Assembly: GCA_050124795.1 (NCBI GenBank)
Contig: JASFEO010000001.1
Location: 32,001-96,000, forward strand
DNA from: Candidatus Pacearchaeota archaeon
Lineage (GTDB): Archaea; Nanobdellota; Nanobdellia; Pacearchaeales; GW2011-AR1
DNA length: 64,000 nt
Reading direction: 5' to 3'
The notes beneath the pieces are model-generated. The model worked only from the letters and a program-made list of their open reading frames with translations. It was not told the origin of the DNA and searched no databases. The translations under genes and the position numbers were made by a program. How positions within the stretch are numbered: the stretch's first letter is position 1; every line of letters begins with the position of its first letter. Shown here in pieces: positions 1-64,000 of this stretch.

Positions 1-2
1 AC

Positions 3-575
3 TTGTTAATTGGAAAACCAATAATGGACAATGAAAGATTTTCTTTTTTAGAATTAGGAGATAAAAAAATAGTCAGAATTAATGTAATCGGAAACATAGT
101 TGACAGATACGACAGCGAAGGAGAAACCAAGTTCACTTCTTTTACAATCGACGACGGCTCAGGACAAATGAAAATGAGAGTCTTTGCTGACGATGTTGGG
201 AAATTCAAAAATATTTTACAAGGACAAACTGTTGTTGTAATAGGTCTCTTAAGATTTTACAATAATGAAATTTATATTTCCCCAGACATAATAAAAGAAC
301 ATGATTCAAAATATTTACTAATTAGAAAACTTGAAACAGAAAAAGAGCGAAATAAAAACACAACCCCTGTCGAGAGAACAGAAATGATCGCAATAAAAGA
401 TAAAATTTTAGAAAAAATAAAATCATCTGAAGAAGACGGCGGCATTGAAACAGACAAAATCATCATGGAGTTAAGAGAGGCAACACCAGAAATAATAAAT
501 CAGGAAATTCAAAAGCTCCTTGAAGAAGGAATTATTTTTGAACCCCGCCCTGGAAAAGTTCGTTGGCTGGGTTAA
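3..575 (+). CDS. RPA2/RPA32-like OB-fold ssDNA-binding protein (5' truncated by window)
   Basis: OB-fold motif V.VIG.IV...FTIDDGSG...VVVIG and C-terminal winged helix (IQKLLEEGIIFEPRPGKVRWL). Confidence 0.75.
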   Translation: MLIGKPIMDNERFSFLELGDKKIVRINVIGNIVDRYDSEGETKFTSFTIDDGSGQMKMRVFADDVGKFKNILQGQTVVVIGLLRFYNNEIYISPDIIKEHDSKYLLIRKLETEKERNKNTTPVERTEMIAIKDKILEKIKSSEEDGGIETDKIIMELREATPEIINQEIQKLLEEGIIFEPRPGKVRWLG

Positions 576-576
576 A

Positions 577-957
577 ATGGAGCTAAACAGAGATGAATTA
601 ATTTTTGCAGAAGAAGTTCTTTATCTGTTATACAATAAAGGAATAAAAAGTTTCCCATTTAAAACCAGGCAATATCACTTTGCATTAAAAAAGATTAAAA
701 ATGATTTTGAGAAAAAAAGAGAACTGAATTTTCCATTAGATTTTTTATTGACGCTTGAACCTATTACTGGAGAATTTCCAAGAATGTATGCTGCGATTAT
801 GAGGAATTTAGGAGAATGTGCTGCAATAAAATCACCTTACTTTAATGAAATAACTTTTGACTCATACTCCAGAAGAATTCAGAATTTTTTAGTTAAGGGT
901 AATCCTTTGGTTGAAAAATTTACAAAGAGTTTTATTAAAGAACTTAAACTTTGTTAA
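577..957 (+). CDS. hypothetical protein
   Basis: ATG at 577 just after upstream stop; 126-aa ORF, no recognised motif. Confidence 0.55.
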   Translation: MELNRDELIFAEEVLYLLYNKGIKSFPFKTRQYHFALKKIKNDFEKKRELNFPLDFLLTLEPITGEFPRMYAAIMRNLGECAAIKSPYFNEITFDSYSRRIQNFLVKGNPLVEKFTKSFIKELKLC

Positions 958-968
958 AAATCTAAGAG

Positions 969-1250
969 TTAACTATAATCTTTTTTAATAGAAAATGTAT
1001 CTCCTATCCCAGACATTTTTTCATAGAGTTTAAATGTTCTTTTTAGTACTCCTTCAAATTTTGAAGAGTATAGATAGGCAGTCTCATGTAGATTGCTGAT
1101 TCCAAAAATCGTTTTTTTCTTTCTCTTTGACTTTTATCCATTCTGGGGTGTATTTTACTTCAACATCAAAACTTTTTCCATAAAGTGAATCAATAAAACA
1201 TGAAAGTTCTCTAAAAGCTTTTCCCCAGTTATATCTTTAATCTTTGCCAT
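969..1250 (-). pseudogene. small ORF broken by two frameshifts (or assembly indels)
   Basis: ATG 1250 with upstream TTTATAAA; three frame segments (MAKIKDITGEK / RELSCFIDSLYGKSFDVEVKYTPEWIKVKEKEK / TIFGISNLHETAYL...DYS*) join at homopolymer runs. Confidence 0.4.
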
Positions 1251-1301
1251 AACTTTTCATAGAAATATCTCTTTATAAAAATTTATATCTTTTGAAATAA
1301 C

Positions 1302-1793
1302 TTATTTTTTATGGTATTTTTTATTAAACCAATAAGCCACATAAATTACAATAACTAATCCAACTAAGCTTAATAAAAATTTCATCAGGTCTGCAGAATA
1401 TTGCCAGTATCCCCCGACGCCGTAAAGAATTGTTGCAACTCCTCCGCCCATAAGTCCTGCGCCAACTGCTTCAAGACCAAAAACTAAAGCGCCAATTGCA
1501 ATTATAATTATCCCAAGAGGAAGAGTCACTAAAAAAACTTTTTTATAATATTTCTCCCTTGCCTTGTCATATTCCTCTTCGCAACCGGAATAAATATTGC
1601 AATAACCATGGTCTTCCCACACTCCTCCTTCTGCAGCACATTCGCTTTGAGTTTCAATAACTTTCGCAGTTCTCACACTTCCGCAAAAATCATCGTACTC
1701 AGGCTTTTCAAAAATTAAATTATTTCCATAAACAACCACGAAAATTGTCAGAATCATAATCGCAATTCCAAGAACAATATTTTTTATATCCAT
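1302..1793 (-). CDS. membrane protein with Cys-containing extracellular loop
   Basis: N-terminal TM helix, Cys loop, three C-terminal TM segments. Confidence 0.7.
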   Translation of the reverse strand: MDIKNIVLGIAIMILTIFVVVYGNNLIFEKPEYDDFCGSVRTAKVIETQSECAAEGGVWEDHGYCNIYSGCEEEYDKAREKYYKKVFLVTLPLGIIIIAIGALVFGLEAVGAGLMGGGVATILYGVGGYWQYSADLMKFLLSLVGLVIVIYVAYWFNKKYHKK

Positions 1794-1835
1794 AACCAAA
1801 CAATGCAAATTTAGTTTATATAGTTTTTTATAAGT

Positions 1836-2285
1836 TCAATTTTCTCTGAACATCTCAATCATTTTATCTGTCCATCCCCAGCTTTTAAGAATCTCATTTC
1901 TAGTTTCATTATCAAAATCATTTGGGTCTGGGATTTCCAGATATTCTCCGAGAATATTTTCTGCTTCTTCCCGAAGTTCTTCAGAAGTTTTATGTTTTAA
2001 GTCTTTTCCTAATTCAATAAAATTATAATAAGCATTTGATATAAACTCCCCCGGAATTCCCAGGGAATCAATAGGACTTATTCCTGTCCAGTTAAGTGGC
2101 GTAGTTAATTCATTCATTATCTCTCCATATTTTCTTTCATAATATCTTCTACTAGAGGCAATATATCTTTTATCTTTATTCTTTCCTGCATGAGCAATGC
2201 AATGAAGAGTTCCCTTTAATTCATCTTCAAGAGTTCTTAGAAAAATTTCCATTCCATCACTGACAACATCAAACACACTTTCCAT
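1836..2285 (-). CDS. hypothetical protein
   Basis: 149-aa ORF with TATA upstream. Confidence 0.6.
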   Translation of the reverse strand: MESVFDVVSDGMEIFLRTLEDELKGTLHCIAHAGKNKDKRYIASSRRYYERKYGEIMNELTTPLNWTGISPIDSLGIPGEFISNAYYNFIELGKDLKHKTSEELREEAENILGEYLEIPDPNDFDNETRNEILKSWGWTDKMIEMFREN

Positions 2286-2345
2286 TAATTATTTTAAGAT
2301 TTCTATTTTATAAAAATTTATATACTCTGATTTCGCGAGATAATT

Positions 2346-2753
2346 ATGACATACGAACAATTACTAGATGAAGCATACAAAAAGGTCAAGCAGGTTAATA
2401 CAAATAGCGATCGCTTTGAAATTCCTAGAATTGAGGGTCACTTTGAAGGAAAGAAAACTGTTCTTACTAATTTTCTTGCAATTGCCTCTCACTTAAGACG
2501 TAAGCCAGGGCATTTTCAAAAGTTCATTCTAAAAGAACTTGCAGCATCCGGTCAAATTGAAGGAGAGAGATTAGTCTTAAACATAAAAGTTCCAAGTGCT
2601 AAGATAAATCAAAAAATTGCAGATTATGCAAAAGAATTTGTAATTTGCCGAGAGTGCGGAAAACCAGACACTGAAATCAAAAAAGAAGACAGATTAAATT
2701 TTGTTCATTGTTTAGCTTGCGGTGCTAAGCATTCAGTGAGGGGTAAGATATAA
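2346..2753 (+). CDS. eif2b: translation initiation factor aIF-2 beta subunit
   Basis: YEQLLDEAY, RFEIP, C-terminal zinc ribbon CRECGKPDT...CLACGA. Confidence 0.95.
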   Translation: MTYEQLLDEAYKKVKQVNTNSDRFEIPRIEGHFEGKKTVLTNFLAIASHLRRKPGHFQKFILKELAASGQIEGERLVLNIKVPSAKINQKIADYAKEFVICRECGKPDTEIKKEDRLNFVHCLACGAKHSVRGKI

Positions 2754-3038
2754 ATGGACTTAATGGGATTTTATATTTTTGGGGTTAATAAAGAAATCAG
2801 TAATCCTGATGGAGGTATTACTTATGAAGGAACACTTTCATTTAGAGAGTTAACTCAGAAAGATATAAATAATTCTTCTACAAAAGATTTAGAAAGATTC
2901 TTAGAAACAATACGTGTTCAGTTAAATGGCGGGGGGTGTTTTTCTGATTCAAATATTTTTAGGAATAGAATAAATCAAAGCGCAATATATCGTGCTAAAT
3001 ATTTTGTTGGAGAAAAATTATCTAATCAAAATCCTTAA
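2754..3038 (+). CDS. hypothetical protein
   Basis: ORF directly abutting aIF2-beta stop. Confidence 0.5.
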   Translation: MDLMGFYIFGVNKEISNPDGGITYEGTLSFRELTQKDINNSSTKDLERFLETIRVQLNGGGCFSDSNIFRNRINQSAIYRAKYFVGEKLSNQNP

Positions 3039-3101
3039 AAACCCTCGCTACTTAAGGTTTTTAGAGATTCTATTGAATCTATAATTAAATCGGAGGTAAA
3101 A

Positions 3102-3311
3102 ATGGTAGAAGGATATTGTGTTGTGTGCAAAAAGTCTGGCGGAAAAACAAAAAGAAAAATGAAAGACCCTGTAATTGAAAAAACTTCAAAGGGCGGATTT
3201 ATTGCAAAGGGAATATGTTCTGATTGCGGCAAGACAAAAATGTGCGCAATGATGTCAAAAGACAATGCTGAAAAAGCAATTTCATCAGGCGAAGCTAAAA
3301 AAGGCTTTTAG
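3102..3311 (+). CDS. DUF5679-like small zinc-ribbon protein
   Basis: YCVVCK...MKDP...KGICSDCG; GGAGGT Shine-Dalgarno upstream; T-tract downstream. Confidence 0.75.
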   Translation: MVEGYCVVCKKSGGKTKRKMKDPVIEKTSKGGFIAKGICSDCGKTKMCAMMSKDNAEKAISSGEAKKGF

Positions 3312-3459
3312 TTTTACTTTTATTTTTTTCTTTTTATTTTTTATTAAACAATTCTTAATTGGATATTCTAGAAAATTAAAACGCATTCATCTGAAACCAA
3401 TAGTTGTCGTCTCTATTCATATATGCTTCAAAATCATTTAGAAATATCCCAAAATCTCC

Positions 3460-4014
3460 CTAAAAGCCAATTGGTCTTATTATATCACATGACTTGGCAA
3501 AATCTGCATTAGCTATCTTTTTTAGATAAGTTAAATTTTCATCTGCAGAGAATATTCTATATGCCATGCTTGCCTCAACAATTGATTTAGATTCATACCC
3601 TTTTTGCAGTAAATGTTCATAATAATTTTTAATCCCTTTTTTACCTTGCTTCATTGCCCAATAATATATGCTTCCAAGATGAGTGACCATCTCACGCAAA
3701 CTTTCATCTTCTTCTGAAAAGTCTTTTAATCTTTTTCCTTCATAATGTTCCTTTCTTGCAAAAGGATGCAAAAAATGCCCACACTCATGGCTTGTTATAA
3801 ACATAATATCTTTTTTATCATCATAAATATTATTTACTAAGATAGTGTCTGGGTCATAGAAAAAACCTCCTGCAGAAAGAATCCCCTCTATCCCGACTTC
3901 ACAATAACCAGGATGATTCTGCAGCCCAAAGAACTTGTGCATTCTATTAACATAATCTTTATGTGTTTCAAGTGCAAATTTTTGCCTTTTCTGAATATCT
4001 TCAATTTTTTCCAT
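3460..4014 (-). CDS. putative zincin metallopeptidase (HExxH)
   Basis: GFFY..DTILVN...FITSHECGHFLH followed by downstream Glu (ESLREMV). Confidence 0.55.
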   Translation of the reverse strand: MEKIEDIQKRQKFALETHKDYVNRMHKFFGLQNHPGYCEVGIEGILSAGGFFYDPDTILVNNIYDDKKDIMFITSHECGHFLHPFARKEHYEGKRLKDFSEEDESLREMVTHLGSIYYWAMKQGKKGIKNYYEHLLQKGYESKSIVEASMAYRIFSADENLTYLKKIANADFAKSCDIIRPIGF

Positions 4015-4086
4015 AAATTTTCATTACAATAATCCTTTTTAACAATTATTATCTAAAATTATATAAATAAGATCTAATTTATTTTT

Positions 4087-4380
4087 TTATGAAATCAATC
4101 CATATTTAATTACTACAAGTTCTTGTCTAATTGTGGGGTTGTCCCCCCTTTTGCAAAAATCATAGGGTCTTTCATCTCCTAAAGCGACTATTTTTGAATA
4201 AAACCAATTTCTTGCTTTCTCCTTTGTTCCAAAAACATCAATCATCATATTAATTAATTCTTCTCCTGCATACTTTTGCATCTCTTTAGTCAATAATAAA
4301 TCAAGTTTATGCATCTCTTTAGTCAATAATAAATCAAGTTCTTTGAATTCTTCTCTTTCTAAAAAGTGATCAATTTGCAT
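4087..4380 (-). CDS. Xre/MbcA/ParS-type antitoxin C-terminal (DUF2384-like) domain protein
   Basis: VFGTKEKARNWFYSKIVALGDERPYD...V..ELVVIKYG pattern. Confidence 0.7.
   Translation of the reverse strand: MQIDHFLEREEFKELDLLLTKEMHKLDLLLTKEMQKYAGEELINMMIDVFGTKEKARNWFYSKIVALGDERPYDFCKRGDNPTIRQELVVIKYGLIS
4277..4340. repeat. 33-bp-period tandem duplication (31 bp identical)
   Basis: TGCATCTCTTTAGTCAATAATAAATCAAGTT at 4277-4307 and 4310-4340; encodes LDLLLTKEM twice. Confidence 0.95.
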
Positions 4381-4430
4381 TTAATAATAAGACAAGCAAA
4401 ATATATAAATCCTTCCTCTCTAAATTTTTT

Positions 4431-4727
4431 ATGCTAATAAAAATTCATAAATCTTATAGAGATGTTGTTGCAGTTTGCGACAAAGAACTTCTTGGAAAAT
4501 ATTTTGAAGAAGGCAAATTTCAACTGGATGTGAAAGTTTCTTTTTTTGAAGGTGATGAAAAAAATTCTGAAGAAATGATTGAGGCAATGAAAAATCTAAT
4601 TCGCGAAGATGCAACATTTAATATAATTGGTGAAAAATCAGTTGATTGCGCTATTAAGTCAGGAATTATAACTGAAAGTTCAGTCGGAAAAATTCAGGGC
4701 ATCCCTTTTGCCTTAGTTCTGCTTTAA
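4431..4727 (+). CDS. DUF424 family protein
   Basis: VVAVCDKELLGK.F.EG..QL.V..SFF.G...NIIGEKSV..AI. Confidence 0.85.
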   Translation: MLIKIHKSYRDVVAVCDKELLGKYFEEGKFQLDVKVSFFEGDEKNSEEMIEAMKNLIREDATFNIIGEKSVDCAIKSGIITESSVGKIQGIPFALVLL

Positions 4728-4869
4728 ATGGCTTTGGAACATAATAATCACATTTAGTTTTGTCTTTAAACAAATAACCACACCTTTTTCTCCCTAAGTT
4801 TTTATCAATCTTTCTAAGATAACAATTTTCAACCCTTCCATCAAGGCTAAAACAACATTCTTTTTCCAT
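4666..4869 (-). CDS. small Cys-rich hypothetical protein
   Basis: ATG with TATA upstream; 3' end overlaps DUF424 gene. Confidence 0.4.
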   Translation of the reverse strand: MEKECCFSLDGRVENCYLRKIDKNLGRKRCGYLFKDKTKCDYYVPKPFKAELRQKGCPEFFRLNFQL

Positions 4870-4915
4870 AACAGAAAAATAAAAAATTAGTTTTTAAAAA
4901 TTTATATTCTAAACT

Positions 4916-5452
4916 TTAACTCTTCTTTTTACATAAAATTAAAAATTCCCTATTCCCGCCTTTTTTCCCGACCAAAGGAGACTCAACAATATTTACAATA
5001 TCTACAATTCCGGATATCTCTTTTTTAACTTTCTCTAGGATTTCCTGCAAGTGTTCTTCATTTCTTATTTTTTCATTTGCTTCATAATGCGGTTTTATTA
5101 AACTAACAATTTCCCCATTATCTTTTAAATTCTTGATTGCATTCGGTAAAATCTTTTTTTGAATTGTCCATCCTGCATCAATAGAAATAAAATCACACTT
5201 TTCAGGCAACTTAATATGAATGGCATTTGTTTTATCAAGGACTATAACTCTCTCGTCATCTTTTAATGCAAAATGCAATCTGTTTTTTGAAGTTTCAATT
5301 GAATAAATTTTTTCAGGACCTTCTTCTAAAATTGCCTGCACAAAACCTCCGGTTGAAGAACCAAAATCTGCGCAAACTTTATTTTTTAAATTTAACTTAA
5401 ATTTTTCAATTGCAAACTTTAATTTATGATATCCACGTGAAACCGGCTGCAT
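4916..5452 (-). CDS. tlyA: TlyA/FtsJ-family rRNA 2'-O-methyltransferase lacking S4 domain
   Basis: VSRG.HKL, DFGSSTGGF, LIKPHYE, SPLVGKKGGNREFL. Confidence 0.8.
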   Translation of the reverse strand: MQPVSRGYHKLKFAIEKFKLNLKNKVCADFGSSTGGFVQAILEEGPEKIYSIETSKNRLHFALKDDERVIVLDKTNAIHIKLPEKCDFISIDAGWTIQKKILPNAIKNLKDNGEIVSLIKPHYEANEKIRNEEHLQEILEKVKKEISGIVDIVNIVESPLVGKKGGNREFLILCKKKS

Positions 5453-5522
5453 AAAAGTAATTGTTTTCTTTGTTTAAATTTTTTTCCAAACATTTTATAA
5501 ACTAAATCTTTCTATAATTTTT

Positions 5523-5858
5523 ATGGCATATTTTAATAAAAAGAAACAAAATAATTCTGAAGAGCCAAAAATTGTTAGGGCTCCGTTGCCAAAGGAAAAT
5601 CAAGTTATTGGAATTGTTGAACAGCGCTTAGGTGGAAATAAAATGATGGTGAATTGCCTTGATGGCAAAGCAAGAAATTGCCGGGTTCCCGGAAGACTCA
5701 GGAGAAGACTTTGGTTGCGTCCAGATGATGTTGTGATAATTGAACCTTGGGAACTCGACGACAAAAAAGGAGATGTTTTGTTTAAGTATCGCAATAATCA
5801 AATTGAATGGCTTAAGAAAAATGGTTATCTTAAAACTGAAGGTGTTAATGAGTTTTAA
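5523..5858 (+). CDS. eif1a: translation initiation factor aIF-1A
   Basis: GIVEQRLGGN.M.V.C.DG..R.CRVPGRLRRRLW.R..D.VI..PW. Confidence 0.95.
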   Translation: MAYFNKKKQNNSEEPKIVRAPLPKENQVIGIVEQRLGGNKMMVNCLDGKARNCRVPGRLRRRLWLRPDDVVIIEPWELDDKKGDVLFKYRNNQIEWLKKNGYLKTEGVNEF

Positions 5859-5913
5859 AAAATATATTTTAGAATATGCAAATAAATAAAAAGGAATTCT
5901 CCTAAATAAAAAA

Positions 5914-6099
5914 ATGAGATGTCCAAAAAAAGACTGCATGTACAATGATAGGAATAATCCCCTTTCTGAAGAAGATGAAAAAATTAGAGATTTAGCATTA
6001 CGAGATAATTCAAGTATAGTTTCTGACTGCAGTAGTCCTAATCAAATGACTTTTTTTGGCGAATGCATAACTTATATTCCATTGAAACAAGAAGGTTAA
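5914..6099 (+). CDS. small Cys-containing hypothetical protein
   Basis: 61-aa ORF with CxxxxC and two further Cys. Confidence 0.45.
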   Translation: MRCPKKDCMYNDRNNPLSEEDEKIRDLALRDNSSIVSDCSSPNQMTFFGECITYIPLKQEG

Positions 6100-6121
6100 T
6101 GAGTTTTAGAAATTTCACATT

Positions 6122-6589
6122 TCACTCTAAAGAACAACTATCTCTGGAGGTTATCCTCTCTAATTCTTTTAAAAAGGAAACCATCCTTGTATAATCTTTA
6201 TTTTCTCGAATGGAATTAATATTATTAGGTTCTTTGGCTATTTTCTTAAGCAAGCCTTCAAAACCTTTTATCTTTTTTGAATATTTCTCTCTTGATTTTC
6301 CAATAGGATAGCCAACTTTCTTTAAAATTCGGGTACTAAGCCTTGAAAAGAAAGATATTTCATTTAAATCTACAAGTAATAGATTATTCCCATATTCTTT
6401 TTCAACAGAACGCCAATCAGGACCATATGACCTCATTGTTGCAAAAAGTCCTGCAGAATCTCTTCCAAGATATTCAACTTCTCCTTTAATCATATCCTTA
6501 TTTTTTTCTAAATCATCTAGGACACAGAGTGTATAATGCGCTACGTTATTAATTGAATCCCATGACATAAGAACCAAAACAAATTTCAC
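6122..6589 (-). CDS. hypothetical protein
   Basis: 155-aa ORF filling the intergenic space. Confidence 0.55.
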   Translation of the reverse strand: MKFVLVLMSWDSINNVAHYTLCVLDDLEKNKDMIKGEVEYLGRDSAGLFATMRSYGPDWRSVEKEYGNNLLLVDLNEISFFSRLSTRILKKVGYPIGKSREKYSKKIKGFEGLLKKIAKEPNNINSIRENKDYTRMVSFLKELERITSRDSCSLE

Positions 6590-6649
6590 TTAATAAATAT
6601 TTATGTCCTAAAAGATAATTATAAAAACATTATTTTTTTTATTTCTATT

Positions 6650-7150
6650 ATGAAAGTAATACTTTGTGAAAAACTACCAAGAATTTTAAAGAATAAAAAA
6701 AAATTAGAGAAAACTCTAAATGTTAAAATTCAGAACAGAGGCAAAGAAGTTAAAATTGAAGGGAAAGGCGAAGATGAATTTATTGCTGAGAAAGTAATTG
6801 ATGCTCTTAATTTTGGTTTTTCTTATTCAGATGCAATCTCAATAAAATCTGAAGATTTTGATTTTGAAGTTATTAGTATAAAAGATTACACAAAAAGAAA
6901 AGATTTGAAATCAGTCAGGGCAAGGATAATTGGCGGGGGGGGGAAAACTTTGAAAGTGTTGTCAGACTTATCGCGTTGTTCTTTAGAATTAAAGGAAAAC
7001 TCAGTTGGCATAATTGGTCCGCCTGAGTGCATTCAAAACGCGATTGATGGAATTTCTTCAATTTGTCATGGCTCAAAGCAGTCAAATGTTTACAAACTTC
7101 TAGAAGAACATCAAATTAAAGAACCAGTTGATTTAGGTTTGAAGAAATAA
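6650..7150 (+). CDS. KH-domain ribosome biogenesis factor (Dim2/Pno1/Krr1 family)
   Basis: A..VIDALNFGFS..DA, RARIIGGGGKT KH motif, G.KQSNVY..LE. Confidence 0.9.
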   Translation: MKVILCEKLPRILKNKKKLEKTLNVKIQNRGKEVKIEGKGEDEFIAEKVIDALNFGFSYSDAISIKSEDFDFEVISIKDYTKRKDLKSVRARIIGGGGKTLKVLSDLSRCSLELKENSVGIIGPPECIQNAIDGISSICHGSKQSNVYKLLEEHQIKEPVDLGLKK

Positions 7151-7151
7151 T

Positions 7152-7166
7152 GTCCCTTTAGTTCAG
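7152..7166 (+). repeat. degenerate copy of tRNA-Asn exon 1
   Basis: GTCCCTTTAGTTCAG vs GTCCCCGTAGCTCAG (7937-7951): 12/15 identical, 14/17 with flanking T and A. Confidence 0.7.
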
Positions 7167-7201
7167 AAAGGTTTTATAAAAGATATTTATCTTATTAATT
7201 A

Positions 7202-7969
7202 ATGTATATTCAATTAGATAAAGAAAAACAAAAGTTAATCATAAAACAATCTATTGCTAAAGCTGGTTCTTATAGAAAATTAGCCAAAGAATTAAAGATT
7301 CCTCTTTCATCAATCTGCGCCTATGAAAATGGTAGAGTAATTCTTAAAGAAAGATTCCAAAAAATAATTAGTTTTTTAAAATTAAATCAAAGCAAATTAG
7401 ATTTCAAGGAATTAGATGACAACTGGAGACAAGTTATTGGGGGTAAAAATTGTGTTAAATCAAAAAAACAAAAAGGGACTTATGAGGAACAATTAAGAAA
7501 GGCTCAACAATCTGGAGCATTAAAATTAAAAGATTGGCATAAATCAATGAAGAAAAATAATCCTAGAAAATACTATGAAATGCAGCATTCTAAATTTAAG
7601 ATGATTGCAGGATATAAATTTATAGCAAAAAAAGGACATAAGGTTAGAAATCTCTTTGAAAAAAAGGTAGCAGATATTTTGCATGAATTAAATATTAATT
7701 ATGAATATGAGCCTTTGGTAAAATCAAGAGGGAAAAACGTCTTTCCTGATTTTGTGGTAAATAAAAAAACAATTTTAGAGTGCACTGCCTGGAGAAATGA
7801 GACAAAGGCATATCAATTAAGGGATAAGATAGAGTATTTAAAAAATAATTATCGTGTGTTTGTGGTGATTCCAAAAGGTTTATATAGATATTATCGGATT
7901 TTAGATAAACGTCTGATTCACGGATTAGATGAATTTGTCCCCGTAGCTCAGACTTTTCATTCGTCATAA
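7202..7969 (+). CDS. XRE-like HTH + PD-(D/E)xK-superfamily endonuclease; C-terminus overlaps tRNA-Asn
   Basis: HTH SYRKLAKELKIPLSSICAYENG; nuclease pattern VRNLFEKKVADIL...INYEYEP...FPDFVV...ILEC; TATA TTTTATAAA at about 7172. Confidence 0.75.
   Translation: MYIQLDKEKQKLIIKQSIAKAGSYRKLAKELKIPLSSICAYENGRVILKERFQKIISFLKLNQSKLDFKELDDNWRQVIGGKNCVKSKKQKGTYEEQLRKAQQSGALKLKDWHKSMKKNNPRKYYEMQHSKFKMIAGYKFIAKKGHKVRNLFEKKVADILHELNINYEYEPLVKSRGKNVFPDFVVNKKTILECTAWRNETKAYQLRDKIEYLKNNYRVFVVIPKGLYRYYRILDKRLIHGLDEFVPVAQTFHSS
7873..7887 (+). promoter_or_regulatory. candidate BRE/TATA for tRNA-Asn, inside the nuclease CDS
   Basis: AAAAGGTTTATATAG about 50 nt upstream of tRNA 5' end. Confidence 0.45.
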
Positions 7970-8047
7970 AAAGCGAGGAAAAGGAGCAATTGGCAGAGCG
8001 CATGGCTGTTAACCATGGTGTCGTTGGTTCGAGTCCAGCCGGGGACG
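7937..8047 (+). tRNA. tRNA-Asn(GTT) with 38-nt non-canonical intron at 15/16 (intron 7952-7989)
   Basis: Spliced cloverleaf: GTCCCCG/CGGGGAC, D stem GCTC/GAGC, CATGG-CTGTTAA-CCATG, GTTGG-TTCGAGT-CCAGC; BHB: GCTC-AGA-CTTTTC...GAAAAG-GAGC-AAT. Confidence 0.93.
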
Positions 8048-8101
8048 TTTTATATTTTCCAAAACAGATATTTATTTAAACTAAGAATTACTAACTATTT
8101 T

Positions 8102-8376
8102 ATGAAAACATTAGATGAAATTAGACAGATTGCATTTCAGATAGATGAACTGGCTCTCTCTCTCAGTTAGGGGATAAAGGAGATTACCTTGTTGGTGTTG
8201 GAATATATTTTACAAATAATCCCGAACATGATTTGCCAAAAGATTATTCTGAAAAATTTTATATTTGTGTTCAAGGTGCAGATGATATGAAAAGACCCGA
8301 TGAATTAAAGCTTCCGGAATATAAGGACGGAATTTTTATCACAGAAGAGCAAACAGGCAGACCACAATTCGCCTAA
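8102..8376 (+). pseudogene. small ORF with frameshift(s) near a CT-repeat/G-run (or assembly error)
   Basis: MKTLDEIRQIAFQIDELALS.. then a long open segment in another frame GDYLVGVGIYFTNNPEH...RPQFA*. Confidence 0.4.
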
Positions 8377-8418
8377 GAAATTAATTAATTTTATAAACAT
8401 CTTTCTCTTTTACCAATC

Positions 8419-8973
8419 ATGGACTTAACAAAAGCAATTTACAAAAGAAGAAGTGTAAAAAAATATTCTAAAAAAAAGCCTGACTGGAGAGATATTGTTG
8501 AGGCAATTGATGCATCTAGGCACGCACCAATGGCAGGAAATAATTTTTCATTAAAATTTATAATTATAGATGATGAAGAAAAAATAAAAAAATTAGCTTC
8601 TGCAGCTCAACAGCAATTTATTCAAAATGCTCAGTATGTCGTCGTAGCATGCACAAATCCCTCGAGAACAATTAATGCTTATGAAGAACGAGGAAAAATT
8701 TATTGTCGTCAGCAGGCAGGAGCAGCAATTCAAAACTTTCTTCTCAAACTCGAAGAAAGAAAACTAGCAACCTGTTGGGTTGGTCACTTTGTAGAAAAAT
8801 TAATTAAAGAAGCAGTCGGAGTTCCAGAAGACATTGATGTTGAAGCAATTTTTCCAATAGGTTATGAACAAGGAAAAACTCCAAAAAAATCAAAAACAGA
8901 ATTAAGAAATATTTTATATTTTAACAAGTATGGAAAAAAGGGAATGATAACTCCGAGGCAGTTGGAAGTGTAA
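8419..8973 (+). CDS. nitroreductase family protein
   Basis: AIYKRRSVKKY, HAPMAGN, AGAAIQNFLL, LATCWVG, PIGY. Confidence 0.9.
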   Translation: MDLTKAIYKRRSVKKYSKKKPDWRDIVEAIDASRHAPMAGNNFSLKFIIIDDEEKIKKLASAAQQQFIQNAQYVVVACTNPSRTINAYEERGKIYCRQQAGAAIQNFLLKLEERKLATCWVGHFVEKLIKEAVGVPEDIDVEAIFPIGYEQGKTPKKSKTELRNILYFNKYGKKGMITPRQLEV

Positions 8974-9026
8974 AATATATCTTTTAGAATATAAATCTAT
9001 AAAAAGAAACTAATAATTAATCTTTT

Positions 9027-9506
9027 ATGAAAAAAGAGGAAAAGCCTTGCACTTTTTGTGTTCTTCGTGACAAGGGGGGGCATTTATATGAAGATGAATT
9101 TTTTTATTCAAGGTTTGACAGATTCCCCTGCACCCCGGGGCATGTTGAAGTTATCCCAAAAAAGCATGTTGCAGATTTGCAAGATTTAACCAAAGAAGAA
9201 TGGACTTTTTATTTTCCTGCTATTAAGAAAACATTAGACAGAATAAATAAAACTAATCTTGAAAAATTGTATAAAAGTTATGTTAAAGAACCCTTAAATG
9301 AAAAATCACTTGGTTTTTGCAAAGACGCACTAAAACATCCTTACCTAAATCAGGATTTTGAAGATTGTTTAATTGGCTGGAATAATGGGGAAAAAGCCGG
9401 AAGAACAGTTCATCATTTACATCTTCATATAATTCCTGCGTATCCCGGAGACATCCGCGAAGGAGGGATAAGGCATGCAGTTGAGGGAAAAGGATTTTAT
9501 CGATAA
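9027..9506 (+). CDS. HIT family hydrolase
   Basis: CTFC, PGHVEVIPKKH, NNG..AGRTVHHLHLHIIP. Confidence 0.92.
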   Translation: MKKEEKPCTFCVLRDKGGHLYEDEFFYSRFDRFPCTPGHVEVIPKKHVADLQDLTKEEWTFYFPAIKKTLDRINKTNLEKLYKSYVKEPLNEKSLGFCKDALKHPYLNQDFEDCLIGWNNGEKAGRTVHHLHLHIIPAYPGDIREGGIRHAVEGKGFYR

Positions 9507-9552
9507 AAACTATTAAAATTTTCCTTTAAAAAACAATATGTTTCAGGAAATT

Positions 9553-9762
9553 TCAAATTTTCCCGGCATTTCTATAATCTACTTCAAAATAAGTTGCAGT
9601 CGCCCCGCAAACACTACAAACATAGGTCACTGCATCACCTCCTTCAACATCTATGCTCCTTGGGACCCTTAATTGTTCAACCATAAAATCAAATTTATGA
9701 ATTTTATTTTTAAAATCAACGCATTTCAAAAGTTCTGTTATACTTTTTTTATCAATTTCCAT
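9553..9762 (-). CDS. small zinc-binding hypothetical protein
   Basis: ATG 9762; C..H..CSVCG. Confidence 0.45.
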   Translation of the reverse strand: MEIDKKSITELLKCVDFKNKIHKFDFMVEQLRVPRSIDVEGGDAVTYVCSVCGATATYFEVDYRNAGKI

Positions 9763-9812
9763 AAAAACAGAATTAAAACTCTCTTTAAAAAGATTGTTGT
9801 GGTATAGCAAAA

Positions 9813-9846
9813 ACAAAAAACCCTCCCGAAGATTTCTCCTCGGAAG
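9813..9846 (-). terminator. hairpin + U-tract terminator downstream of ftsZ
   Basis: minus strand CTTCCGAGGA-GAAA-TCTTCGGGAG followed by GGTTTTTTGTTT. Confidence 0.7.
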
Positions 9847-9885
9847 ATTTAATAAATAATTTAATTTGTCATAGACAAATCTTTT

Positions 9886-10965
9886 TTATCTCCAGACTTC
9901 AATACCTAAATCTGAAATTTCTTTACTTACAGGCAAACTGTCACTTGCAACTTCCTTTCCCAAAACATACGGAGACTTAACTCCTGTCATTATTGTTATC
10001 ACTCTCACTTTTCCCGAAAATTCTTTACTAATTCTGGCGCCAATAATGACCTGTGCCTCAGGACTTAAGTTTTCTGAAACTGCTCTGCCGATAACATCAA
10101 ACTCTTCCAGTTTTAAATCAGGTCCGCAAGTTATGTGTATCAACGCGCCCGTAGCACCTGCATAATCCACATCAAGTAGAGGATGAGTAAGTGCCTGTTT
10201 GACTGCATCATTAACACGGTCCTGCGTATTTGATTCACCAATACCAATAACTGAAACACCGCCGTTTCTCATGATAGCAGAAACATCTGCATAATCCAAA
10301 TTAATTAAACTTGGAATTGTTATACATTCGACAATACCCTTAATCATAGTGCTCACAAGTTCGTTCGCCACTGCAAAAGCCTGTTCAATTGGCAGTTGCC
10401 CTGCAATATCAACTAATCTGTTGTTGTCTAAAACAATGCAAGTATCTGTGACTTCTCTTAATTCTTGAAGTCCGAATTCAGCCTTGTCAATTCTTGCTTT
10501 CTCACTTTCAAAAGGCATTGTAACAACTCCTATGACAACTGCGCCGGTTTCTTTAGCTAATTGCGCCACAACCGGAGCTGCTCCTGTTCCTGTTCCTCCG
10601 CCTTCACCGGCAAGAACAAAAACCATGTCCCCGCCTGAGATTGCTTTTTTAAGATCAACAATTGCTTCCTTTGCAGCCTCTCTTCCTCGTGCAGCATTTC
10701 CGCCAGCACCTAATCCACGAGTTAATTCCTTGCCAATTAAGATTTTTTCATCAGCCTTTGTAACACTCAAATGCAATGCATCTGTGTTTGCAGCATAGAC
10801 TGTTGCTCCGTTGACACCTTTGTTGAAAAGCCAGGTAACAAAGTTGCATCCACTGCCTCCAACACCAATAACTTTAATGCTTGCCTTCCCGGCTTTCAGT
10901 TCATCAAAGTTAATACTATGGCTTTCTGCATTTTGTATTGCCTCTTTTGCAAAATCTAATACCAT
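9886..10965 (-). CDS. ftsZ: cell division protein FtsZ (FtsZ2-like)
   Basis: GVGGSG, NTD, GLGAGG, GGGTGTG, NNRL, PSLINLDYADV; AGGAGGT SD. Confidence 0.97.
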   Translation of the reverse strand: MVLDFAKEAIQNAESHSINFDELKAGKASIKVIGVGGSGCNFVTWLFNKGVNGATVYAANTDALHLSVTKADEKILIGKELTRGLGAGGNAARGREAAKEAIVDLKKAISGGDMVFVLAGEGGGTGTGAAPVVAQLAKETGAVVIGVVTMPFESEKARIDKAEFGLQELREVTDTCIVLDNNRLVDIAGQLPIEQAFAVANELVSTMIKGIVECITIPSLINLDYADVSAIMRNGGVSVIGIGESNTQDRVNDAVKQALTHPLLDVDYAGATGALIHITCGPDLKLEEFDVIGRAVSENLSPEAQVIIGARISKEFSGKVRVITIMTGVKSPYVLGKEVASDSLPVSKEISDLGIEVWR

Positions 10966-11179
10966 TTCTTTTTTACCTCCTTGTAACTCTATTCACCTCT
11001 CACTATGCAAGAGTCGCGCAAAATTAACGAAATGTTTAAATAATTCACGCACTTACATTTATTATAAAGAATTCAGCCTCGTGGATTTAAATTAATTTAA
11101 TCTACATGATGTTTAAATTAATATTAAAAAAATGAGGCTTTTTTTATTTATATAGATTTCTATGGTTTTTTGTATATTT

Positions 11180-11740
11180 CTAAACAACTTTCTCCAACTT
11201 CATAATCTTCCACCAGGCTTTCTCTAATTTTTTATTAGCCTCACTAACAATTATTTTTAAAAAATTTTCATCAACTAAAAGTTTTCCACGTCGCATAATT
11301 GGAAACTCTAATTTCTCAGTTGAATTTAATTCTAGAATAATTTTATTTTTTGAAGTAATCATGCCAGACCTTTTCCAGCCAATCTCTCTTGCCTCGTCCA
11401 ATAACTTTTGAGCATCAGTTAAATTCTCACACGCAACATGAAGTATGCAACTTTCCATTTTAAATTTTATATTTTCTTTTTTATTAATTTCATCTAAAGT
11501 TTTTTTCAATTCTTCAAAACTAATTTTATCATGCCAGACTTTTAAAAATAAATTTCCTCTTTCTTCATCTTTATCAATCAACAAAACAATTCTTCCCGCG
11601 CACGACGAAGTCGTATAAAAATTTTCTTTTTTGTTTATTTTTTCACAAAGCGAAATTATTTTCTTATCCCAACTTCCCTTAGTTGATTTATCTAACTTAG
11701 AAAGAACTGAACTTTTTCTTTGATTAAAATTTGAAGTCAT
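11180..11740 (-). CDS. taw3: tRNA wyosine methyltransferase Taw3/TYW3
   Basis: DKS.KGSWD, YTTSSCAGRI, ILHVAC, GWKRSG. Confidence 0.9.
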   Translation of the reverse strand: MTSNFNQRKSSVLSKLDKSTKGSWDKKIISLCEKINKKENFYTTSSCAGRIVLLIDKDEERGNLFLKVWHDKISFEELKKTLDEINKKENIKFKMESCILHVACENLTDAQKLLDEAREIGWKRSGMITSKNKIILELNSTEKLEFPIMRRGKLLVDENFLKIIVSEANKKLEKAWWKIMKLEKVV

Positions 11741-12228
11741 TTTAACTCTTCTTCTAATTCTTCATAAGAAATATATTTCAAATTAATTTTTCTCACAGCA
11801 TCTTTTGGCAACTCTCCTGAAACAAGTTCCTTTATTATATAAACTATCTTTGGACGAAACCATTTTGAGTAAGCAATTTCAACCAAAACCCCTTCCGCAT
11901 AACCCAAACAAATCAACAAGTCAGTTTCTTCATTTAATCTCTCAGGCTGATTTCTCCAGGTTTTGCAATTAATATTTTTTCCGATCTCTTGATTAACCCA
12001 ATCAAATCCAAACTCTTTATCGTCGAGTGGAATTATTGAATAAACTTTTTTCCCTTTATTTTCAATATAACTTTTTGCAAAAAATTCAGACACACTTCCT
12101 TTATCAGGAGTTAAAACAATTTCACATTCAGAAACTTTCTTTGAAATTTCTGAAACTATTCTCTTAGCGTCTTTATTTATTTCTTCAGGAGAAGAAAAAC
12201 TTGTTGGTCCAATTATTCCGATTTTCAT
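11737..12228 (-). CDS. SLOG/LOG-like Rossmann-fold protein
   Basis: KIGIIG start, DLLICLG..EGVLVEI resembling the LOG GTLxE region. Confidence 0.55.
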   Translation of the reverse strand: MKIGIIGPTSFSSPEEINKDAKRIVSEISKKVSECEIVLTPDKGSVSEFFAKSYIENKGKKVYSIIPLDDKEFGFDWVNQEIGKNINCKTWRNQPERLNEETDLLICLGYAEGVLVEIAYSKWFRPKIVYIIKELVSGELPKDAVRKINLKYISYEELEEELK

Positions 12229-12890
12229 TCTTTCTCCAAAATTTCACATTTAATTTTATCTTCTTCGCAAAGTTCACAAAACTCTTTTGCATCATCAATA
12301 CTTCCGACAATACTTCCATAATGCATTGGAATCGCTAATGTAGGTTTAATTAATTTTACCGCTTCATGCGCTTCTTCTGCAGACATTGTAAATCTCCCCC
12401 CAACAGGTAAAAGCGCAACAAACTCTTTTCCTTCTTTTTTATGACCAGTAAGTTTTTGCATTTCAGGAATTTTGTCAGTATCTCCTGCATGGTAAATTAA
12501 AACATCATGTATCTTAATTAAATATCCCACCCATGACTCATCTTTTGAATGAAATGGTTTGTCAATGTTATAAGCTGCAAGAGCTGAAATTTTAACATCC
12601 CCATAGTTTAATTCATCTTCTTTTTCAATAATTTCTATTTTTATTGGAATACTAAATCTTGTGATTTTGCTCTGGCAACCAGCAGGTGCAACAATCCGAG
12701 TTCCATCTCTAACAATTTTTTGCAAATCAGCCACACTGCAATGATCATAATGACTATGCGTCAATAAAATCAAATCTGCTTTTGGCAAATTTTCTGTTAT
12801 ATTATACGGGTCAATATAAATCACCTTTGAATTTAAAATTAAAAAACCAGAATGACCAAGCCACTTAAGTTCAACATCATTAATTTTCAT
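12225..12890 (-). CDS. MBL-fold metallo-hydrolase
   Basis: WLGHS, IDPY, THSHYDH, YHAGDT, IPMHYG. Confidence 0.92.
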   Translation of the reverse strand: MKINDVELKWLGHSGFLILNSKVIYIDPYNITENLPKADLILLTHSHYDHCSVADLQKIVRDGTRIVAPAGCQSKITRFSIPIKIEIIEKEDELNYGDVKISALAAYNIDKPFHSKDESWVGYLIKIHDVLIYHAGDTDKIPEMQKLTGHKKEGKEFVALLPVGGRFTMSAEEAHEAVKLIKPTLAIPMHYGSIVGSIDDAKEFCELCEEDKIKCEILEKE

Positions 12891-12914
12891 AAAAATAAAA
12901 ACATGAATTAGTTT

Positions 12915-13428
12915 TTAAAAATTTCCTTCTGGAAACTTTTTCCAACTCTCAACTTTGCCGCCTTTCTTTAATTTCTTATCTAATATTAAAAGCTCTTCAT
13001 AAATTCCCTCAATAAGGTCATAATTTTTTGCTTCGTCAATTGTCACCCATTCGTAATCAGTCAAAGCATTGCATAATTTTACTTCCTTGTTTTCTGTTTC
13101 TGCCCACAAACTAATAATCAGCGACGGAACATTGTCAGACCGAACATAAACCAAACTTGTTACATAATCAAGATTATCAACTGAAATTCCAACCTCCTCT
13201 TTAACTTCTTTTTTTTGCTAAGTCTTCCAAAACATTATACCAATGAACTTTTGTATCTTTTTCCCTTAATGCATAATCCAAGACTTCTAGTTTTCCACCA
13301 GGCACAGTCCATTTATTTGGAAAAGCTTTTTCCCAACTCGCGCGTTTGCAAATTAAAAACTTGTTTTCTTTATCTGCTAAAATCACAGTTGCAGTAACAT
13401 AATGAACCTGATTTTTGTCATATTTCAT
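12915..13428 (-). pseudogene. NUDIX hydrolase split by one extra base in an A8 run (13209-13216)
   Basis: N half has WTVPGGKLE; removing one A gives AKKEVKEEVGI (Nudix box) and joins ORF 12915-13154. Confidence 0.75.
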
Positions 13429-13481
13429 AGAAAAAATCCATCACAATTATATTTAAATAGTTCCTCAAAACTTTTGAGTAA

Positions 13482-14084
13482 ATGGAAAGCGAGATACTAA
13501 AAGCATTTCTTTATAACGAGAAATTGAAATTTAACGAGATTGAGAAACTTGCTAAACTGCGCTCAAACAAACTTGCATATCATATTAAAAAACTTGAAGA
13601 AAAAGGAGTTTTACAAAAAGAAAAAGATTTTTACAAATTAAGCGAGGCTGCTGAAAAATTAATTCCTTACTTAAGTGATAAAAGATCAAGCCTATCTGTT
13701 GTTTTAATTGCATTAACTAAAGACAAAAAAGTATTTTTACATTCAAGAAAAAAACGTCCTTTCAAAAATAAATTATCCCTTCCTGGGGGAAGATTACTTT
13801 CCGGCGAAGAAATCAGCGATGCTGTAAAAAGAATGATGAAAGAAAAATTTAGCATAAATGCAAAACTCGAAAAAATAAATTCAATAACACTTGAGCATGT
13901 AAAAAATAAAGACAAAAAAATTCACTCATTCATTTTAATTCTCGTAACAGCCTCGACAAAAGAAAAAATAAAATATACTGAAATCAATAAAAACAAATCA
14001 AAAATTATTCCAAGTGATTATAAATTAATAAAAAGCGATTTGGACAAAGAAATTGAGATTATGACTTTTTTGACATCGGATTAA
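13482..14084 (+). CDS. wHTH + NUDIX-like domain protein (putative regulator)
   Basis: N-terminal LAYHIKKLEEKG wHTH; LPGGRL..GE.I.DAV.R.MKEKF. Confidence 0.75.
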   Translation: MESEILKAFLYNEKLKFNEIEKLAKLRSNKLAYHIKKLEEKGVLQKEKDFYKLSEAAEKLIPYLSDKRSSLSVVLIALTKDKKVFLHSRKKRPFKNKLSLPGGRLLSGEEISDAVKRMMKEKFSINAKLEKINSITLEHVKNKDKKIHSFILILVTASTKEKIKYTEINKNKSKIIPSDYKLIKSDLDKEIEIMTFLTSD

Positions 14085-14126
14085 TTTTAAAGCAAATTTA
14101 ATAAACCCAATCTTCTTTCCTTTTTC

Positions 14127-15482
14127 ATGGTAAAAATCGGTCTGGAAATTCATGGTTATATTAATACAAAAGAAAAATTATTTTGTAGTTGCGACGCTAT
14201 TCACGGCGTAAAGCACACAAAACCAAACATAAATCTTTGCCCAGTGTGCACTGCGCAGCCTGGTTCAAAACCAAACTTGCCAAATAGTGAAGCAATAAAA
14301 AAAGCAATTCAAATTTCTTTAATTTTAGGTTGCAAAATAAATGAAGAATTAATTTGGCAGCGTAAACATTATGACTGGCCTGACTTGCCAAAAGGCTATC
14401 AAAACACTTTGTCCGGTCCGCACGCAATTCCCGTAGGTGAAAAGGGAAAATTCATGAACATAAAAATTACTGAAGCGCACTTGGAAGAAGACCCTGCTGC
14501 ATGGAACCCAAAAACAGGCGAGATAGACTACAATCGCTCAGGAAGCCCGTTAATAGAAATTGTAACTGAACCTGATTTTAAAGATTCTGAAACTGTGATA
14601 GATTGGCTAAAACAATTAATCGCAACACTCAGTTACATAAAAGCAATTGACAAAAAGTCGGGAATAAAAGCAGATGTCAATGTTTCAATTGAAGGCGGAA
14701 AAAGAATTGAAATAAAAAATATTAATGGACTTAAAAAAATAAAATCTGCAATTGATTCAGAAATTGCAAGACAAAAAAAAGACTTGCCTCTGGAGCAGGA
14801 AACAAGAATGTTTGATGAAGAAAAAAACATTACAATAAAAATGAGAAGTAAAGAAGATGCAGAAGATTATCGTTTTATTGCAGACCCTGATTTGCCGGCA
14901 ATAAAATTAGATAAAAAAAGAATTAAAAAATTAAAATCAAACCTTCCTGAAACGCCTGCAGAAAAACTAAAAAAAATAATTAAAAAACATAAAATAGAAA
15001 AAAAGTCTGCTGAAATTCTAACTAAAAAACTTGACATAGTTAAATTCTTTGAAGAAATCATAGAACGAGCAAATCAAAAATTAGCAATTCGCTGGGTGAC
15101 TGAAGAACTGTTAAGTGTTTTAAATTATAATAAATTAGAACTTGAAGACCTTGAAATAATCCCAAATCATTTTATTGAACTACTTGATTTAATTGAGGAA
15201 AACAAATTAACAGAATTAAAAGCAAAAGAAATTTTAAGAAGCTGGACAAAAAAATCAACTTCCCCAAAAAAAGAAATTAAAAAACATTCACAAATTTCAG
15301 ATAAAAAAGAAATTGAAAAATTAGCAAAAAAAATAATAAAGAAAAATCCTGAAGCAGTTAAAAATTATAAATCCGGAAAAAAACAATCAATTAATTTTCT
15401 CGTCGGGCAGGTAATGCGAGAAACAAAAAACAGAGCAGACTTTAAAATTGTAAAACAAGTTTTGGAAAAAGAATTAAAGTAG
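14127..15482 (+). CDS. gatB: Asp/Glu-tRNA amidotransferase subunit B
   Basis: IGLEIH, KLFC, RKHYDWPDLPKGYQ, HLEED, DYNRSG.PLIEIVTEP, DYRF..DPDLP. Confidence 0.95.
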   Translation: MVKIGLEIHGYINTKEKLFCSCDAIHGVKHTKPNINLCPVCTAQPGSKPNLPNSEAIKKAIQISLILGCKINEELIWQRKHYDWPDLPKGYQNTLSGPHAIPVGEKGKFMNIKITEAHLEEDPAAWNPKTGEIDYNRSGSPLIEIVTEPDFKDSETVIDWLKQLIATLSYIKAIDKKSGIKADVNVSIEGGKRIEIKNINGLKKIKSAIDSEIARQKKDLPLEQETRMFDEEKNITIKMRSKEDAEDYRFIADPDLPAIKLDKKRIKKLKSNLPETPAEKLKKIIKKHKIEKKSAEILTKKLDIVKFFEEIIERANQKLAIRWVTEELLSVLNYNKLELEDLEIIPNHFIELLDLIEENKLTELKAKEILRSWTKKSTSPKKEIKKHSQISDKKEIEKLAKKIIKKNPEAVKNYKSGKKQSINFLVGQVMRETKNRADFKIVKQVLEKELK

Positions 15483-15503
15483 AAATTTTGTTATACAAAT
15501 TTT

Positions 15504-16025
15504 TTATTCACAATTTAAAATTTCTTTAGTTTTTGCATTAGTGCATGAAACAATTTGCTTTCTATTATTTTCAACTTGCCAGCGGGCAGGCACAATTTCA
15601 ACTGAATAAAGTATGCCAAAACTTGAATTGCTTAAATTAAAAATATTTATTTCATCAGGATCTCCTGGTTTAAATGAATTTTCAGTACCAATAAACTTAA
15701 CCAAATTTCCAACAACATCCCCTGTATTAAATGATGACAACTCTTTTGTAGCGAGACTTTGGTCTGTTGAATTTGTCGCATAAATAAAATATCCCCCGAC
15801 ATTGAATTTTCCATTATTTATTATAGTTAATTCCAAAATCTGGCTTGTGCAATTATATTCATAATCCTTTAAAAAAAGCGAAGTCTCATCAGGACATGAA
15901 GCAACCTCCCTTGGCACATAAGTTTTCATCCATGAAAAAACCGTAACCCCGATTATAATCGCAAAAGTTATCAATAAAACATATCCAATCATCGGGCTAA
16001 TTCCTTTTTTATTTTTCATTCTCAT
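15504..16025 (-). CDS. type IV pilin/archaellin-like protein (class III signal peptide)
   Basis: KNKKG/ISPMIGYVLLITFAII. Confidence 0.75.
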   Translation of the reverse strand: MRMKNKKGISPMIGYVLLITFAIIIGVTVFSWMKTYVPREVASCPDETSLFLKDYEYNCTSQILELTIINNGKFNVGGYFIYATNSTDQSLATKELSSFNTGDVVGNLVKFIGTENSFKPGDPDEINIFNLSNSSFGILYSVEIVPARWQVENNRKQIVSCTNAKTKEILNCE

Positions 16026-16035
16026 TTTTCATTCC

Positions 16036-16590
16036 CTATCCATATATAACATATTTTTGTCCCTCAATAACCTGCGAAAGTATAAAATAAAAATTCTCCC
16101 CTGGATTCAATTCAAAACCAAACTCATTAATTTCATCCCCGTAGTGAATCTTTATTGAAATAGTTTCTATATCAAGCGCCCCCTCTTCAAATCCCTGATA
16201 CTCCACCTGCTGCTTTCTTATTTCAAGCGGGCTATATTCTCCCTCATTAATTCCAACATCCACAAGCACTGTTTCATTTAATTGCTGGTAACCCATAAAA
16301 GTTATATTCTGCGCATTTCCAAAAATAAAATAAAGTTCCTGCAAATTCCCAATCTTTGAATATTCCTCAATAAACCCATCTAATAAATTCTCCATTTGCT
16401 CTATTCCAATATTTTCATTATAAATACCATAACTCAAAACCTGCGCACTCTCAATTTCAAGTTCCTGACCAATGTCATACGCACGGGTATATTCCTGTGT
16501 TCGCGAATAATTTGATACAGCAGCAAAACCAATAATCAAGACAATAATCACAAGTGCTGCCATAAGATAAAACTGCCCTCTTTTTTCCAT
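16036..16590 (-). CDS. pilin-like protein (class III signal peptide)
   Basis: MEKRG/QFYLMAALVIIVLII. Confidence 0.7.
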   Translation of the reverse strand: MEKRGQFYLMAALVIIVLIIGFAAVSNYSRTQEYTRAYDIGQELEIESAQVLSYGIYNENIGIEQMENLLDGFIEEYSKIGNLQELYFIFGNAQNITFMGYQQLNETVLVDVGINEGEYSPLEIRKQQVEYQGFEEGALDIETISIKIHYGDEINEFGFELNPGENFYFILSQVIEGQKYVIYG

Positions 16591-16629
16591 AATAAAAATT
16601 AATCAAAATAAGTTTATATAAGTTATTGT

Positions 16630-16962
16630 TTACTTTGAAAATCTCCTGCTTACAATTTCCAGTGCTTTTCTTTTCGGGCGCTCCTCATAATCATCGCAAT
16701 CATTTTCATCTAAAATATCCGCAAGTTCAATTTGCTTTTTTAATTTCTCCAGATTCTCTGAATCAGTATTATTAAGATTATATTCTATTGTTATGCTTGT
16801 GTGGGAAAAAGGTCTTCTTGAAACCACTTTTGATTCAGCAAGTTTTTGCCTCGGATTTGACTCTTTGCTCCAGACATGCCCGCCATATAATTCATATTTA
16901 TCTGGATATTTTTCAACAACACTAATATATCCAATTCCATTATTAGTATCTAATGTCCACAT
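16630..16962 (-). CDS. hypothetical protein
   Basis: 110-aa ORF. Confidence 0.5.
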   Translation of the reverse strand: MWTLDTNNGIGYISVVEKYPDKYELYGGHVWSKESNPRQKLAESKVVSRRPFSHTSITIEYNLNNTDSENLEKLKKQIELADILDENDCDDYEERPKRKALEIVSRRFSK

Positions 16963-17016
16963 AAAAAATATAATCTTTTTGTGTTTATATTAATTATCAT
17001 TCTGTAGAATATATTT

Positions 17017-17844
17017 TTAATTGTCAAAATCTATTTGTTGATTCCCAATGATCCTGGAATAGATGCTTATCCCCGCGTGTATTGAGCCAAAAAAATATGG
17101 AGATAAAATCCCTGTTCTTTTTTCTTCCGAGGGTTTTCTTTCAATACTCAATCCTTTCTTAAGTGATTTCCTGACTGTATCTGAATTTGTTAAATCTAGT
17201 AGGGGGATCATCATCCAATTTCTTCCCAATTCAAACAATGAATGATTATCATCAGAAATTATTGAGCCAAGGTTTGGATAAATTTTCTTCCACTCCTTAT
17301 AAAATTCTTCTGCTTTTTTATTTGGAAAAAAAGGAAAACTTGGTGCCCAGAATCCAGCTAGATTATTATAAACTTCTACAAAATCCAATTGCCTGATTAA
17401 TTCAGGATATTTTTCAAAATAATGCCCAGACCCATAAGGTGAAAAAGGATGGTCAATTCCAACAATTCCTTCTGCATCCTTTGCTTCTTTTATTGAGTCT
17501 TCAATAGTTCTCTCGTTTTTTATCCTTGTATTTTTGTCATGAGCCAAAACTAAAAGATGGCTTTCAATTCCTTCCTTTGTTCTCGCTAAAACTTCCTGAC
17601 CATTTATGCAAACTAAATTATCTTTCTCTGGGACATAAAAGCAATTCCCCAGATCAATTCTTTCATATCCTTCAGGAGATTCTGCAACTTGTTTATACCA
17701 ACCATTTCCAAAATGTATCTGTCCGAATATTCCTCCTGGACCGAGCCTTTTGTAGGCAGTATCTATGATTTTGTTAAATGGTTTTTTAACATTAAAACTA
17801 GTGAGATGCCCGTGCAATGTTGCTTTTACTTTTTGTTTTTCCAT
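17017..17844 (-). CDS. PHP-family metal-dependent phosphoesterase-like protein
   Basis: LHGH, GQE, HLLVL, DHPF, EVYN, SDDNH. Confidence 0.7.
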   Translation of the reverse strand: MEKQKVKATLHGHLTSFNVKKPFNKIIDTAYKRLGPGGIFGQIHFGNGWYKQVAESPEGYERIDLGNCFYVPEKDNLVCINGQEVLARTKEGIESHLLVLAHDKNTRIKNERTIEDSIKEAKDAEGIVGIDHPFSPYGSGHYFEKYPELIRQLDFVEVYNNLAGFWAPSFPFFPNKKAEEFYKEWKKIYPNLGSIISDDNHSLFELGRNWMMIPLLDLTNSDTVRKSLKKGLSIERKPSEEKRTGILSPYFFGSIHAGISIYSRIIGNQQIDFDN

Positions 17845-17890
17845 TTTCTTAATTTTATCAGAACTCTTTTTCCTTTCAGGTTTTTTATAC

Positions 17891-18146
17891 AGACTCGGGA
17901 AGGTTGCTCAAAGCTCACATGCAGGCTACCTTTATTTTTTCTCAGCTCTGCGACCTGTTAAGCATCTGTGCAAATGTTTAGGGCTGCTACATTCCTGTCC
18001 TGACCCGGTTCGCAATTGCAAGATCAAAACAGACAAAGCGTCAACGTCAAAATAAAGACCTTCAAACTCACTTGTCACGTCCTTCCTTGCAGTTTGCCAT
18101 AAAGCCCGTTTGCAAATAGCGGAGGGCTAACCCGCCAACCTAGTCT
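17891..18146 (-). ncRNA. ffs: archaeal SRP (7S) RNA
   Basis: helix 8 motif GGGTCAGGACAGGAATGTAGCAGCCC; 5' AGACT pairs with 3' AGTCT; GC-rich island with TATA upstream. Confidence 0.88.
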
Positions 18147-18201
18147 GTAAAAATATTAAAAATAATTAGTTTTTAAAACTATGTTTTTGAGAATTTTCAA
18201 A

Positions 18202-20634
18202 TCACTTTTTCTTTTTAATAACAGCGATTAACAAAAGAATTAATAAAATCAAAAGAAGCAAGAACATTAAAAGTAATCCATAACCTTGTTTTAGGAATTT
18301 TACAAATGCGCTATCTTCAATTTCCTTTTCTTCTTCCTCCTCAATAAAATATCCTATTCCTGAAAAACCAGGAGTGACTGGTTCGAATATTTCCCTGTGT
18401 CCAATAATATTATTGCTTCCTCCACCTCCTCCGCCACCACCGCCGGAGTTTTTCTTTACGGTTATACTGATATTTGCCTCTGCATAATCATTATCCAAAT
18501 CATAAAGTCTTAATGTCAATTCTTCTGTGCCTTTTTCAATTCCTTTAATTGTAAGAACTTTCCTGTCGATTGCCGCATCAAAATAATCACTTTCTTCAAT
18601 AACTTCCCAGGTTAAATCATCTCCTGAATCTTCCAAATCATTTTCATAATCTTCCAAATCAATTGTTATCTCTTTATCAATATAAACAGATTCTTCATCA
18701 TCCATGCCTTCTATCCAGGGCAAATTATTTCTTATGATTAAATTAACTTCGCTCTGACCTCCTGAACCATCTGTGAAATTAAATGCAAATGCAAATATGT
18801 TGCTGTCACCAAAAAAGTCATGCGTCAATGGAATTAAATTTAACTTGTAAAAATATTCTCCGTTTGAATTTTCAATTTCCCCTAAATCTGCTCTTCCCCC
18901 AGGAAGACTCACCAAAGTTGCTTTTGTTACCATGTCCTCAGCCGGCCCATTGTCTCCAATAACTTTAAATGAAACATAAAAACCTTCTCCTCTGTAAAAA
19001 TCATAATCTTCATTTAGAAATTCAGAATCATTAAAAACTTTCAAATCTTTAATTTCATATTTTTCTTCCAAAACTGAATAAGAAAACTTTGGATTTTTAT
19101 CTAAGTCTGGGTTGGATCCATTCTTTGTTGCAATTGCATAGACAGTAAAATTCCCAACTGTTTCCTGAAGGTCCTTTACAGAGCAGCCTCCTGAAATTGA
19201 ATCTGTTGTGCACTTTCCAAATAAACTTCCGTCGTTATAATAAACTTTGACCTCTGAATCACTTGCCGGGTTTCCAAAAGAATTCTCAACATAAATACTG
19301 CAGCTTTGGTTATTGTTTTCAATCACATTTTCAAAACATGTTAAATCTGTAATCTCCAAGGTGTCTTTTTCTGTTCCAATGTTGACTGTCGCTGAATCAC
19401 TATCCCCGTCAGAATCTTCTACTGTGCATGCCGCTGTGTAACTTCCAAAATTTGTATAAGTATGACTTGGGTTTTGCAAATCTGAACTTTCACCGTCGCC
19501 AAAACTCCATGAATAAGATAAAGTTCCATCTCCTCCTGAAGCTTGGCAAGTAAAATCAACATCAAGTGGAACAACTCCTGAATCTGGTGTTGCAGAGATA
19601 GTTGTAATTGTCGGCTTCTTGTCTTCAATAACGTTTATTGAAACTGTTGCTGAATCCTCATCATTATCAGAATCTCTTACAGTGCATGCCGCTGTGTAAC
19701 TTCCAAAATTTGTATAAGTATGACTTGGGTTTTGCAAATCTGAACTTTCACCGTCGCCAAAACTCCAATGATAAGAAAGTTGTCCATTTCCGCTACTTGC
19801 AGAACAAGAAAAACTAACTGTCAAAGGCTCCACTCCTGAACTTGGATTTGCAGAAACTGAATTTATTTCTGGATTTGTGTCCGGCTCATTAATATGAATA
19901 TCCCCTGTTTTTAAATCAAAATTATAACTTAAACATTTTTCTTCATTATCAAGACTTGTGTAAACTCTGATAGTATAATCCCCCGGACTTAAAGTCCTTG
20001 AAAAACTAACTTGAGAATTTTCTGAAAAATCAATTGTCTTTTGTTTTATCTCTGTATAAATAATATCTTCATTTGAATTTTTGATTTCTAAATTAATATC
20101 AACTTTTGTTGAATAATGATTTGTTAATTCCGCAGGTATTACTTTTAACGGACCTGCATTATCTATCGGCGAATCAACAACTGCATTAACATTAACTGTC
20201 TGCCCTGAAACTGAAACATCAAAATTATTAATTGTTGAAATGCATGATTGTTTTCTTGTTAAATAATCTGTATTTGTCAAAGTGCCAGTACCATCATATG
20301 TAACTTTTCTTTCATAAGGAATGTAACCATTTTTATAAATATAAACTGCATAACCTTCTCCCTGTAAAGTTTCTGGGTATGTAAAGATGAGTGAACTTGA
20401 ACTTGTGCTTTTTCCCCATAATGTCTTTGAAAAACTAGTGCATGCAGAATCAGCGCATACAAATGCAATTGCATTAACTCCATTAACAGGGGTGTTTGTT
20501 TTGATAAGATTTTCATTTGAATCATAATAAGCATATTTGAAATTATTTTCCTCCGTTACTGTTGCATTAATTAATTGAAAAGAATTCACTAAAAGAATAA
20601 TTCCAAAGATAAAAAAGAAATTAATCTTTTTCAT
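18202..20634 (-). CDS. membrane-anchored PKD-domain surface protein
   Basis: signal peptide; two PKD repeats (YxWSFGDGESSDLQNPSHTY); Gly linker; C-terminal TM + KKKK. Confidence 0.9.
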   Translation of the reverse strand: MKKINFFFIFGIILLVNSFQLINATVTEENNFKYAYYDSNENLIKTNTPVNGVNAIAFVCADSACTSFSKTLWGKSTSSSSLIFTYPETLQGEGYAVYIYKNGYIPYERKVTYDGTGTLTNTDYLTRKQSCISTINNFDVSVSGQTVNVNAVVDSPIDNAGPLKVIPAELTNHYSTKVDINLEIKNSNEDIIYTEIKQKTIDFSENSQVSFSRTLSPGDYTIRVYTSLDNEEKCLSYNFDLKTGDIHINEPDTNPEINSVSANPSSGVEPLTVSFSCSASSGNGQLSYHWSFGDGESSDLQNPSHTYTNFGSYTAACTVRDSDNDEDSATVSINVIEDKKPTITTISATPDSGVVPLDVDFTCQASGGDGTLSYSWSFGDGESSDLQNPSHTYTNFGSYTAACTVEDSDGDSDSATVNIGTEKDTLEITDLTCFENVIENNNQSCSIYVENSFGNPASDSEVKVYYNDGSLFGKCTTDSISGGCSVKDLQETVGNFTVYAIATKNGSNPDLDKNPKFSYSVLEEKYEIKDLKVFNDSEFLNEDYDFYRGEGFYVSFKVIGDNGPAEDMVTKATLVSLPGGRADLGEIENSNGEYFYKLNLIPLTHDFFGDSNIFAFAFNFTDGSGGQSEVNLIIRNNLPWIEGMDDEESVYIDKEITIDLEDYENDLEDSGDDLTWEVIEESDYFDAAIDRKVLTIKGIEKGTEELTLRLYDLDNDYAEANISITVKKNSGGGGGGGGGSNNIIGHREIFEPVTPGFSGIGYFIEEEEEKEIEDSAFVKFLKQGYGLLLMFLLLLILLILLLIAVIKKKK
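19424..19767. repeat. 86-bp identical direct repeat in the two PKD domains
   Basis: 19424-19509 = 19682-19767, period 258 bp. Confidence 0.9.
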
Positions 20635-20636
20635 TA

Positions 20637-20936
20637 TTATTGTCCTCCAACCCCGTCTGATGAACCCCCGCCAACTCCTCCGCCATTATCATTTCCGCCG
20701 TCATTGTTGCCATTATCATCCCCTTCTCCGTCATTGTCATTTCCATGATAAAGTTGATACTTTTCTATATTTCTTTCCCCGTGTCCGGGACTTCTATCCG
20801 GAAGATAATATCTTCGCGGGCATCCGCATCCTGTGATTATTGCTGCGCCGACTATTCCTGCTAAACCTGTGCATGCAATTTTTTTTATTGTAGAATAATT
20901 TCCCTTCACTGAGTTGTAAATATCTTTTATTGCCAT
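20637..20936 (-). CDS. small lipoprotein-like protein with Gly/Asn/Asp-rich tail
   Basis: hydrophobic stretch ending ITGC; low-complexity tail. Confidence 0.55.
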   Translation of the reverse strand: MAIKDIYNSVKGNYSTIKKIACTGLAGIVGAAIITGCGCPRRYYLPDRSPGHGERNIEKYQLYHGNDNDGEGDDNGNNDGGNDNGGGVGGGSSDGVGGQ

Positions 20937-20986
20937 TTTGTTGTAATTTTACAATTAAAACGCTTTATAAATATTTCTATTTCTTT

Positions 20987-21886
20987 TTATATAAGATTTA
21001 TTAATATAATTAGCAAAACAATAAATGTAATCACCCCGATCGCAATAAATGGAAAAATACTTTTTTGATTTTTTTCAGAAACAAGTAATTTTGATTTTGA
21101 GATAATTGTACAACCTGTTGACTCCGCAGGTTTGTTATATTCGCGGTCACAATTATTTTTATCAACACATGTTCTTGTTCTTATTCCATTGTTGCATCCG
21201 GACCAATCTGGGCATTCCCAGTTGTTTACACAAAAATCCCCAACTAATTTATATCCTGATAAAGAACTTTTTTTCTCATTATCTTCTTCTTTGCATTCTC
21301 CATTTTTACAATAATCTTCACATTCCTCCACAATTTCTGTTGCACTTTCATTTCTACAAAATCCTGAATTGCAAACAGGAGTTATTAAATCTCTTGCAAT
21401 ATTTTCGGCAGAACAATATTTTTCTTCATAATAAGACCCCCCGCAATCAGAATTTATTTTGCATTCTGGTTCAAAACAGACTCCGCAATCTATTTCACAT
21501 CTTGAACAGTCTTCATCATTATTGCAAATTCCATCCCCGCAAAAATCAATAGGTTCAGGAATTTCAATTGTGCAATTTTCTGAGCATCCGTCGTTATTTA
21601 TTAAATTTCCGTCGTCGCATTCTTCACAAACCTGCTTTATTCCGTCGCTGCAATAATTTGTTATTGTTTTTAATTTGCAGGTATCTGCGCAATATTCACA
21701 ACTGCTTCCATAATTCGCCCAGCATAAAAAGCCATTTAACAAGCCATAATCGCATTCCTCAAAATTCTGGTTGACTTCTCCATCTCCGCAAAAATTATCT
21801 TCAACAGGATGTGCTAATACAAAACTCATCAAAGATATTAAAATAAAAATTCCAAAAACAAAAATCAATAACCTTCTTTTAACCAT
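20987..21886 (-). CDS. Cys-rich repeat (DUF4215/Myxococcus-type) surface protein
   Basis: CGDG...EECDDGN..NNDGCS..C repeats; WEC..WS.C..G.R.RTC; C-terminal TM. Confidence 0.85.
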   Translation of the reverse strand: MVKRRLLIFVFGIFILISLMSFVLAHPVEDNFCGDGEVNQNFEECDYGLLNGFLCWANYGSSCEYCADTCKLKTITNYCSDGIKQVCEECDDGNLINNDGCSENCTIEIPEPIDFCGDGICNNDEDCSRCEIDCGVCFEPECKINSDCGGSYYEEKYCSAENIARDLITPVCNSGFCRNESATEIVEECEDYCKNGECKEEDNEKKSSLSGYKLVGDFCVNNWECPDWSGCNNGIRTRTCVDKNNCDREYNKPAESTGCTIISKSKLLVSEKNQKSIFPFIAIGVITFIVLLIILINLI

Positions 21887-21946
21887 ATAAAAACCTAATT
21901 CATTCACTTTAAAAATATAATTGTATCAGAAAATATATTTTAAGAA

Positions 21947-22948
21947 TTACCTCTCCTCTTTCTTTAACTCACTCATTTTCACAACCTTAATTGGTTTTGA
22001 CTTTTTCTTGCCCGAAGTTTTCTTCTTAACAGACTTTGTATTTTTCTTTTCTCCTTTTTTAGACCTTGCATAAACAACTATCCCGATAATTAAAAGAACC
22101 AAAAGTAAAACCACTTTACCTGTTTTTGATTTAGCTAAATCTGAAATCACATTTCCTGTTGAAGAACTTTTTTCATTATTTGTTTCTTCTGATTCTAACT
22201 TACTTAAATCAGTCTCTTGTGTTTGTGTTGTGTTTGCTCCATCCTCTGTTGATAATGCTTGTGTTGGCAATCCTCCACCTGAAGAACTACCTCCTCCGCC
22301 ACCGCCAGATGAGCCTCCTCCGCTTGAACTTCCTCCTCCTGATGAAGAAGATGAACTGCTTGAAGAAGGTGCAGTGCAGTTTGAAATGTCATAAGTGCAA
22401 GTTGGAGAACATCCTAACTCTCCTGAATAGCCGGACAATCCATAATAATAAAGCATAACACTCTCACAAGTTGCATGTAAAGAAAAATTTCCTCCATCAC
22501 ACTGTTCACCTGCATTTGAATTCAAATCTCCATTTCCGCAAGGATCATTTGAAGGAATTTCTTCATCAAAATATAAATCTAAAGTAACTTTTTGACCTCT
22601 TTCATCTTCATAATTATTCCATGAACTTTTATTCAAAGATTCAACTCCATTTATTATAAAAGTAATTTCTCCATAATAATTTGGGTCCCCTGTCGATACT
22701 TGAAGTCCTGAATAATTAGAATTAAAAATATCAAGAACAGCAACAGGTTCATTATTAATTATTGCTCTCAAAGAATATGTTCCATTTTCTAAAAGAGTTC
22801 CATTAACATAGATTTCTCCTGAAAAAATCTTTGGCGGGCCTCCTGGTTGAACTAATATATCTGCTAGGATAAAACTAGTTAAAAAGATTAATGCAACCCA
22901 CAATAATAAAATATTTTTTCTCATGCTTTTCTCAAAGATTTTTTCCAT
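21947..22948 (-). CDS. surface protein with Cys-rich module and Ser/Gly linker
   Basis: signal peptide; CGNG...GEQCDG..C; poly-S/G; TM + Lys-rich tail. Confidence 0.8.
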   Translation of the reverse strand: MEKIFEKSMRKNILLLWVALIFLTSFILADILVQPGGPPKIFSGEIYVNGTLLENGTYSLRAIINNEPVAVLDIFNSNYSGLQVSTGDPNYYGEITFIINGVESLNKSSWNNYEDERGQKVTLDLYFDEEIPSNDPCGNGDLNSNAGEQCDGGNFSLHATCESVMLYYYGLSGYSGELGCSPTCTYDISNCTAPSSSSSSSSSGGGSSSGGGSSGGGGGGSSSGGGLPTQALSTEDGANTTQTQETDLSKLESEETNNEKSSSTGNVISDLAKSKTGKVVLLLVLLIIGIVVYARSKKGEKKNTKSVKKKTSGKKKSKPIKVVKMSELKKEER

Positions 22949-23051
22949 TTAAAAAGATTGTTGTCCTTAATAAATTATTTTGTAGTTGTATTTAGTATTC
23001 ACTAACTTGTTAAAAAATAAAAGAAAAAGAAAATAAAATTGTTTTAGTTAA

Positions 23052-25571
23052 TCAAGGTCCCCAAAGACAAGCTTTATTGGCATATGCATAACTGTCATCT
23101 CCCTGTGCAAAGAACCAATATCCTTCTCCTGGATTCATAATGTAAGCATCATAAAATGCAGAATCATATCCTACTAATGTGCTCCATTTATTGAAGATTG
23201 ATGCTAATGCACAAATTCTTGGTTTTGATGCAAGACCATAATGTCCAATTAAATTCCATCCCGAACTTATAGGAACACTATTGCCAGGATTGTTACCTGC
23301 TTCAAACAAACTTCCTCCAACAATCAAATCAGTGGAATCACTTGTTTTAACCCAGTAACCTCTGCCCGGAACAATATTCACTAAATTTGAATCTTCGTCA
23401 CCAGGAATGTAATAAAACCATTCTCCACCTTCATATGACCAAACTTCTTCAATATTTTCATCATCGCCAAAAACTTCTTCAACATTTGAACTTAATAAAT
23501 TAACTGGAACTGAAATTAAATTCCATTTTTTATCAAGAGATATAGGGAAGTTTTCACCAATTACCTTGAAAACTTTTAATCCACTTGAAGATTTGTTCAC
23601 ATTATCATAGCAAGTATATTCTACTCTATGTCTGCATGATCCTTCAAACCAGAAAGTTACTTCATCATTTGAAACACATTCTTCTGTTGGTTCTTCAGTA
23701 TCTTTATCCCAATAGATAGTGTAACAGATTTCACGAACTTCTGAGGGATGGTTTCCTTGGTCTTCACAACTTAATGTAATTGGAGTGCCCATTGTAACAA
23801 TCCAATCCCAATCATCTTCACATTGGGGCCTAAGAGCTTCCCATATTCCATTACAATCATGCGAATATTCACCTACTTCCAAATCTAATTTTGGAGCAGT
23901 ATGATCAGAAAACACAAACTCTACATTGATATGTTCTTCATTTCCAAGTAAATCAGTAGAGTAATACTCAATCACATGGCATGATTCTTCAATTCCGAAA
24001 GGAGCAGTGTATTCCTGCCAACTTTGGTCATCTTTTGGAGTTTCCTGCCATTGAGAACTACTATTTCTATAACACCAACTATTATCCTTAAGCCTTTCAA
24101 CTCTGTAGTAAGTCTTGTCAACTCCTACTGGGTGAGGCTCTGGGTCAGCTGATGTTAAGACAACTCTTGAAACAGTATCAATCCATTGAACTTCGTCTTC
24201 ATGATAATAATAAGGTCCTTCAAAACCAATTCTTGTATTAGGAGCCTGTGTATCGACAATAAACTGTTCAACTAAATCTCTGTCCTTGTTTCCTAAAAGA
24301 TCTGTAGCCTCGCAAATTAATTGATGGTAAGAATCTTCATGGAAATAAAAACATCCATTATTAAGTGCGATTCTAAGAATATCATCCGGGTCTCCGGAAT
24401 TATCTTCTGCCCACCAGTTTGACCAGCAAGTGATTGTATCTAATCCTACTGGATGAGGCTCTGGATCATAAGCATCAACACAAATCTTTGTATTTTGATT
24501 TATGTAACACTCATTATCAATGCAAACCATTGGTTCTCCAACAACTGTATCTTCAAAAATTGGTCCAACTGAATCCACAATGAAATTTTTTGTCTCAGTG
24601 TCAACTTTTCCAACTTTATCAAAACATCTGTATTCTAATTCATGTCTTGAATCCTCAAGAAAATAAAAACTCATAGCTTCTTCCCATTCAGTCCATTCTC
24701 CCCAGAGTTCTGTGTCTTCATTATAGACTCTATATCTATATTCTCTATAATCCACCCCAGATTGCCAATCAGCACCTGAATCAGAACAGCTTAGTTTTAT
24801 TTCAGTTGCATGATTTACATAACAAGCATCAGAAGTTCCTTCTTCATCGTCCTCACAATCTCCTTGTTGAGGTGTTTGAACATTCAACGAAACTTCGGGC
24901 GGAGTCAAATCCAGATACCAAATTCCTGAATCCCCGCTAACATGTGTCCCAGTTCCCTGATCCATTCTTACTCTAATGCAATATTCTCCGCTTGGAACAT
25001 CGTCAAGAGCAGGGTCCCACCAATAAGACATTGGAATTGGTTCTGAATCAACAGTCTCTATTGTATGCCATATTGAAGTGTCACAACTTTCTCCATATTG
25101 GATAGTATAAGTTGAAGGATTACAATCTCCTGAATATGTCCAGTTTATCCAAAGAGGATCATAATATTCTCCAGATTCTGGGGATAAAACAGTCACTTTA
25201 CACTCAGGAAGTTGACAATTACTTGTATCAATTAAACAATTATTCAGTGGATTTGAATCGCTCATTGTACAACTTAATGTTCCAACATAACCTTCTCCCA
25301 TCTCGCTTTCACAAGTCGCGTCTCCAAAGTCAAACCAGTCACATTCTTCACTTTGTTGATTTATTATCCTATCTCCGCAATATCCTTCTCCCTGACAATC
25401 CTGAATCGGTGTTCCCGCACATATGCCTTGTGCATCACAAGTATCACCTATAGTGCAATCATCTCCGTCGTCGCAAGACTCACCAGGTGTACAAACCATA
25501 GCACTAACAACACCAAAACTTGTCATCACTAAAACACCAATCATCAAACTAATTAATAATAATTTTTTCAT
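23052..25571 (-). CDS. large acidic secreted Cys-rich/Ig-like repeat protein
   Basis: signal peptide; CDDGDDCT.GDTC; repeated H.L.Y...D..G..D..P modules; C-terminal L..GWNLI repeats; GGAGGT SD. Confidence 0.85.
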   Translation of the reverse strand: MKKLLLISLMIGVLVMTSFGVVSAMVCTPGESCDDGDDCTIGDTCDAQGICAGTPIQDCQGEGYCGDRIINQQSEECDWFDFGDATCESEMGEGYVGTLSCTMSDSNPLNNCLIDTSNCQLPECKVTVLSPESGEYYDPLWINWTYSGDCNPSTYTIQYGESCDTSIWHTIETVDSEPIPMSYWWDPALDDVPSGEYCIRVRMDQGTGTHVSGDSGIWYLDLTPPEVSLNVQTPQQGDCEDDEEGTSDACYVNHATEIKLSCSDSGADWQSGVDYREYRYRVYNEDTELWGEWTEWEEAMSFYFLEDSRHELEYRCFDKVGKVDTETKNFIVDSVGPIFEDTVVGEPMVCIDNECYINQNTKICVDAYDPEPHPVGLDTITCWSNWWAEDNSGDPDDILRIALNNGCFYFHEDSYHQLICEATDLLGNKDRDLVEQFIVDTQAPNTRIGFEGPYYYHEDEVQWIDTVSRVVLTSADPEPHPVGVDKTYYRVERLKDNSWCYRNSSSQWQETPKDDQSWQEYTAPFGIEESCHVIEYYSTDLLGNEEHINVEFVFSDHTAPKLDLEVGEYSHDCNGIWEALRPQCEDDWDWIVTMGTPITLSCEDQGNHPSEVREICYTIYWDKDTEEPTEECVSNDEVTFWFEGSCRHRVEYTCYDNVNKSSSGLKVFKVIGENFPISLDKKWNLISVPVNLLSSNVEEVFGDDENIEEVWSYEGGEWFYYIPGDEDSNLVNIVPGRGYWVKTSDSTDLIVGGSLFEAGNNPGNSVPISSGWNLIGHYGLASKPRICALASIFNKWSTLVGYDSAFYDAYIMNPGEGYWFFAQGDDSYAYANKACLWGP

Positions 25572-25646
25572 ATTTTATAACCTCCTTTCAATACTTTCTT
25601 CCCAATTTAATTGGTCTCAGTTGCAAAATTAAATTCTGCCAAAAAC

Positions 25647-25670
25647 CGTTATACACGTTATACGTATAAC
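25647..25670. promoter_or_regulatory. candidate operator upstream of surface-protein cluster
   Basis: perfect 14-bp palindrome GTTATACGTATAAC (25657-25670) plus an extra CGTTATAC half-site at 25647. Confidence 0.5.
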
Positions 25671-25814
25671 TATGATGTAAGTGGTGAATAATCCCTGAAA
25701 TATTTCCCTTTTTTGCCATTTTCAATAGAATTCTTATTCTGATGAAAATTTCTTTTAAAAGTATTTTGTCGACGGAAAATATACTTTTTGTAATTACTCA
25801 AAATTAATGAAAAC

Positions 25815-26615
25815 TTAATAACTCTTCCACAAAACTAATTTATTTTTATCATCCCTTAAAAACATTGTATCCCCTGAATCAGTCCAAACATAATCTTCCC
25901 TACCCCAAAAAATTTCACTTTGAGTATTTCCCCCTTCCCCCACTTTTACTTCCACTTTCTTTCCAGCTTCTAAAATAAAATCCTCAAAACTAAAATGTTT
26001 TCTTCCTTCATCCTTTATACCCCAATTTGTTAAGTCGCAATCAAAACTGCATTTATTATAAAAAACTAAAATTTCACTTTTATAATCAAACTTTTTTAAC
26101 TCAATGCAATCAGCGCAAATATCCTCAGACTTTTCACACAAATTTATTTTTTTATTTAAACAATTTTTCCATGCACTTCTAAAATCTTCATAATAATTAT
26201 CTTTTCCCGACGGAAAATAATAATTTGCAAAACCTGCTTCAACAATTTCTTGGTTTACATTTTCATTTCCTAAATAAACATAAGCTAAGATTCTTTTGTA
26301 TTTGTCATATTTATCTCTTCCAAAAACTAACTCAACTTCTCTCCCTAAAATTTCACCTTCTAAAAATTCTTTTGCCTCATTAGAATACTCCTCTCCTTTT
26401 TCAGGGGTGTTAATTCCTAAAAGTCTAATATGTTCACCAGTTTCAATTTCAATTGTATCTCCGTCAATAACTCTTGTAACAATAACTCTTGTAACATTTA
26501 CAACTCTGTCACCTGACAAAGATCTCTCAACCATGGAATTAAGATAAGGATAATTTATTGTGAAGAGAATTAATATTAATAAAACCAAAAAATAAATCTG
26601 ATTCTTCTTTTCCAT
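25815..26615 (-). CDS. membrane-anchored thermonuclease (SNase) with lamin-tail-like domain
   Basis: RVIDGDT, IRLLGINTPE, DKYKRILAYV; C-terminal VW.D.GDT.FLRD. Confidence 0.9.
   Translation of the reverse strand: MEKKNQIYFLVLLILILFTINYPYLNSMVERSLSGDRVVNVTRVIVTRVIDGDTIEIETGEHIRLLGINTPEKGEEYSNEAKEFLEGEILGREVELVFGRDKYDKYKRILAYVYLGNENVNQEIVEAGFANYYFPSGKDNYYEDFRSAWKNCLNKKINLCEKSEDICADCIELKKFDYKSEILVFYNKCSFDCDLTNWGIKDEGRKHFSFEDFILEAGKKVEVKVGEGGNTQSEIFWGREDYVWTDSGDTMFLRDDKNKLVLWKSY
26465..26496. repeat. 15-bp perfect tandem duplication in nuclease gene
   Basis: CAATAACTCTTGTAA x2; encodes VTRVI twice. Confidence 0.9.
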
Positions 26616-26704
26616 AGTTTTATATAAAATCTCTTTTTTTAAAATTAATGAAATTGGGTTTAAATTCTAAAGATTTTTATATGGTTAATTTCTGATATCT
26701 TCAA

Positions 26705-27070
26705 ACGAGGGTGCCTACGTTGCTCCCAGCCACATTTGCGATTCTTTAAATTTACTTTCAGGATTTATTGCTAATGTAACTGCTCGGTCAAACTGTTAGC
26801 CCACTCCGTAATAATTAAAAAGTCATTTTTTCTAAAAAATATATGCGAGGGTGCCGGAGTGGTCAAACGGGCTGGACTTAAGATCCAGTAGCTTAGTGCT
26901 TGCGCAGGTTCAAATCCTGTCCCTCGCATGAATGGAATTAAAAATTCCATAATTCTAGATAGAGTGTTTGCTAAATTCAAAAAGATTTATTTTCGAATCC
27001 GAGCAATTCCGTGGTAGAAGTATCGCCTGCACAGAAACTTCGTGCGAGATTGAGAGTTAGTCCCTCGCAT
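26705..27070 (+). other. structured region with colinear tRNA-Leu fragments flanking the intact tRNA
   Basis: CGAGGGTGCC 26706, GGTCAAAC 26786, TTCGAATCC 26992, GTCCCTCGCAT 27060; nested flank complementarity; TTTATAT about 24 nt upstream of 26705. Confidence 0.6.
26845..26928 (+). tRNA. tRNA-Leu(TAA), intronless
   Basis: GCGAGGG/CCCTCGC-A; CTGGA-CTTAAGA-TCCAG; variable arm; GCAGG-TTCAAAT-CCTGT. Confidence 0.97.
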
Positions 27071-27092
27071 TATAAACATTTTAGAATTATAC

Positions 27093-27539
27093 TTATTCAT
27101 CAACACTTAATTTAAGCCCTTTAAACTTCGGAGAATTTTCCACATATTCTTCAACACCATGGCAAGTCCTTCGATAAAATTCTTCTGCACCGCAAATTAA
27201 TCTTCCATCAAGGCAACAAGATCCATCTAAAATTCTCTTTCCATTTCTTGTGTAAATCGACGGAGACTCCTCATTTTTAGGGAAATTTCTAAGTGAGTAA
27301 CTAAAAAAATCAATCATTTTGTCCTCTCCATTTTCCCAAGGCAGCACAATAAAATAATCTGCTTTTTTTATTAATTCTAAATCTTCAAATGTTTCTAATA
27401 CATGATCTCTTGCATTATGAAAAGTTCCAAATTCAAATATATCTCCATAAACATAAATTCTCATTCCTTTTTCTGGTAAATTAAATCTCGCAGTAATATC
27501 TGGTTTTTTTCTAAGTTTTGTGAAATCTAATAAATCCAT
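27093..27539 (-). CDS. hypothetical protein
   Basis: 148-aa ORF. Confidence 0.6.
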   Translation of the reverse strand: MDLLDFTKLRKKPDITARFNLPEKGMRIYVYGDIFEFGTFHNARDHVLETFEDLELIKKADYFIVLPWENGEDKMIDFFSYSLRNFPKNEESPSIYTRNGKRILDGSCCLDGRLICGAEEFYRRTCHGVEEYVENSPKFKGLKLSVDE

Positions 27540-27540
27540 T

Positions 27541-27759
27541 TTACTGCTTTTGCAATTTTACACCAAGTTCTTCAAGCCGTTTCATGTGCGCCTGCATAAT
27601 TGCCTCGACATTTTGCATCATCTTAAACAATTCATTTCTTTCAGCAACCAAAGTGTTCAAGGCACCCTTATGAAAACCAATTTCTTCTTCCTTTGGAATT
27701 TGAGGTGCAGCATCTTTATTAAGTGCTTTTTCCAAATTATCTTTGTTTAGTTCTACCAT
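27541..27759 (-). CDS. small coiled-coil protein
   Basis: EEEIGFHKGALNTLVAERNEL..M...V..I...H...L.ELGV. Confidence 0.7.
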   Translation of the reverse strand: MVELNKDNLEKALNKDAAPQIPKEEEIGFHKGALNTLVAERNELFKMMQNVEAIMQAHMKRLEELGVKLQKQ

Positions 27760-27846
27760 AAAACTTCTCACAAAAATTGGTTAATAAATGTTTCTAATTA
27801 AATTTCCTAACGACAAATTTATAACCTTCTTTAAGTTCTAAGTAAT

Positions 27847-29535
27847 ATGAAACAAAAAATAATTAAACTAATTGAAAAAACTTTGGAAAAAGAAAAAATC
27901 AATTTAGGAAATATTGAGAACTTAATTGAAATTCCGCCGAATCCTGAAATGGGAGATTTTGCTTTTCCATGTTTTTCATTATCAAAAATTTTTAAAAAAA
28001 ATCCAAATGAAATCGCCAAGGATTTAAAACAAAAAATAAAATTAAATTCTGAAATTGAAAAAATTGAAACTAAAGGTGCATATTTAAATTTCTTTATTAA
28101 CAAAAAAGATTTTGCAGAAGAAATTATAAAAAGAATATTAAATGAAAAACAAAACTTTAGAAAACAAAAAAACAAAAAAACAAAAATGATTGAGTTCTCC
28201 CAGGCTAACACTCACAAGGCTTTTCACGTCGGTCATATAAGAGGAACAAGTTTAGGGGAATCACTTTCAAGAATTTCAGAATTTCTAGGGGAAAAAATAA
28301 CTCGCGCGAATTACGAAGGAGACACCGGGGTGCATGTTGCAAAATGGTTATGGTGTTTTCAAAAATATCATAAATTATCTGAATTAAAAGATAATGAAGA
28401 GTGGATTGCTTCAATCTACGTCGAAGCAGTTAAGCGTCTTGAAAGATCTCCAAAATTAAAATTTGAAGTTGAGGAAATTAATCGTCGATTAGAACTTGGA
28501 ATTGATAATGACTTAAACAAACTCTGGAAAAAAACAAGAAAATTCTCATTAGATGCTCTTGAAAAAATCTACAAAGAATTAAACACGCATTTTGATATCT
28601 ATTTTTTTGAAAGTGAGGTTGAAGAAAGAGGAAAGGAAATTGTTAAGGATTTAGTAAAAAAGGGAATTGCCGAAATAAGCGATAATGCAACAATAATTAA
28701 TTTTGAAAAATATGGAATGGGAGTCTTGGTTTTTATCCGAAGAGATGGAACAGTTCTTTATGGGGGAAAAGATTTAGCACTAGCTGAAAAAAAATCAATT
28801 GAATATCCAAACCTTGAGGAATATATTTATGTTGTTGGAAATGAACAGGATTTGTATTTCAGGCAAATCTTCAAAACCCTTGAATTAATGAAATTAAATA
28901 TTTATGATAAAGTAAAAAATGTCTCATTTGGGATGGTTCGTCTTCCACATGGAAAAATGTCTTCAAGAACAGGGGACAATATTTTATATTCAGATTTTTT
29001 ACGAGAAGTTACAGATTATGCAAAAAAAAGAATTAGTGAACGAAATAAAAAATTAGGAAAAAAAGAATTGGAAAAAAGAGCCTTGATTGTTTCAATTGCC
29101 GCAATAAAATATTCAATGCTAAAACAAAGCCCAAATAAAAATATTATTTTTGAAAAACGTGATGCATTAAATTTCGAAGGCGACACTGGTCCATATCTAC
29201 TTTATAGTTTTGCAAGAGCAAATTCAATATTAAAAAAAGCAAAATCAAAAAATAAAAATTTTGAAATCAAAAAATTAAATTCTTCAGAAATTGCATTAAC
29301 AAAAAGATTATCTTTATTTCCTGAGATTGTAATAAATGCACATAAAAATTATAATCCGTCGCTAATTGCAAATTATTCTTATGAATTAGCAAAAATTTTT
29401 AATGAATTTTATCATGCCTCTCCTGTAATTAATTCTGAAAATGAAACTTTTAGATTAAACTTAGTAAAAAGTTTTAAGACTATTTTAGGAAATTCTCTTA
29501 ATCTTTTAGGAATTGAAACTTTGGATGAAATGTAA
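27847..29535 (+). CDS. argS: arginine--tRNA ligase
   Basis: GDFAFPCF, EFSQANTHKAFHVGH, GKMSSRTG, GDTGPYL.Y, FNEFY. Confidence 0.97.
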   Translation: MKQKIIKLIEKTLEKEKINLGNIENLIEIPPNPEMGDFAFPCFSLSKIFKKNPNEIAKDLKQKIKLNSEIEKIETKGAYLNFFINKKDFAEEIIKRILNEKQNFRKQKNKKTKMIEFSQANTHKAFHVGHIRGTSLGESLSRISEFLGEKITRANYEGDTGVHVAKWLWCFQKYHKLSELKDNEEWIASIYVEAVKRLERSPKLKFEVEEINRRLELGIDNDLNKLWKKTRKFSLDALEKIYKELNTHFDIYFFESEVEERGKEIVKDLVKKGIAEISDNATIINFEKYGMGVLVFIRRDGTVLYGGKDLALAEKKSIEYPNLEEYIYVVGNEQDLYFRQIFKTLELMKLNIYDKVKNVSFGMVRLPHGKMSSRTGDNILYSDFLREVTDYAKKRISERNKKLGKKELEKRALIVSIAAIKYSMLKQSPNKNIIFEKRDALNFEGDTGPYLLYSFARANSILKKAKSKNKNFEIKKLNSSEIALTKRLSLFPEIVINAHKNYNPSLIANYSYELAKIFNEFYHASPVINSENETFRLNLVKSFKTILGNSLNLLGIETLDEM

Positions 29536-29628
29536 AAATATGCTTCGCAGAATTTAGAAGCATTCTCTTGAAACCAAAACTTATTTAAATTCTTTTAACG
29601 TCGTAAAATTATAAAAAGGAGGTTGAAA

Positions 29629-29853
29629 ATGGCTAAGAAAAAAGCTAAAACAATGAATCATAGCCTGATGCATTTTGTTGCCTGGCTGACAGGAGTGATT
29701 GTCTCACTTTCAGTTGGTTTTGCAATGATTGACGGAACACTAACTCTTCCAAACTGGCTTGGCGGCGTAATAGTTGCAATGGTTGCAGGATGGATTGTAG
29801 TTCTCACAACAGCAATCAGCGTTATCCTTGCAATAATGCACTACTTAAAATAA
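29629..29853 (+). CDS. small two-TM membrane protein
   Basis: AGGAGG SD; two hydrophobic helices. Confidence 0.75.
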   Translation: MAKKKAKTMNHSLMHFVAWLTGVIVSLSVGFAMIDGTLTLPNWLGGVIVAMVAGWIVVLTTAISVILAIMHYLK

Positions 29854-29951
29854 TTTTTTACTTTTTCTAATTTTTTATTTTTATAAAAACAAAACTTCTA
29901 TCCCTATTTATATCAGAAACATTTAAATATCATCCTGTCTCATTAAATATC

Positions 29952-30164
29952 ATGGAAATAAAAATTAAGCCAAGAAAATGGGGAAATTCTCTGGCAGTTA
30001 TTTTGCCAAAACTAATTGTGGATGCAAACAGGATTAAAGAAAATCAGGAAATTACAATCGAAATTAAAGATAAACCAACTGCAAAAAAAATATTTGGGAT
30101 GCTGCCAAGAAAATCAAAAAAAAGTGCACAGCAAATAAAAGATGAGATGAGAAAAGGATGGTAG
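29952..30164 (+). CDS. AbrB/MazE-type antitoxin
   Basis: RKWGNSLAVILPK; overlaps the PIN gene. Confidence 0.88.
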   Translation: MEIKIKPRKWGNSLAVILPKLIVDANRIKENQEITIEIKDKPTAKKIFGMLPRKSKKSAQQIKDEMRKGW

Positions 30165-30523
30165 ATTATTTCTTTGATAGTTATGCTGTAATTGAATTAA
30201 TCGAAGGCAATTCAAACTATGCTAAATATTCTAATGAATCTTTTGTTATCACTATTTTTAACTTAACAGAAATATATTGGTTTGCACTTAGAGAATATTC
30301 AGAAAAAGAAGCTGGCAAAATTTATGATTATTTCAGCCAATTTGTAATTAAAATAAATGATGAAACATTAAAACATGCAATTAAATTTAGAATTAAAAAT
30401 AAAAAGAAAGATTTGTCTTATGCAGATTGTATTGGTTATATTTATGCTCTTAAGAATGATATGAAATTTTTAACAGGAGATAAAGAATTTGGAAAACTCA
30501 AAAATGTTGAATTTGTAAAATAA
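30158..30523 (+). CDS. vapC: PIN-domain (VapC) toxin
   Basis: FFDSYA, LSYADC, LTGDKEF. Confidence 0.9.
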   Translation: MVDYFFDSYAVIELIEGNSNYAKYSNESFVITIFNLTEIYWFALREYSEKEAGKIYDYFSQFVIKINDETLKHAIKFRIKNKKKDLSYADCIGYIYALKNDMKFLTGDKEFGKLKNVEFVK

Positions 30524-30576
30524 TTTTTAGATATTAAAATAGTGAAATATTTAAACTTGTTTTATTGTCATAATTT

Positions 30577-32067
30577 ATGGAAAAATTTTTTTGGGCAGAC
30601 CAGATTGCTGAAGACCTGATAAAACAAAAAGGAGACAAATCAAAATATGTCTGTGCCTCAGGAATAACCCCCTCGGGAACAATTCATATTGGAAATTTTA
30701 GAGAAGTTATCACAACTGAATTAGTCCTAAGAGCATTAAAAGACAATGGAAAAAAAGTTAGATTCATTTATTCATGGGATGACTTTGACAGATTTAGAAA
30801 AGTTCCTAAAAATGTTTCAGGAGAATATGAAAAATATCTTGGCATGCCTGTTAGCGAGGTGCCTTCGCCATTTGAAAAAAATTCAGATTATGCAAGACAC
30901 TTTGAAAAAGAATTTGAGGACTCTCTTTCTGAAGTTGGGATAAAGCCGGAATTTATTAGGCAAAGTGTGATGAATAAAAATTGTGAGTATGCTGAATTAA
31001 TAAAAATTGCAATTGAGAAAAAAAATGAAATTATTAAAGTCTTAAATAAATATCGTAAAGAACCACTTGGTAAAAACTGGATGCCATTAGAAGTTTATTG
31101 CGGCAAATGCAAAAAAGATTCAACAAAAATAATTAATGCAAAAGATTATGAAATAGATTATGAATGCGCCTGCGGGTTTAAAGAAAAAATTGATATTCGA
31201 AAAAAAGGAATTGTAAAATTAAAATGGCGTGTTGATTGGCCTGCAAGATGGACTTATGAAAAAGTTGATTTTGAACCCGGAGGAATTGACCATAGTGTTT
31301 ATGGGGGAAGTTTTATGACTTCAAAAGAAATTGTAAAAAGAATTTTCAACTTTACTGCACCGTCTTATCAATTATATGAATGGGTAAGAATAAAGGGGGG
31401 CAAAGAATTCTCAAGTTCTTCAGGAAATGCAATTTCATTAAAAGAAGTTTTAGAAGTTTATGAGCCTGAGATTTTAAGATACATTTTTGTGAGCACCAGA
31501 CCGAGAAAAGGTTTTCAAATTAGTTTTGACAATGACATAATGAAAATTTATAGTGATTATGATTTGCTGGAAAAAAAATATTATGAAGACAAGGCAACAG
31601 AGCAGGAAAAAAGAATTTATGAATTGTCGCAAGTTAATAAAGTTAAAAATAAAAAACCTGAGAAGGAAAGTTTCAGGCATTTGATAACTTATGTTCAGTT
31701 GAATAAACTCGATGAATTAAATTCTGAATCAAAAGCGAGGGCAAAAAAAGTTGCAAACTGGATTGAAAAGTATGCAGAAGAAGATATGAAGTTTGAAGTG
31801 AGAAAAAAATTTTCTGCAGATTTAAGTGAAAAAGAAAAACAGGCAATGATTGAATTAAAAAATTCTTTAATGAAAAAAGAATATTCAGAAGAAGAATTGT
31901 TTGATGAGTTTTATAGTATATGTGAAAAGTTAAAAATCAAAAACACAGAATTTTTTAATGCAGCATATAAAACAATTATCGGAAAAACAAAAGGTCCGAG
32001 ACTTGCGAATTTAATTTTAATTGCAGGAAAAAATAATATAATAAAACTTTTGGAACAAATCAGATGA
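30577..32067 (+). CDS. lysS: class I lysine--tRNA ligase
   Basis: FWAD, SGITPSG.IHIGNFRE, KLKWRVDWPARW, FSSSSGN, GPRL. Confidence 0.97.
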   Translation: MEKFFWADQIAEDLIKQKGDKSKYVCASGITPSGTIHIGNFREVITTELVLRALKDNGKKVRFIYSWDDFDRFRKVPKNVSGEYEKYLGMPVSEVPSPFEKNSDYARHFEKEFEDSLSEVGIKPEFIRQSVMNKNCEYAELIKIAIEKKNEIIKVLNKYRKEPLGKNWMPLEVYCGKCKKDSTKIINAKDYEIDYECACGFKEKIDIRKKGIVKLKWRVDWPARWTYEKVDFEPGGIDHSVYGGSFMTSKEIVKRIFNFTAPSYQLYEWVRIKGGKEFSSSSGNAISLKEVLEVYEPEILRYIFVSTRPRKGFQISFDNDIMKIYSDYDLLEKKYYEDKATEQEKRIYELSQVNKVKNKKPEKESFRHLITYVQLNKLDELNSESKARAKKVANWIEKYAEEDMKFEVRKKFSADLSEKEKQAMIELKNSLMKKEYSEEELFDEFYSICEKLKIKNTEFFNAAYKTIIGKTKGPRLANLILIAGKNNIIKLLEQIR

Positions 32068-32354
32068 CAAAATTAATTTCATTATCAGACAAACAAAAAG
32101 CTAAGCAAGAAGCCAAGTTGCAAGACTCTTATGAAAGAAGAAAAACTCTTACAAGAGCAACTTTGACTTCTTATAAAAAACTTTATCATATTATATTAAG
32201 GCAAACAGGGAAGGAAAATTATCCTGGAGAGCCCTATGATAATCCTGTTGGTGAAAGTCTTTTTTATGAATTGTTAACGGCAGATTTAGAAAAGATAATT
32301 TTTAAATTAGGTTCTATTGTTAGAACTATTGAAGGAGAATTAAGAGAAAAATAA
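32064..32354 (+). CDS. hypothetical protein
   Basis: ATGA overlap with lysS. Confidence 0.55.
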   Translation: MTKLISLSDKQKAKQEAKLQDSYERRKTLTRATLTSYKKLYHIILRQTGKENYPGEPYDNPVGESLFYELLTADLEKIIFKLGSIVRTIEGELREK

Positions 32355-32587
32355 ACCCTGCATCAGAACTTTTCCTTTTTTTCAAAAAATATTTAAACAA
32401 CTCTTCTCTTGATAGATTATGATTTCATTAAACCAATTAACAAAAAAAGGTGTTTTGAAAAAAGCTGATTTGAATTTAACTTTTCATGAAGATGAAATTA
32501 CTAAATATCTCTTGGGAAAATATCAAAAAATTAAGAATAAAAGAAGAGAAAATTTCATAAATCCCAGAAATTATATTTTAGATTAAA

Positions 32588-32773
32588 ATGGCACTAATAG
32601 TAAAATCAAATATAAAAAAAGCAGTTCAGGAATTAGACAAGGAAAATTCTGTTTCAAGTGTTGCAGAAGAAGTTGGTTTAGCGCTTGAGAGAAAAACAGA
32701 GGAAATTTTAATTGATGCAATCAAAAGAGCAAAAGCAAATGGAAGAAGAACATTGCAGGCAAGGGATATTTAG
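32588..32773 (+). CDS. short histone-fold protein (DUF1931/alpha3-type)
   Basis: LIVKSNIK...A..RAKANGRRTLQARD (RxTxxxxD motif). Confidence 0.85.
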   Translation: MALIVKSNIKKAVQELDKENSVSSVAEEVGLALERKTEEILIDAIKRAKANGRRTLQARDI

Positions 32774-32821
32774 ATAATTGATTACAATAATATTTATAAA
32801 AAGTAAAATTCTTATTTAATT

Positions 32822-33103
32822 ATGTTAGCAGCTGGCAAAGTTAATAATGAACTTTATCGTTTTATTTCAGATCCAAGTTTTGATTTGAGGTTTGATGAGA
32901 AAACAGAAAACAGAGGTTTCTATACTATCCCTCTGATGATCTATCTAAAAGGTAGAAGAGCATTAGAAACTGCATTAAGTTATGACAAATGCAAACAAAA
33001 GATAATAAATTTACCTGAGGAATTGAATTTTGATGATGGGCATAGGCGCGAACTTTCAGGTTATATAACTTGCTTAGTTAATCAGGAAAATCAAAAACAA
33101 TAA
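32822..33103 (+). CDS. hypothetical protein
   Basis: 93-aa ORF with TATA upstream. Confidence 0.5.
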   Translation: MLAAGKVNNELYRFISDPSFDLRFDEKTENRGFYTIPLMIYLKGRRALETALSYDKCKQKIINLPEELNFDDGHRRELSGYITCLVNQENQKQ

Positions 33104-33133
33104 TTTTATTAAGTATATTTTCCTGTATAATTC

Positions 33134-33292
33134 ATGACAAAAACAAAATTCCCAGTTCTCGCAACACTTTTATTAATATTCGGAATTGTCTGGCTTGTTA
33201 ATGTTATTGGTTTTGCAAATATTAGTCTTCCATGGCTTCCTGTAATTTTAATTGTTGTTGCAATTGCAATGATTGCAAATCGTTACAGATAA
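33134..33292 (+). CDS. small two-TM membrane protein (not in ORF track)
   Basis: MTKTKFPVLATLLLIFGIVWLVNVIGFANISLPWLPVILIVVAIAMIANRYR. Confidence 0.7.
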   Translation: MTKTKFPVLATLLLIFGIVWLVNVIGFANISLPWLPVILIVVAIAMIANRYR

Positions 33293-33307
33293 ATATTTAA
33301 ATTAAAT

Positions 33308-33703
33308 TTAAAACCAATTCTTAAAAAATTCTTTTTTTGGTTTTACAACTCTTCTTCTTTGTCTTGAAACTGACTTTTTTCTAAATGATTTTGTTCTCAT
33401 GAATGTTGCTGAGACCTGAACAGGATGTTCTTCTTTAGTTCCCATTTTATTTATCCCGACTGCTGAAGCAAAAATTAAAAACCCGTTAAAGAATGCGACG
33501 ACAAAGCCAGTCCAGTCAACTTTTGCAATAACTGCAACCATAAATGCAAGACCAAAAGAAATCGCAAATGAAAAATACTTTCTATAATCATCAAACTTTT
33601 TTCCAAATAAATATCCAAGCACATTTGGCACTACAAGTGAAGCAGCTGTCGCGCCCTGCAAACTCAGCAAACTCTGCAATGTAAAAAGTGAATCCAGCAT
33701 CAT
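33308..33703 (-). CDS. membrane protein with basic tail
   Basis: three hydrophobic segments. Confidence 0.7.
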   Translation of the reverse strand: MMLDSLFTLQSLLSLQGATAASLVVPNVLGYLFGKKFDDYRKYFSFAISFGLAFMVAVIAKVDWTGFVVAFFNGFLIFASAVGINKMGTKEEHPVQVSATFMRTKSFRKKSVSRQRRRVVKPKKEFFKNWF

Positions 33704-33787
33704 TTTCCTCTTTTAATTAAATAGTTATTAATTATTTATAAACCTATCTTAATATTTTATAAAATCACAAAATATAAAAAGATATGA

Positions 33788-34240
33788 TTGCTTAAATTAA
33801 TAATGTGTTTTAAAAGCGAAGGGATAAATAATCGGTCGAGAGTTATTGATTCTGTGAAATCTGATTTCTCCTATAAATTTGAAAATATAATCAAGAGATA
33901 TATCTGGGGGGATAGTGAAAAAAGAGTTTTGGCAAAATTATTTGCTGATTACATGGATAATATGAATCCTAAAAAAAACAGTCTTTTAACAAAATATATT
34001 TGGAGGCTGAATAAAAAAGGATATGACATAACCCCGCTTAATCTTTTGCTTGATGAACTGGAGAATTACAAGGATTTTCTTCTTCCAAGAAAATTCACAC
34101 ATATTAAAAGAACAAAAAAACAATTCCCAAACCCTGCAATTTACAGAAAACCAAAACAGGGAACTCTGGAAAAACTCTCAGAAAAAATAGATCCAAAATT
34201 GCCAAGAGAAATTATGGATACTAAAATTCCATTAAATTAA
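33788..34240 (+). CDS. hypothetical protein
   Basis: ORF; start uncertain. Confidence 0.5.
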   Translation: MLKLIMCFKSEGINNRSRVIDSVKSDFSYKFENIIKRYIWGDSEKRVLAKLFADYMDNMNPKKNSLLTKYIWRLNKKGYDITPLNLLLDELENYKDFLLPRKFTHIKRTKKQFPNPAIYRKPKQGTLEKLSEKIDPKLPREIMDTKIPLN

Positions 34241-34241
34241 A

Positions 34242-34667
34242 ATGCAACCAAAACATTCTTTAGAACAACTCTACGCTGCCGAGGATTATTTCTCAAATCT
34301 AAAATTAGAAGATATCCCTCAGGAAATTAATCCCAATTCAACAAAAGAATTTTTTTTATTAAAAAACATGACAGGAATTTTTGCTGATTGCTCAAGAGAG
34401 TTGCTGGATGAAGGACTAGAAAAAGTCCAAAGTAGAATAACTAAAGAGATATTCAATATGAAAAGGAGAAACAACACAAGAAATCTTTCCCAGATTCCAG
34501 GTCTTATTTTAAGATCCCAAAAAATCCTCGAATCTCCCCCAATTTATGCAATTACGAATTCAACTAATGAAAAATCTTATGAAAATTCGAGAAGACTGAT
34601 TGCGCAGCAGCACATTGAACTTTTAGGCGAATTCATGAAGGCATATAATTCTTATATTGAACTTTAA
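34242..34667 (+). CDS. hypothetical protein
   Basis: 141-aa ORF. Confidence 0.55.
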   Translation: MQPKHSLEQLYAAEDYFSNLKLEDIPQEINPNSTKEFFLLKNMTGIFADCSRELLDEGLEKVQSRITKEIFNMKRRNNTRNLSQIPGLILRSQKILESPPIYAITNSTNEKSYENSRRLIAQQHIELLGEFMKAYNSYIEL

Positions 34668-34703
34668 TGTAAATTATATAAACTTGCAATACTTTTTCTA
34701 GTT

Positions 34704-35240
34704 ATGAAAAAACTTTCAAGAAAAAGAAGTGAGGAAATTTTAGAAAAAATAAAAAAAGCAGGTGATGCAAAAAATTATGAAACTTTCTGGAATGAAAAAG
34801 GTGTCCCTGTTTCTAAAGAAAAAAAGAAAATAAAAAAAGGAAAAATTTCAAAAGCACGCGGCACAAGATTTGAATTAAAAGTTAGAGAAGACTTAGAAAA
34901 CAAAAATTATACAGTTGACAAATGGTCAAACAATGTTGATTTGGAAAAGGGAAAAATAGTTTCAGCAAAAAGAAAGTTTAATCCTTATTCGCGCGTCATG
35001 ACAATCGGAACAGGCTTCCCTGACTTTATTGCAATTAAGCATATCCACGACGAGGTTTATAGTGTGATTGGTGTTGAGTGCAAAATTAATGGAAAGTTAT
35101 CTAAAACTGAAAAAACAAAATGCGCATTTTATTTAAAAAACAAAATCTTCTCTTCAATTTGGATTGCTAAGCAAGGTGAAAAAAGAGGAACAATTCAATA
35201 TGATGATTTTAAAGAAAAATATGGAAAGAATTTTTTATAA
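34704..35240 (+). CDS. Hjc-like PD-(D/E)xK nuclease
   Basis: RGTRFELKV...GFPDFIA...GVECK. Confidence 0.7.
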   Translation: MKKLSRKRSEEILEKIKKAGDAKNYETFWNEKGVPVSKEKKKIKKGKISKARGTRFELKVREDLENKNYTVDKWSNNVDLEKGKIVSAKRKFNPYSRVMTIGTGFPDFIAIKHIHDEVYSVIGVECKINGKLSKTEKTKCAFYLKNKIFSSIWIAKQGEKRGTIQYDDFKEKYGKNFL

Positions 35241-35288
35241 CAATCCAACACAACAAAATTTAAAAAAATATTTTTCCATTAAAACTTA

Positions 35289-35912
35289 ATGAAATTCAGG
35301 ATGATTATTTTATTTGTCCTTTTAATTAATGGCATTTATGCAACATGCTCAGAAGGTCAAATTGATATTAACTCAGCCTCCTTAGAAGAACTCGACAAAT
35401 TAAAATGGGTTGGCCCCACAACAGCCCAGAATATAATTGATGCCAGACCATTTAAATCTGTTGACGATTTAATTAATATTTCCAGAATTACTATTGACCG
35501 AGTTAATGAAATAAAAGACCAGGGATTAGCATGTGTTGAAAAATCTAAAGGTGAAAAAGACAAAAAAGAAAATGATAAAGAAAATGAAGAATCAACTTCT
35601 AAAAAATCTGAAGAAGATAGATCTGAAAATAAAAAAGATGATGAAACAGAAGATGAAGAACATGAAGACAAAAAAGAAGAAAATTCTAATTATGAAGATT
35701 TAATTGAAGAGGAAAAAGAATTTGTCGAGGAAAAGCCAATTGAAACAATAAAACTAAATTCAAAAAATATAAAAACTGAAGATTCTCTTCTAGATAAAGA
35801 GCCTGAAGAAAATTTTGCAATTTGCGGACTAGCGAGTTTCTGTATTTTGCTTGGGTTTTTGTTCAGCATAAAAAAATTAAAATTCAAAAATTATAAAAAT
35901 GAGTTCGACTGA
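35289..35912 (+). CDS. ComEA-like helix-hairpin-helix DNA-binding membrane protein
   Basis: IDINSASLEELDKL.WVGP..AQNII..RPF.SVDDL; signal peptide; C-terminal TM. Confidence 0.85.
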   Translation: MKFRMIILFVLLINGIYATCSEGQIDINSASLEELDKLKWVGPTTAQNIIDARPFKSVDDLINISRITIDRVNEIKDQGLACVEKSKGEKDKKENDKENEESTSKKSEEDRSENKKDDETEDEEHEDKKEENSNYEDLIEEEKEFVEEKPIETIKLNSKNIKTEDSLLDKEPEENFAICGLASFCILLGFLFSIKKLKFKNYKNEFD

Positions 35913-36342
35913 AAAAGTAAAAGCAGCCTTAATAATTGAAGTAATTGGAAAACCCCCTGAGCATTTAACTGAAACTCTTGGAAATTTAATTAAGCAAATT
36001 AGCGAGGAAAAAGGTGTGGAAGTTGTTGAAAAAACAATTCATGAGCCCACAGAATTAAAAGACAACAAGGATTTTTTCACAAGTTTTGCAGAGGTTGAAG
36101 TTGAAGTTGAAGAAGTCTTATACATCGCAATGCTCATGTTCAAATACATGCCGGCGCACATTGAAATAATTCACCCTGAAAAAATTATTCTCTCAAATTC
36201 AGGACTTAATGATATTTTAAATGAACTTACAAGAAGGCTTCATGGTTACGACGAAGTTGCGCGAATTATACAAGTTGAAAAAAATATTTTAGAAAAAAAA
36301 TTAAAAGAACTTATGCCAAAAGAAGAAAATAAAAAAGAATAA
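35899..36342 (+). CDS. hypothetical protein
   Basis: IIEVIGKP.EH, FTSFAEVE, YMPAHIEII.P; typical codon usage. Confidence 0.75.
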   Translation: MSSTEKVKAALIIEVIGKPPEHLTETLGNLIKQISEEKGVEVVEKTIHEPTELKDNKDFFTSFAEVEVEVEEVLYIAMLMFKYMPAHIEIIHPEKIILSNSGLNDILNELTRRLHGYDEVARIIQVEKNILEKKLKELMPKEENKKE

Positions 36343-36406
36343 TTCTTATAACTATGCAGGAGTAACAAAATAGAAAGGTTTATAAAGTTTAGATACATGT
36401 ATTTTT

Positions 36407-36754
36407 ATGGTAGAAGTAATGCCTGTTTCAGCAAAAAAATGTGGCATGGAATTTAATGAATATATAACACTTGCTCGAAATGTTAATAGAATTAAAGCTT
36501 TAACTTCTTTTCAAATAAAATATTTAGGAAAAAAAGCATTAGAAGAATTATCTGATGAAGGATGGACAAGTGTGGGTTCACTTATGCAAGATATTCCTTA
36601 TTTTACAGAGTTCTTTAAATTAGCAGAGATTCCTCGTCATCAGGGATGTTGTAATATTAATGGGACAAATGTTGTTTTGTTTGGAATTCTTGACTATTTT
36701 CTAAGAAATAAAGATTCTCTTAATTCTTGTTTATATAATAATAGAAAAAATTAG
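36407..36754 (+). CDS. hypothetical protein
   Basis: 115-aa ORF with TATA upstream. Confidence 0.5.
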   Translation: MVEVMPVSAKKCGMEFNEYITLARNVNRIKALTSFQIKYLGKKALEELSDEGWTSVGSLMQDIPYFTEFFKLAEIPRHQGCCNINGTNVVLFGILDYFLRNKDSLNSCLYNNRKN

Positions 36755-36755
36755 T

Positions 36756-37937
36756 TTATCTCGCACCGCGATATTTCTTTAAGAAAAACCAAACTAAGAA
36801 AACAAAAATTGCAATTATAATCAGCCAACCAAGAACTTTCCCTGTCCCGCTTGTTTTAACTTCCCCGCATTTGCCCAGACAGCAAACATCATCCCTTGCA
36901 TAAACAGTTTCTCCATTGCACTTTTCTTCCGCTGAGCAAATCTCTCCTTCTTTCTCCTCGCAGGTCTCACTAACTGAGACAATTTCCTCACCCCCTTTTT
37001 CAGGAACATAATCCTTTATAAAATTCAAAACTACATCTGAATATTCAGTTAAGTTATCCCCTCTTACAATAATCCTTCCCTCAATTGCTTCCTCGTCAAC
37101 TGATGAATTAAAACCAATTTCTATTTTCACACTTGAATTTTTCTCAATATCATTAAACTCAGAAATTTCAAAAAAAGAATAAGGCAGTAAAGATTCTGAA
37201 ACATAAACCGAGACATTCTCCAAAGCCGCTTCTCCTGTATTATACAAATAAAAAATTCTCTTTGTCAAACTCTCAGTTGCCATTTGAACTTCAATTTCCT
37301 TTGGCTCAATCTTGAATCCCTTTGTCTTGAACTCCTCTTTTTTTTCCTCAGAAAAAACATAAACAGGAATATCATATTTCAACCCAGTTGTGTAAACTTC
37401 CAAAATATTCAAAGAATCATTAAAATCCCCAACATCAAAATTCAATTTTTCTATTTCCCCTGATTTTAACTCTGCTGAAGTTTCGTAATTTGTTGAAACA
37501 GTTATTTTTTCATCTAATAAATTTTGAACCTCAATTGAAAAGTCCTCGCTTGTTACAACAAAGCCCGGCTTAACTGAGAAGTCTGCTGTTTTATTTGCAA
37601 CTATGAAATTTTTAATAATATCGTCGTCAATCATATCCTTTCCCTTCATGTATCTCACTCCCTCAATTGCAATTGAATAATTATTCTCAGGCTTATCCAA
37701 AAGCGCATAAATATAAAACTCATCATTAATTTGCGTCACATCATATTCAACTGAAATCCTCACATGCCCTCGATAAAAAAACACATTCTCTGCTAAAACT
37801 GAATCAACAAAATTCCCAGACACTCTTGCAATCATTGTTTCCCCTGAATTAAAACTATCTTTAATATCAAATTCAACAGCAAGCGCAGTCTGAATCAAAA
37901 GTAAAGTTATCAATAATATTATTACACTTCTTTTCAT
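36756..37937 (-). CDS. membrane-anchored secreted protein
   Basis: signal peptide; Cys-rich CE..EG.IC...CC.GKC; C-terminal TM. Confidence 0.8.
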   Translation of the reverse strand: MKRSVIILLITLLLIQTALAVEFDIKDSFNSGETMIARVSGNFVDSVLAENVFFYRGHVRISVEYDVTQINDEFYIYALLDKPENNYSIAIEGVRYMKGKDMIDDDIIKNFIVANKTADFSVKPGFVVTSEDFSIEVQNLLDEKITVSTNYETSAELKSGEIEKLNFDVGDFNDSLNILEVYTTGLKYDIPVYVFSEEKKEEFKTKGFKIEPKEIEVQMATESLTKRIFYLYNTGEAALENVSVYVSESLLPYSFFEISEFNDIEKNSSVKIEIGFNSSVDEEAIEGRIIVRGDNLTEYSDVVLNFIKDYVPEKGGEEIVSVSETCEEKEGEICSAEEKCNGETVYARDDVCCLGKCGEVKTSGTGKVLGWLIIIAIFVFLVWFFLKKYRGAR

Positions 37938-38005
37938 AAATAAATAAGGAAAATTGGGTTAATAAATTTAATTATAAAGGGATAAAAATTTGCAAAAGCG
38001 ATTTT

Positions 38006-39775
38006 CTATTTTCCAATATCTCGCAACTTCTTTAAAACATCATCAAGTTCACTTGAAGATTTTTTCTTTGGAGCAGTTTTTACAGGAGGCCTTGCCTGAG
38101 GTTTAGAAGGAGCATGCCTCGGAATAATTCTTCTTGGCATTCTTCTCATGAATGGACTTGGAAATCCTCGTCGCGGAGGACCTCTTGGAGGAGTCTTCTT
38201 AAACTTTGAAGTCAGCCTAAACCAAAAAGGTCTTAACTTATCTCTTGAAATTATTCCAATTAAAACAAGCACAATTAAAATTAATAAAATCCAAATCCAC
38301 AAATAACTTTTCTCTTCCTCTGTTTTTTCAATGCAGCACACTTCTCCGGAATCACATTCATCAACTGTTTCCTGTTCAGACTCTGTGCAGCTTCCCCTGC
38401 ATATCCCGCCATATTTTTCACAATCTGTTTTTTCAACAACTTCCCTGCAATATCCAGGACAGCATTCATCTGTGTCACTCGCTTCAACTGTTGAAGTGCT
38501 GCATGTCTCACTTCCTGCGCATTCCTTGCCATTTAAGTCCTCACAACTTTCAAGAACCTTGTCTCTGTTGCAGCAAACATTTGAACCTGTGCACGTCGAA
38601 CTATAACTATACAACTCATCTCCTCCTGCTTCTTCGCACGCAATACTTGAAATGCAAAAACCATCCATATCAATCTCGCAATCTTCAACTTCTTCGGGCG
38701 CCCCAAAAACCTTTGGCCAGACTGAATGCAAAATAAATGCAGTATTTTTTATATTCCCTTTCCAGCATCCCTGATTATCCTGCGTCTCAAGAAGCCAGTC
38801 CTTTGAATCTGTTTTTTCACTCGGTTCCTCATACTGAAAAGGATAAAGCGCAACTGCAGTGTCATAAAATTTGTCACCCGATTCCTCCCAGTAACTTCCC
38901 TTTTGCTTTTCCAATAAATCAATTCTGTAATCAGTATCATCAGTTAACATATACAAAAATGCTTCAGGAAGAAATCTCGAATTCCCTTCGCTCATTGTAA
39001 TTATATATGGCATATATGACGAAGTTTCATATCCCAAATAATCAAGCACAAGTGTTGCCCAAAGACTTGCTTCATAATCGCAGCTCCCACTTTCAGTAAA
39101 ACAAAATGAATCAACCTTTTCAGTTGTTCTCCCTTCAGAAGATGCGGTGTTTGTCGTTCCTGAAATATATACTTTTGAAGAATCTCTTTTTTTAAATAAT
39201 AAATTTGTCAAAAAATCCTTGTCACACGAAATTTCAAATTCCTTTCCATAACATGCCTGTGAAATCTCAAGCCAATAGCCTCCCCGACCTAAACTAAAAC
39301 ACCCGCCTCCCTGATTTATTTTTTTGTTTGCCCCGACATAAAAAGCATACTCACTTGATTCATAACTTATTGTGCATATCGTGGCCTCAGAACTGTCAAT
39401 TTGCAAATACCATATAACATCTGTAGGAGTTTTATTTTGTTTTGTTATCCATTCTTCTGCCTTTGCAGTATCTGCACCAACTTTGTCCAATGCAAGAATT
39501 GCCTGTGCAGTTGCCTTTACCTTGCAGCCTGATTTGGGAAAACACTCTTCATCAACAGAATCTTCTAAAAGTTCGTTTCTGCATTTCCTGACTGCTAGCA
39601 ACGAAAAAATTTTCTCTTCATAAGAAATACTATCACATTTGTTTTCTATTTTTTTCTCAAGACAATTATATGCATCCGCCACTTTTGCAGTTTCATTCTC
39701 CGCAGCAAGGCTAAACGAGGCAGCCAAAACAAGCCAAACAACAAAAACCCCGAATAAAAAATTCCTCTTTTTCAT
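38006..39775 (-). CDS. membrane-anchored secreted protein with prenyltransferase-like repeats and Cys-rich modules
   Basis: TAQAILAL, WLLETQDNQGCW..TAF; C..GG.C..C..CC repeats; TM; Pro/Arg-rich tail. Confidence 0.75.
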   Translation of the reverse strand: MKKRNFLFGVFVVWLVLAASFSLAAENETAKVADAYNCLEKKIENKCDSISYEEKIFSLLAVRKCRNELLEDSVDEECFPKSGCKVKATAQAILALDKVGADTAKAEEWITKQNKTPTDVIWYLQIDSSEATICTISYESSEYAFYVGANKKINQGGGCFSLGRGGYWLEISQACYGKEFEISCDKDFLTNLLFKKRDSSKVYISGTTNTASSEGRTTEKVDSFCFTESGSCDYEASLWATLVLDYLGYETSSYMPYIITMSEGNSRFLPEAFLYMLTDDTDYRIDLLEKQKGSYWEESGDKFYDTAVALYPFQYEEPSEKTDSKDWLLETQDNQGCWKGNIKNTAFILHSVWPKVFGAPEEVEDCEIDMDGFCISSIACEEAGGDELYSYSSTCTGSNVCCNRDKVLESCEDLNGKECAGSETCSTSTVEASDTDECCPGYCREVVEKTDCEKYGGICRGSCTESEQETVDECDSGEVCCIEKTEEEKSYLWIWILLILIVLVLIGIISRDKLRPFWFRLTSKFKKTPPRGPPRRGFPSPFMRRMPRRIIPRHAPSKPQARPPVKTAPKKKSSSELDDVLKKLRDIGK

Positions 39776-39993
39776 TTTAGTTAAAGACAAATTAGATATT
39801 TAAATATTTACCTTCTGAAAAGCTGATACTAAAAAAGAAAGATAGAAATTAATTTAAATAACTTATATTAAAAATGGAAAAATTAGAAATAAAAAAGTTT
39901 ATATGTTTCCTGAGGAGATTGAAGACTATATCTGGAGGTTGGGAAAATTTAATTTTCCAAAAATTTATAAAGATTAAAGTGTTAAACAGTTTT

Positions 39994-40236
39994 ATGGAAG
40001 ACAAATTAGGAGTGAATGTTGTTATTGAACGAGAAGATGTTGGAGGTAAAGATGTTTTTATAGTTTCAAGTCCTGATGTAAATGTTCTTGCCGAGGGCAA
40101 AAGTGTTGAAGAGGCCAAAGTAAAATTTTTAGAAGGATTAAAAATTCATTTGATGCAATTTCCTGAAGAGAAAAATTCTTTAATTGCAGAAAAAGAAAAA
40201 TATGAAATGCCAATGGTTGCAAGATTATTTTTATAA
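39994..40236 (+). CDS. hicB: HicB-type antitoxin
   Basis: FIVSSPDVNVLAEGKSVEEAK..F.EGL..HL; ATG 39994 with TATA upstream. Confidence 0.8.
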   Translation: MEDKLGVNVVIEREDVGGKDVFIVSSPDVNVLAEGKSVEEAKVKFLEGLKIHLMQFPEEKNSLIAEKEKYEMPMVARLFL

Positions 40237-40434
40237 AAATTCTTCCTGTGAAATTCCTGTTATTCTGCAGATTTTTTTGAAAATTCCAATTGTTGTGGGC
40301 GGCAAAACAACTGTTAAATGAACTTTCCCATTTGAAAGTGTTATGTGACTTCCACCCCTGCTTTTTACTTCATAACCTTTTTTAATTAAGACCTTGATTA
40401 TTTTTTCACCTTTGATAACTTTTGGAGTTTTCAT
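40231..40434 (-). CDS. hicA: HicA-type toxin
   Basis: IIKVL.K.GY....GGSH..L.....TV. Confidence 0.82.
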   Translation of the reverse strand: MKTPKVIKGEKIIKVLIKKGYEVKSRGGSHITLSNGKVHLTVVLPPTTIGIFKKICRITGISQEEFL

Positions 40435-40507
40435 TTTATCTTTTTAATAATAAAAGATATTTTTATTTAAAAAACTTGTTTCACAAAAAATAGAAATTAA
40501 ATTTTAA

Positions 40508-42556
40508 CTACGCTAGTAGTTTACTTGCTCCATTCTCTTTTTTAAACTTTAAAACATTTTCAACAAAGCCTTCGATTTTTTGCTCGTGACTAACAATAAT
40601 TAATTGTTTGATATTTAATTCCTGCAAAACATCACGCATCTTGTCTAACTGCTGTTCACTAAATCCGTCTGTTGGTTCATCTAAAATCACCAAGTCACGG
40701 GTTTTAATTTTGCTCATTAAAGAATTAATAACCTGATTTAAACTAAGTCTATACGCAAGGGCAATCGCAGTTCTCTCGCCTCCTGACAAATACTGATAAT
40801 CAATTTCATAATCCTGCTGCTCAATTATCGGCGTGAAGTCGTCGCTTAACCTCACTTCAAAAGAATCTGAAACCAGCATACTAAACCATTCATTAAGAAG
40901 TTTTGAAAATTCATGTTTTAATTTTATCATTACATTTCTCTCGATAAAAGAAATCAGGGAAACAAACTTTTTAGTAAGCCAATTCTCAACTTTAGTTAAT
41001 TTCTCTAAATTTTTTTTCACTTCTTCTGACTTTATTATTCTATTTCTAAGTTCCTCAATTTGATTGCTGAATACAGAAATTTCTTTTTTCAACTCTGCCA
41101 ATTTAATCTCCGCAATTTTTTCAAGACGCAAATCATTTTCAAGTTCACTTTTTTTCTCATCAAATAATTTATCAAATTTTGAGAGTTCTGAAAAACTTAT
41201 TTTCATTGTCTCAACATGCCCTGCCAATAATTCAATATCTTTATTTAAAGAAATATTTGATTTTTTAATTTCTTCAAGCCTCTCGCTTTTTTCCCTGATT
41301 CCCTCAAGACGAATTTTTAAAATTTTTAATTCTCCAATTTCTTTTTCTTTTTCAAAAATAGAAAAATTAACTTCCTTAATTTTTTCTGTTATTTCATTTT
41401 TTGCAAATTCAAGTTCTTCTGATTTATTTTTATTTTTTGATAGATCATTATGCAGGTTATTTAAAACATTGGCGCGATAAACTGCATCAACTTTTTGCAG
41501 GCAAGTCGGACAGCTCTCCAGATTGGAAATCTTTTGCTTTAATTTTTCATTTTCAGAATTCTTCAAATTTACCGACGCTATTTCAGAATTAATCACAATT
41601 TTTTCTTCTTCAGATTTTTCTTTTTTCTTTTTTAATAAATTAATCTCTTTCTCAAGTTCGCCAATCTTCTCCTCATCGAAATTAATCTCCGACAATTCAC
41701 TTATCTGATTATTTATATTAACAACTAATTTCTCATTTTCTGAAATTGAATTCTTTTTTGTTTTTATCACAATATCTGTTTTTTCAATTTCCTGCAAAAT
41801 TTTATTTTTCTCTTCAATCTTTTTCGACAACTCTTCTTTCTCATTTTGAGTTTTTATTCTTTTTTCTTTTTTAGAAAAAACCTCGCGTTCAACTGATGAC
41901 AAATTAATTTTCAAACTCTCCAACTCATTTTCCTTTGCTGTTAAATTAATTTTATCTTCTTCTAAATTTATAGTCATTCCCTCTTTCAATCTTTTTTCTT
42001 CTCTTATCTTCGCTGCAACCAAATATGTGTTTTCCAAAATTCTTTTATACTTGTCAATTCCAAAAACATGCCTTAAAGTATTTATTCTTGTTTCATTGTC
42101 CTGCAAAATTATTTGCTTCATTTCTTCCTGCGGCGTGTAAACTGTAAACTTGTATAGAATATTTTGTTTTTTTGAAAATTCAGTTGGATAATTAAGAAGT
42201 TCAAGAACCCTTGTTTTTAATTCCGTAACAGAAAGTTCATGCTTCTCGCCATTGATTGTGATTGCGCAATAATCCTGTGAAATTGTTTTTCCTTTTTTTA
42301 AAGTTCTCTCAATAATTATTTCCTTGTCGTCAATATTAAATTCAATTATAACTCCTCCGGCATCAGTTGAGTTTTTTAAAAGTGCAGAACCGCGTTGTCC
42401 TGGCTGCAAACCAAATAAAGCAAATTCTATTCCCAGCAAAATTGAAGTTTTTCCTGAACCAATGTCGCCTGACAAAAGAGTCGAACCTTCTGGAAAATCA
42501 ACTGTTTCATTTTCATAACTTCTGATATTATTTAATGTAATTTTTTTTAATAGCAT
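40508..42556 (-). CDS. rad50: Rad50/SbcC SMC-family ATPase
   Basis: GDIGSGKTS, Q-loop, CPTC zinc hook, LSGGE, LDEPT, VSH. Confidence 0.92.
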   Translation of the reverse strand: MLLKKITLNNIRSYENETVDFPEGSTLLSGDIGSGKTSILLGIEFALFGLQPGQRGSALLKNSTDAGGVIIEFNIDDKEIIIERTLKKGKTISQDYCAITINGEKHELSVTELKTRVLELLNYPTEFSKKQNILYKFTVYTPQEEMKQIILQDNETRINTLRHVFGIDKYKRILENTYLVAAKIREEKRLKEGMTINLEEDKINLTAKENELESLKINLSSVEREVFSKKEKRIKTQNEKEELSKKIEEKNKILQEIEKTDIVIKTKKNSISENEKLVVNINNQISELSEINFDEEKIGELEKEINLLKKKKEKSEEEKIVINSEIASVNLKNSENEKLKQKISNLESCPTCLQKVDAVYRANVLNNLHNDLSKNKNKSEELEFAKNEITEKIKEVNFSIFEKEKEIGELKILKIRLEGIREKSERLEEIKKSNISLNKDIELLAGHVETMKISFSELSKFDKLFDEKKSELENDLRLEKIAEIKLAELKKEISVFSNQIEELRNRIIKSEEVKKNLEKLTKVENWLTKKFVSLISFIERNVMIKLKHEFSKLLNEWFSMLVSDSFEVRLSDDFTPIIEQQDYEIDYQYLSGGERTAIALAYRLSLNQVINSLMSKIKTRDLVILDEPTDGFSEQQLDKMRDVLQELNIKQLIIVSHEQKIEGFVENVLKFKKENGASKLLA

Positions 42557-42625
42557 TTTCTCTTTTATAATTTAGAAATTTTTTAGTATATAAAATTAGT
42601 TGTGATAAAAAATAGCTTTGAGGTT

Positions 42626-43435
42626 TTAGAGATATTTTGCCATTGCCTGAAGAATTTCATATGAAGCTTTTCTTCTGTCATCAACTGTTCCTTTTTTGAC
42701 GAGAATATTTTTTCCATTTTCTTTTTCATAAACATTTCCTGCAGTTGTTATTGCTCCGCCAATTATAAGAATTGAATTACTGCAATCCTGAACTGCCAAG
42801 TCCGGAGTGTATAATTGTTTTTGACCTTTTCTTTGAACTCCTGCCCATTTTATCCCTGGCGTAACTTTCTTAAAATCATAACCCATTTTTTCCAGACCTC
42901 CTGCTTTACTTGCAGGGCAAACAACTCCGTCAAGACCCCATCTCCTTGCAAGTTCTGTTCTTCTCTCAACTAATTCATCATATCTAGTATTTATTCCTTC
43001 TTTTTTTAAATCACTGTCATCAATGCTTGTTAGAACTGTTACTCCTATAACTCCAGGTCTTTCAATTCCTCTTTCCTGAGCTCCCTTGTATGCTCCTTCA
43101 AGAGCTTTTTCACACATTGGTTCTCCGCTCTCTCCAAGATGAATATTAAAAAAAGAAACTCCTGGAACCGCGCTCGCTTTTGCTGCACCATAAACCGTAT
43201 TCGGGGTATCATGATATTTTAAATCCAAAAATGAGGAACCTTTTTTATTATAAATTTCTCTTACAATTGGGACCCCTTCATTGCATGCAGAAGTATGTAA
43301 CTCTTTTCCTATTTTGCACATCCCCACCAAGTCAGACAATTCTCCTGCAAGACTTAATGCTTCAGAAGTTGTTGGAACATCCAAAGCTAAACAAACTCTC
43401 TTTCTTGCTTGTTCTTCTTTTTCTGTTAGTTTCAT
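42626..43435 (-). CDS. pyrF: orotidine-5'-phosphate decarboxylase
   Basis: LALD, FLDLKYHDTPNTV, VTVLTS, DGVVC, VTPGI. Confidence 0.93.
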   Translation of the reverse strand: MKLTEKEEQARKRVCLALDVPTTSEALSLAGELSDLVGMCKIGKELHTSACNEGVPIVREIYNKKGSSFLDLKYHDTPNTVYGAAKASAVPGVSFFNIHLGESGEPMCEKALEGAYKGAQERGIERPGVIGVTVLTSIDDSDLKKEGINTRYDELVERRTELARRWGLDGVVCPASKAGGLEKMGYDFKKVTPGIKWAGVQRKGQKQLYTPDLAVQDCSNSILIIGGAITTAGNVYEKENGKNILVKKGTVDDRRKASYEILQAMAKYL

Positions 43436-43816
43436 TTTATTTTAGATTATTAATCCAGAAAATTTTTTTGGTTTAAAAGAATTGTTGTTCTACAGAACTA
43501 TCTTTTTCAATATCCCCTTTCATAACCTAAATTATTATTTTGCCCATATCCTTTTTGCTCTTCAATTTTTTTCAACTTTTTAGCATTTTTTAAAAGTGCC
43601 TCAAGATTTGCAACTTTTTCCTTCATAGTTATTGGATTACCTTCTTCTTTCATATAAATATATAGGCATTTACTTTTTTAAATTTTCACTTTTTTTATTA
43701 AGAACCTCAAACAACTCTTTTTCAGATCCATGTAAATTTTTTTCTTCACTTGCGATTAATAATCTTTTAATCAGATTTAATTCCTGTTTTTTAATTTTTA
43801 TTTTTATTTGATTTAA

Positions 43817-44497
43817 TTATCCCTTTAAGATTCTCTTAAAAAATAAACTTTCTCTTTCTCCACTGCTCATTTTTTCTAGTTCATAATCTTTTAGTAATTC
43901 ACATAAACTTTCTTCGCAATCCCTTACTACTTTTGCTGCTGAAGAAATCCCAGAAACAATAAAAATCATTGAGGAGTTTGAACTTATTATTGTCAGCACT
44001 TGCTTGATAACTGCTCTTGGGACATCATCTTTTTTAACAAATAAAACATGCTTTTCTATGTTCCCCAGAATATCCAAAATATCTTTTTTAAATTTCTCAA
44101 CGGAAATTATATTATCTATAATTATTCCAATGTATCGGTTGAGGATTCCATTTTCAACGAATTGCGCTATGTGCAATCCTTTAACATCATATTTATTGAA
44201 AATTTTCGTTCTAAGGTTTTGCTTTCTGTCTTCCTCTTTATCCCGTTCGAGACTTCTCAATGTCAAACCCATTTTTAACAAAAAGAGCATTTCTTTATCC
44301 TCAATATAAACTTTGTAAAAAGCTAGTTCTCCTGATTTGTATTGTTCCTTAACTCTTTGGATTGTTTTTTCATCCTGAATAAATGCAAGTTCTTTATCCC
44401 TGAATTTAGTTGCTAGTCTTTTGATAAAATCTTCCCCCCATTGCAAGAATCCTTGTGTTGCTCCTTTTGAAGCGCTTTCTATTGGATCATAAGACAT
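43817..44497 (-). CDS. hypothetical protein
   Basis: 226-aa ORF overlapping the upstream gene. Confidence 0.65.
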   Translation of the reverse strand: MSYDPIESASKGATQGFLQWGEDFIKRLATKFRDKELAFIQDEKTIQRVKEQYKSGELAFYKVYIEDKEMLFLLKMGLTLRSLERDKEEDRKQNLRTKIFNKYDVKGLHIAQFVENGILNRYIGIIIDNIISVEKFKKDILDILGNIEKHVLFVKKDDVPRAVIKQVLTIISSNSSMIFIVSGISSAAKVVRDCEESLCELLKDYELEKMSSGERESLFFKRILKG

Positions 44498-44729
44498 CTC
44501 CAAACTCCTCAAAATATTTAGAGAGGCTTATTTCATTATCATCTAAAATTATAGTGCTTCCAGGCAGAATAACCATGTTAGCCACTCTAACAGGAATCTC
44601 CAAATATTTGTCTAAGATCTTCTTCCCAGATTCATCTAAAACATACTCTCCATCAGAATCATAGCCTAATTCTTTTAGGAGCTTTATTTTAGATTCCACA
44701 GAAACTTGTTTTAATGAAACTAACTCCAT
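44487..44729 (-). CDS. hypothetical protein
   Basis: 80-aa ORF with own TATA, coupled to the downstream gene. Confidence 0.6.
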   Translation of the reverse strand: MELVSLKQVSVESKIKLLKELGYDSDGEYVLDESGKKILDKYLEIPVRVANMVILPGSTIILDDNEISLSKYFEEFGDVL

Positions 44730-44783
44730 TTTATTATTTAATAAATTAAATGTATTTAAATATTTAACTTTTATGAATTGTAA

Positions 44784-45944
44784 TTACACCCCAAAAATCT
44801 TCCTCGCCTCTTCCATTAAGCGATTTGTAAAAACTTCTGCTGTTTCACCTTCCTGCTTTTCAGTTTGCAAAGAATTAATTAATTGAGGAACTAAATCATT
44901 AAACTCTGCAGGGTTCTCATCATTATAAATTTTAATTGCATCGCGTTCAACATTTTCTGAATCACGAATTTCCCTCTCCAGTTCAATTTCTTTTTGATTA
45001 AGTCCGTGAGTATTTCTCAAAACAAAATACGCATTTTTTGATTTTGCAAATTCTTCAATCTTCTGAAAATTAATATCTGAATTTTTCCCATTTTCTAACT
45101 CTCCTTCAATTCTTAATAAAACAATCTTGTCATTTAATTCAACCTTGCTTAATTCTGAAATTATTTTTTCAGTTGCACCAATTGTGTCATTAAATTCAAA
45201 CTTTAAAGAAAGGATATCTTTAATTTTTATTTTTATTTTTTGCAGAGGGTTTTCGCTCTCAGTGTCAACTAAATAAAATCCTCCATATTTTAAGTCTTCT
45301 AATTCCTGGAAGTTATTTGGGAATAATGGTCCAGGATAGACAAAGTTTTTGTATTGAAAGTCAATGTGCAAGTGACCCATTGCATAATAATCTGCATTTG
45401 GCAAATTTTCTGTTTCTATTGAGTCGATGGGAAGTGTTCCTTTTGCCTTGTCAATTGTTGTGTGAAGTGCGAAAATTTTAAAGAGCCCCGGAGAATCATT
45501 TAATTTTATCCGACGCAAATCCTGAATTTCAAGACCAGACTTTTTTCCAGGATAACCATAAAGCGCAACACCTTTGTAAATTACTGGTTCTAAAATAATT
45601 TTTTCTTCATCCTCAACAGAGTTTGAAATATTTTTGCAAAATCCTGCGCACTCCAAAACATCTAAAAAAGTTTTTCCTGAAACAGAGTAGTCGTGCGAAC
45701 CTGCAATTATAAAACAATCAATCTGCGCCTGGTTTAATTTTCTGAATTCTGCAAAAGTCTCTTTTAGGATTTCAATTCCCGGATATGCTGAGTCAAACAA
45801 GTCCCCTGCAATTAAAACAAAGTCAAGTTTTTTCTCAATGCAAATTGAAATTGCCTGTCTAAAAGCTTCAAAATTTAATTCCTGCATTTCGCGGGTTTTC
45901 CATCCACCTAAGTGGACGTCGGAGATGTGTGCAAAGCGTACCAT
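44784..45944 (-). CDS. mre11: Mre11 DNA repair nuclease
   Basis: SDVHLG, AGDLFD, GSHD, GHLH, YPG. Confidence 0.92.
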   Translation of the reverse strand: MVRFAHISDVHLGGWKTREMQELNFEAFRQAISICIEKKLDFVLIAGDLFDSAYPGIEILKETFAEFRKLNQAQIDCFIIAGSHDYSVSGKTFLDVLECAGFCKNISNSVEDEEKIILEPVIYKGVALYGYPGKKSGLEIQDLRRIKLNDSPGLFKIFALHTTIDKAKGTLPIDSIETENLPNADYYAMGHLHIDFQYKNFVYPGPLFPNNFQELEDLKYGGFYLVDTESENPLQKIKIKIKDILSLKFEFNDTIGATEKIISELSKVELNDKIVLLRIEGELENGKNSDINFQKIEEFAKSKNAYFVLRNTHGLNQKEIELEREIRDSENVERDAIKIYNDENPAEFNDLVPQLINSLQTEKQEGETAEVFTNRLMEEARKIFGV

Positions 45945-46012
45945 AATTTGAAAAAGACAAAGACAGGTTTATATAATTTTATGTAGTGTTTTTGTGGATT
46001 GTTGAGGGGATG

Positions 46013-46636
46013 TTAAACTCCTTCAAAAAACTTAATAGCAAAATTGCAGAAATCAATTATAACTTCTTTATCTAATTCAAATTCTTTTCTTTTTCCTAAA
46101 TAATTTTGGCTTGTTGGACTTATTTCTTTTCCCTTTTTTAGTTCTTCGTAAGTTATACATTTTATGTGTTTCTTAGATACAATAATAAAATATGCATTTT
46201 CAAAAGGATAATTTTTTGGCAAATCTTTAAAAGAAAATTCTTCTTTTGCTCTGAATTTTACTTCAACAAAGAATACCTCTTTTCCTTTTTGAACAACAAA
46301 ATCAGGCATTCTTCTAATATTAGTTGCAACATCTCCCCGAACGCCTTTTAGCAATTTCATAATTCCCGGAACAGTATTTTCCATACCATATCTAAAAACA
46401 TTATAATCCAATGACAAAAATAATTCTTCAATTAGGGTTTCAGCAATTCTCCCTTTAATCATTCCTTCCCTATATCTACTTTCTTTTTCATCTAAACCAC
46501 TTTTTTCTTCAATAGGCTCTTCATTTGAAATTCCTTTCTGGCAATCTCTACACAATACTTTTCTATAATTATCTTTAGAATAATCATAAACTTTTTTTGT
46601 AATCTCTTCTTTGCAATTTGAACAATAATAATCCAT
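46013..46636 (-). CDS. zinc-ribbon + PD-(D/E)xK nuclease
   Basis: CSNC...LCRDCQ; KGRIAE..., MPDFVV, FVEVK. Confidence 0.72.
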   Translation of the reverse strand: MDYYCSNCKEEITKKVYDYSKDNYRKVLCRDCQKGISNEEPIEEKSGLDEKESRYREGMIKGRIAETLIEELFLSLDYNVFRYGMENTVPGIMKLLKGVRGDVATNIRRMPDFVVQKGKEVFFVEVKFRAKEEFSFKDLPKNYPFENAYFIIVSKKHIKCITYEELKKGKEISPTSQNYLGKRKEFELDKEVIIDFCNFAIKFFEGV

Positions 46637-46749
46637 AATTAAATTTGTAAAATTCGCTTTAAATAATTTTATGTGATAAAATTTAATTTATCATTCTAAA
46701 TCCTCGAATAACACGCATAAATCCCCCCGCCAAAAACCTTAAAAACTAT

Positions 46750-46767
46750 TGTATCATATTAGATACA
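46750..46767. promoter_or_regulatory. candidate autoregulatory operator
   Basis: TGTATC-N6-GATACA immediately before the HTH-MNT start. Confidence 0.45.
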
Positions 46768-46768
46768 T

Positions 46769-47347
46769 ATGTATATTAATAAAAACAAAGAACTAAAAGT
46801 AATATCTTTATTTAGAAGAAATTATAATTCAAGATTTTATTTAAGACAAATAAGCAAGTTGTCAAAACTCCCCCTTAAAACATGCCAGAATATTTTGCAT
46901 GAATTAGAAACTTCTAAGATCCTCAAAAGTAAAACAGAAGGAAAAAATAAATATTTTTTTCTGAATCTCGAAATCATAAAAACAAAATTAATTTTGCAGC
47001 AGGCAGAGATTTATCAAACAGATTTATTCATGGAAAAATATCCTCAATTTAAAATTTTCTTAAAATCAATTAAGGCTCATGCTTTAATTATAATCTTTGG
47101 GAGTTTTGCAAAATTTACTGCAAATAAAAATTCTGATTTGGATTTATTAATTGTTTCTAACAAAAAAGTCGAACTACCTTTTCATTTGCTTTCATTTAAA
47201 CCTCATGAAATTAATCTTACTGAAGAGATTTTCTTAAAATCAATTAAGGAACAGGAAAATTTAATAAAAGAAATTGAGGAAAACCATATAATCCTAAATA
47301 ATCATTCATTTTATGTAAATGCAATATGGGAGAATTATGCAAAATAA
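46769..47347 (+). CDS. HTH + minimal nucleotidyltransferase (MNT antitoxin)
   Basis: LRQISK HTH; IFGSFAK...SDLDLLIV. Confidence 0.85.
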   Translation: MYINKNKELKVISLFRRNYNSRFYLRQISKLSKLPLKTCQNILHELETSKILKSKTEGKNKYFFLNLEIIKTKLILQQAEIYQTDLFMEKYPQFKIFLKSIKAHALIIIFGSFAKFTANKNSDLDLLIVSNKKVELPFHLLSFKPHEINLTEEIFLKSIKEQENLIKEIEENHIILNNHSFYVNAIWENYAK

Positions 47348-47804
47348 AAAATTAAATTGGTGCTTTAAAATTAAAGATGGTCTAAAAATAGTTGAACCAA
47401 ATGAAAGACTTTCAAAATCTTATCTTGATAATGCAAAATCTTCTTTACTAAGAGCAAAAAGAAATTTCGAAGAAAAAGATTTTCTCTGGACAACTGTTGC
47501 AATTTATTATTCTGAATATTATGCGCTTTATTCTTTTCTGCAAAAAATAGGAATAAAATGCGAGAATCATTCGTGTTCAATTTTAGCTGTAAGTATATTA
47601 TTAGGAGAAGGCAAAATAAAGATAATCAATGAACATAAAGAAAAAAGAATAGATGCTCAGTATTACATGAAAGTCGGACAGGAACCAAAAATCAAGATAA
47701 TGCTCAAAGAGGCACAGGATTTTATTTCAATGTTTGATGAATTAATTTCCAATCTTTCTGAAAAAGAAATTAAAAATTACAGAAAGAAGTTAGATACTTT
47801 TTAG
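47337..47804 (+). CDS. HEPN-domain protein
   Basis: YYSEYY, ENH.C, RIDAQY; paired with MNT. Confidence 0.8.
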   Translation: MQNKKLNWCFKIKDGLKIVEPNERLSKSYLDNAKSSLLRAKRNFEEKDFLWTTVAIYYSEYYALYSFLQKIGIKCENHSCSILAVSILLGEGKIKIINEHKEKRIDAQYYMKVGQEPKIKIMLKEAQDFISMFDELISNLSEKEIKNYRKKLDTF

Positions 47805-49907
47805 TTTTTCACTCTTCAAAAACAACCCAACTAACCTCAACTCATCATAACTAAATTCTTCATTAAAATAATCATAAATTGGCTTTAATCTTTCAAAACC
47901 AAATTTTAGAAATGCATCTTTTATTAATTCAAATTTTTCTTTCTCAGGCATCAAATATTCAATATCTAAATTTTCCCCTGAATCAATTAATCTTTCAATA
48001 TGTTTAACAATTGTGCCTTGTGTTAAATCCTGCTCTTTTGCAATTTCACTAATTGACATTTTTTTCTCAATAAATTCTTTTGTTTTTTCTTTTCCAAATT
48101 TCCCTCTTGTTTTAATTATTCTTTTCTCATTACTTGAATTCTTTTCTGCATAAGCAGAAATCACCCTTAAAAAAACCTCACCAAACTCCTCTACCTTATG
48201 TTTGCCAACTCCCTTAATTTCTAAAAATTCTTGATTTGTCTTAGGTTTATAATGACTCATTTCAATGAGCGATGCATCACCAAAAATAACAAAAGGCGGA
48301 ACACCTCGACTTTCTGCAAGTTTTTTTCTAAGTAATCTCAACTTTTCAAAAAGTTCCTTATCATACTCAAGTTCATTTGCATCTTTTCTCTTTTCAATTA
48401 CCTCTCTTTCCTTCATTGGAATTTTAATCTGGTTTTCATTTTCTAAAAATTCTCTTCCTTCAAAAGTCAAAGACAGCGTCGGATAGTCACCTTCACTTTT
48501 ATGAATCAAATTTTCATTTACTAAATATGAAATAATTTCTTTTAATTCTTCAAGTGAATAATCCTTGCATTTACCATACACAAAAAACTTCTTGTGCCAG
48601 TCTTTAACATCTTTTTTTCCTAGCAAAATTTTTGCAATATAGTTTGCTCCAAAATAGGCTTTTGTTAAATCAATCGTCGTCAAAATATCTTTTGAAATTT
48701 CTGTAACATCAGTTAAGTCTTTTTTTGTTAAGCAAATATCGCATGAGTTGCATTTTTCAAATTCCGCCCTTTCACCAAAATAATTTAATAAATATTTTTT
48801 TCTGCAAATACGACTCTCAGAATAATCAATAATTTTTTGCAAATTCTCTAATTTTTTCTTTTTCACATTTTCATCCTCAATATCTTTAAAGAAAAATTCA
48901 TGCTTTCGCTTGTCAGCAATTGAATAAAACAAAACACAGTCGCTGGGCAGTCCGTCCCGGCCAGCCCTTCCAATTTCCTGATAGTATCCTTCTAAAGTTT
49001 TTGGAAAAGTATGATGAATCACAAGTCGAACATCTGGTTTATCAATTCCCATTCCAAATGCAATAGTTGCAACAATTATGTTTACCTTGTCTTTAATAAA
49101 AAGTTCCTGATTATTTTTACGTTCTTTTTTATCTAACCCAGCATGATAAACAGTTGCACTAAAACCTTTTTCAATTAAATCATTTGCCATTTTCTCAGTC
49201 TCTCGTCGCGAAAAACAATAAATTATAACTGACTCATTTTTGTAATTCTGCAAAACCTTAGAAATTTTTTCAAATGAATTTTTCTTTTTTCTTAAGATAA
49301 TATTTAAGTTCTCTCGATTAAAACTTGATACAAAAATATTAGGTTCATTTAAATTTAATTCTTCAACAATGTCTTGTCTTACTTTTTCAGTTGCTGTCGC
49401 AGTCAGGGCAATAATTGGGATGCGCGGAAAAGTGTTTCTTAATTCTTTTAAATTCCGATAATCAGGTCTAAAGTCATGTCCCCATTCAGAAATGCAGTGC
49501 GCTTCATCAACTGCAATTAAACTAAGATTAATTTCTTTTAAGAATTTTTTAAAACCTTCATTTGCAAGTCTTTCAGGAGCAACATAAAGAAGTTTGATTT
49601 CTCCATTTAAAATTCTAATTTGTATGTCTGTAATTTCTGCAAAAGATAATGATGAGTTGATAAATTCTGCTGGAATTCCGTTTGCCTTTAATGAATCAAC
49701 CTGGTCTTTCATAAGAGCAATCAGAGGAGAAACAACAAGTGTAACACCGTCGAGTTTTAATGACGGAAACTGATAGCACATGGATTTGCCACCTCCGGTA
49801 GGCATTATTACAAAAGTATCTTTTCCGTCAAGGACGGAATTAATTACCTCTTTTTGCATTGGGCGGAATTCATCATAGCCGAAATATGTTTTTAGAGTTT
49901 TTAGCAT
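47790..49907 (-). CDS. recQ: ATP-dependent DNA helicase RecQ
   Basis: MPTGGGKS, DEAHCISEWGHDFRPDY, QEIGRAGRDG, RQC Cys cluster, HRDC. Confidence 0.96.
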   Translation of the reverse strand: MLKTLKTYFGYDEFRPMQKEVINSVLDGKDTFVIMPTGGGKSMCYQFPSLKLDGVTLVVSPLIALMKDQVDSLKANGIPAEFINSSLSFAEITDIQIRILNGEIKLLYVAPERLANEGFKKFLKEINLSLIAVDEAHCISEWGHDFRPDYRNLKELRNTFPRIPIIALTATATEKVRQDIVEELNLNEPNIFVSSFNRENLNIILRKKKNSFEKISKVLQNYKNESVIIYCFSRRETEKMANDLIEKGFSATVYHAGLDKKERKNNQELFIKDKVNIIVATIAFGMGIDKPDVRLVIHHTFPKTLEGYYQEIGRAGRDGLPSDCVLFYSIADKRKHEFFFKDIEDENVKKKKLENLQKIIDYSESRICRKKYLLNYFGERAEFEKCNSCDICLTKKDLTDVTEISKDILTTIDLTKAYFGANYIAKILLGKKDVKDWHKKFFVYGKCKDYSLEELKEIISYLVNENLIHKSEGDYPTLSLTFEGREFLENENQIKIPMKEREVIEKRKDANELEYDKELFEKLRLLRKKLAESRGVPPFVIFGDASLIEMSHYKPKTNQEFLEIKGVGKHKVEEFGEVFLRVISAYAEKNSSNEKRIIKTRGKFGKEKTKEFIEKKMSISEIAKEQDLTQGTIVKHIERLIDSGENLDIEYLMPEKEKFELIKDAFLKFGFERLKPIYDYFNEEFSYDELRLVGLFLKSEKLKSI

Positions 49908-50001
49908 AACAAAAAGAAATTAAAAAGTTGTTTTTATAATTTGTTATAATTAATTGCTTTGCAAAAGAAAGTTTTATAATAATCTCTTCTTTTTTACTTT
50001 A

Positions 50002-50397
50002 ATGAAACCAAAAGTTCTCTGCATTTGCACAATGGGATTAAACAGAAGTAAATATATTGCAGAATATCTAAGAGAGAAAGGTTATGAAACTCGTTATGGG
50101 GGTATTGGACCATGCAGAGTTGATCCTGAACCTGCAAATCCTGTAAAGAAAAAAGATTTGGATTGGGCAGATATAATTATTGCTGCAAGAGAGAAACATA
50201 AACCAATTCTTAAAAATGATTTTGGAATTAAAAATAAAAAGATAATTACTTTGGAAGTTAGTGATTCAAGAAAAAAAGCTGCTGAAACTCATCCTGAATT
50301 TAAGGACATTGACCAGAAGAAATTTAACGAGGTTTGGACTTATCCAAAATTAAGACAAGCTTTAGAAGAGCATTTGCCTTTGGGGAGATATCTTTGA
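50002..50397 (+). CDS. LMW protein-tyrosine-phosphatase-like protein
   Basis: VLCICTMGLNRS (CX5R), WADII. Confidence 0.75.
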   Translation: MKPKVLCICTMGLNRSKYIAEYLREKGYETRYGGIGPCRVDPEPANPVKKKDLDWADIIIAAREKHKPILKNDFGIKNKKIITLEVSDSRKKAAETHPEFKDIDQKKFNEVWTYPKLRQALEEHLPLGRYL

Positions 50398-50466
50398 TTT
50401 AAAATTAGAAATATAAACTTTTCGCGAGATTAAGATCCCTCACTCCTTGATCATTTAGTGCAGCCC

Positions 50467-50492
50467 TAAAAATTTTCTACAGAAAATTTTTA
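50467..50492. repeat. AT-rich palindrome family copy
   Basis: TAAAAATTTTCT-AC-AGAAAATTTTTA. Confidence 0.75.
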
Positions 50493-50536
50493 CTTAGTAA
50501 CATTTAAATATCTCTCATTTTTCTTTTCATAAAAGT

Positions 50537-52039
50537 GTGAGTAAAATGAGGACAAATATTCTTTTTGGCGGAGCAGCAGGACAAGGACCAAATATATTAA
50601 CTCAAGTTTTAGGAGACGCATTAGTGAAACAAGGTTATTATGTTTTTTATTCTCGTGATTATCAGTCATTAATTCGCGGGGGTCATAACTTTAATGTCCT
50701 AACTTTTTCTGAAAATCCTGTTCACAGCAATGATTCAAAAATTGACATCTTAGTTTGCTTGGATGAAAAAACAGAAAACATTCATAAATCCGAATTAAAA
50801 AAAGATGCAGTTGTCCTAAAGGGGAGTAAAGAGAATATGTATTATGCAGGAAGGATTTTCAAACTTCTTTGCATGGATTTCAAACTTCTTGAAGAGCAGT
50901 TTAAATTATTAAAACATAGATTTGATGAAAATATGAAAGAAGCAAAAAAAGGTTATGACGAAGAAACAAAAAAAGTTTGCGAAGTTAGATATAAAAAAAG
51001 TAATCTTAAATTAATGAACGGAAGTCGCGCAGTTGCATTGGGCGCAGTTAAATCTGGAATTGATGTTTATTATGCTTATCCAATGACCCCCTCAACAGGT
51101 GTTTTAAGAGAATTAGCACAAATGCAAAAGGAAAATAATTTTTTCGTGCATGAACCTGAAAATGAAATCGCAGGAATCAACATGGCAATTGGCTCAAGTA
51201 TTACAGGCGCAAAAGTCATGACAGGAACTTCAGGAGGAGGTTTTGACTTAATGACTGAAAGTTTAAGTTTAGCCGGAATGATTGATATACCTTTAGTAAT
51301 TTATTTGTCTCAAAGACCGGGGCCTGCAACAGGTGTACCCACTTACACTTCGCAAGGAGACTTAAACACTGCAAGATTTTCAGGACACGGAGAATTTCCA
51401 AGAATGCTTTTAGCACCCGGGGACATTGTTGAATCTGAAGAATTAACTAATCAGGCATTTTACTTTGCAAACAAATTCAAAATTCCTGCGATTATAATTA
51501 ATGACAAGCACTTAGCTGAGAGTGGTTATTCAACACTGGATAATCCAAAAATTGTAAAATCTCAAAAAAACACACCTTTAGCAAGACATAGTGGAAATGA
51601 AACAAATAAAGAGGGAATCACAACAACAAAAATTAATGAAGTGAATTGGAGAGTTGAAACAAGAATGAAAAAAATGGAAGACATGAGAACTGAGGCAAAG
51701 AAATTTACAACTCATAAATTTTATGGCAAAATGAATTCTAAGAATTTAATTGTTTTCTGGGGCTCAACAAAAGGAGCGATTCTTGATGCAATTGTTGGTT
51801 TGGATTGCAAAGCTTTGCAGATTCTTTACTTAAAACCTTTTCCAATGGAAATAAAAAAAGAATTAGGAAAAGCAAATAAATTAATTTTAATTGAAAACAA
51901 TGAGTCAGGCGAACTTGCAAATTTAATTGCAGAAAAAACAGGAATATTTTTTCAGGACAAAAATAAAATTCTGCGTTACGACGGAAGACCGTTTTTATAT
52001 GATGAATTAAAAAAAGAAATTGAAGGGAGGTTGAAATGA
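50537..52039 (+). CDS. korA: 2-oxoacid:ferredoxin oxidoreductase alpha subunit
   Basis: GGAAGQG, YQSLIRGGHN, AYPMTP, TSGGGF.LM.E, RPGPATG.PT. Confidence 0.93.
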   Translation: MSKMRTNILFGGAAGQGPNILTQVLGDALVKQGYYVFYSRDYQSLIRGGHNFNVLTFSENPVHSNDSKIDILVCLDEKTENIHKSELKKDAVVLKGSKENMYYAGRIFKLLCMDFKLLEEQFKLLKHRFDENMKEAKKGYDEETKKVCEVRYKKSNLKLMNGSRAVALGAVKSGIDVYYAYPMTPSTGVLRELAQMQKENNFFVHEPENEIAGINMAIGSSITGAKVMTGTSGGGFDLMTESLSLAGMIDIPLVIYLSQRPGPATGVPTYTSQGDLNTARFSGHGEFPRMLLAPGDIVESEELTNQAFYFANKFKIPAIIINDKHLAESGYSTLDNPKIVKSQKNTPLARHSGNETNKEGITTTKINEVNWRVETRMKKMEDMRTEAKKFTTHKFYGKMNSKNLIVFWGSTKGAILDAIVGLDCKALQILYLKPFPMEIKKELGKANKLILIENNESGELANLIAEKTGIFFQDKNKILRYDGRPFLYDELKKEIEGRLK

Positions 52040-52596
52040 AGTTAACAACTAAAAGATTAATTTTGAGGGATATAAAGAATAGTGATGAAAAAAATTTAAT
52101 TAAGAATATTAATAATTTAAAAGTTTCAAAAAATTTATTTGTTGTCCCATACCCTTACACAAAGAAAGATGCAAAATGGTGGATAAATCATTGTAATGGA
52201 AAGAAGAAAAATAAAGAAAGCTATAATTTTGTTATAGAATTAAAATCTGAAAAAAAATTAATAGGGGGGATTGGTCTTGATAAGCTAGATAAATTTCAGG
52301 GCACTACAGAACTTGGATATTGGCTTGGAGAGAAATATTGGAAACAGAAAATTATGACTGAAGCTGTTAAAGAAATTTTAGATTTCGCATTTGACAAATT
52401 AAAATTAAGAAGAGTGGATGTTCATGCTTATACAGAAAATAAAGCTTCAAATGCTTTGATTAAAAAAATGGGCTTCACTTTCGAAGGGAGGGGGCGGAAG
52501 GCTATGAGGGCCAAATCAACAGGAAAAATTCATGATGCAAATATTTATGGTTTATTAAAATCAGAATGGAAAAAAGCAAGGGGGGAATTAAAATGA
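52036..52596 (+). CDS. RimJ/RimL-family GNAT acetyltransferase
   Basis: LTTKRLILR, ELGYWL...YW...IMTEA, N.AS..L..KMGF..EG. Confidence 0.9.
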   Translation: MKLTTKRLILRDIKNSDEKNLIKNINNLKVSKNLFVVPYPYTKKDAKWWINHCNGKKKNKESYNFVIELKSEKKLIGGIGLDKLDKFQGTTELGYWLGEKYWKQKIMTEAVKEILDFAFDKLKLRRVDVHAYTENKASNALIKKMGFTFEGRGRKAMRAKSTGKIHDANIYGLLKSEWKKARGELK

Positions 52597-52636
52597 AATC
52601 AAAACATTTAAATAATCTATTGTATAAACTTATATA

Positions 52637-52894
52637 ATGGCAAATATACTTCATTATCCAAGATTAGACACAATATTAATGATAGAAGAAGCTATTAAAA
52701 ATTCTGAAGACTATCCTACAAAAATGCAGCTTTGGAAATCTCTTCCAAAAAAAATACAATATCAAACATTCAAATTAATTCTTCAATATCTTGAGGAATC
52801 AAATAAAATTATGTTTCATGAAGACAAAATTATTTGGGTTTACAATCCTGAGTTGATAAAAAATCTTCATGAGCAGGGATTAATATTAAAATGA
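52637..52894 (+). CDS. putative wHTH antitoxin (paralog of 61405-61686)
   Basis: PRLDTILMIEE.IK...L...LPKKI...TF..IL.YL.E.NKI; ATGA overlap with RelE-like gene. Confidence 0.65.
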   Translation: MANILHYPRLDTILMIEEAIKNSEDYPTKMQLWKSLPKKIQYQTFKLILQYLEESNKIMFHEDKIIWVYNPELIKNLHEQGLILK

Positions 52895-53223
52895 AAGAAG
52901 TGAAAGTTGCATTTATTGATAAAAAATTAAAAGAATCTTTTGATAAACTTAAAAAAGAAAAAACTTCTGAGAAAGATTTATCCGAATTTCTTGAAAGAGC
53001 AATAAAAGATATAAAGAAAAATCCGTTTGTGGGTATTCAAATAAAAAAGAAACTTATCCCAAAAGAATACAGGACTAAATATCAGATTCAAAACCTGTGG
53101 AAATATAATCTTCCCAATGCATGGAGATTAATTTATTCTATACAAAAAGACCATATTTCAATAGTTTGTGTTTTACTTGAATGGTTTAGTCATAAAAAAT
53201 ATGAAAGGAGATTTAAATTTTAA
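52891..53223 (+). CDS. RelE/ParE-like toxin
   Basis: NP..G..I...LIPKEY...NLWKYNLP.AWRLIYS...H..YERRF. Confidence 0.7.
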   Translation: MKEVKVAFIDKKLKESFDKLKKEKTSEKDLSEFLERAIKDIKKNPFVGIQIKKKLIPKEYRTKYQIQNLWKYNLPNAWRLIYSIQKDHISIVCVLLEWFSHKKYERRFKF

Positions 53224-53224
53224 A

Positions 53225-54058
53225 ATGACATTAACAGATACAAAAGCAATTCCGACATGGTGCCCGGGATGTTTTAATTTTCAAATACTTGCAGGTGTAA
53301 AAAAAGCAATAAACGAAAAAATAAAAACCGAAGAAGACCGCAAAAACTGGATGATGGTGTCAGGGATTGGCTGCTCTGGAAAAATAATGGATTATATAAA
53401 TTTAAATGGTGTTCACACCTTGCATGGAAGAGTTTTGCCGACTTGCCTCGGAATGAAAGTTGGAAATCCAAATTTAAATGTCTTGGGTTTTTCAGGAGAC
53501 GGAGATGCTTATGCAGAAGGAGGGGGTCACCTTGTTCATGCAGCAAGATACAATGCAGACTTCAAATACTTTGTTCATAATAATCAGGTTTTCGCCCTAA
53601 CAGTTGGCCAGTCAACACCAGTTACAAATTTGGGTTTCGCAGACAAGACAAACCCCGAAGGTGTTAAACTCACCCCCCTAAATCCAATAAGAATAATGCT
53701 CGCAGCAGGCGCAAGTTTTGTTGCAAGGGTTTTTGCCGACGTAAACCAAGTTGAATGGGTAACAAGAGAAGCACTAAAGCACAAAGGTTTTGCATTCATC
53801 GAAGTAATCCAGCCATGTTTAGTTTTCCATCCGGATCAGGGCTACAAAGAAAAAACTTATTCACTTGAACAAACAGGTCATGACAAAACAAACTTTGAAG
53901 CAGCATGGCAAAAAGCAAATGAATTTGACTACAATAAAATCGACAAAATCCCAATTGGAATTTTTTATCAACAAGAAAGACCAATTTTCGAAGAGCATTT
54001 TAGTGTTCTTGCAGACTTGAAGAAAAAAGGAATTGGTTTTAAGGATATAAAAAGGTAA
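53225..54058 (+). CDS. korB: 2-oxoacid:ferredoxin oxidoreductase beta subunit
   Basis: WCPGC, SGIGCS, HGR, GDGD TPP motif. Confidence 0.93.
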   Translation: MTLTDTKAIPTWCPGCFNFQILAGVKKAINEKIKTEEDRKNWMMVSGIGCSGKIMDYINLNGVHTLHGRVLPTCLGMKVGNPNLNVLGFSGDGDAYAEGGGHLVHAARYNADFKYFVHNNQVFALTVGQSTPVTNLGFADKTNPEGVKLTPLNPIRIMLAAGASFVARVFADVNQVEWVTREALKHKGFAFIEVIQPCLVFHPDQGYKEKTYSLEQTGHDKTNFEAAWQKANEFDYNKIDKIPIGIFYQQERPIFEEHFSVLADLKKKGIGFKDIKR

Positions 54059-54082
54059 AAAATTTCTTTGAGAAATTTTTTA
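54056..54082. repeat. AT-rich palindrome family copy
   Basis: TAAAAAATTTCT-TTG-AGAAATTTTTTA overlapping the korB stop. Confidence 0.75.
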
Positions 54083-54148
54083 ATTCTGCACTGAATAATT
54101 AAGATGTAAGATTATTATAAAAAATTCAGATAAGAATTCAGGTTGCCA

Positions 54149-54700
54149 TTAGGCAATCTCTTTCAATTCCCAAATGCATAAACGCTCAAAAAACAAATTT
54201 TCACAACCAATCTCTTTTTCAATAAATTCAAGTTTTTTAAAATCTATTTGTTCAGCTAAATCCGAAGTAATTAAAAAAATTCGCCCATTCTTTTTTAAAT
54301 AATCTTTTGCATCTTTCAAGAATCTCAAAATAATTTCATTTCCCTTTTTCCCGCCAGTTGTTGAAATTTGCGATTCTTTTGGTTCTTTTTGGTCATACGG
54401 CAAGTAAGGAGGATTAAAAATAATCAAGTTAAATTTTCCTTTTACATTTTCAAATAAATCAGAATGAATGCAATTAAAACCTAAAACATTGCAATGATCT
54501 ACTGACGATGTATCAACATCAACTGGAAAAATATTCTCTCTTTTTACCCCTAAATTATTTGCAGTCTCGAGATGAATCCCGCTTCCTGCACCAATCTCTA
54601 AAAATTTTAAATCAGGATTTTGTTTTAATAGTTCTGGCAATCTTTGTTTCAAAATCCTCGACATTAAATAAGAATCTTCTTGTGGCTGGTAAATTGTCAT
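54149..54700 (-). CDS. HemK2/MTQ2-family methyltransferase
   Basis: IYQPQEDSYL, LEIGAGSG, FNPPYLP. Confidence 0.9.
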   Translation of the reverse strand: MTIYQPQEDSYLMSRILKQRLPELLKQNPDLKFLEIGAGSGIHLETANNLGVKRENIFPVDVDTSSVDHCNVLGFNCIHSDLFENVKGKFNLIIFNPPYLPYDQKEPKESQISTTGGKKGNEIILRFLKDAKDYLKKNGRIFLITSDLAEQIDFKKLEFIEKEIGCENLFFERLCIWELKEIA

Positions 54701-54770
54701 AGTTAAACTAATCAAAATAAAGTTTAATAAATAGCGTATTATTTAAAAACAACTTATTATTATTTAATTT

Positions 54771-55241
54771 ATGAATATACTTATTCATTTTATAATTAAT
54801 ATCTTGATAATGATGCCTTTTGGTCTAAGTCCTCTTGAATTATTTATAGTTGGTTTTGGGGGGATAGTAATTGACTTAGATCATGTTATCTATCAATATT
54901 TTATTGCAAAAAATAAGACACTAAAAGAAATGTTTGAATGGCATAAAAAAGAAAATGCAGTTCATCGCCCGCATTTTTATATTTTCCATATGATTGAATT
55001 TATCATAGCATTTATTATAATTTCTTTTTTTATTAATAGGTTAGTCTTTCTTTTTGCACTTGGTTTTGGATTGCATTTTCTAGGAGATTTTATTCTTTAT
55101 ATTCTTTATTATAAATCCTTATCCTGGATGAAATATTTTTCTTTGGCCTATAAGATGATCAATTTTTTTACCAAAAAATTTATAAATAAGTCTAACTTAG
55201 TTAAAATAAGGCGAAATAATTATGGTAAATGCATTAATTAA
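54771..55241 (+). CDS. membrane-bound metal-dependent hydrolase-like protein
   Basis: N-terminal H, IDLDH, HR..FH, LH..GD. Confidence 0.6.
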   Translation: MNILIHFIINILIMMPFGLSPLELFIVGFGGIVIDLDHVIYQYFIAKNKTLKEMFEWHKKENAVHRPHFYIFHMIEFIIAFIIISFFINRLVFLFALGFGLHFLGDFILYILYYKSLSWMKYFSLAYKMINFFTKKFINKSNLVKIRRNNYGKCIN

Positions 55242-55455
55242 AATTGATGAAAATATAAATAGAATAATGAATATCATAAAGGCAAGACATGGTTTAAAAG
55301 ATAAAGGAGAAGTTGTTGAATTTGTTATAAAAAAATTTGCAGAGTATGAATCTGAACCAGACCTCCTTCCCGAGTTTGTGAAAAAGATACACAAAATAGA
55401 GAGACAAAAAAGCATTAAAGTTGATGATTTTGCAAAAAGGTATGGATTAAAATAA
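55222..55455 (+). CDS. DUF2683-like antitoxin
   Basis: NRIMNIIKARHGLKDK...EP.L.PEF; upstream of RelE-like gene. Confidence 0.7.
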   Translation: MVNALIKIDENINRIMNIIKARHGLKDKGEVVEFVIKKFAEYESEPDLLPEFVKKIHKIERQKSIKVDDFAKRYGLK

Positions 55456-55456
55456 A

Positions 55457-55741
55457 ATGTATTCTTTGGAAATTAAAGAAGAGGCTGATAAAACTTTTTC
55501 TAAACTTTCCAGGAAAAATTTAAAGCAACTCAAAATGATTGACAAGAAAATTAAAAAAATCAGACAAGAACCTTTGCATTCATATAAATTCTTAAAAAAA
55601 CCTTTGCAAAAATTTAACAGAGTTCATGTTGATAATTCTTTTGTTTTAGTTTTCAAAATAGATCCCCCGCGTGAAACAGTAATTATATTCTACTTTGACC
55701 ATCACGACAAAGTTTACCAATGGAAACCTAAGGAAAAGTAA
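55457..55741 (+). CDS. RelE/YafQ-like toxin
   Basis: KFLKKPL...RVHV..SFVLVF...DHHDKVY. Confidence 0.8.
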   Translation: MYSLEIKEEADKTFSKLSRKNLKQLKMIDKKIKKIRQEPLHSYKFLKKPLQKFNRVHVDNSFVLVFKIDPPRETVIIFYFDHHDKVYQWKPKEK

Positions 55742-55768
55742 GAAAAGTAAAATTCTCTTTGGAAATTT

Positions 55769-56329
55769 TTAATTAAATATCCCACTAAAAAATCCAGACT
55801 TGTCAAAAAAATCAAGAATAGAATCTTTGAAAATAAAAACAGCCCCGAGAAGTCCGAGCAAAATTACTAAAGAAATTATTATCGCAATAATGGCCCCGTG
55901 CTTTTTTGGTTTTTCACCATAAGTTGAAGCACCTGGTTTTGGAGCCTGTGTGCCTGTTGGCTTGCCATTTGGAAACTCAATTTGGTTTAACCTCTCAATT
56001 GCGCCGCTTATTCCCTGTTTTATTTTCCTGATTGATTCTGCATTATTCCCATATGCTGAAACTCTCTGAATTCCCTGATTCTGAGGAATTGGTTTAAATT
56101 TCTGAACCTGCTTTTCTGCTTTTGGTTTTTCCACAGAAGTTTTTCCATGAATATAATTTTTTTCAGGAGCAATCACTTGACCCTGCTGCCCTGCCTGAAC
56201 TGCCCTCGCTGCCTTTTCAATTTCCCCCCTCTCATAACCAGCATTATAAAAACTAATCATTGCATCACGAAGACTCTCGCCTTTTTTCATTGCTTCAAGT
56301 ATCCCCTCAACTAAAACTATATCTGCCAT
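55769..56329 (-). CDS. membrane-anchored hypothetical protein
   Basis: GESL..A..SF.NAGY...EI..A N-terminal module; C-terminal TM. Confidence 0.7.
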   Translation of the reverse strand: MADIVLVEGILEAMKKGESLRDAMISFYNAGYERGEIEKAARAVQAGQQGQVIAPEKNYIHGKTSVEKPKAEKQVQKFKPIPQNQGIQRVSAYGNNAESIRKIKQGISGAIERLNQIEFPNGKPTGTQAPKPGASTYGEKPKKHGAIIAIIISLVILLGLLGAVFIFKDSILDFFDKSGFFSGIFN

Positions 56330-56381
56330 TTTCCTCTTTATAAAATATTAAGAAAGTGATGTTTAAAAAATCTTGCTTAAG

Positions 56382-56514
56382 AAGTACCTGCTAACACTCC
56401 TTTGAAACTACCAAATTTTACTGTTTTAAGGATTGAAATTTTGCGAAGAAAAATCAGTTTGCCTTTTTAAGGCTTAATGTATCCAAATTTCATTTTTCCC
56501 GTTAGCAGGTACCT
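56382..56514. mobile_element. MITE-like element (about 130 bp)
   Basis: perfect 12-bp terminal inverted repeats GTACCTGCTAAC (56384-56395) / GTTAGCAGGTAC (56501-56512); no ORF. Confidence 0.65.
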
Positions 56515-56528
56515 TAGGAAAATTTCTT

Positions 56529-57638
56529 TTAGAAATTTTTTAATTCTACCAATACACGAGGAATCTCTTTATATTCATGTCCAGCATATTTAGGAACTAA
56601 CTTCTGCATTTTTTCTTTTGTTCTTTTGAAGTTTATATTTAGTCTCTCTTGAAATTTATCATGATCAATTCCCCTTCTTTTTAATCTTTCTTTTTCAGGA
56701 CCATATAACTTTAATGGAAATGCCCAGGATTTGCTAACAAAATTAGGTCCATACTTTTTCATTCCTTTTTGCAAAAATTCATCAACCGTATTTGGATCTG
56801 AATCATACATAAAAGGGTATGCATCAATTCCCGCATTTACCATCCTATCATAAGTATACCATCTTTCATTATCCAAAAAAGAAAAATTCTTATTTACTTT
56901 CCCTTTCTTGTTGCAAAATCCAATTGCCCTAAGATTACTCTCAGTATCTGTTCCTTTGAATGAACACAAAACTCCGAAATTATTGTACTCTCCTAATTTT
57001 TTCCAGAAAAATTTATCTAGTCTTCCCTGTTGTATTAAATAATCTATAAAATGTCCTGTTGTTTGATTTGTCTCTCCCTGAAAATAAATCTTATCACTTA
57101 ATCCTCTTTTTTCAATTTCTTCAAGAGTTTCTAACCATTGCCATGGCGCAAGAAGAGGTTCTCCACCTGAACGTCTTATAACATGAATTGTTTTTGTTTT
57201 TCTTGTGTCTTCCAATGCATCGATAATCTCAGATGTTGAAAAATATTCTCCCCTTCCTTTTTTACCATTTTTATTTTCATCATCTACAAAACACCAAGGA
57301 CAATAAACATTGCAGGTTTTTGTTTGGGGCATAAAAGTCATATTGCATTCTGCCAAAGAAAGTCCTTTTAATCTGGATACTGCCCATGCAGGCATATCAA
57401 AACCATTATCTGCAACAACTGCTTTTTCCAAAGCTTCTTCATCATTTGAATCAGCTTTTAAATTATCTTTTGTCCTATAAAAATCCCCAATAGTATACGC
57501 GCTTTTGTTAATGTCTTCTGCCTGAAGGGTTTTAGAAAGATTTGCTAAAAGATACTTCCTCTCTCTCTTCGTTTCAAGAACAGTTTTCCTACTTAGATTG
57601 TTGCACCTTTTTTCAACCCACCACTTTTCAACATTCAT
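56529..57638 (-). CDS. radical SAM protein
   Basis: CNVYCPWC (CX3CX2C), SGGEP, ETN. Confidence 0.88.
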   Translation of the reverse strand: MNVEKWWVEKRCNNLSRKTVLETKRERKYLLANLSKTLQAEDINKSAYTIGDFYRTKDNLKADSNDEEALEKAVVADNGFDMPAWAVSRLKGLSLAECNMTFMPQTKTCNVYCPWCFVDDENKNGKKGRGEYFSTSEIIDALEDTRKTKTIHVIRRSGGEPLLAPWQWLETLEEIEKRGLSDKIYFQGETNQTTGHFIDYLIQQGRLDKFFWKKLGEYNNFGVLCSFKGTDTESNLRAIGFCNKKGKVNKNFSFLDNERWYTYDRMVNAGIDAYPFMYDSDPNTVDEFLQKGMKKYGPNFVSKSWAFPLKLYGPEKERLKRRGIDHDKFQERLNINFKRTKEKMQKLVPKYAGHEYKEIPRVLVELKNF

Positions 57639-57739
57639 ATCCCCCAAAATAATCTTTGCTTTAAAAATATTATTGCATTTGAAAATATATAATCAAGAGA
57701 ACACAAATAATTTATAAACCAACAATTTCATTTAACTCA

Positions 57740-58114
57740 ATGTATCCAATAGAAAAACTTGTCCTTAGCATGAAACTAAAATCAGTTGCGCAAGGATTAA
57801 GCAATTTAATTAACAGCAGGGAATTAACTAAAGAAAATTCAGAAAATTTTTCCTGGGCAAAAAAACTCATTGCGCAAATGGATTTTCACTCTGAAAAATA
57901 CGCAACAGAAGAAACAAGAGAATTATCAATAACTGCAACAGAATTAAGACCCAACTTTATTTCACAACTTTCAAAATATGGGTTAACTTATGAAGAACTT
58001 GATAAAACTCTCAACCCTAATTATAAATTTCTGCCAACCCTTAATTCTGCATACAGGATTTTCAATAAAATCTCTTCAGAAGTTCATAATGAAATTCCTA
58101 TGGGAAACATCTAA
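57740..58114 (+). CDS. hypothetical protein
   Basis: 124-aa ORF with TATA. Confidence 0.55.
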   Translation: MYPIEKLVLSMKLKSVAQGLSNLINSRELTKENSENFSWAKKLIAQMDFHSEKYATEETRELSITATELRPNFISQLSKYGLTYEELDKTLNPNYKFLPTLNSAYRIFNKISSEVHNEIPMGNI

Positions 58115-58120
58115 GGCTGT

Positions 58121-58447
58121 TTATCCCAATCCATATTTTATTTTTATTTGGTGAAGTCTTTCCCTGAACTTTGAATAAGCTTTGTCATGAGACCCGATTG
58201 TCAAAAACCAAAGAATCCTTTTGTGGATAAAATAAACAACACGTATATTTTTAGTTATCGGCTCTCTATAACAATGCGAACTTCCATGAAGATGCTTTTG
58301 CCTTTTTGGATTTTCAATAATTTTCTTTCTCTTTTTCTCAAAAATCTTAATATCTTTGTCAGATAACTTATCTAAATCTTTAAAAAAACTTTCATGAAAC
58401 TTAATTTCCAACTTAACAGGTGATTCCACGTCTTTTGAGATACTCAT
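58121..58447 (-). CDS. RelE/ParE-family toxin
   Basis: F.KDL.KL...I.ENP...HL.G....YR......RVVY......IGSHD.AY. Confidence 0.8.
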   Translation of the reverse strand: MSISKDVESPVKLEIKFHESFFKDLDKLSDKDIKIFEKKRKKIIENPKRQKHLHGSSHCYREPITKNIRVVYFIHKRILWFLTIGSHDKAYSKFRERLHQIKIKYGLG

Positions 58448-58613
58448 TATAATCCTCTTCAGTTTTTCCCTGAACTTTTCCCATCCTAATATCCTTAATT
58501 CTTTTTTCAGTTATCTCTTTTTGGCTTCTCATCTCTTCAACATCACTAATCAAAATTTCAACTGTTGCAAGAAGCTTATTGAAGTCTGATTTTTTAATAT
58601 TAATATTTTCCAT
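58413..58613 (-). CDS. putative antitoxin
   Basis: small gene overlapping the toxin; KRIKDI..GK...TEEDY..YL..RG. Confidence 0.65.
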   Translation of the reverse strand: MENINIKKSDFNKLLATVEILISDVEEMRSQKEITEKRIKDIRMGKVQGKTEEDYNEYLKRRGITC

Positions 58614-58716
58614 AATTAAATCAACCCTAAAAACTTTATAAATTTACCGAATTAATCTTTGCATTTTCACTAACAACTTTTAAAAAATTTAAATCCTAAT
58701 AACGCAAGGACATAAC

Positions 58717-58742
58717 TAAAATTTTCTCAAAAGAAAATTTTA
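58717..58742. repeat. AT-rich palindrome family copy
   Basis: TAAAATTTTCT-CAAA-AGAAAATTTTA overlapping the RNase J stop. Confidence 0.75.
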
Positions 58743-60083
58743 TATCTTTACACTTTTCCCATCATGCATAATATGAACATTCTTATTAACATCATAACCC
58801 ATTTCTTTTGCAAGTTCCACCATTGGAATTAATTGTTGTGTTGTTCCATGCGACGGTAAAATATGTTCAGCCTGGACAATTGAAAGTAAATCCCTTAAGT
58901 CTTCCCTGCCGCCATGACCTGAAACATGCACTTCATCAAAAAGCCTGACTCCTGATTTTCTTAATCTCTTATCCATGTTCTCCTTATTTGCAATATTCGC
59001 AGGAACAGGAATTGTTTTTGACGAAAAAATAATATTATCATTTGGTGAAAATTCAAAAGGCAACTTTTTCCTCGACAATCTATCCAGAATACTGCCTGGC
59101 TCCCCCTGATGGCCTGTGCAAATAACTAAAGACCTTTCCTTGTCTTTTTTTACTCGTCGCAAAATTGACTCAACCTGTCTTTTATAACTTCCAATTGTGA
59201 TATCTTTTTTAAACGGACACATTCCAACTTCATCTGCTGCAGAAATATATTTATTCATGCTTCTTCCAATAACATAAACCTTCCTGTTTAACTTCTTTGA
59301 ATATTCAACAATTGACTTCAACCTTGCAATATGTGAAGAAAACGTTGCAACAAAAATTGCTGAATTTTCATTTTTTATTGTAAGCATCACTTCCTCCAGC
59401 AAGGCTCTTGCAACCTTTTCACTTGGAGTTTTTTTATTTGAACCAGAATAAAGTGAATCAACAATTAATGCCTTAACACCTTGCTTTGCAATTCTTTTTA
59501 ATGCAGCATAATTCGGAGGAAGACCCATCACAGGCGTATTGTCCAGTTTAAAATCATTTGCATAAAGAATAATCCCCTCTGGCGTGTGCAGGGCGATCAT
59601 TGAAGTGTGAATTGTTGAATGAGTCATGTTAATGAACTCAGCCTTGTAATTTCTCTTTTTACCTTTAATTAAAAAAGTTGAATTTGGGTTCACTGTCACA
59701 ATCTTATTCGGAATTCTTATTCTCTCATCCTGCAAAATTTTTTTCAAAACTGCAATTGTAAAAGGAGTTCCTGCAAGCGGCGCATTATACCGATATGAAA
59801 TATAAGGAATCGCCCCAATGTGGTCAAGATGCGCATGCCCTAAAAGTATTGCCCTGACTTTTTTTCTCAAACCAAGTTTATCCAAAATCAAATCATCAGG
59901 AACCGCCCCGATACTTCTTAATTTTTTTTCAGTATAACTCTCTGGCTGCATTTCCTCTTCCTGCAACTCAACAACTGCCGGCAAATAAAGCCCCATATCA
60001 AAAATAATCGCATCATCACCAAGGTCAACAACAGTCATATTTTTCCCAACTTCATTAAAACCCCCAACACTATAAATTTCCAT
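58740..60083 (-). CDS. rnj: archaeal ribonuclease J (beta-CASP)
   Basis: GGFNEVGKNMT, HAHLDHIG, TFSSHIARL, TGHQGEP, HVSGH. Confidence 0.93.
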   Translation of the reverse strand: MEIYSVGGFNEVGKNMTVVDLGDDAIIFDMGLYLPAVVELQEEEMQPESYTEKKLRSIGAVPDDLILDKLGLRKKVRAILLGHAHLDHIGAIPYISYRYNAPLAGTPFTIAVLKKILQDERIRIPNKIVTVNPNSTFLIKGKKRNYKAEFINMTHSTIHTSMIALHTPEGIILYANDFKLDNTPVMGLPPNYAALKRIAKQGVKALIVDSLYSGSNKKTPSEKVARALLEEVMLTIKNENSAIFVATFSSHIARLKSIVEYSKKLNRKVYVIGRSMNKYISAADEVGMCPFKKDITIGSYKRQVESILRRVKKDKERSLVICTGHQGEPGSILDRLSRKKLPFEFSPNDNIIFSSKTIPVPANIANKENMDKRLRKSGVRLFDEVHVSGHGGREDLRDLLSIVQAEHILPSHGTTQQLIPMVELAKEMGYDVNKNVHIMHDGKSVKI

Positions 60084-60178
60084 TTTCTTATTCTTTTTAA
60101 ACTAAGAAATATCACTTTAAAAATTCTTGTAATTTAATTAAACAATAAATTTATATTCTAAAAAATATACTTTATTAC

Positions 60179-60475
60179 ATGAGAAAATTAAACACAGACA
60201 TTATCTTAAAAAAAATTGAAAAAGAAAAAGCAAAATTAAAGAAAAAAGGAGTTAAAAAAATCGGGCTTTTTGGTTCATATGCAAAAGACTCGCAAAAAAA
60301 AGATAGTGATATAGATTTTTTAATTGAATTCAAAAAAATTGATTTTGACAGATACCTCTATATCCTGAACCTTTTGGAAAAAATATTCAAGAAGAAAATC
60401 GACCTTGTAATTGAAAGCGATTTAAAACCAGAATTAAAATATGTAAAAAAAGAGGCTAAATATGTCAGAATATAA
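60179..60475 (+). CDS. minimal nucleotidyltransferase (MntA antitoxin)
   Basis: LFGSYA...SDIDFL. Confidence 0.9.
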   Translation: MRKLNTDIILKKIEKEKAKLKKKGVKKIGLFGSYAKDSQKKDSDIDFLIEFKKIDFDRYLYILNLLEKIFKKKIDLVIESDLKPELKYVKKEAKYVRI

Positions 60476-60794
60476 TCTTTATCTAAATGGTATTTTAAGG
60501 GCAATCCATAGAATTGAGAATTCTGTAAAAAATAAAGATTTTGAAAAATTTAAACAAGATGATATAATTGATGCAACTTCAATGAGACTTCAAATAATTG
60601 GAGAATCAATCAGAAAATTGGATGCAGGATTAAAAAGAAAATATAAATTAAATTGGGAGAAATATCTTCAAACAAGGAATATCATAAGTCATGCGTATTT
60701 TGCAGTTAATCCAAAAATTCTTTGGTCAATTATAAAAAAAGATATCCCAAAATTAAAAAAAGTCATTAAGAAAATTATTCAAAAAGAAAAATGA
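60462..60794 (+). CDS. HepT/DUF86 HEPN toxin
   Basis: IIGES, RNIISHAY (RX4HXY), ILW.II..DIP.L. Confidence 0.9.
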   Translation: MSEYNLYLNGILRAIHRIENSVKNKDFEKFKQDDIIDATSMRLQIIGESIRKLDAGLKRKYKLNWEKYLQTRNIISHAYFAVNPKILWSIIKKDIPKLKKVIKKIIQKEK

Positions 60795-61066
60795 AACCAC
60801 TAAAACCTTCAATGAAAGAAAACAAAAGATACTTATTTGTTAAAGGGGAAAACCTAAAGCAAAATATTGAGAAATCTATTTTAGAATTTATTGGAATTTT
60901 AGGAATGTCAAAAACTTCTCTTAATTGGATTAAAACAAAAAAAGATTCTGCAATAATTTCTATAAACCGCGAGGCAGTTGATTTAGTCAGAGCAAGTTTT
61001 GCAGTTTATCCTGAAAAAATCTCAGTTGAAAAAGTAAGCGGGACTTTGAAAGGTCTTGGGGAGTGA
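60791..61066 (+). CDS. RNase P protein Pop5/Rpp14 family
   Basis: LKPSMKENKRYL...G..G...VSGTLK. Confidence 0.8.
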   Translation: MKPLKPSMKENKRYLFVKGENLKQNIEKSILEFIGILGMSKTSLNWIKTKKDSAIISINREAVDLVRASFAVYPEKISVEKVSGTLKGLGE

Positions 61067-61067
61067 A

Positions 61068-61400
61068 TTAATAACCAAACCTTCTTTCATAATTTTTATG
61101 ATTAAAATATTCAATTATAATCGCAAGAGTTTCATGTTTATCTCCTGCAACAGAATAAACAAGTCTCCATGCTTTAGGCAATTTATACCAAAATAAATTA
61201 TCAATCTCATATTTTTGAATATACTCTTTTGGGATCAATTCTTTTCTTATTCTTTCACCGCAAAAAACATTTTCTTTTAAATTTTCAATTGCCTTTTTAA
61301 TTGCTTTTTTCAACCAATCATTTTCAGGCAAGGAATTAAATGATTCCTCAATTCTGTCACTCGCAAAAATCACTCCATCAGCCCTTTTAATTGGTCTCAT
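61068..61400 (-). CDS. RelE/ParE-like toxin (paralog of 52891-53223)
   Basis: LIPKEY..KY.I.NL..Y.LP.AWRL.YS...H..YERRF. Confidence 0.7.
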   Translation of the reverse strand: MRPIKRADGVIFASDRIEESFNSLPENDWLKKAIKKAIENLKENVFCGERIRKELIPKEYIQKYEIDNLFWYKLPKAWRLVYSVAGDKHETLAIIIEYFNHKNYERRFGY

Positions 61401-61404
61401 AAAA

Positions 61405-61686
61405 TTAATATCTTTTTTTGTTTAAGAATTTTTGCACTAATTTTGGATTCCAGATATAAATTATAAAATCGCCCTTATCAATTCCAATTTTATTATTTTC
61501 ATAAAGGTATTTAAGAATTACATTAAAAGTTCCCCACATTATTTTTTTCGGCAGATTATTAAATAAATCAGTCTTTCTAAATTCTCCACTGTGTTCCTTA
61601 ATAAATTCGTCGACCATTATAATAGTGTCAAGTCTGGGACTCCTTGTTATTATTTCTTTAATATTAAAATTAAGTTCTTTTTGCAT
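61405..61686 (-). CDS. putative wHTH antitoxin (paralog of 52637-52894)
   Basis: PRLDTIIMVDEFIK...LPKKIMW.TF..IL.YL.E.NKI. Confidence 0.65.
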   Translation of the reverse strand: MQKELNFNIKEIITRSPRLDTIIMVDEFIKEHSGEFRKTDLFNNLPKKIMWGTFNVILKYLYENNKIGIDKGDFIIYIWNPKLVQKFLNKKRY

Positions 61687-61695
61687 TTTATCATC

Positions 61696-61719
61696 TGATA
61701 ATATTATCAATTGATAATA
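61696..61719. promoter_or_regulatory. candidate operator (overlapping palindromes)
   Basis: perfect TATTATCAATTGATAATA (61702-61719) and TGATAATATTATCA (61696-61709) between TATA and start. Confidence 0.6.
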
Positions 61720-61747
61720 CTATTTAAGACTTTTGGTTTTAATTATC

Positions 61748-61903
61748 TTATTTCTTTTTCATCAATTCCCTCTGATTCAACCACATTAAAACAACTGCTC
61801 CAATAATAAAAATCCAGTCAACTAAAAAACTTAAAATTAAAAATCCAATTGCAATTAATGAAAACAAAACAACTTTTTTATTTCTTATTTTTATTCTTCT
61901 CAT
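61748..61903 (-). CDS. small membrane protein (not in ORF track)
   Basis: MRRIKIRNKKVVLFSLIAIGFLILSFLVDWIFIIGAVVLMWLNQRELMKKK. Confidence 0.6.
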   Translation of the reverse strand: MRRIKIRNKKVVLFSLIAIGFLILSFLVDWIFIIGAVVLMWLNQRELMKKK

Positions 61904-62258
61904 CTTCTCTCTTCATTTTTAAAACTAAATTGTCTGCCCATTTTTTTCCTGCGTCCCCTCCCCACAAAAGCCATGCAATATAACCATTAGTTGGATTTTT
62001 TGGATTTGCCCAATCATGCTTTCTGTCTTTTTTATGACGCGAAAAATAATTATGCATTCTCTTAACTGTTCTCGGATTCAATTTATCTCCCTTTGACAAA
62101 TTAACCGCCCTTGCAATTCCTGAACCAATCCCAAGTTTCCCTGCAATCTGCGTTGACAATCCACCTCTTTTAAATTTCTTTCTTAGTTCCAAACCCCGCT
62201 TTGCAGCATCCTGAACATTTTTAGGCGGAATAAAATTAATATCACCATACTTTTTCAT
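61878..62258 (-). CDS. basic protein with virus-associated-looking WLLWGGD domain
   Basis: PP......A.RGL, G.ARA..L, TVKRM.NYF.RH, IAWLLWGGDAG..WA. Confidence 0.65.
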   Translation of the reverse strand: MKKYGDINFIPPKNVQDAAKRGLELRKKFKRGGLSTQIAGKLGIGSGIARAVNLSKGDKLNPRTVKRMHNYFSRHKKDRKHDWANPKNPTNGYIAWLLWGGDAGKKWADNLVLKMKREDEKNKNKK

Positions 62259-62332
62259 AAAAAATAAAAGAATTTTTTAGTTATAAATTTACCTATAAAA
62301 AAATTTAAATACCAAATCCCTTTTTATAAATA

Positions 62333-62725
62333 ATGAAAAAGAGGTTTTCAGGAACTGTCCGTGTCTCGCAAAAATTTGTAACAGCACTCGCAGTTGTCAG
62401 CATAATTGGTTTCTTAGGAATTATCATTTCAAGTTTTTTTGAATTTGATCCATCAGAATATTCTGAATCTTTTTTAATGTTAATCATCGGCGTCGGATTA
62501 ATACTCGAAGCAAAAGTCAAAAAATTAAAATCACTAAAACGCGGAATCACTTCAAACAACATAACCCACTTAACAACAGTCATCATTGGTTTTATTGCAA
62601 TCCTCGCAGGAATTTTCAGTTTCCCCATAATCAGAATTGTAAACCCCTCATTCCTGGCAATAAAAGGAATCATCAGCATAATCGCAATTGTAGTCATAAT
62701 AATCCAAACATGGATAATTGATTGA
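62333..62725 (+). CDS. four-TM membrane protein
   Basis: four hydrophobic helices; TATA upstream. Confidence 0.75.
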   Translation: MKKRFSGTVRVSQKFVTALAVVSIIGFLGIIISSFFEFDPSEYSESFLMLIIGVGLILEAKVKKLKSLKRGITSNNITHLTTVIIGFIAILAGIFSFPIIRIVNPSFLAIKGIISIIAIVVIIIQTWIID

Positions 62726-62726
62726 A

Positions 62727-63338
62727 CTATCTTTTTATCTTGTTCCCATAAACTGTTTTTAAAAAATAATTGCATTCGTCGCAAAAATCAGCCCCTCTCC
62801 CATCTACAACTGCGCGGATATATGCCCGATGACCCAATTTATTAGTCTCTCCTTTACTCATCGGGCAAAGTGCTCCTTTGGCACCAAAATAATAATCCGC
62901 ATGATCAGTTAAACCCAAGTTATGACCCATTTCATGAAGTGAAACTTTGAGAGTTCTCTGAACCAACAACTCATAATCACTCTGGGTCTCAATTCTCTCC
63001 GGACTAAGCCTTCGTATTGAAACAACTGCAACATCATTTTCCGGATTCTTCCCTCCGATAATTGTATTATAAAACGCATCTTCATCTTTTGTTTTTAAAT
63101 CTGCATCAGTAATTCCAAGAGTGTGCCCTCCGAATTCTGTATCCAAAATCCTTGTCAAAAAATATGCATCAATACTTTCTGTTACAGGAGTTTCAAAATG
63201 ACTTAAATCAATATCTCTGATTATTCCATCAAAAGAGTCAATTATCCGCTCCCCGATTTCTTTGAGGGTGGTATAAGACAAAACTTTTCCAAGACGAACA
63301 AGATTTAATCTCGGTATATTTTCCAAACTTGAGACCAT
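62727..63338 (-). CDS. archaemetzincin-like Zn metalloprotease (M54)
   Basis: LGITD.DL, AVVS..RL, HEMGHNLGL.DH, CPMS, FCDEC. Confidence 0.8.
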   Translation of the reverse strand: MVSSLENIPRLNLVRLGKVLSYTTLKEIGERIIDSFDGIIRDIDLSHFETPVTESIDAYFLTRILDTEFGGHTLGITDADLKTKDEDAFYNTIIGGKNPENDVAVVSIRRLSPERIETQSDYELLVQRTLKVSLHEMGHNLGLTDHADYYFGAKGALCPMSKGETNKLGHRAYIRAVVDGRGADFCDECNYFLKTVYGNKIKR

Positions 63339-63390
63339 TAAAATAAAAAGATAAAACACTTTTTATAAATTTGTATAATATAAAATTTAC

Positions 63391-63690
63391 TTAATCCCTG
63401 CATCCCAAACACTCACACAGGCATTTGACCTCTTTTTTAACTATGTCTCCATCTTTTACAACATAAACTTTCTCTCCTCTAAACGAATGATTTGCCTCTG
63501 TAGAAAATCCGTCATTAACACAATCCCGCTGACATTCATATGTGCAGTTTTCTATTTTTGTGAATTCAAGCCTTGCATTGCAATTTATCTCCTTTAAATA
63601 AAACAAAGAATATGTAAGCACCCCGACAAGAACAACAAATAACAAAAGTATCAAAATTCTTGTTATTATTCGAAGTGTTTTCGGTTTCAT
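63391..63690 (-). CDS. membrane-anchored Cys-rich small protein
   Basis: N-terminal TM; C.C motifs. Confidence 0.6.
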   Translation of the reverse strand: MKPKTLRIITRILILLLFVVLVGVLTYSLFYLKEINCNARLEFTKIENCTYECQRDCVNDGFSTEANHSFRGEKVYVVKDGDIVKKEVKCLCECLGCRD

Positions 63691-63779
63691 CTCTTTTAAA
63701 TTAAAAGAAAATAATCTTTTTATACTTTATGAGTCCCCATTTCAATAATCTTTTTATAATCCAACTTTCTTTATTTTCC

Positions 63780-64000
63780 ATGTATAAAAAATACTTAATC
63801 ATTGCAAGCAAAAGCGATTTAGCAGGAGTTAACATTACAACACAATTAAGCCAATTCAGAAAAAACCCGCTTTTAACAGGAATGCAGGATAAACCAAATT
63901 TTGATTTTTATTTAAGAGATGAAGAAATAATTTCAGATGAAAATCTTGATTTAGAAAAAATAAATAATTATGATTTTATTATCTTTGCTTCAAAACACGA
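63780..64000 (+). CDS. dtdA: archaeal D-aminoacyl-tRNA deacylase (3' truncated by window)
   Basis: MYKKYLIIASKSDLAGVNI...DFIIFASKH; open to window end. Confidence 0.8.
   Translation, partial: MYKKYLIIASKSDLAGVNITTQLSQFRKNPLLTGMQDKPNFDFYLRDEEIISDENLDLEKINNYDFIIFASKH

What the first reader, a model, noticed from the sequence alone, without database searches (positions are those of the whole stretch)
7151..8047. Candidate tRNA-targeting homing cassette: nuclease gene bracketed by two copies of tRNA-Asn exon 1 and coupled to a BHB intron
Seen, in order: Dim2 stop; decayed exon-1 copy GTCCCTTTAGTTCAG (7152-7166); TATA; a 255-aa HTH + PD-(D/E)xK-like nuclease ORF; intact exon 1 GTCCCCGTAGCTCAG (7937-7951); 38-nt intron; exon 2. 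The duplication ends essentially at the splice junction (15/16). Known: homing endonucleases cut alleles lacking the insertion, and tRNA-integrating elements restore the target by carrying a duplicate tRNA end. Inference: a one-gene, integrase-free element entered the original tRNA at 15/16 and supplies a new exon 1 and promoter from its own coding sequence. The intron would break the nuclease's target (self-immunity) while host splicing endonuclease restores the tRNA. This would be a vehicle for spreading non-canonical tRNA introns. Alternative: an ancestral ORF-containing large intron (7167-7989) whose outer exon 1 decayed.
Basis: partly seen in the sequence, partly recalled or inferred. Interest (0 to 1): 0.9.

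Follow-up and report, generated by a model that had tools for sequence, protein, structure and literature searches.

The report
Selfish nuclease gene lodged in tRNA-Asn
A small nuclease gene has inserted itself into the front end of the only asparagine tRNA gene of many tiny DPANN archaea, rebuilding the tRNA from its own last codons and usually leaving an unusual intron behind, which gives a concrete example of how odd tRNA introns may arise and spread.

Summary
Window 7152-8047 holds, in order: a decayed copy (12/15) of tRNA-Asn positions 1-15, a TATA box, a 255-aa HTH + PD-(D/E)xK-like ORF, then an intact tRNA-Asn(GUU). The tRNA's first 15 nt are the ORF's codons VPVAQ, and a 38-nt BHB intron at 15/16 holds the ORF's stop codon.

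The same architecture recurs in 88 of 98 distinct homologous loci from Pacearchaeota/Woesearchaeota: 85 tRNA-Asn, 2 tRNA-Thr, 1 undetermined. Most relatives have an empty Dim2-tRNA-Asn site without ORF or 15/16 intron. Copies with in-frame stops, frameshifts or truncation exist.

One pair of loci shares a 92%-identical block, running from the upstream copy through the ORF into the tRNA, between flanks only 67% identical. That indicates recent horizontal transfer.

Best reading: a one-gene, integrase-free selfish cassette that homes into the tRNA's 5' part, using tRNA sequence as homology arms. It carries a replacement 5' end, an internal promoter and usually the intron.

Nuclease activity and the "intron as self-immunity" idea are untested. 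26 of 87 ORF-bearing clusters lack the intron, and the canonical catalytic lysine position is Thr. It is a new variant of known kinds: homing endonuclease genes and tRNA-integrating elements that donate introns.

The parts
6650..7150 (+). Left flank: KH-domain (aDim2/Pno1-like) gene. The order eIF1A-Dim2-[cassette]-tRNA-Asn-nitroreductase is conserved in relatives.
   Evidence: Pfam KH_KRR1_2nd E 8.7e-8 (32.5 bits, cut-off 27) and KH_1 E 5.2e-6. Synteny by tblastn.
7152..7171 (+). U: decayed upstream copy of the tRNA-Asn 5' part. Positions 1-15 match at 12/15, possibly followed by the D-loop GG.
   Evidence: A homologous copy lies 56-60 nt before the ORF ATG in 59 of 78 clusters. It has <=5 mismatches to the local exon 1 in 57 of 78, against 0 of 234 control windows.
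7172..7181 (+). TATA-like box of the ORF, about 21 nt before the ATG. A short or absent leader is inferred.
   Evidence: Aligned with the conserved TTTATAAA in 29 loci. Promoter function is inferred, not measured.
7202..7969 (+). 255-aa ORF: N-terminal XRE-type HTH, helical linker and C-terminal PD-(D/E)xK-like (T7 endonuclease I-like) domain. The last codons VPVAQ are tRNA positions 1-15, and the stop codon lies in the intron.
   Evidence: AF2 pLDDT 95.7. Profile versus PDB T7 endonuclease I E 1.7e-4. Pfam Phage_endo_I in 6 of 46 members. PHROG endonuclease E 2.1e-5.
7879..7909 (+). A/T-rich boxes inside the ORF (TTTATATAG 7879-7887 and ATTTTAGATAAA 7898-7909). They are candidate replacement promoters for the tRNA; the second ends 27 nt before tRNA +1.
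   Evidence: The same codons (YYKIL D/N) are conserved family-wide. After ORF loss in G030 and G458, only this ORF 3' end is kept in front of the tRNA. Promoter function is inferred.
7937..7951 (+). tRNA-Asn exon 1 (positions 1-15), doubly coding with ORF codons VPVAQ.
7952..7989 (+). 38-nt non-canonical intron at 15/16 with a relaxed BHB motif. It contains the ORF stop TAA at 7967-7969.
   Evidence: Fold. In the alignment of 20 homologous introns, 4 pairs of the inner helix keep pairing through changes on both sides.
7990..8047 (+). tRNA-Asn exon 2 (positions 16-76, anticodon GTT). It is the only tRNA-Asn found in the 1.06-Mb genome.
   Evidence: ARAGORN found 37 tRNAs in the genome and none was Asn. 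blastn with exon 2 hit only this locus.

Best explanation
This is a roughly 0.8-kb selfish gene cassette. It encodes a single XRE-HTH + PD-(D/E)xK-type nuclease and is specialised for the 5' part of a tRNA gene, usually the single-copy tRNA-Asn(GUU), in Pacearchaeota/Woesearchaeota (DPANN) archaea.

SHOWN. The cassette sits between a displaced copy of the tRNA's first 15-27 nt (U) and a rebuilt, intact tRNA. In several relatives U still follows a TATA-like box like that of empty sites. The first 15 nt of the rebuilt tRNA are the ORF's last conserved codons. A/T-rich promoter-like boxes lie inside the ORF's C-terminal coding region. In about 70% of lineages the rebuilt 5' end is separated from the rest of the tRNA by a 20-38 nt BHB intron at 15/16. 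The cassette is patchily distributed, and close relatives have empty sites. It decays to pseudogenes and to short C-terminal remnants. In at least one pair, the block from U to the tRNA 3' end has been exchanged between hosts whose flanking genes are far more diverged.

INFERRED. The protein binds and cuts an unoccupied tRNA gene. The break is repaired from an occupied allele, with U and the tRNA body as the two homology arms (homing). The whole block U-ORF-tRNA is therefore copied in, and the host's own tRNA 5' end is left behind or overwritten as U. Overlap with the promoter and exon 1 of an essential single-copy tRNA makes simple deletion of the ORF costly.

MORE SPECULATIVE. The 15/16 intron splits the nuclease's recognition site in the rebuilt gene (self-immunity), and the host splicing endonuclease restores the RNA. 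Recombination between U and exon 1 can later delete the ORF and leave an intron-bearing, ORF-less tRNA.
For: Architecture:
- 131 loci collapse to 98 clusters at 97% nt identity.
- In 88 clusters the ORF abuts or overlaps a tRNA 5' end: 85 Asn, 2 Thr, 1 undetermined.
- In 5 more clusters, plus L170, the ORF lies just downstream of a complete tRNA-Asn. The remaining clusters run off contig ends.
- 90 of 108 full-length homologs end in the xAQ tRNA read-through tail.

Upstream copy U:
- It has <=5 of 15 mismatches to the local exon 1 in 57 of 78 clusters, against 0 of 234 control windows.
- It starts 56-60 nt before the ATG in 59 of 78.
- It is a perfect or near-perfect intronless copy in some loci: L096 15/15, L092 14/15, and L130 15/15 with continuation into the D-arm.
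- It is unrecognisable in others: L086, L093, L094, L095 and L097. This fits insertions of different ages.

Empty sites:
- Of 30 Dim2 loci in relatives, 21 are ORF-less with tRNA-Asn next to Dim2, and 18 of those lack the 15/16 intron.
- Filled and empty sites occur within one genus: G234/G134 and G386/G142.

Patchiness:
- Full-length or near-full-length ORFs were found in 7 of 60 relatives.
- They were found in about 13 of 400 genomes of the class, spread over at least 10 family codes.
- There is one copy per genome.

Decay:
- G036 has 3 in-frame stops, and G030 keeps only a 33-aa C-terminal remnant.
- L078, L081 and L187 match as two overlapping tblastn segments, and L082 is truncated.
- G458 keeps an ORF C-terminal remnant of about 20 aa in front of tRNA-Thr.

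Horizontal transfer:
- Between L054 and L057 the ORF is 91.8% nt identical, Dim2 67.1% and eIF1A 67.3%.
- The high-identity block starts at U and ends at the tRNA 3' end.
- An AU test rejects monophyly of the ORFs from host family f1, p 0.028.
- Over 1176 pairs, mean ORF identity (52.8%) exceeds that of the neighbouring Dim2 (42.9%).

Protein:
- E153, D183 and E193 are invariant in 46 sequences and align with the E...PD...E residues of T7 endonuclease I.
- AF2 pLDDT is 95.7.
- The top weak Foldseek hits are mostly PD-(D/E)xK nucleases and HTH proteins.

Intron link:
- The intron is present in 61 of 87 ORF-bearing clusters, against 3 of 21 ORF-less sites.
- For tRNA-Thr(TGT) it is present in 2 of 2 ORF-bearing loci and 0 of 6 interpretable ORF-less relatives.
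- The BHB shows covariation, and the genome encodes EndA.
Against: - No cleavage activity, target site or homing event has been observed.
- The canonical Lys of the (D/E)xK motif is a nearly invariant Thr (T195), so activity must rely on another residue (K202?) or could be absent.
- All family and fold matches are below curated cut-offs, or have Foldseek E > 0.03.
- 26 of 87 ORF-bearing clusters have no 15/16 intron. These include L054/L057, the clearest recent transfer. The intron is therefore not needed for persistence or spread.
- 3 ORF-less sites have the intron.
- Related cassettes share derived changes in U, for example L052/L054/L057 and L001/L053/L069. Much of the pattern is therefore vertical descent. 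Kin are not independent, so the counts overstate the number of independent events.
- Only 1 strong and 1 moderate excess-similarity pair were found among the 6 close pairs with Dim2 available.
- The AU-test group was defined by host family code, but I named it after I had seen a first tree.
- Configuration II (tRNA-U-ORF) and inverted blocks are not explained by simple homing.
- The only sequencing run that holds the locus showed no empty allele. It is kept as contigs only and may be the source sample.
Confidence: 0.6

Rival explanations
1. It is a minimal integrative element of the att-site type. The tRNA 5' fragment carried by the cassette acts as an attP-like site. Integration and excision go through a circular form by site-specific or short-homology recombination. 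This follows the model proposed for Caldiarchaeum tRNA-Thr, where an attP carrying an intron recombines with an intronless attB. The nuclease would serve excision/integration or addiction rather than classical double-strand-break homing.
For: Direct repeats of the tRNA 5' part flank a single gene that lies next to the rebuilt tRNA on the same strand. That layout is the one described for pNOB8-type borders and for the Caldiarchaeum insert (PMC3293823, abstract and Discussion read). The best weak fold match is XisH, an excision-controlling PD-(D/E)xK protein. The intron lies inside the repeat carried by the element.
Against: No integrase or recombinase domain is found in the ORF or between the repeats. 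The transferred block in L054/L057 extends through the whole tRNA to its 3' end. That fits gene conversion with the tRNA as homology better than a crossover confined to a 15-27 nt att core. No circular or excised form was seen, though only one run kept as contigs was available.
Confidence: 0.17
2. It is a domesticated or host-beneficial gene, for example a DNA-binding regulator or repair nuclease tied to tRNA-Asn expression. It would be inherited vertically from an ancient single insertion and lost many times. The upstream copy would be kept because it forms part of the ORF's promoter or operator.
For: Synteny is conserved across families. The ORF is intact and well conserved in about 90 clusters, with invariant residues. 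U sits at a fixed distance directly in front of the ORF's TATA box, and it is retained even where no tRNA follows the ORF (configuration II). Related ORFs share derived features in U.
Against: The ORF is absent from most genomes, including congeners. Pseudogenes and remnants exist. The U-to-tRNA block is 92% identical between flanks that are 67% identical. The ORF tree conflicts with host families, p 0.028. The family has also colonised a second isotype, tRNA-Thr, in a different genomic context.
Confidence: 0.12
3. It is a giant ORF-containing BHB intron. The upstream copy would be the true exon 1, and everything from 7167 to 7989 would be spliced out. This resembles the homing-endonuclease-bearing introns of archaeal rRNA genes. 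The inner exon 1 would be a later duplicate.
For: In the window U keeps GUUC, which can still pair with the intron's GAGC, and it is followed by an AGA bulge-like triplet. In L096 and L092, U matches exon 1 at 15/15 and 14/15 and its similarity stops exactly at position 15.
Against: In many loci U continues as an intronless D-arm to roughly position 24-27 (L130, L078, L088, L008, L007). It does not break off at 15. In most loci U has changes at positions 6-7 and 11-15 that break acceptor or D-stem pairing. In the window no room is left for a promoter between the Dim2 stop and U. The inner exon 1 with its short intron is the conserved, covarying structure.
Confidence: 0.04
4. It is a chance resemblance or an assembly artefact.
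For: None beyond the shortness (15 nt) of the repeat in the window itself.
Against: Shuffles expect 0.11 matches per window, and 0 of 100 shuffles reach two matches. The same arrangement is found in independent assemblies from many studies.
Confidence: 0.01

Closest known systems
Caldiarchaeum subterraneum tRNA-Thr(GGU) locus: a tRNA 5' fragment, a 1.8-kb insert with a putative recombinase, and a tRNA that gained an intron (Sugahara et al. 2012, PMC3293823; abstract and Discussion read)
   Same: A displaced 5' tRNA fragment lies upstream. A mobile insert has its gene next to the rebuilt tRNA on the same strand. The rebuilt tRNA carries an extra non-canonical intron that the authors attribute to the element. 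They also suggest that the intron protects against further invasion.
   Different: That case is a single locus in one population, with a putative recombinase, an intron at 24/25 and no coding overlap. Here the case is a protein family seen in about 98 sequence clusters. It has a PD-(D/E)xK-like nuclease and no recombinase. The ORF overlaps exon 1 and the intron, the promoter lies inside the ORF, and the intron is at 15/16 on tRNA-Asn and tRNA-Thr.
Free-standing homing endonuclease genes and 'collaborative homing' (review PMC3984707, one passage read; listing)
   Same: The gene is a nuclease gene outside any self-splicing element, next to a conserved target gene. An ORF-less intron sits in or near the presumed target site, and the nuclease gene and intron could move together.
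   Different: Those are phage systems with group I introns and GIY-YIG, HNH or Endo VII-type enzymes. Here the host is an archaeal chromosome and the intron is a protein-spliced BHB intron. The element also duplicates part of the target so that the tRNA stays intact. Cleavage of the intron-less site is not shown here.
I-Ssp6803I, a PD-(D/E)xK homing endonuclease. Its location in a group I intron of a cyanobacterial tRNA-fMet gene is recalled; only a reference title was seen in the reference list of PMC3943268
   Same: It shows that a PD-(D/E)xK-fold nuclease can act as a homing enzyme on a tRNA gene.
   Different: No detectable sequence match: it did not appear in the profile search of PDB at E <= 10. 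It is intron-encoded and bacterial and has no HTH domain.
Phage T7 endonuclease I (PDB 2pfj, 1m0d; Pfam PF05367)
   Same: It is the best sequence-profile match of the nuclease domain (E 1.7e-4). The motifs LE, YEYE, PDF and the E of the third strand align.
   Different: T7 endonuclease I is a structure-specific junction resolvase without an HTH domain. Its catalytic Lys position aligns with Thr195 here. Scores are below Pfam's cut-off.
tRNA-targeting integrative elements of archaea (SSV-type and pNOB8-type integrases), as summarised in PMC3293823
   Same: They integrate into a tRNA gene, rebuild the gene and leave a direct repeat of part of it.
   Different: No tyrosine integrase is present, the element is one gene long, and the repeat is the 5' rather than the usual 3' part.

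Membership tests
Homing endonuclease gene (functional class) | Encodes a site-specific DNA endonuclease that cuts the unoccupied allele | not testable with these tools
   Only fold and motif evidence for a nuclease is available. No activity data exist.
Homing endonuclease gene (functional class) | Occupies one fixed site in a conserved host gene, with presence/absence among close relatives | tested here: met
   It is always at a tRNA 5' end. 21 ORF-less Dim2-tRNA-Asn sites were found among 30 Dim2 loci. Filled and empty pairs occur within genera. There is one copy per genome.
Homing endonuclease gene (functional class) | Horizontal spread, seen as incongruence with the host or excess similarity relative to the flanks | tested here: met
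   Between L054 and L057 the ORF is 91.8% nt identical and Dim2 67.1%. The AU test gives p 0.028. Only 1 strong and 1 moderate case were found among 6 close pairs with Dim2.
Homing endonuclease gene (functional class) | Cycle of invasion, degeneration and loss | tested here: met
   G036 has 3 in-frame stops and G030 keeps a 33-aa remnant. L078, L081 and L187 match as two overlapping segments, and L082 is truncated. G458 keeps a remnant.
Homing endonuclease gene (functional class) | Occupied allele is immune to its own enzyme | not testable with these tools
   An intron in the presumed site is present in 61 of 87 clusters and absent in 26 of 87. The mechanism is unknown.
PD-(D/E)xK nuclease superfamily | Restriction-endonuclease-like alpha/beta core | tested here: inconclusive
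   The AF2 model (pLDDT 95.7) has a helix, four strands, a helix and a strand over residues 151-223. The top Foldseek hits are mostly PD-(D/E)xK proteins, but none has E <= 0.001; the best is 0.036.
PD-(D/E)xK nuclease superfamily | Acidic residues of the motif (E in helix 1, D in PD, D/E in the third strand) | tested here: met
   E153, D183 and E193 are invariant in 46 sequences. They align with the matching LE, PDF and E residues of T7 endonuclease I.
PD-(D/E)xK nuclease superfamily | Lysine two residues after the second acidic residue | tested here: not met
   The position is Thr195, conserved in at least 90% of sequences. The conserved K202 in the next helix might substitute, but this is inference.
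Pfam PF05367 Phage_endo_I / PF15649 Tox-REase-7 | Score above the curated gathering cut-off | tested here: not met
   For the window protein, Tox-REase-7 scores 14 bits against a cut-off of 25. Phage_endo_I matches 6 of 46 members at E <= 0.01, best 2.1e-4.
XRE/Cro-type helix-turn-helix | HTH domain match | tested here: inconclusive
   HTH_19 scores 21.3 bits against a cut-off of 30.2. HTH_3 matches 11 of 46 members. The fold matches HipB with prob 0.99 and TM 0.70 on the target.
Archaeal BHB (bulge-helix-bulge) tRNA intron | A 4-bp central helix flanked by two 3-nt bulges that carry the splice sites | tested here: met
   It is the relaxed form: the outer helix is weak or absent.
Archaeal BHB (bulge-helix-bulge) tRNA intron | Structure conserved with compensatory changes | tested here: met
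   4 of 14 predicted pairs keep pairing through changes on both sides in 20 sequences.
Archaeal BHB (bulge-helix-bulge) tRNA intron | Splicing endonuclease present and splicing observed | tested here: inconclusive
   One EndA (PF01974, 103 bits) is present in the genome. No RNA data exist: no RNA run was listed.
Integrase-type tRNA-integrating element | Tyrosine or serine recombinase encoded by the element | tested here: not met
   No such domain is found in the only ORF between the repeats.
Integrase-type tRNA-integrating element | Direct repeat of part of the tRNA at both borders, with the tRNA rebuilt | tested here: met

The most novel reading that the evidence does not exclude
The cassette is a generator and carrier of non-canonical tRNA introns. 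On this reading the 15/16 BHB intron arose inside the element's own tRNA-restoring end. Exon 1 plus intron resembles a tRNA 1-27 fragment whose D-loop has been replaced by a hairpin and which ends in the D-stem strand GAGC followed by AA. The intron then travels with the nuclease gene into intronless tRNA genes, including a jump from tRNA-Asn to tRNA-Thr. It stays behind as an ORF-less intron after recombination between the two exon-1 copies. This would be a directly testable DNA-level route of intron gain in archaeal tRNAs. It would also be a new kind of homing element, one that keeps its essential target working by duplicating and overprinting it rather than by being spliced out itself.
Probability: 0.4. 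Interest if true: 0.9.

Novelty: new variant of a known kind. Interest (0 to 1): 0.8.

Why it matters
How archaeal tRNA genes acquire introns at non-canonical positions is an open question. A 2026 census of Asgard tRNA introns tested mobile elements and other routes and concluded that how introns arrive remains open (bioRxiv 10.64898/2026.10.13.758758; abstract and passages read). So far the mobile-element model rests mainly on one Caldiarchaeum locus (PMC3293823).

Here the same logic appears as a recurrent family with many independent-looking states:
- filled sites with an intron;
- filled sites without an intron;
- empty sites;
- ORF-less sites with an intron;
- decayed remnants;
- a second target isotype.

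The model can therefore be tested by comparison and at the bench.

The finding also shows an unusual gene overlap. A protein's last codons, its stop codon, a tRNA promoter, a tRNA exon and an intron share the same DNA. In addition, standard tRNA finders report no tRNA-Asn in such genomes, which bears on completeness estimates for DPANN genomes. A compact DNA-binding nuclease aimed at a tRNA gene could also be of interest as a tool.

My literature searches returned no paper describing this family. Subscription journals and supplements were not searchable.

Tried and rejected
- **Chance match.** Rejected (controls).
- **'Refresh' idea.** I considered that U is the recipient's own exon 1, renewed at every homing event. 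It is only partly tenable. U tracks the local acceptor stem in several loci, such as L005, L007, L062, L078, L092, L096 and L130. But related cassettes share derived changes in U, and in L054/L057 U travels with the block. I kept it only as a possibility for the first few nucleotides.
- **Giant intron.** Judged unlikely; see the rivals.
- **The search for related loci.** The single protein found nothing in genome contigs. A narrower alignment, A2, worked.
- **Viral contigs.** No relative was found.
- **NCBIfam.** No family matched.
- **Foldseek versus PDB.** No match at E <= 0.001. The viral fold library was not searched.
- **PADLOC.** One short match to PDC-S68 (E 5.9e-7, residues 140-189), not interpreted.
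- **Intron start elsewhere in the genome.** A search found only two unrelated 13-nt matches.
- **Sequencing runs.** One DNA run held the locus. It is kept as contigs and may be the source sample. No RNA holder was listed. Laying it showed no empty allele or joint, only other organisms' tRNA pieces.
- **Within-genus filled/empty pairs.** They were too diverged (about 66-68% nt in the flanks) to fix the insertion boundaries to the base.
- **Not used.** Complex prediction and the protein atlas were not run. Supplements of papers were closed and were not consulted; those of PMC3293823 might hold details of its insert.
Full report
**1. What is in the window**

- A KH-domain gene occupies 6650-7150. 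Pfam gives KH_KRR1_2nd E 8.7e-8, above its cut-off. This is the archaeal Dim2/Pno1-like protein. It ends with TAA at 7148-7150.
- One base later comes GTCCCTTTAGTTCAG (7152-7166).
- TTTTATAAAA follows at 7172-7181.
- A 255-aa ORF occupies 7202-7969.
- GTCCCCGTAGCTCAG (7937-7951) lies inside the ORF's last codons, which read V-P-V-A-Q.
- Then come 38 nt (7952-7989) that contain the ORF's stop codon (7967-7969).
- The last part is 58 nt (7990-8047), which completes a tRNA.

When a script removed the 38 nt, ARAGORN called a 73-nt tRNA-Asn(gtt). ARAGORN and Rfam both miss the uninterrupted-looking gene.

The 15-mer has exactly two matches in the window at up to 3 mismatches, against 0.11 expected. 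None of 100 shuffles gave two matches.

The pre-tRNA folds with a z-score of -3.4. The structure has:
- a 4-bp helix between GCUC (positions 10-13) and a GAGC at the intron's 3' end;
- 3-nt bulges AG|A and AA|U that carry the two splice sites;
- an inner hairpin.
This is a relaxed bulge-helix-bulge motif.

This is the only tRNA-Asn I could find in the 1.06-Mb, 90%-complete genome. ARAGORN found 37 tRNAs there and none was Asn, and blastn with exon 2 hit only this locus. The genome encodes one EndA splicing endonuclease. According to passages of Kaneta et al. 2018 (PMC5829648), DPANN lineages carry alpha4-type EndAs with an extra loop associated with disrupted tRNA genes, and their tRNA sets are often predicted incompletely.

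**2. The protein**

Pfam gives only sub-threshold matches for the window protein: HTH_19 at E 2.5e-4 and Tox-REase-7 at E 0.06. NCBIfam gives nothing.

The word-indexed search found 121 homologs at E <= 0.001, of which 120 were listed. They are 40-64% identical, mostly 250-265 aa, and are named hypothetical proteins of Pacearchaeota or Woesearchaeota where named at all. The exhaustive profile search found 1149 proteins at E <= 0.001 and 52 at E <= 1e-30.

A 46-sequence alignment has invariant E153, D183 (in PDF) and E193, and nearly invariant T195, W197 and K202.

AlphaFold2 on this alignment gives pLDDT 95.7. The model has an N-terminal helical HTH domain, long linker helices and a C-terminal alpha/beta domain.

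Foldseek against PDB finds nothing at E <= 0.001. Its best weak hits are mostly PD-(D/E)xK proteins (XisH, the R2 restriction-like endonuclease domain, AF1548, OkrAI, N.BspD6I, T7 endonuclease I). For the N-terminus the hits are HipB and Cro-like HTH proteins.

A profile search of PDB sequences gives T7 endonuclease I at E 1.7e-4. The alignment lines up LE, YEYE, PDF and the strand-3 glutamate. The position of T7's catalytic lysine aligns with Thr195 (that this position is the catalytic Lys in T7 endonuclease I is recalled).

Pfam Phage_endo_I matches 6 of 46 members, and a PHROG 'endonuclease' family matches at E 2.1e-5.

The protein is therefore credibly an HTH-plus-restriction-fold nuclease. 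It fails one defining feature, the canonical lysine, and its activity is unproven.

**3. The association with a tRNA is family-wide**

The C-termini of the homologs give it away. 90 of 108 full-length proteins end with xAQ (mostly VPVAQ). In 79 of them T/S-F/I/Y follows, which is the translation of the intron start ACTTT. In 6, D-loop read-through follows, such as ...VAQLVRAHGC-stop. That is an intronless tRNA-Asn read to the TAA in its anticodon loop. Distant representatives show similar tails.

I collected loci from three sources: relatives of the window's genome, one genome per species and metagenomes. The 131 loci collapse to 98 clusters at 97% nt identity. The tally is as follows.
- In 88 clusters the ORF abuts or overlaps the 5' end of a tRNA on the same strand: 85 Asn, 2 Thr(TGT) and 1 cut by a contig end.
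- In 5 clusters, plus L170, no tRNA follows the ORF. Instead a complete tRNA-Asn lies just upstream, in the order tRNA-U-ORF-nitroreductase. I call this configuration II.
- The remaining clusters run off contig ends.

The overlap comes in three forms:
- in frame as VPVAQ, which is the majority;
- in another frame that ends at the TAG of positions 8-10 (L068, L070-L072);
- no overlap, with the ORF ending about 35 nt before the tRNA (L008, L076).

No relative was found in viral contigs.

**4. The upstream copy (U)**

In every relative with enough sequence, a copy of the local exon 1 lies 785-878 nt upstream of exon 1.

Across clusters with at least 110 nt of upstream sequence, the best match to the local exon 1 has 5 or fewer mismatches of 15 in 57 of 78. 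In 234 control windows taken inside the ORFs, none was that good. The match starts 56-60 nt before the ATG in 59 of 78.

The alignment of this region shows U directly followed by a conserved TTTATAAA box, with non-conserved sequence on both sides. This suggests a short or absent mRNA leader.

In many loci U continues beyond position 15 as an intronless D-arm. Examples are L130, which is 15/15 and then continues into CAGG.TAGA, and L078, L088, L008 and L007. In L096 and L092 the similarity (15/15 and 14/15) stops at 15.

In several loci a TATA-like box like that of empty sites precedes U (L051, L053).

U's state of decay varies widely. It is perfect in some loci and unrecognisable in five of the nine class-level loci with upstream sequence.

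U follows the local acceptor-stem sequence (GCC... versus GTC...), even between sister ORFs. But related cassettes also share derived changes in U (L052/L054/L057; L001/L053/L069). Much of U's history is therefore shared with the ORF.

**5. Empty sites, patchiness and decay**

Dim2 was found in 57 of 61 related genomes. I read 30 of these Dim2 loci.
- 4 carry the ORF or its remains.
- 21 have tRNA-Asn right after Dim2 with no ORF, one of them on the opposite strand. 18 of the 21 have no 15/16 intron. 3 have it (L034, L036, L043), with the ordinary upstream TATA box.
- 3 show no tRNA within 260 nt.
- 1 is at a contig end.
- 1 is unclear.

Full-length or near-full-length ORF matches occur in 7 of 60 relatives. 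One of these has three in-frame stops, and one is split over two contig ends. G030 keeps only a 33-residue C-terminal remnant, although it has U and an intron-bearing tRNA at the normal spacing.

In a sample of 400 other genomes of the class, about 13 have a full-length match, in at least 10 family codes. Presence and absence both occur within genera g63 and g64. The absent members have plain Dim2-TATA-intronless tRNA-Asn sites.

Further copies match as two overlapping tblastn segments (L078, L081, L187) or are truncated (L082).

**6. Horizontal transfer**

Between L054 and L057 the ORF is 91.8% identical in DNA (91.3% in protein). The adjacent Dim2 is 67.1% (61.4%) and eIF1A is 67.3%.

A sliding window places the high-identity block from the start of U, through the TATA box and ORF, into the tRNA. 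Similarity collapses immediately after the tRNA's 3' end. The unit that moved is therefore U-ORF-tRNA, that is, an 'interrupted tRNA gene' whose two ends are tRNA sequence. This is what one expects if tRNA sequence itself supplies the homology for repair between otherwise diverged genomes.

Of the other five close pairs with Dim2 available, one shows a moderate excess (L072/L166: ORF 81.9% against Dim2 70.9%, the latter over only 203 nt). Four show none.

An AU test rejects a tree in which the ORFs of the three family-f1 hosts form one clade against those of f3 and f7 hosts (p 0.028). The group was defined by host family code, but I had already seen a first tree.

Over 1176 pairs from 49 clusters, the ORF is on average more similar (52.8%) than the neighbouring Dim2 (42.9%). 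In the two closest, evidently vertical pairs it evolves as fast as Dim2 or faster. This is suggestive of exchange, not proof.

**7. The intron**

20 homologous introns align with an invariant central helix. Their inner helix keeps pairing through changes on both sides at 4 pairs.

The intron is present in 61 of 87 determinable ORF-bearing clusters, against 3 of 21 ORF-less Dim2-adjacent sites. These counts include kin and are not independent.

Two homologs sit in front of tRNA-Thr(TGT) in other genomic contexts (G169, G110). Both tRNAs have an intron at 15/16. G169 also has a U that copies the intronless tRNA-Thr 5' part, including its own D-loop.

Among relatives of G169, 6 interpretable ORF-less tRNA-Thr(TGT) genes all lack that intron. 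One of them, G458, is from a different family code. Its tRNA-Thr matches G169's at 98% over 62 nt and at 100% over 59 nt of exon 2. About 59 nt upstream of it are homologous to the ORF's 3' end and read ...KIYKALKNKITGLNDASVAQ. It looks like a decayed former carrier that kept only the promoter-bearing end of the ORF.

Because U is of the intronless type while the rebuilt gene carries the intron, the intron came with, or arose within, the cassette-bearing allele.

Against a strict immunity role: 26 of 87 clusters have the ORF but no 15/16 intron. The intron seems to have been lost inside intron-bearing clades (L054, L057, L069). The clearest transfer (L054/L057) involves intronless genes.

**8. 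Mechanism: what is shown and what is inferred**

Shown:
- the anatomy;
- its recurrence;
- the empty, decayed and remnant states;
- one clear block transfer;
- the intron's structure and its statistical tie to the ORF on two isotypes.

Inferred:
- the protein cuts unoccupied tRNA genes;
- repair copies the block, using U and the tRNA body as arms;
- the A/T boxes inside the ORF (7879-7887 and 7898-7909) drive the tRNA;
- overlap with an essential gene stabilises the ORF;
- recombination between U and exon 1 yields the ORF-less, intron-bearing sites.

Speculative:
- the intron protects the rebuilt gene from the element's own nuclease;
- U doubles as an operator for the HTH domain, by analogy with I-TevI autorepression (recalled);
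- the intron originated from the overlap of a tRNA 1-27 fragment carried by the element with the remainder of the target. The basis is that exon 1 plus intron ends in GAGC-AA, like the D-stem end of long U copies.

**9. Comparison with what is known**

The closest precedent is the Caldiarchaeum tRNA-Thr locus of Sugahara et al. 2012 (PMC3293823; abstract and Discussion read). It has a 5' tRNA fragment, a 1.8-kb insert with a putative recombinase, and a tRNA with an extra intron. The authors explain it by recombination of an intron-bearing attP with an intronless attB, and they suggest a protective role for the intron.

Free-standing homing endonucleases that cooperate with ORF-less introns ('collaborative homing') are known in phages (PMC3984707, one passage).

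PD-(D/E)xK homing enzymes exist. I-Ssp6803I is one; I saw only a reference title, and its tRNA-fMet intron location is recalled.

What differs here:
- the single nuclease gene without a recombinase;
- the DPANN hosts;
- the coding overlap of ORF, promoter, exon and intron;
- the 5'-end target duplication;
- the scale, about 98 clusters on two isotypes.

I found no paper describing this family. The library lacks most subscription journals, and supplements were closed.

I therefore rate it a new variant of known kinds rather than categorically new.

**10. Verdict**

It is unproven as to how it moves. The claim that the intron is its immunity device is weakened, though not excluded.

Noticed in passing
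L164/L165, L178/L179, L181, L170, L168, L152 (metagenome loci): Configuration II. A complete tRNA-Asn without a 15/16 intron follows Dim2. Then come a U-type 5' fragment, the TATA box and the ORF, then nitroreductase, with no tRNA after the ORF. For L168 only the 3' end of the upstream tRNA is in the contig, and for L152 there is too little upstream sequence to see one. Simple homing does not explain this. It may come from a tandem target duplication followed by loss of the redundant rebuilt tRNA.
   Followed up: partly
L070, L071, L149, L150, L158, L163, L176; also ORF-less L037 (G001): The whole U-ORF-tRNA block is inverted between Dim2 and nitroreductase. In G001 the tRNA-Asn alone is inverted.
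   Followed up: no
L028 (G021), just after Dim2: An exon-1-like 15-mer (GTTCCAGTAGCTCAT) is followed by about 35 nt and then an intact tRNA-Asn without a 15/16 intron, with no ORF. This may be a footprint of a deleted cassette.
   Followed up: no
L056, L061 (=L003), L082, L117, L123, downstream of tRNA-Asn: A second copy of the last 17 nt of the tRNA (0-2 mismatches) lies 46-152 nt after the tRNA in 5 of 63 loci. This suggests a different small insertion at the 3' end of the same tRNA. It is not present in the window.
   Followed up: partly
window 7937-8047; whole genome G000: ARAGORN and Rfam both miss this tRNA. ARAGORN finds 37 tRNAs in the genome, with no Asn and no Tyr. Other tRNAs may also be interrupted at non-canonical positions.
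   Followed up: partly
L094, L096, L097, L095 (class-level loci): These tRNAs carry two or three introns: 15/16, one inside the anticodon stem region, and one near 37/38. L095 also has one in the T-arm region.
   Followed up: no
window 6122-6589 (- strand): A 155-aa ORF with no Pfam match lies between eIF1A and Dim2 on the opposite strand. By tblastn it was found only in the window's own locus among the loci compared.
   Followed up: no
L081 (record titled Candidatus Omnitrophota bacterium, 2.6-kb contig): A typical archaeal eIF1A-Dim2-U-ORF-tRNA-Asn locus, whose ORF matches as two overlapping segments, sits in a bin labelled as a bacterium. It is probably mis-binned.
   Followed up: no
G000:C4:61396-61635 (- strand), L002: There is a second, weak match (32% identity over residues 8-84) to the HTH part only, elsewhere in the same genome. 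Similar HTH-only matches occur in several relatives.
   Followed up: no
window 17887-18150 (- strand): An archaeal SRP RNA is present (Rfam, 98 bits), which confirms that the window is archaeal.
   Followed up: no
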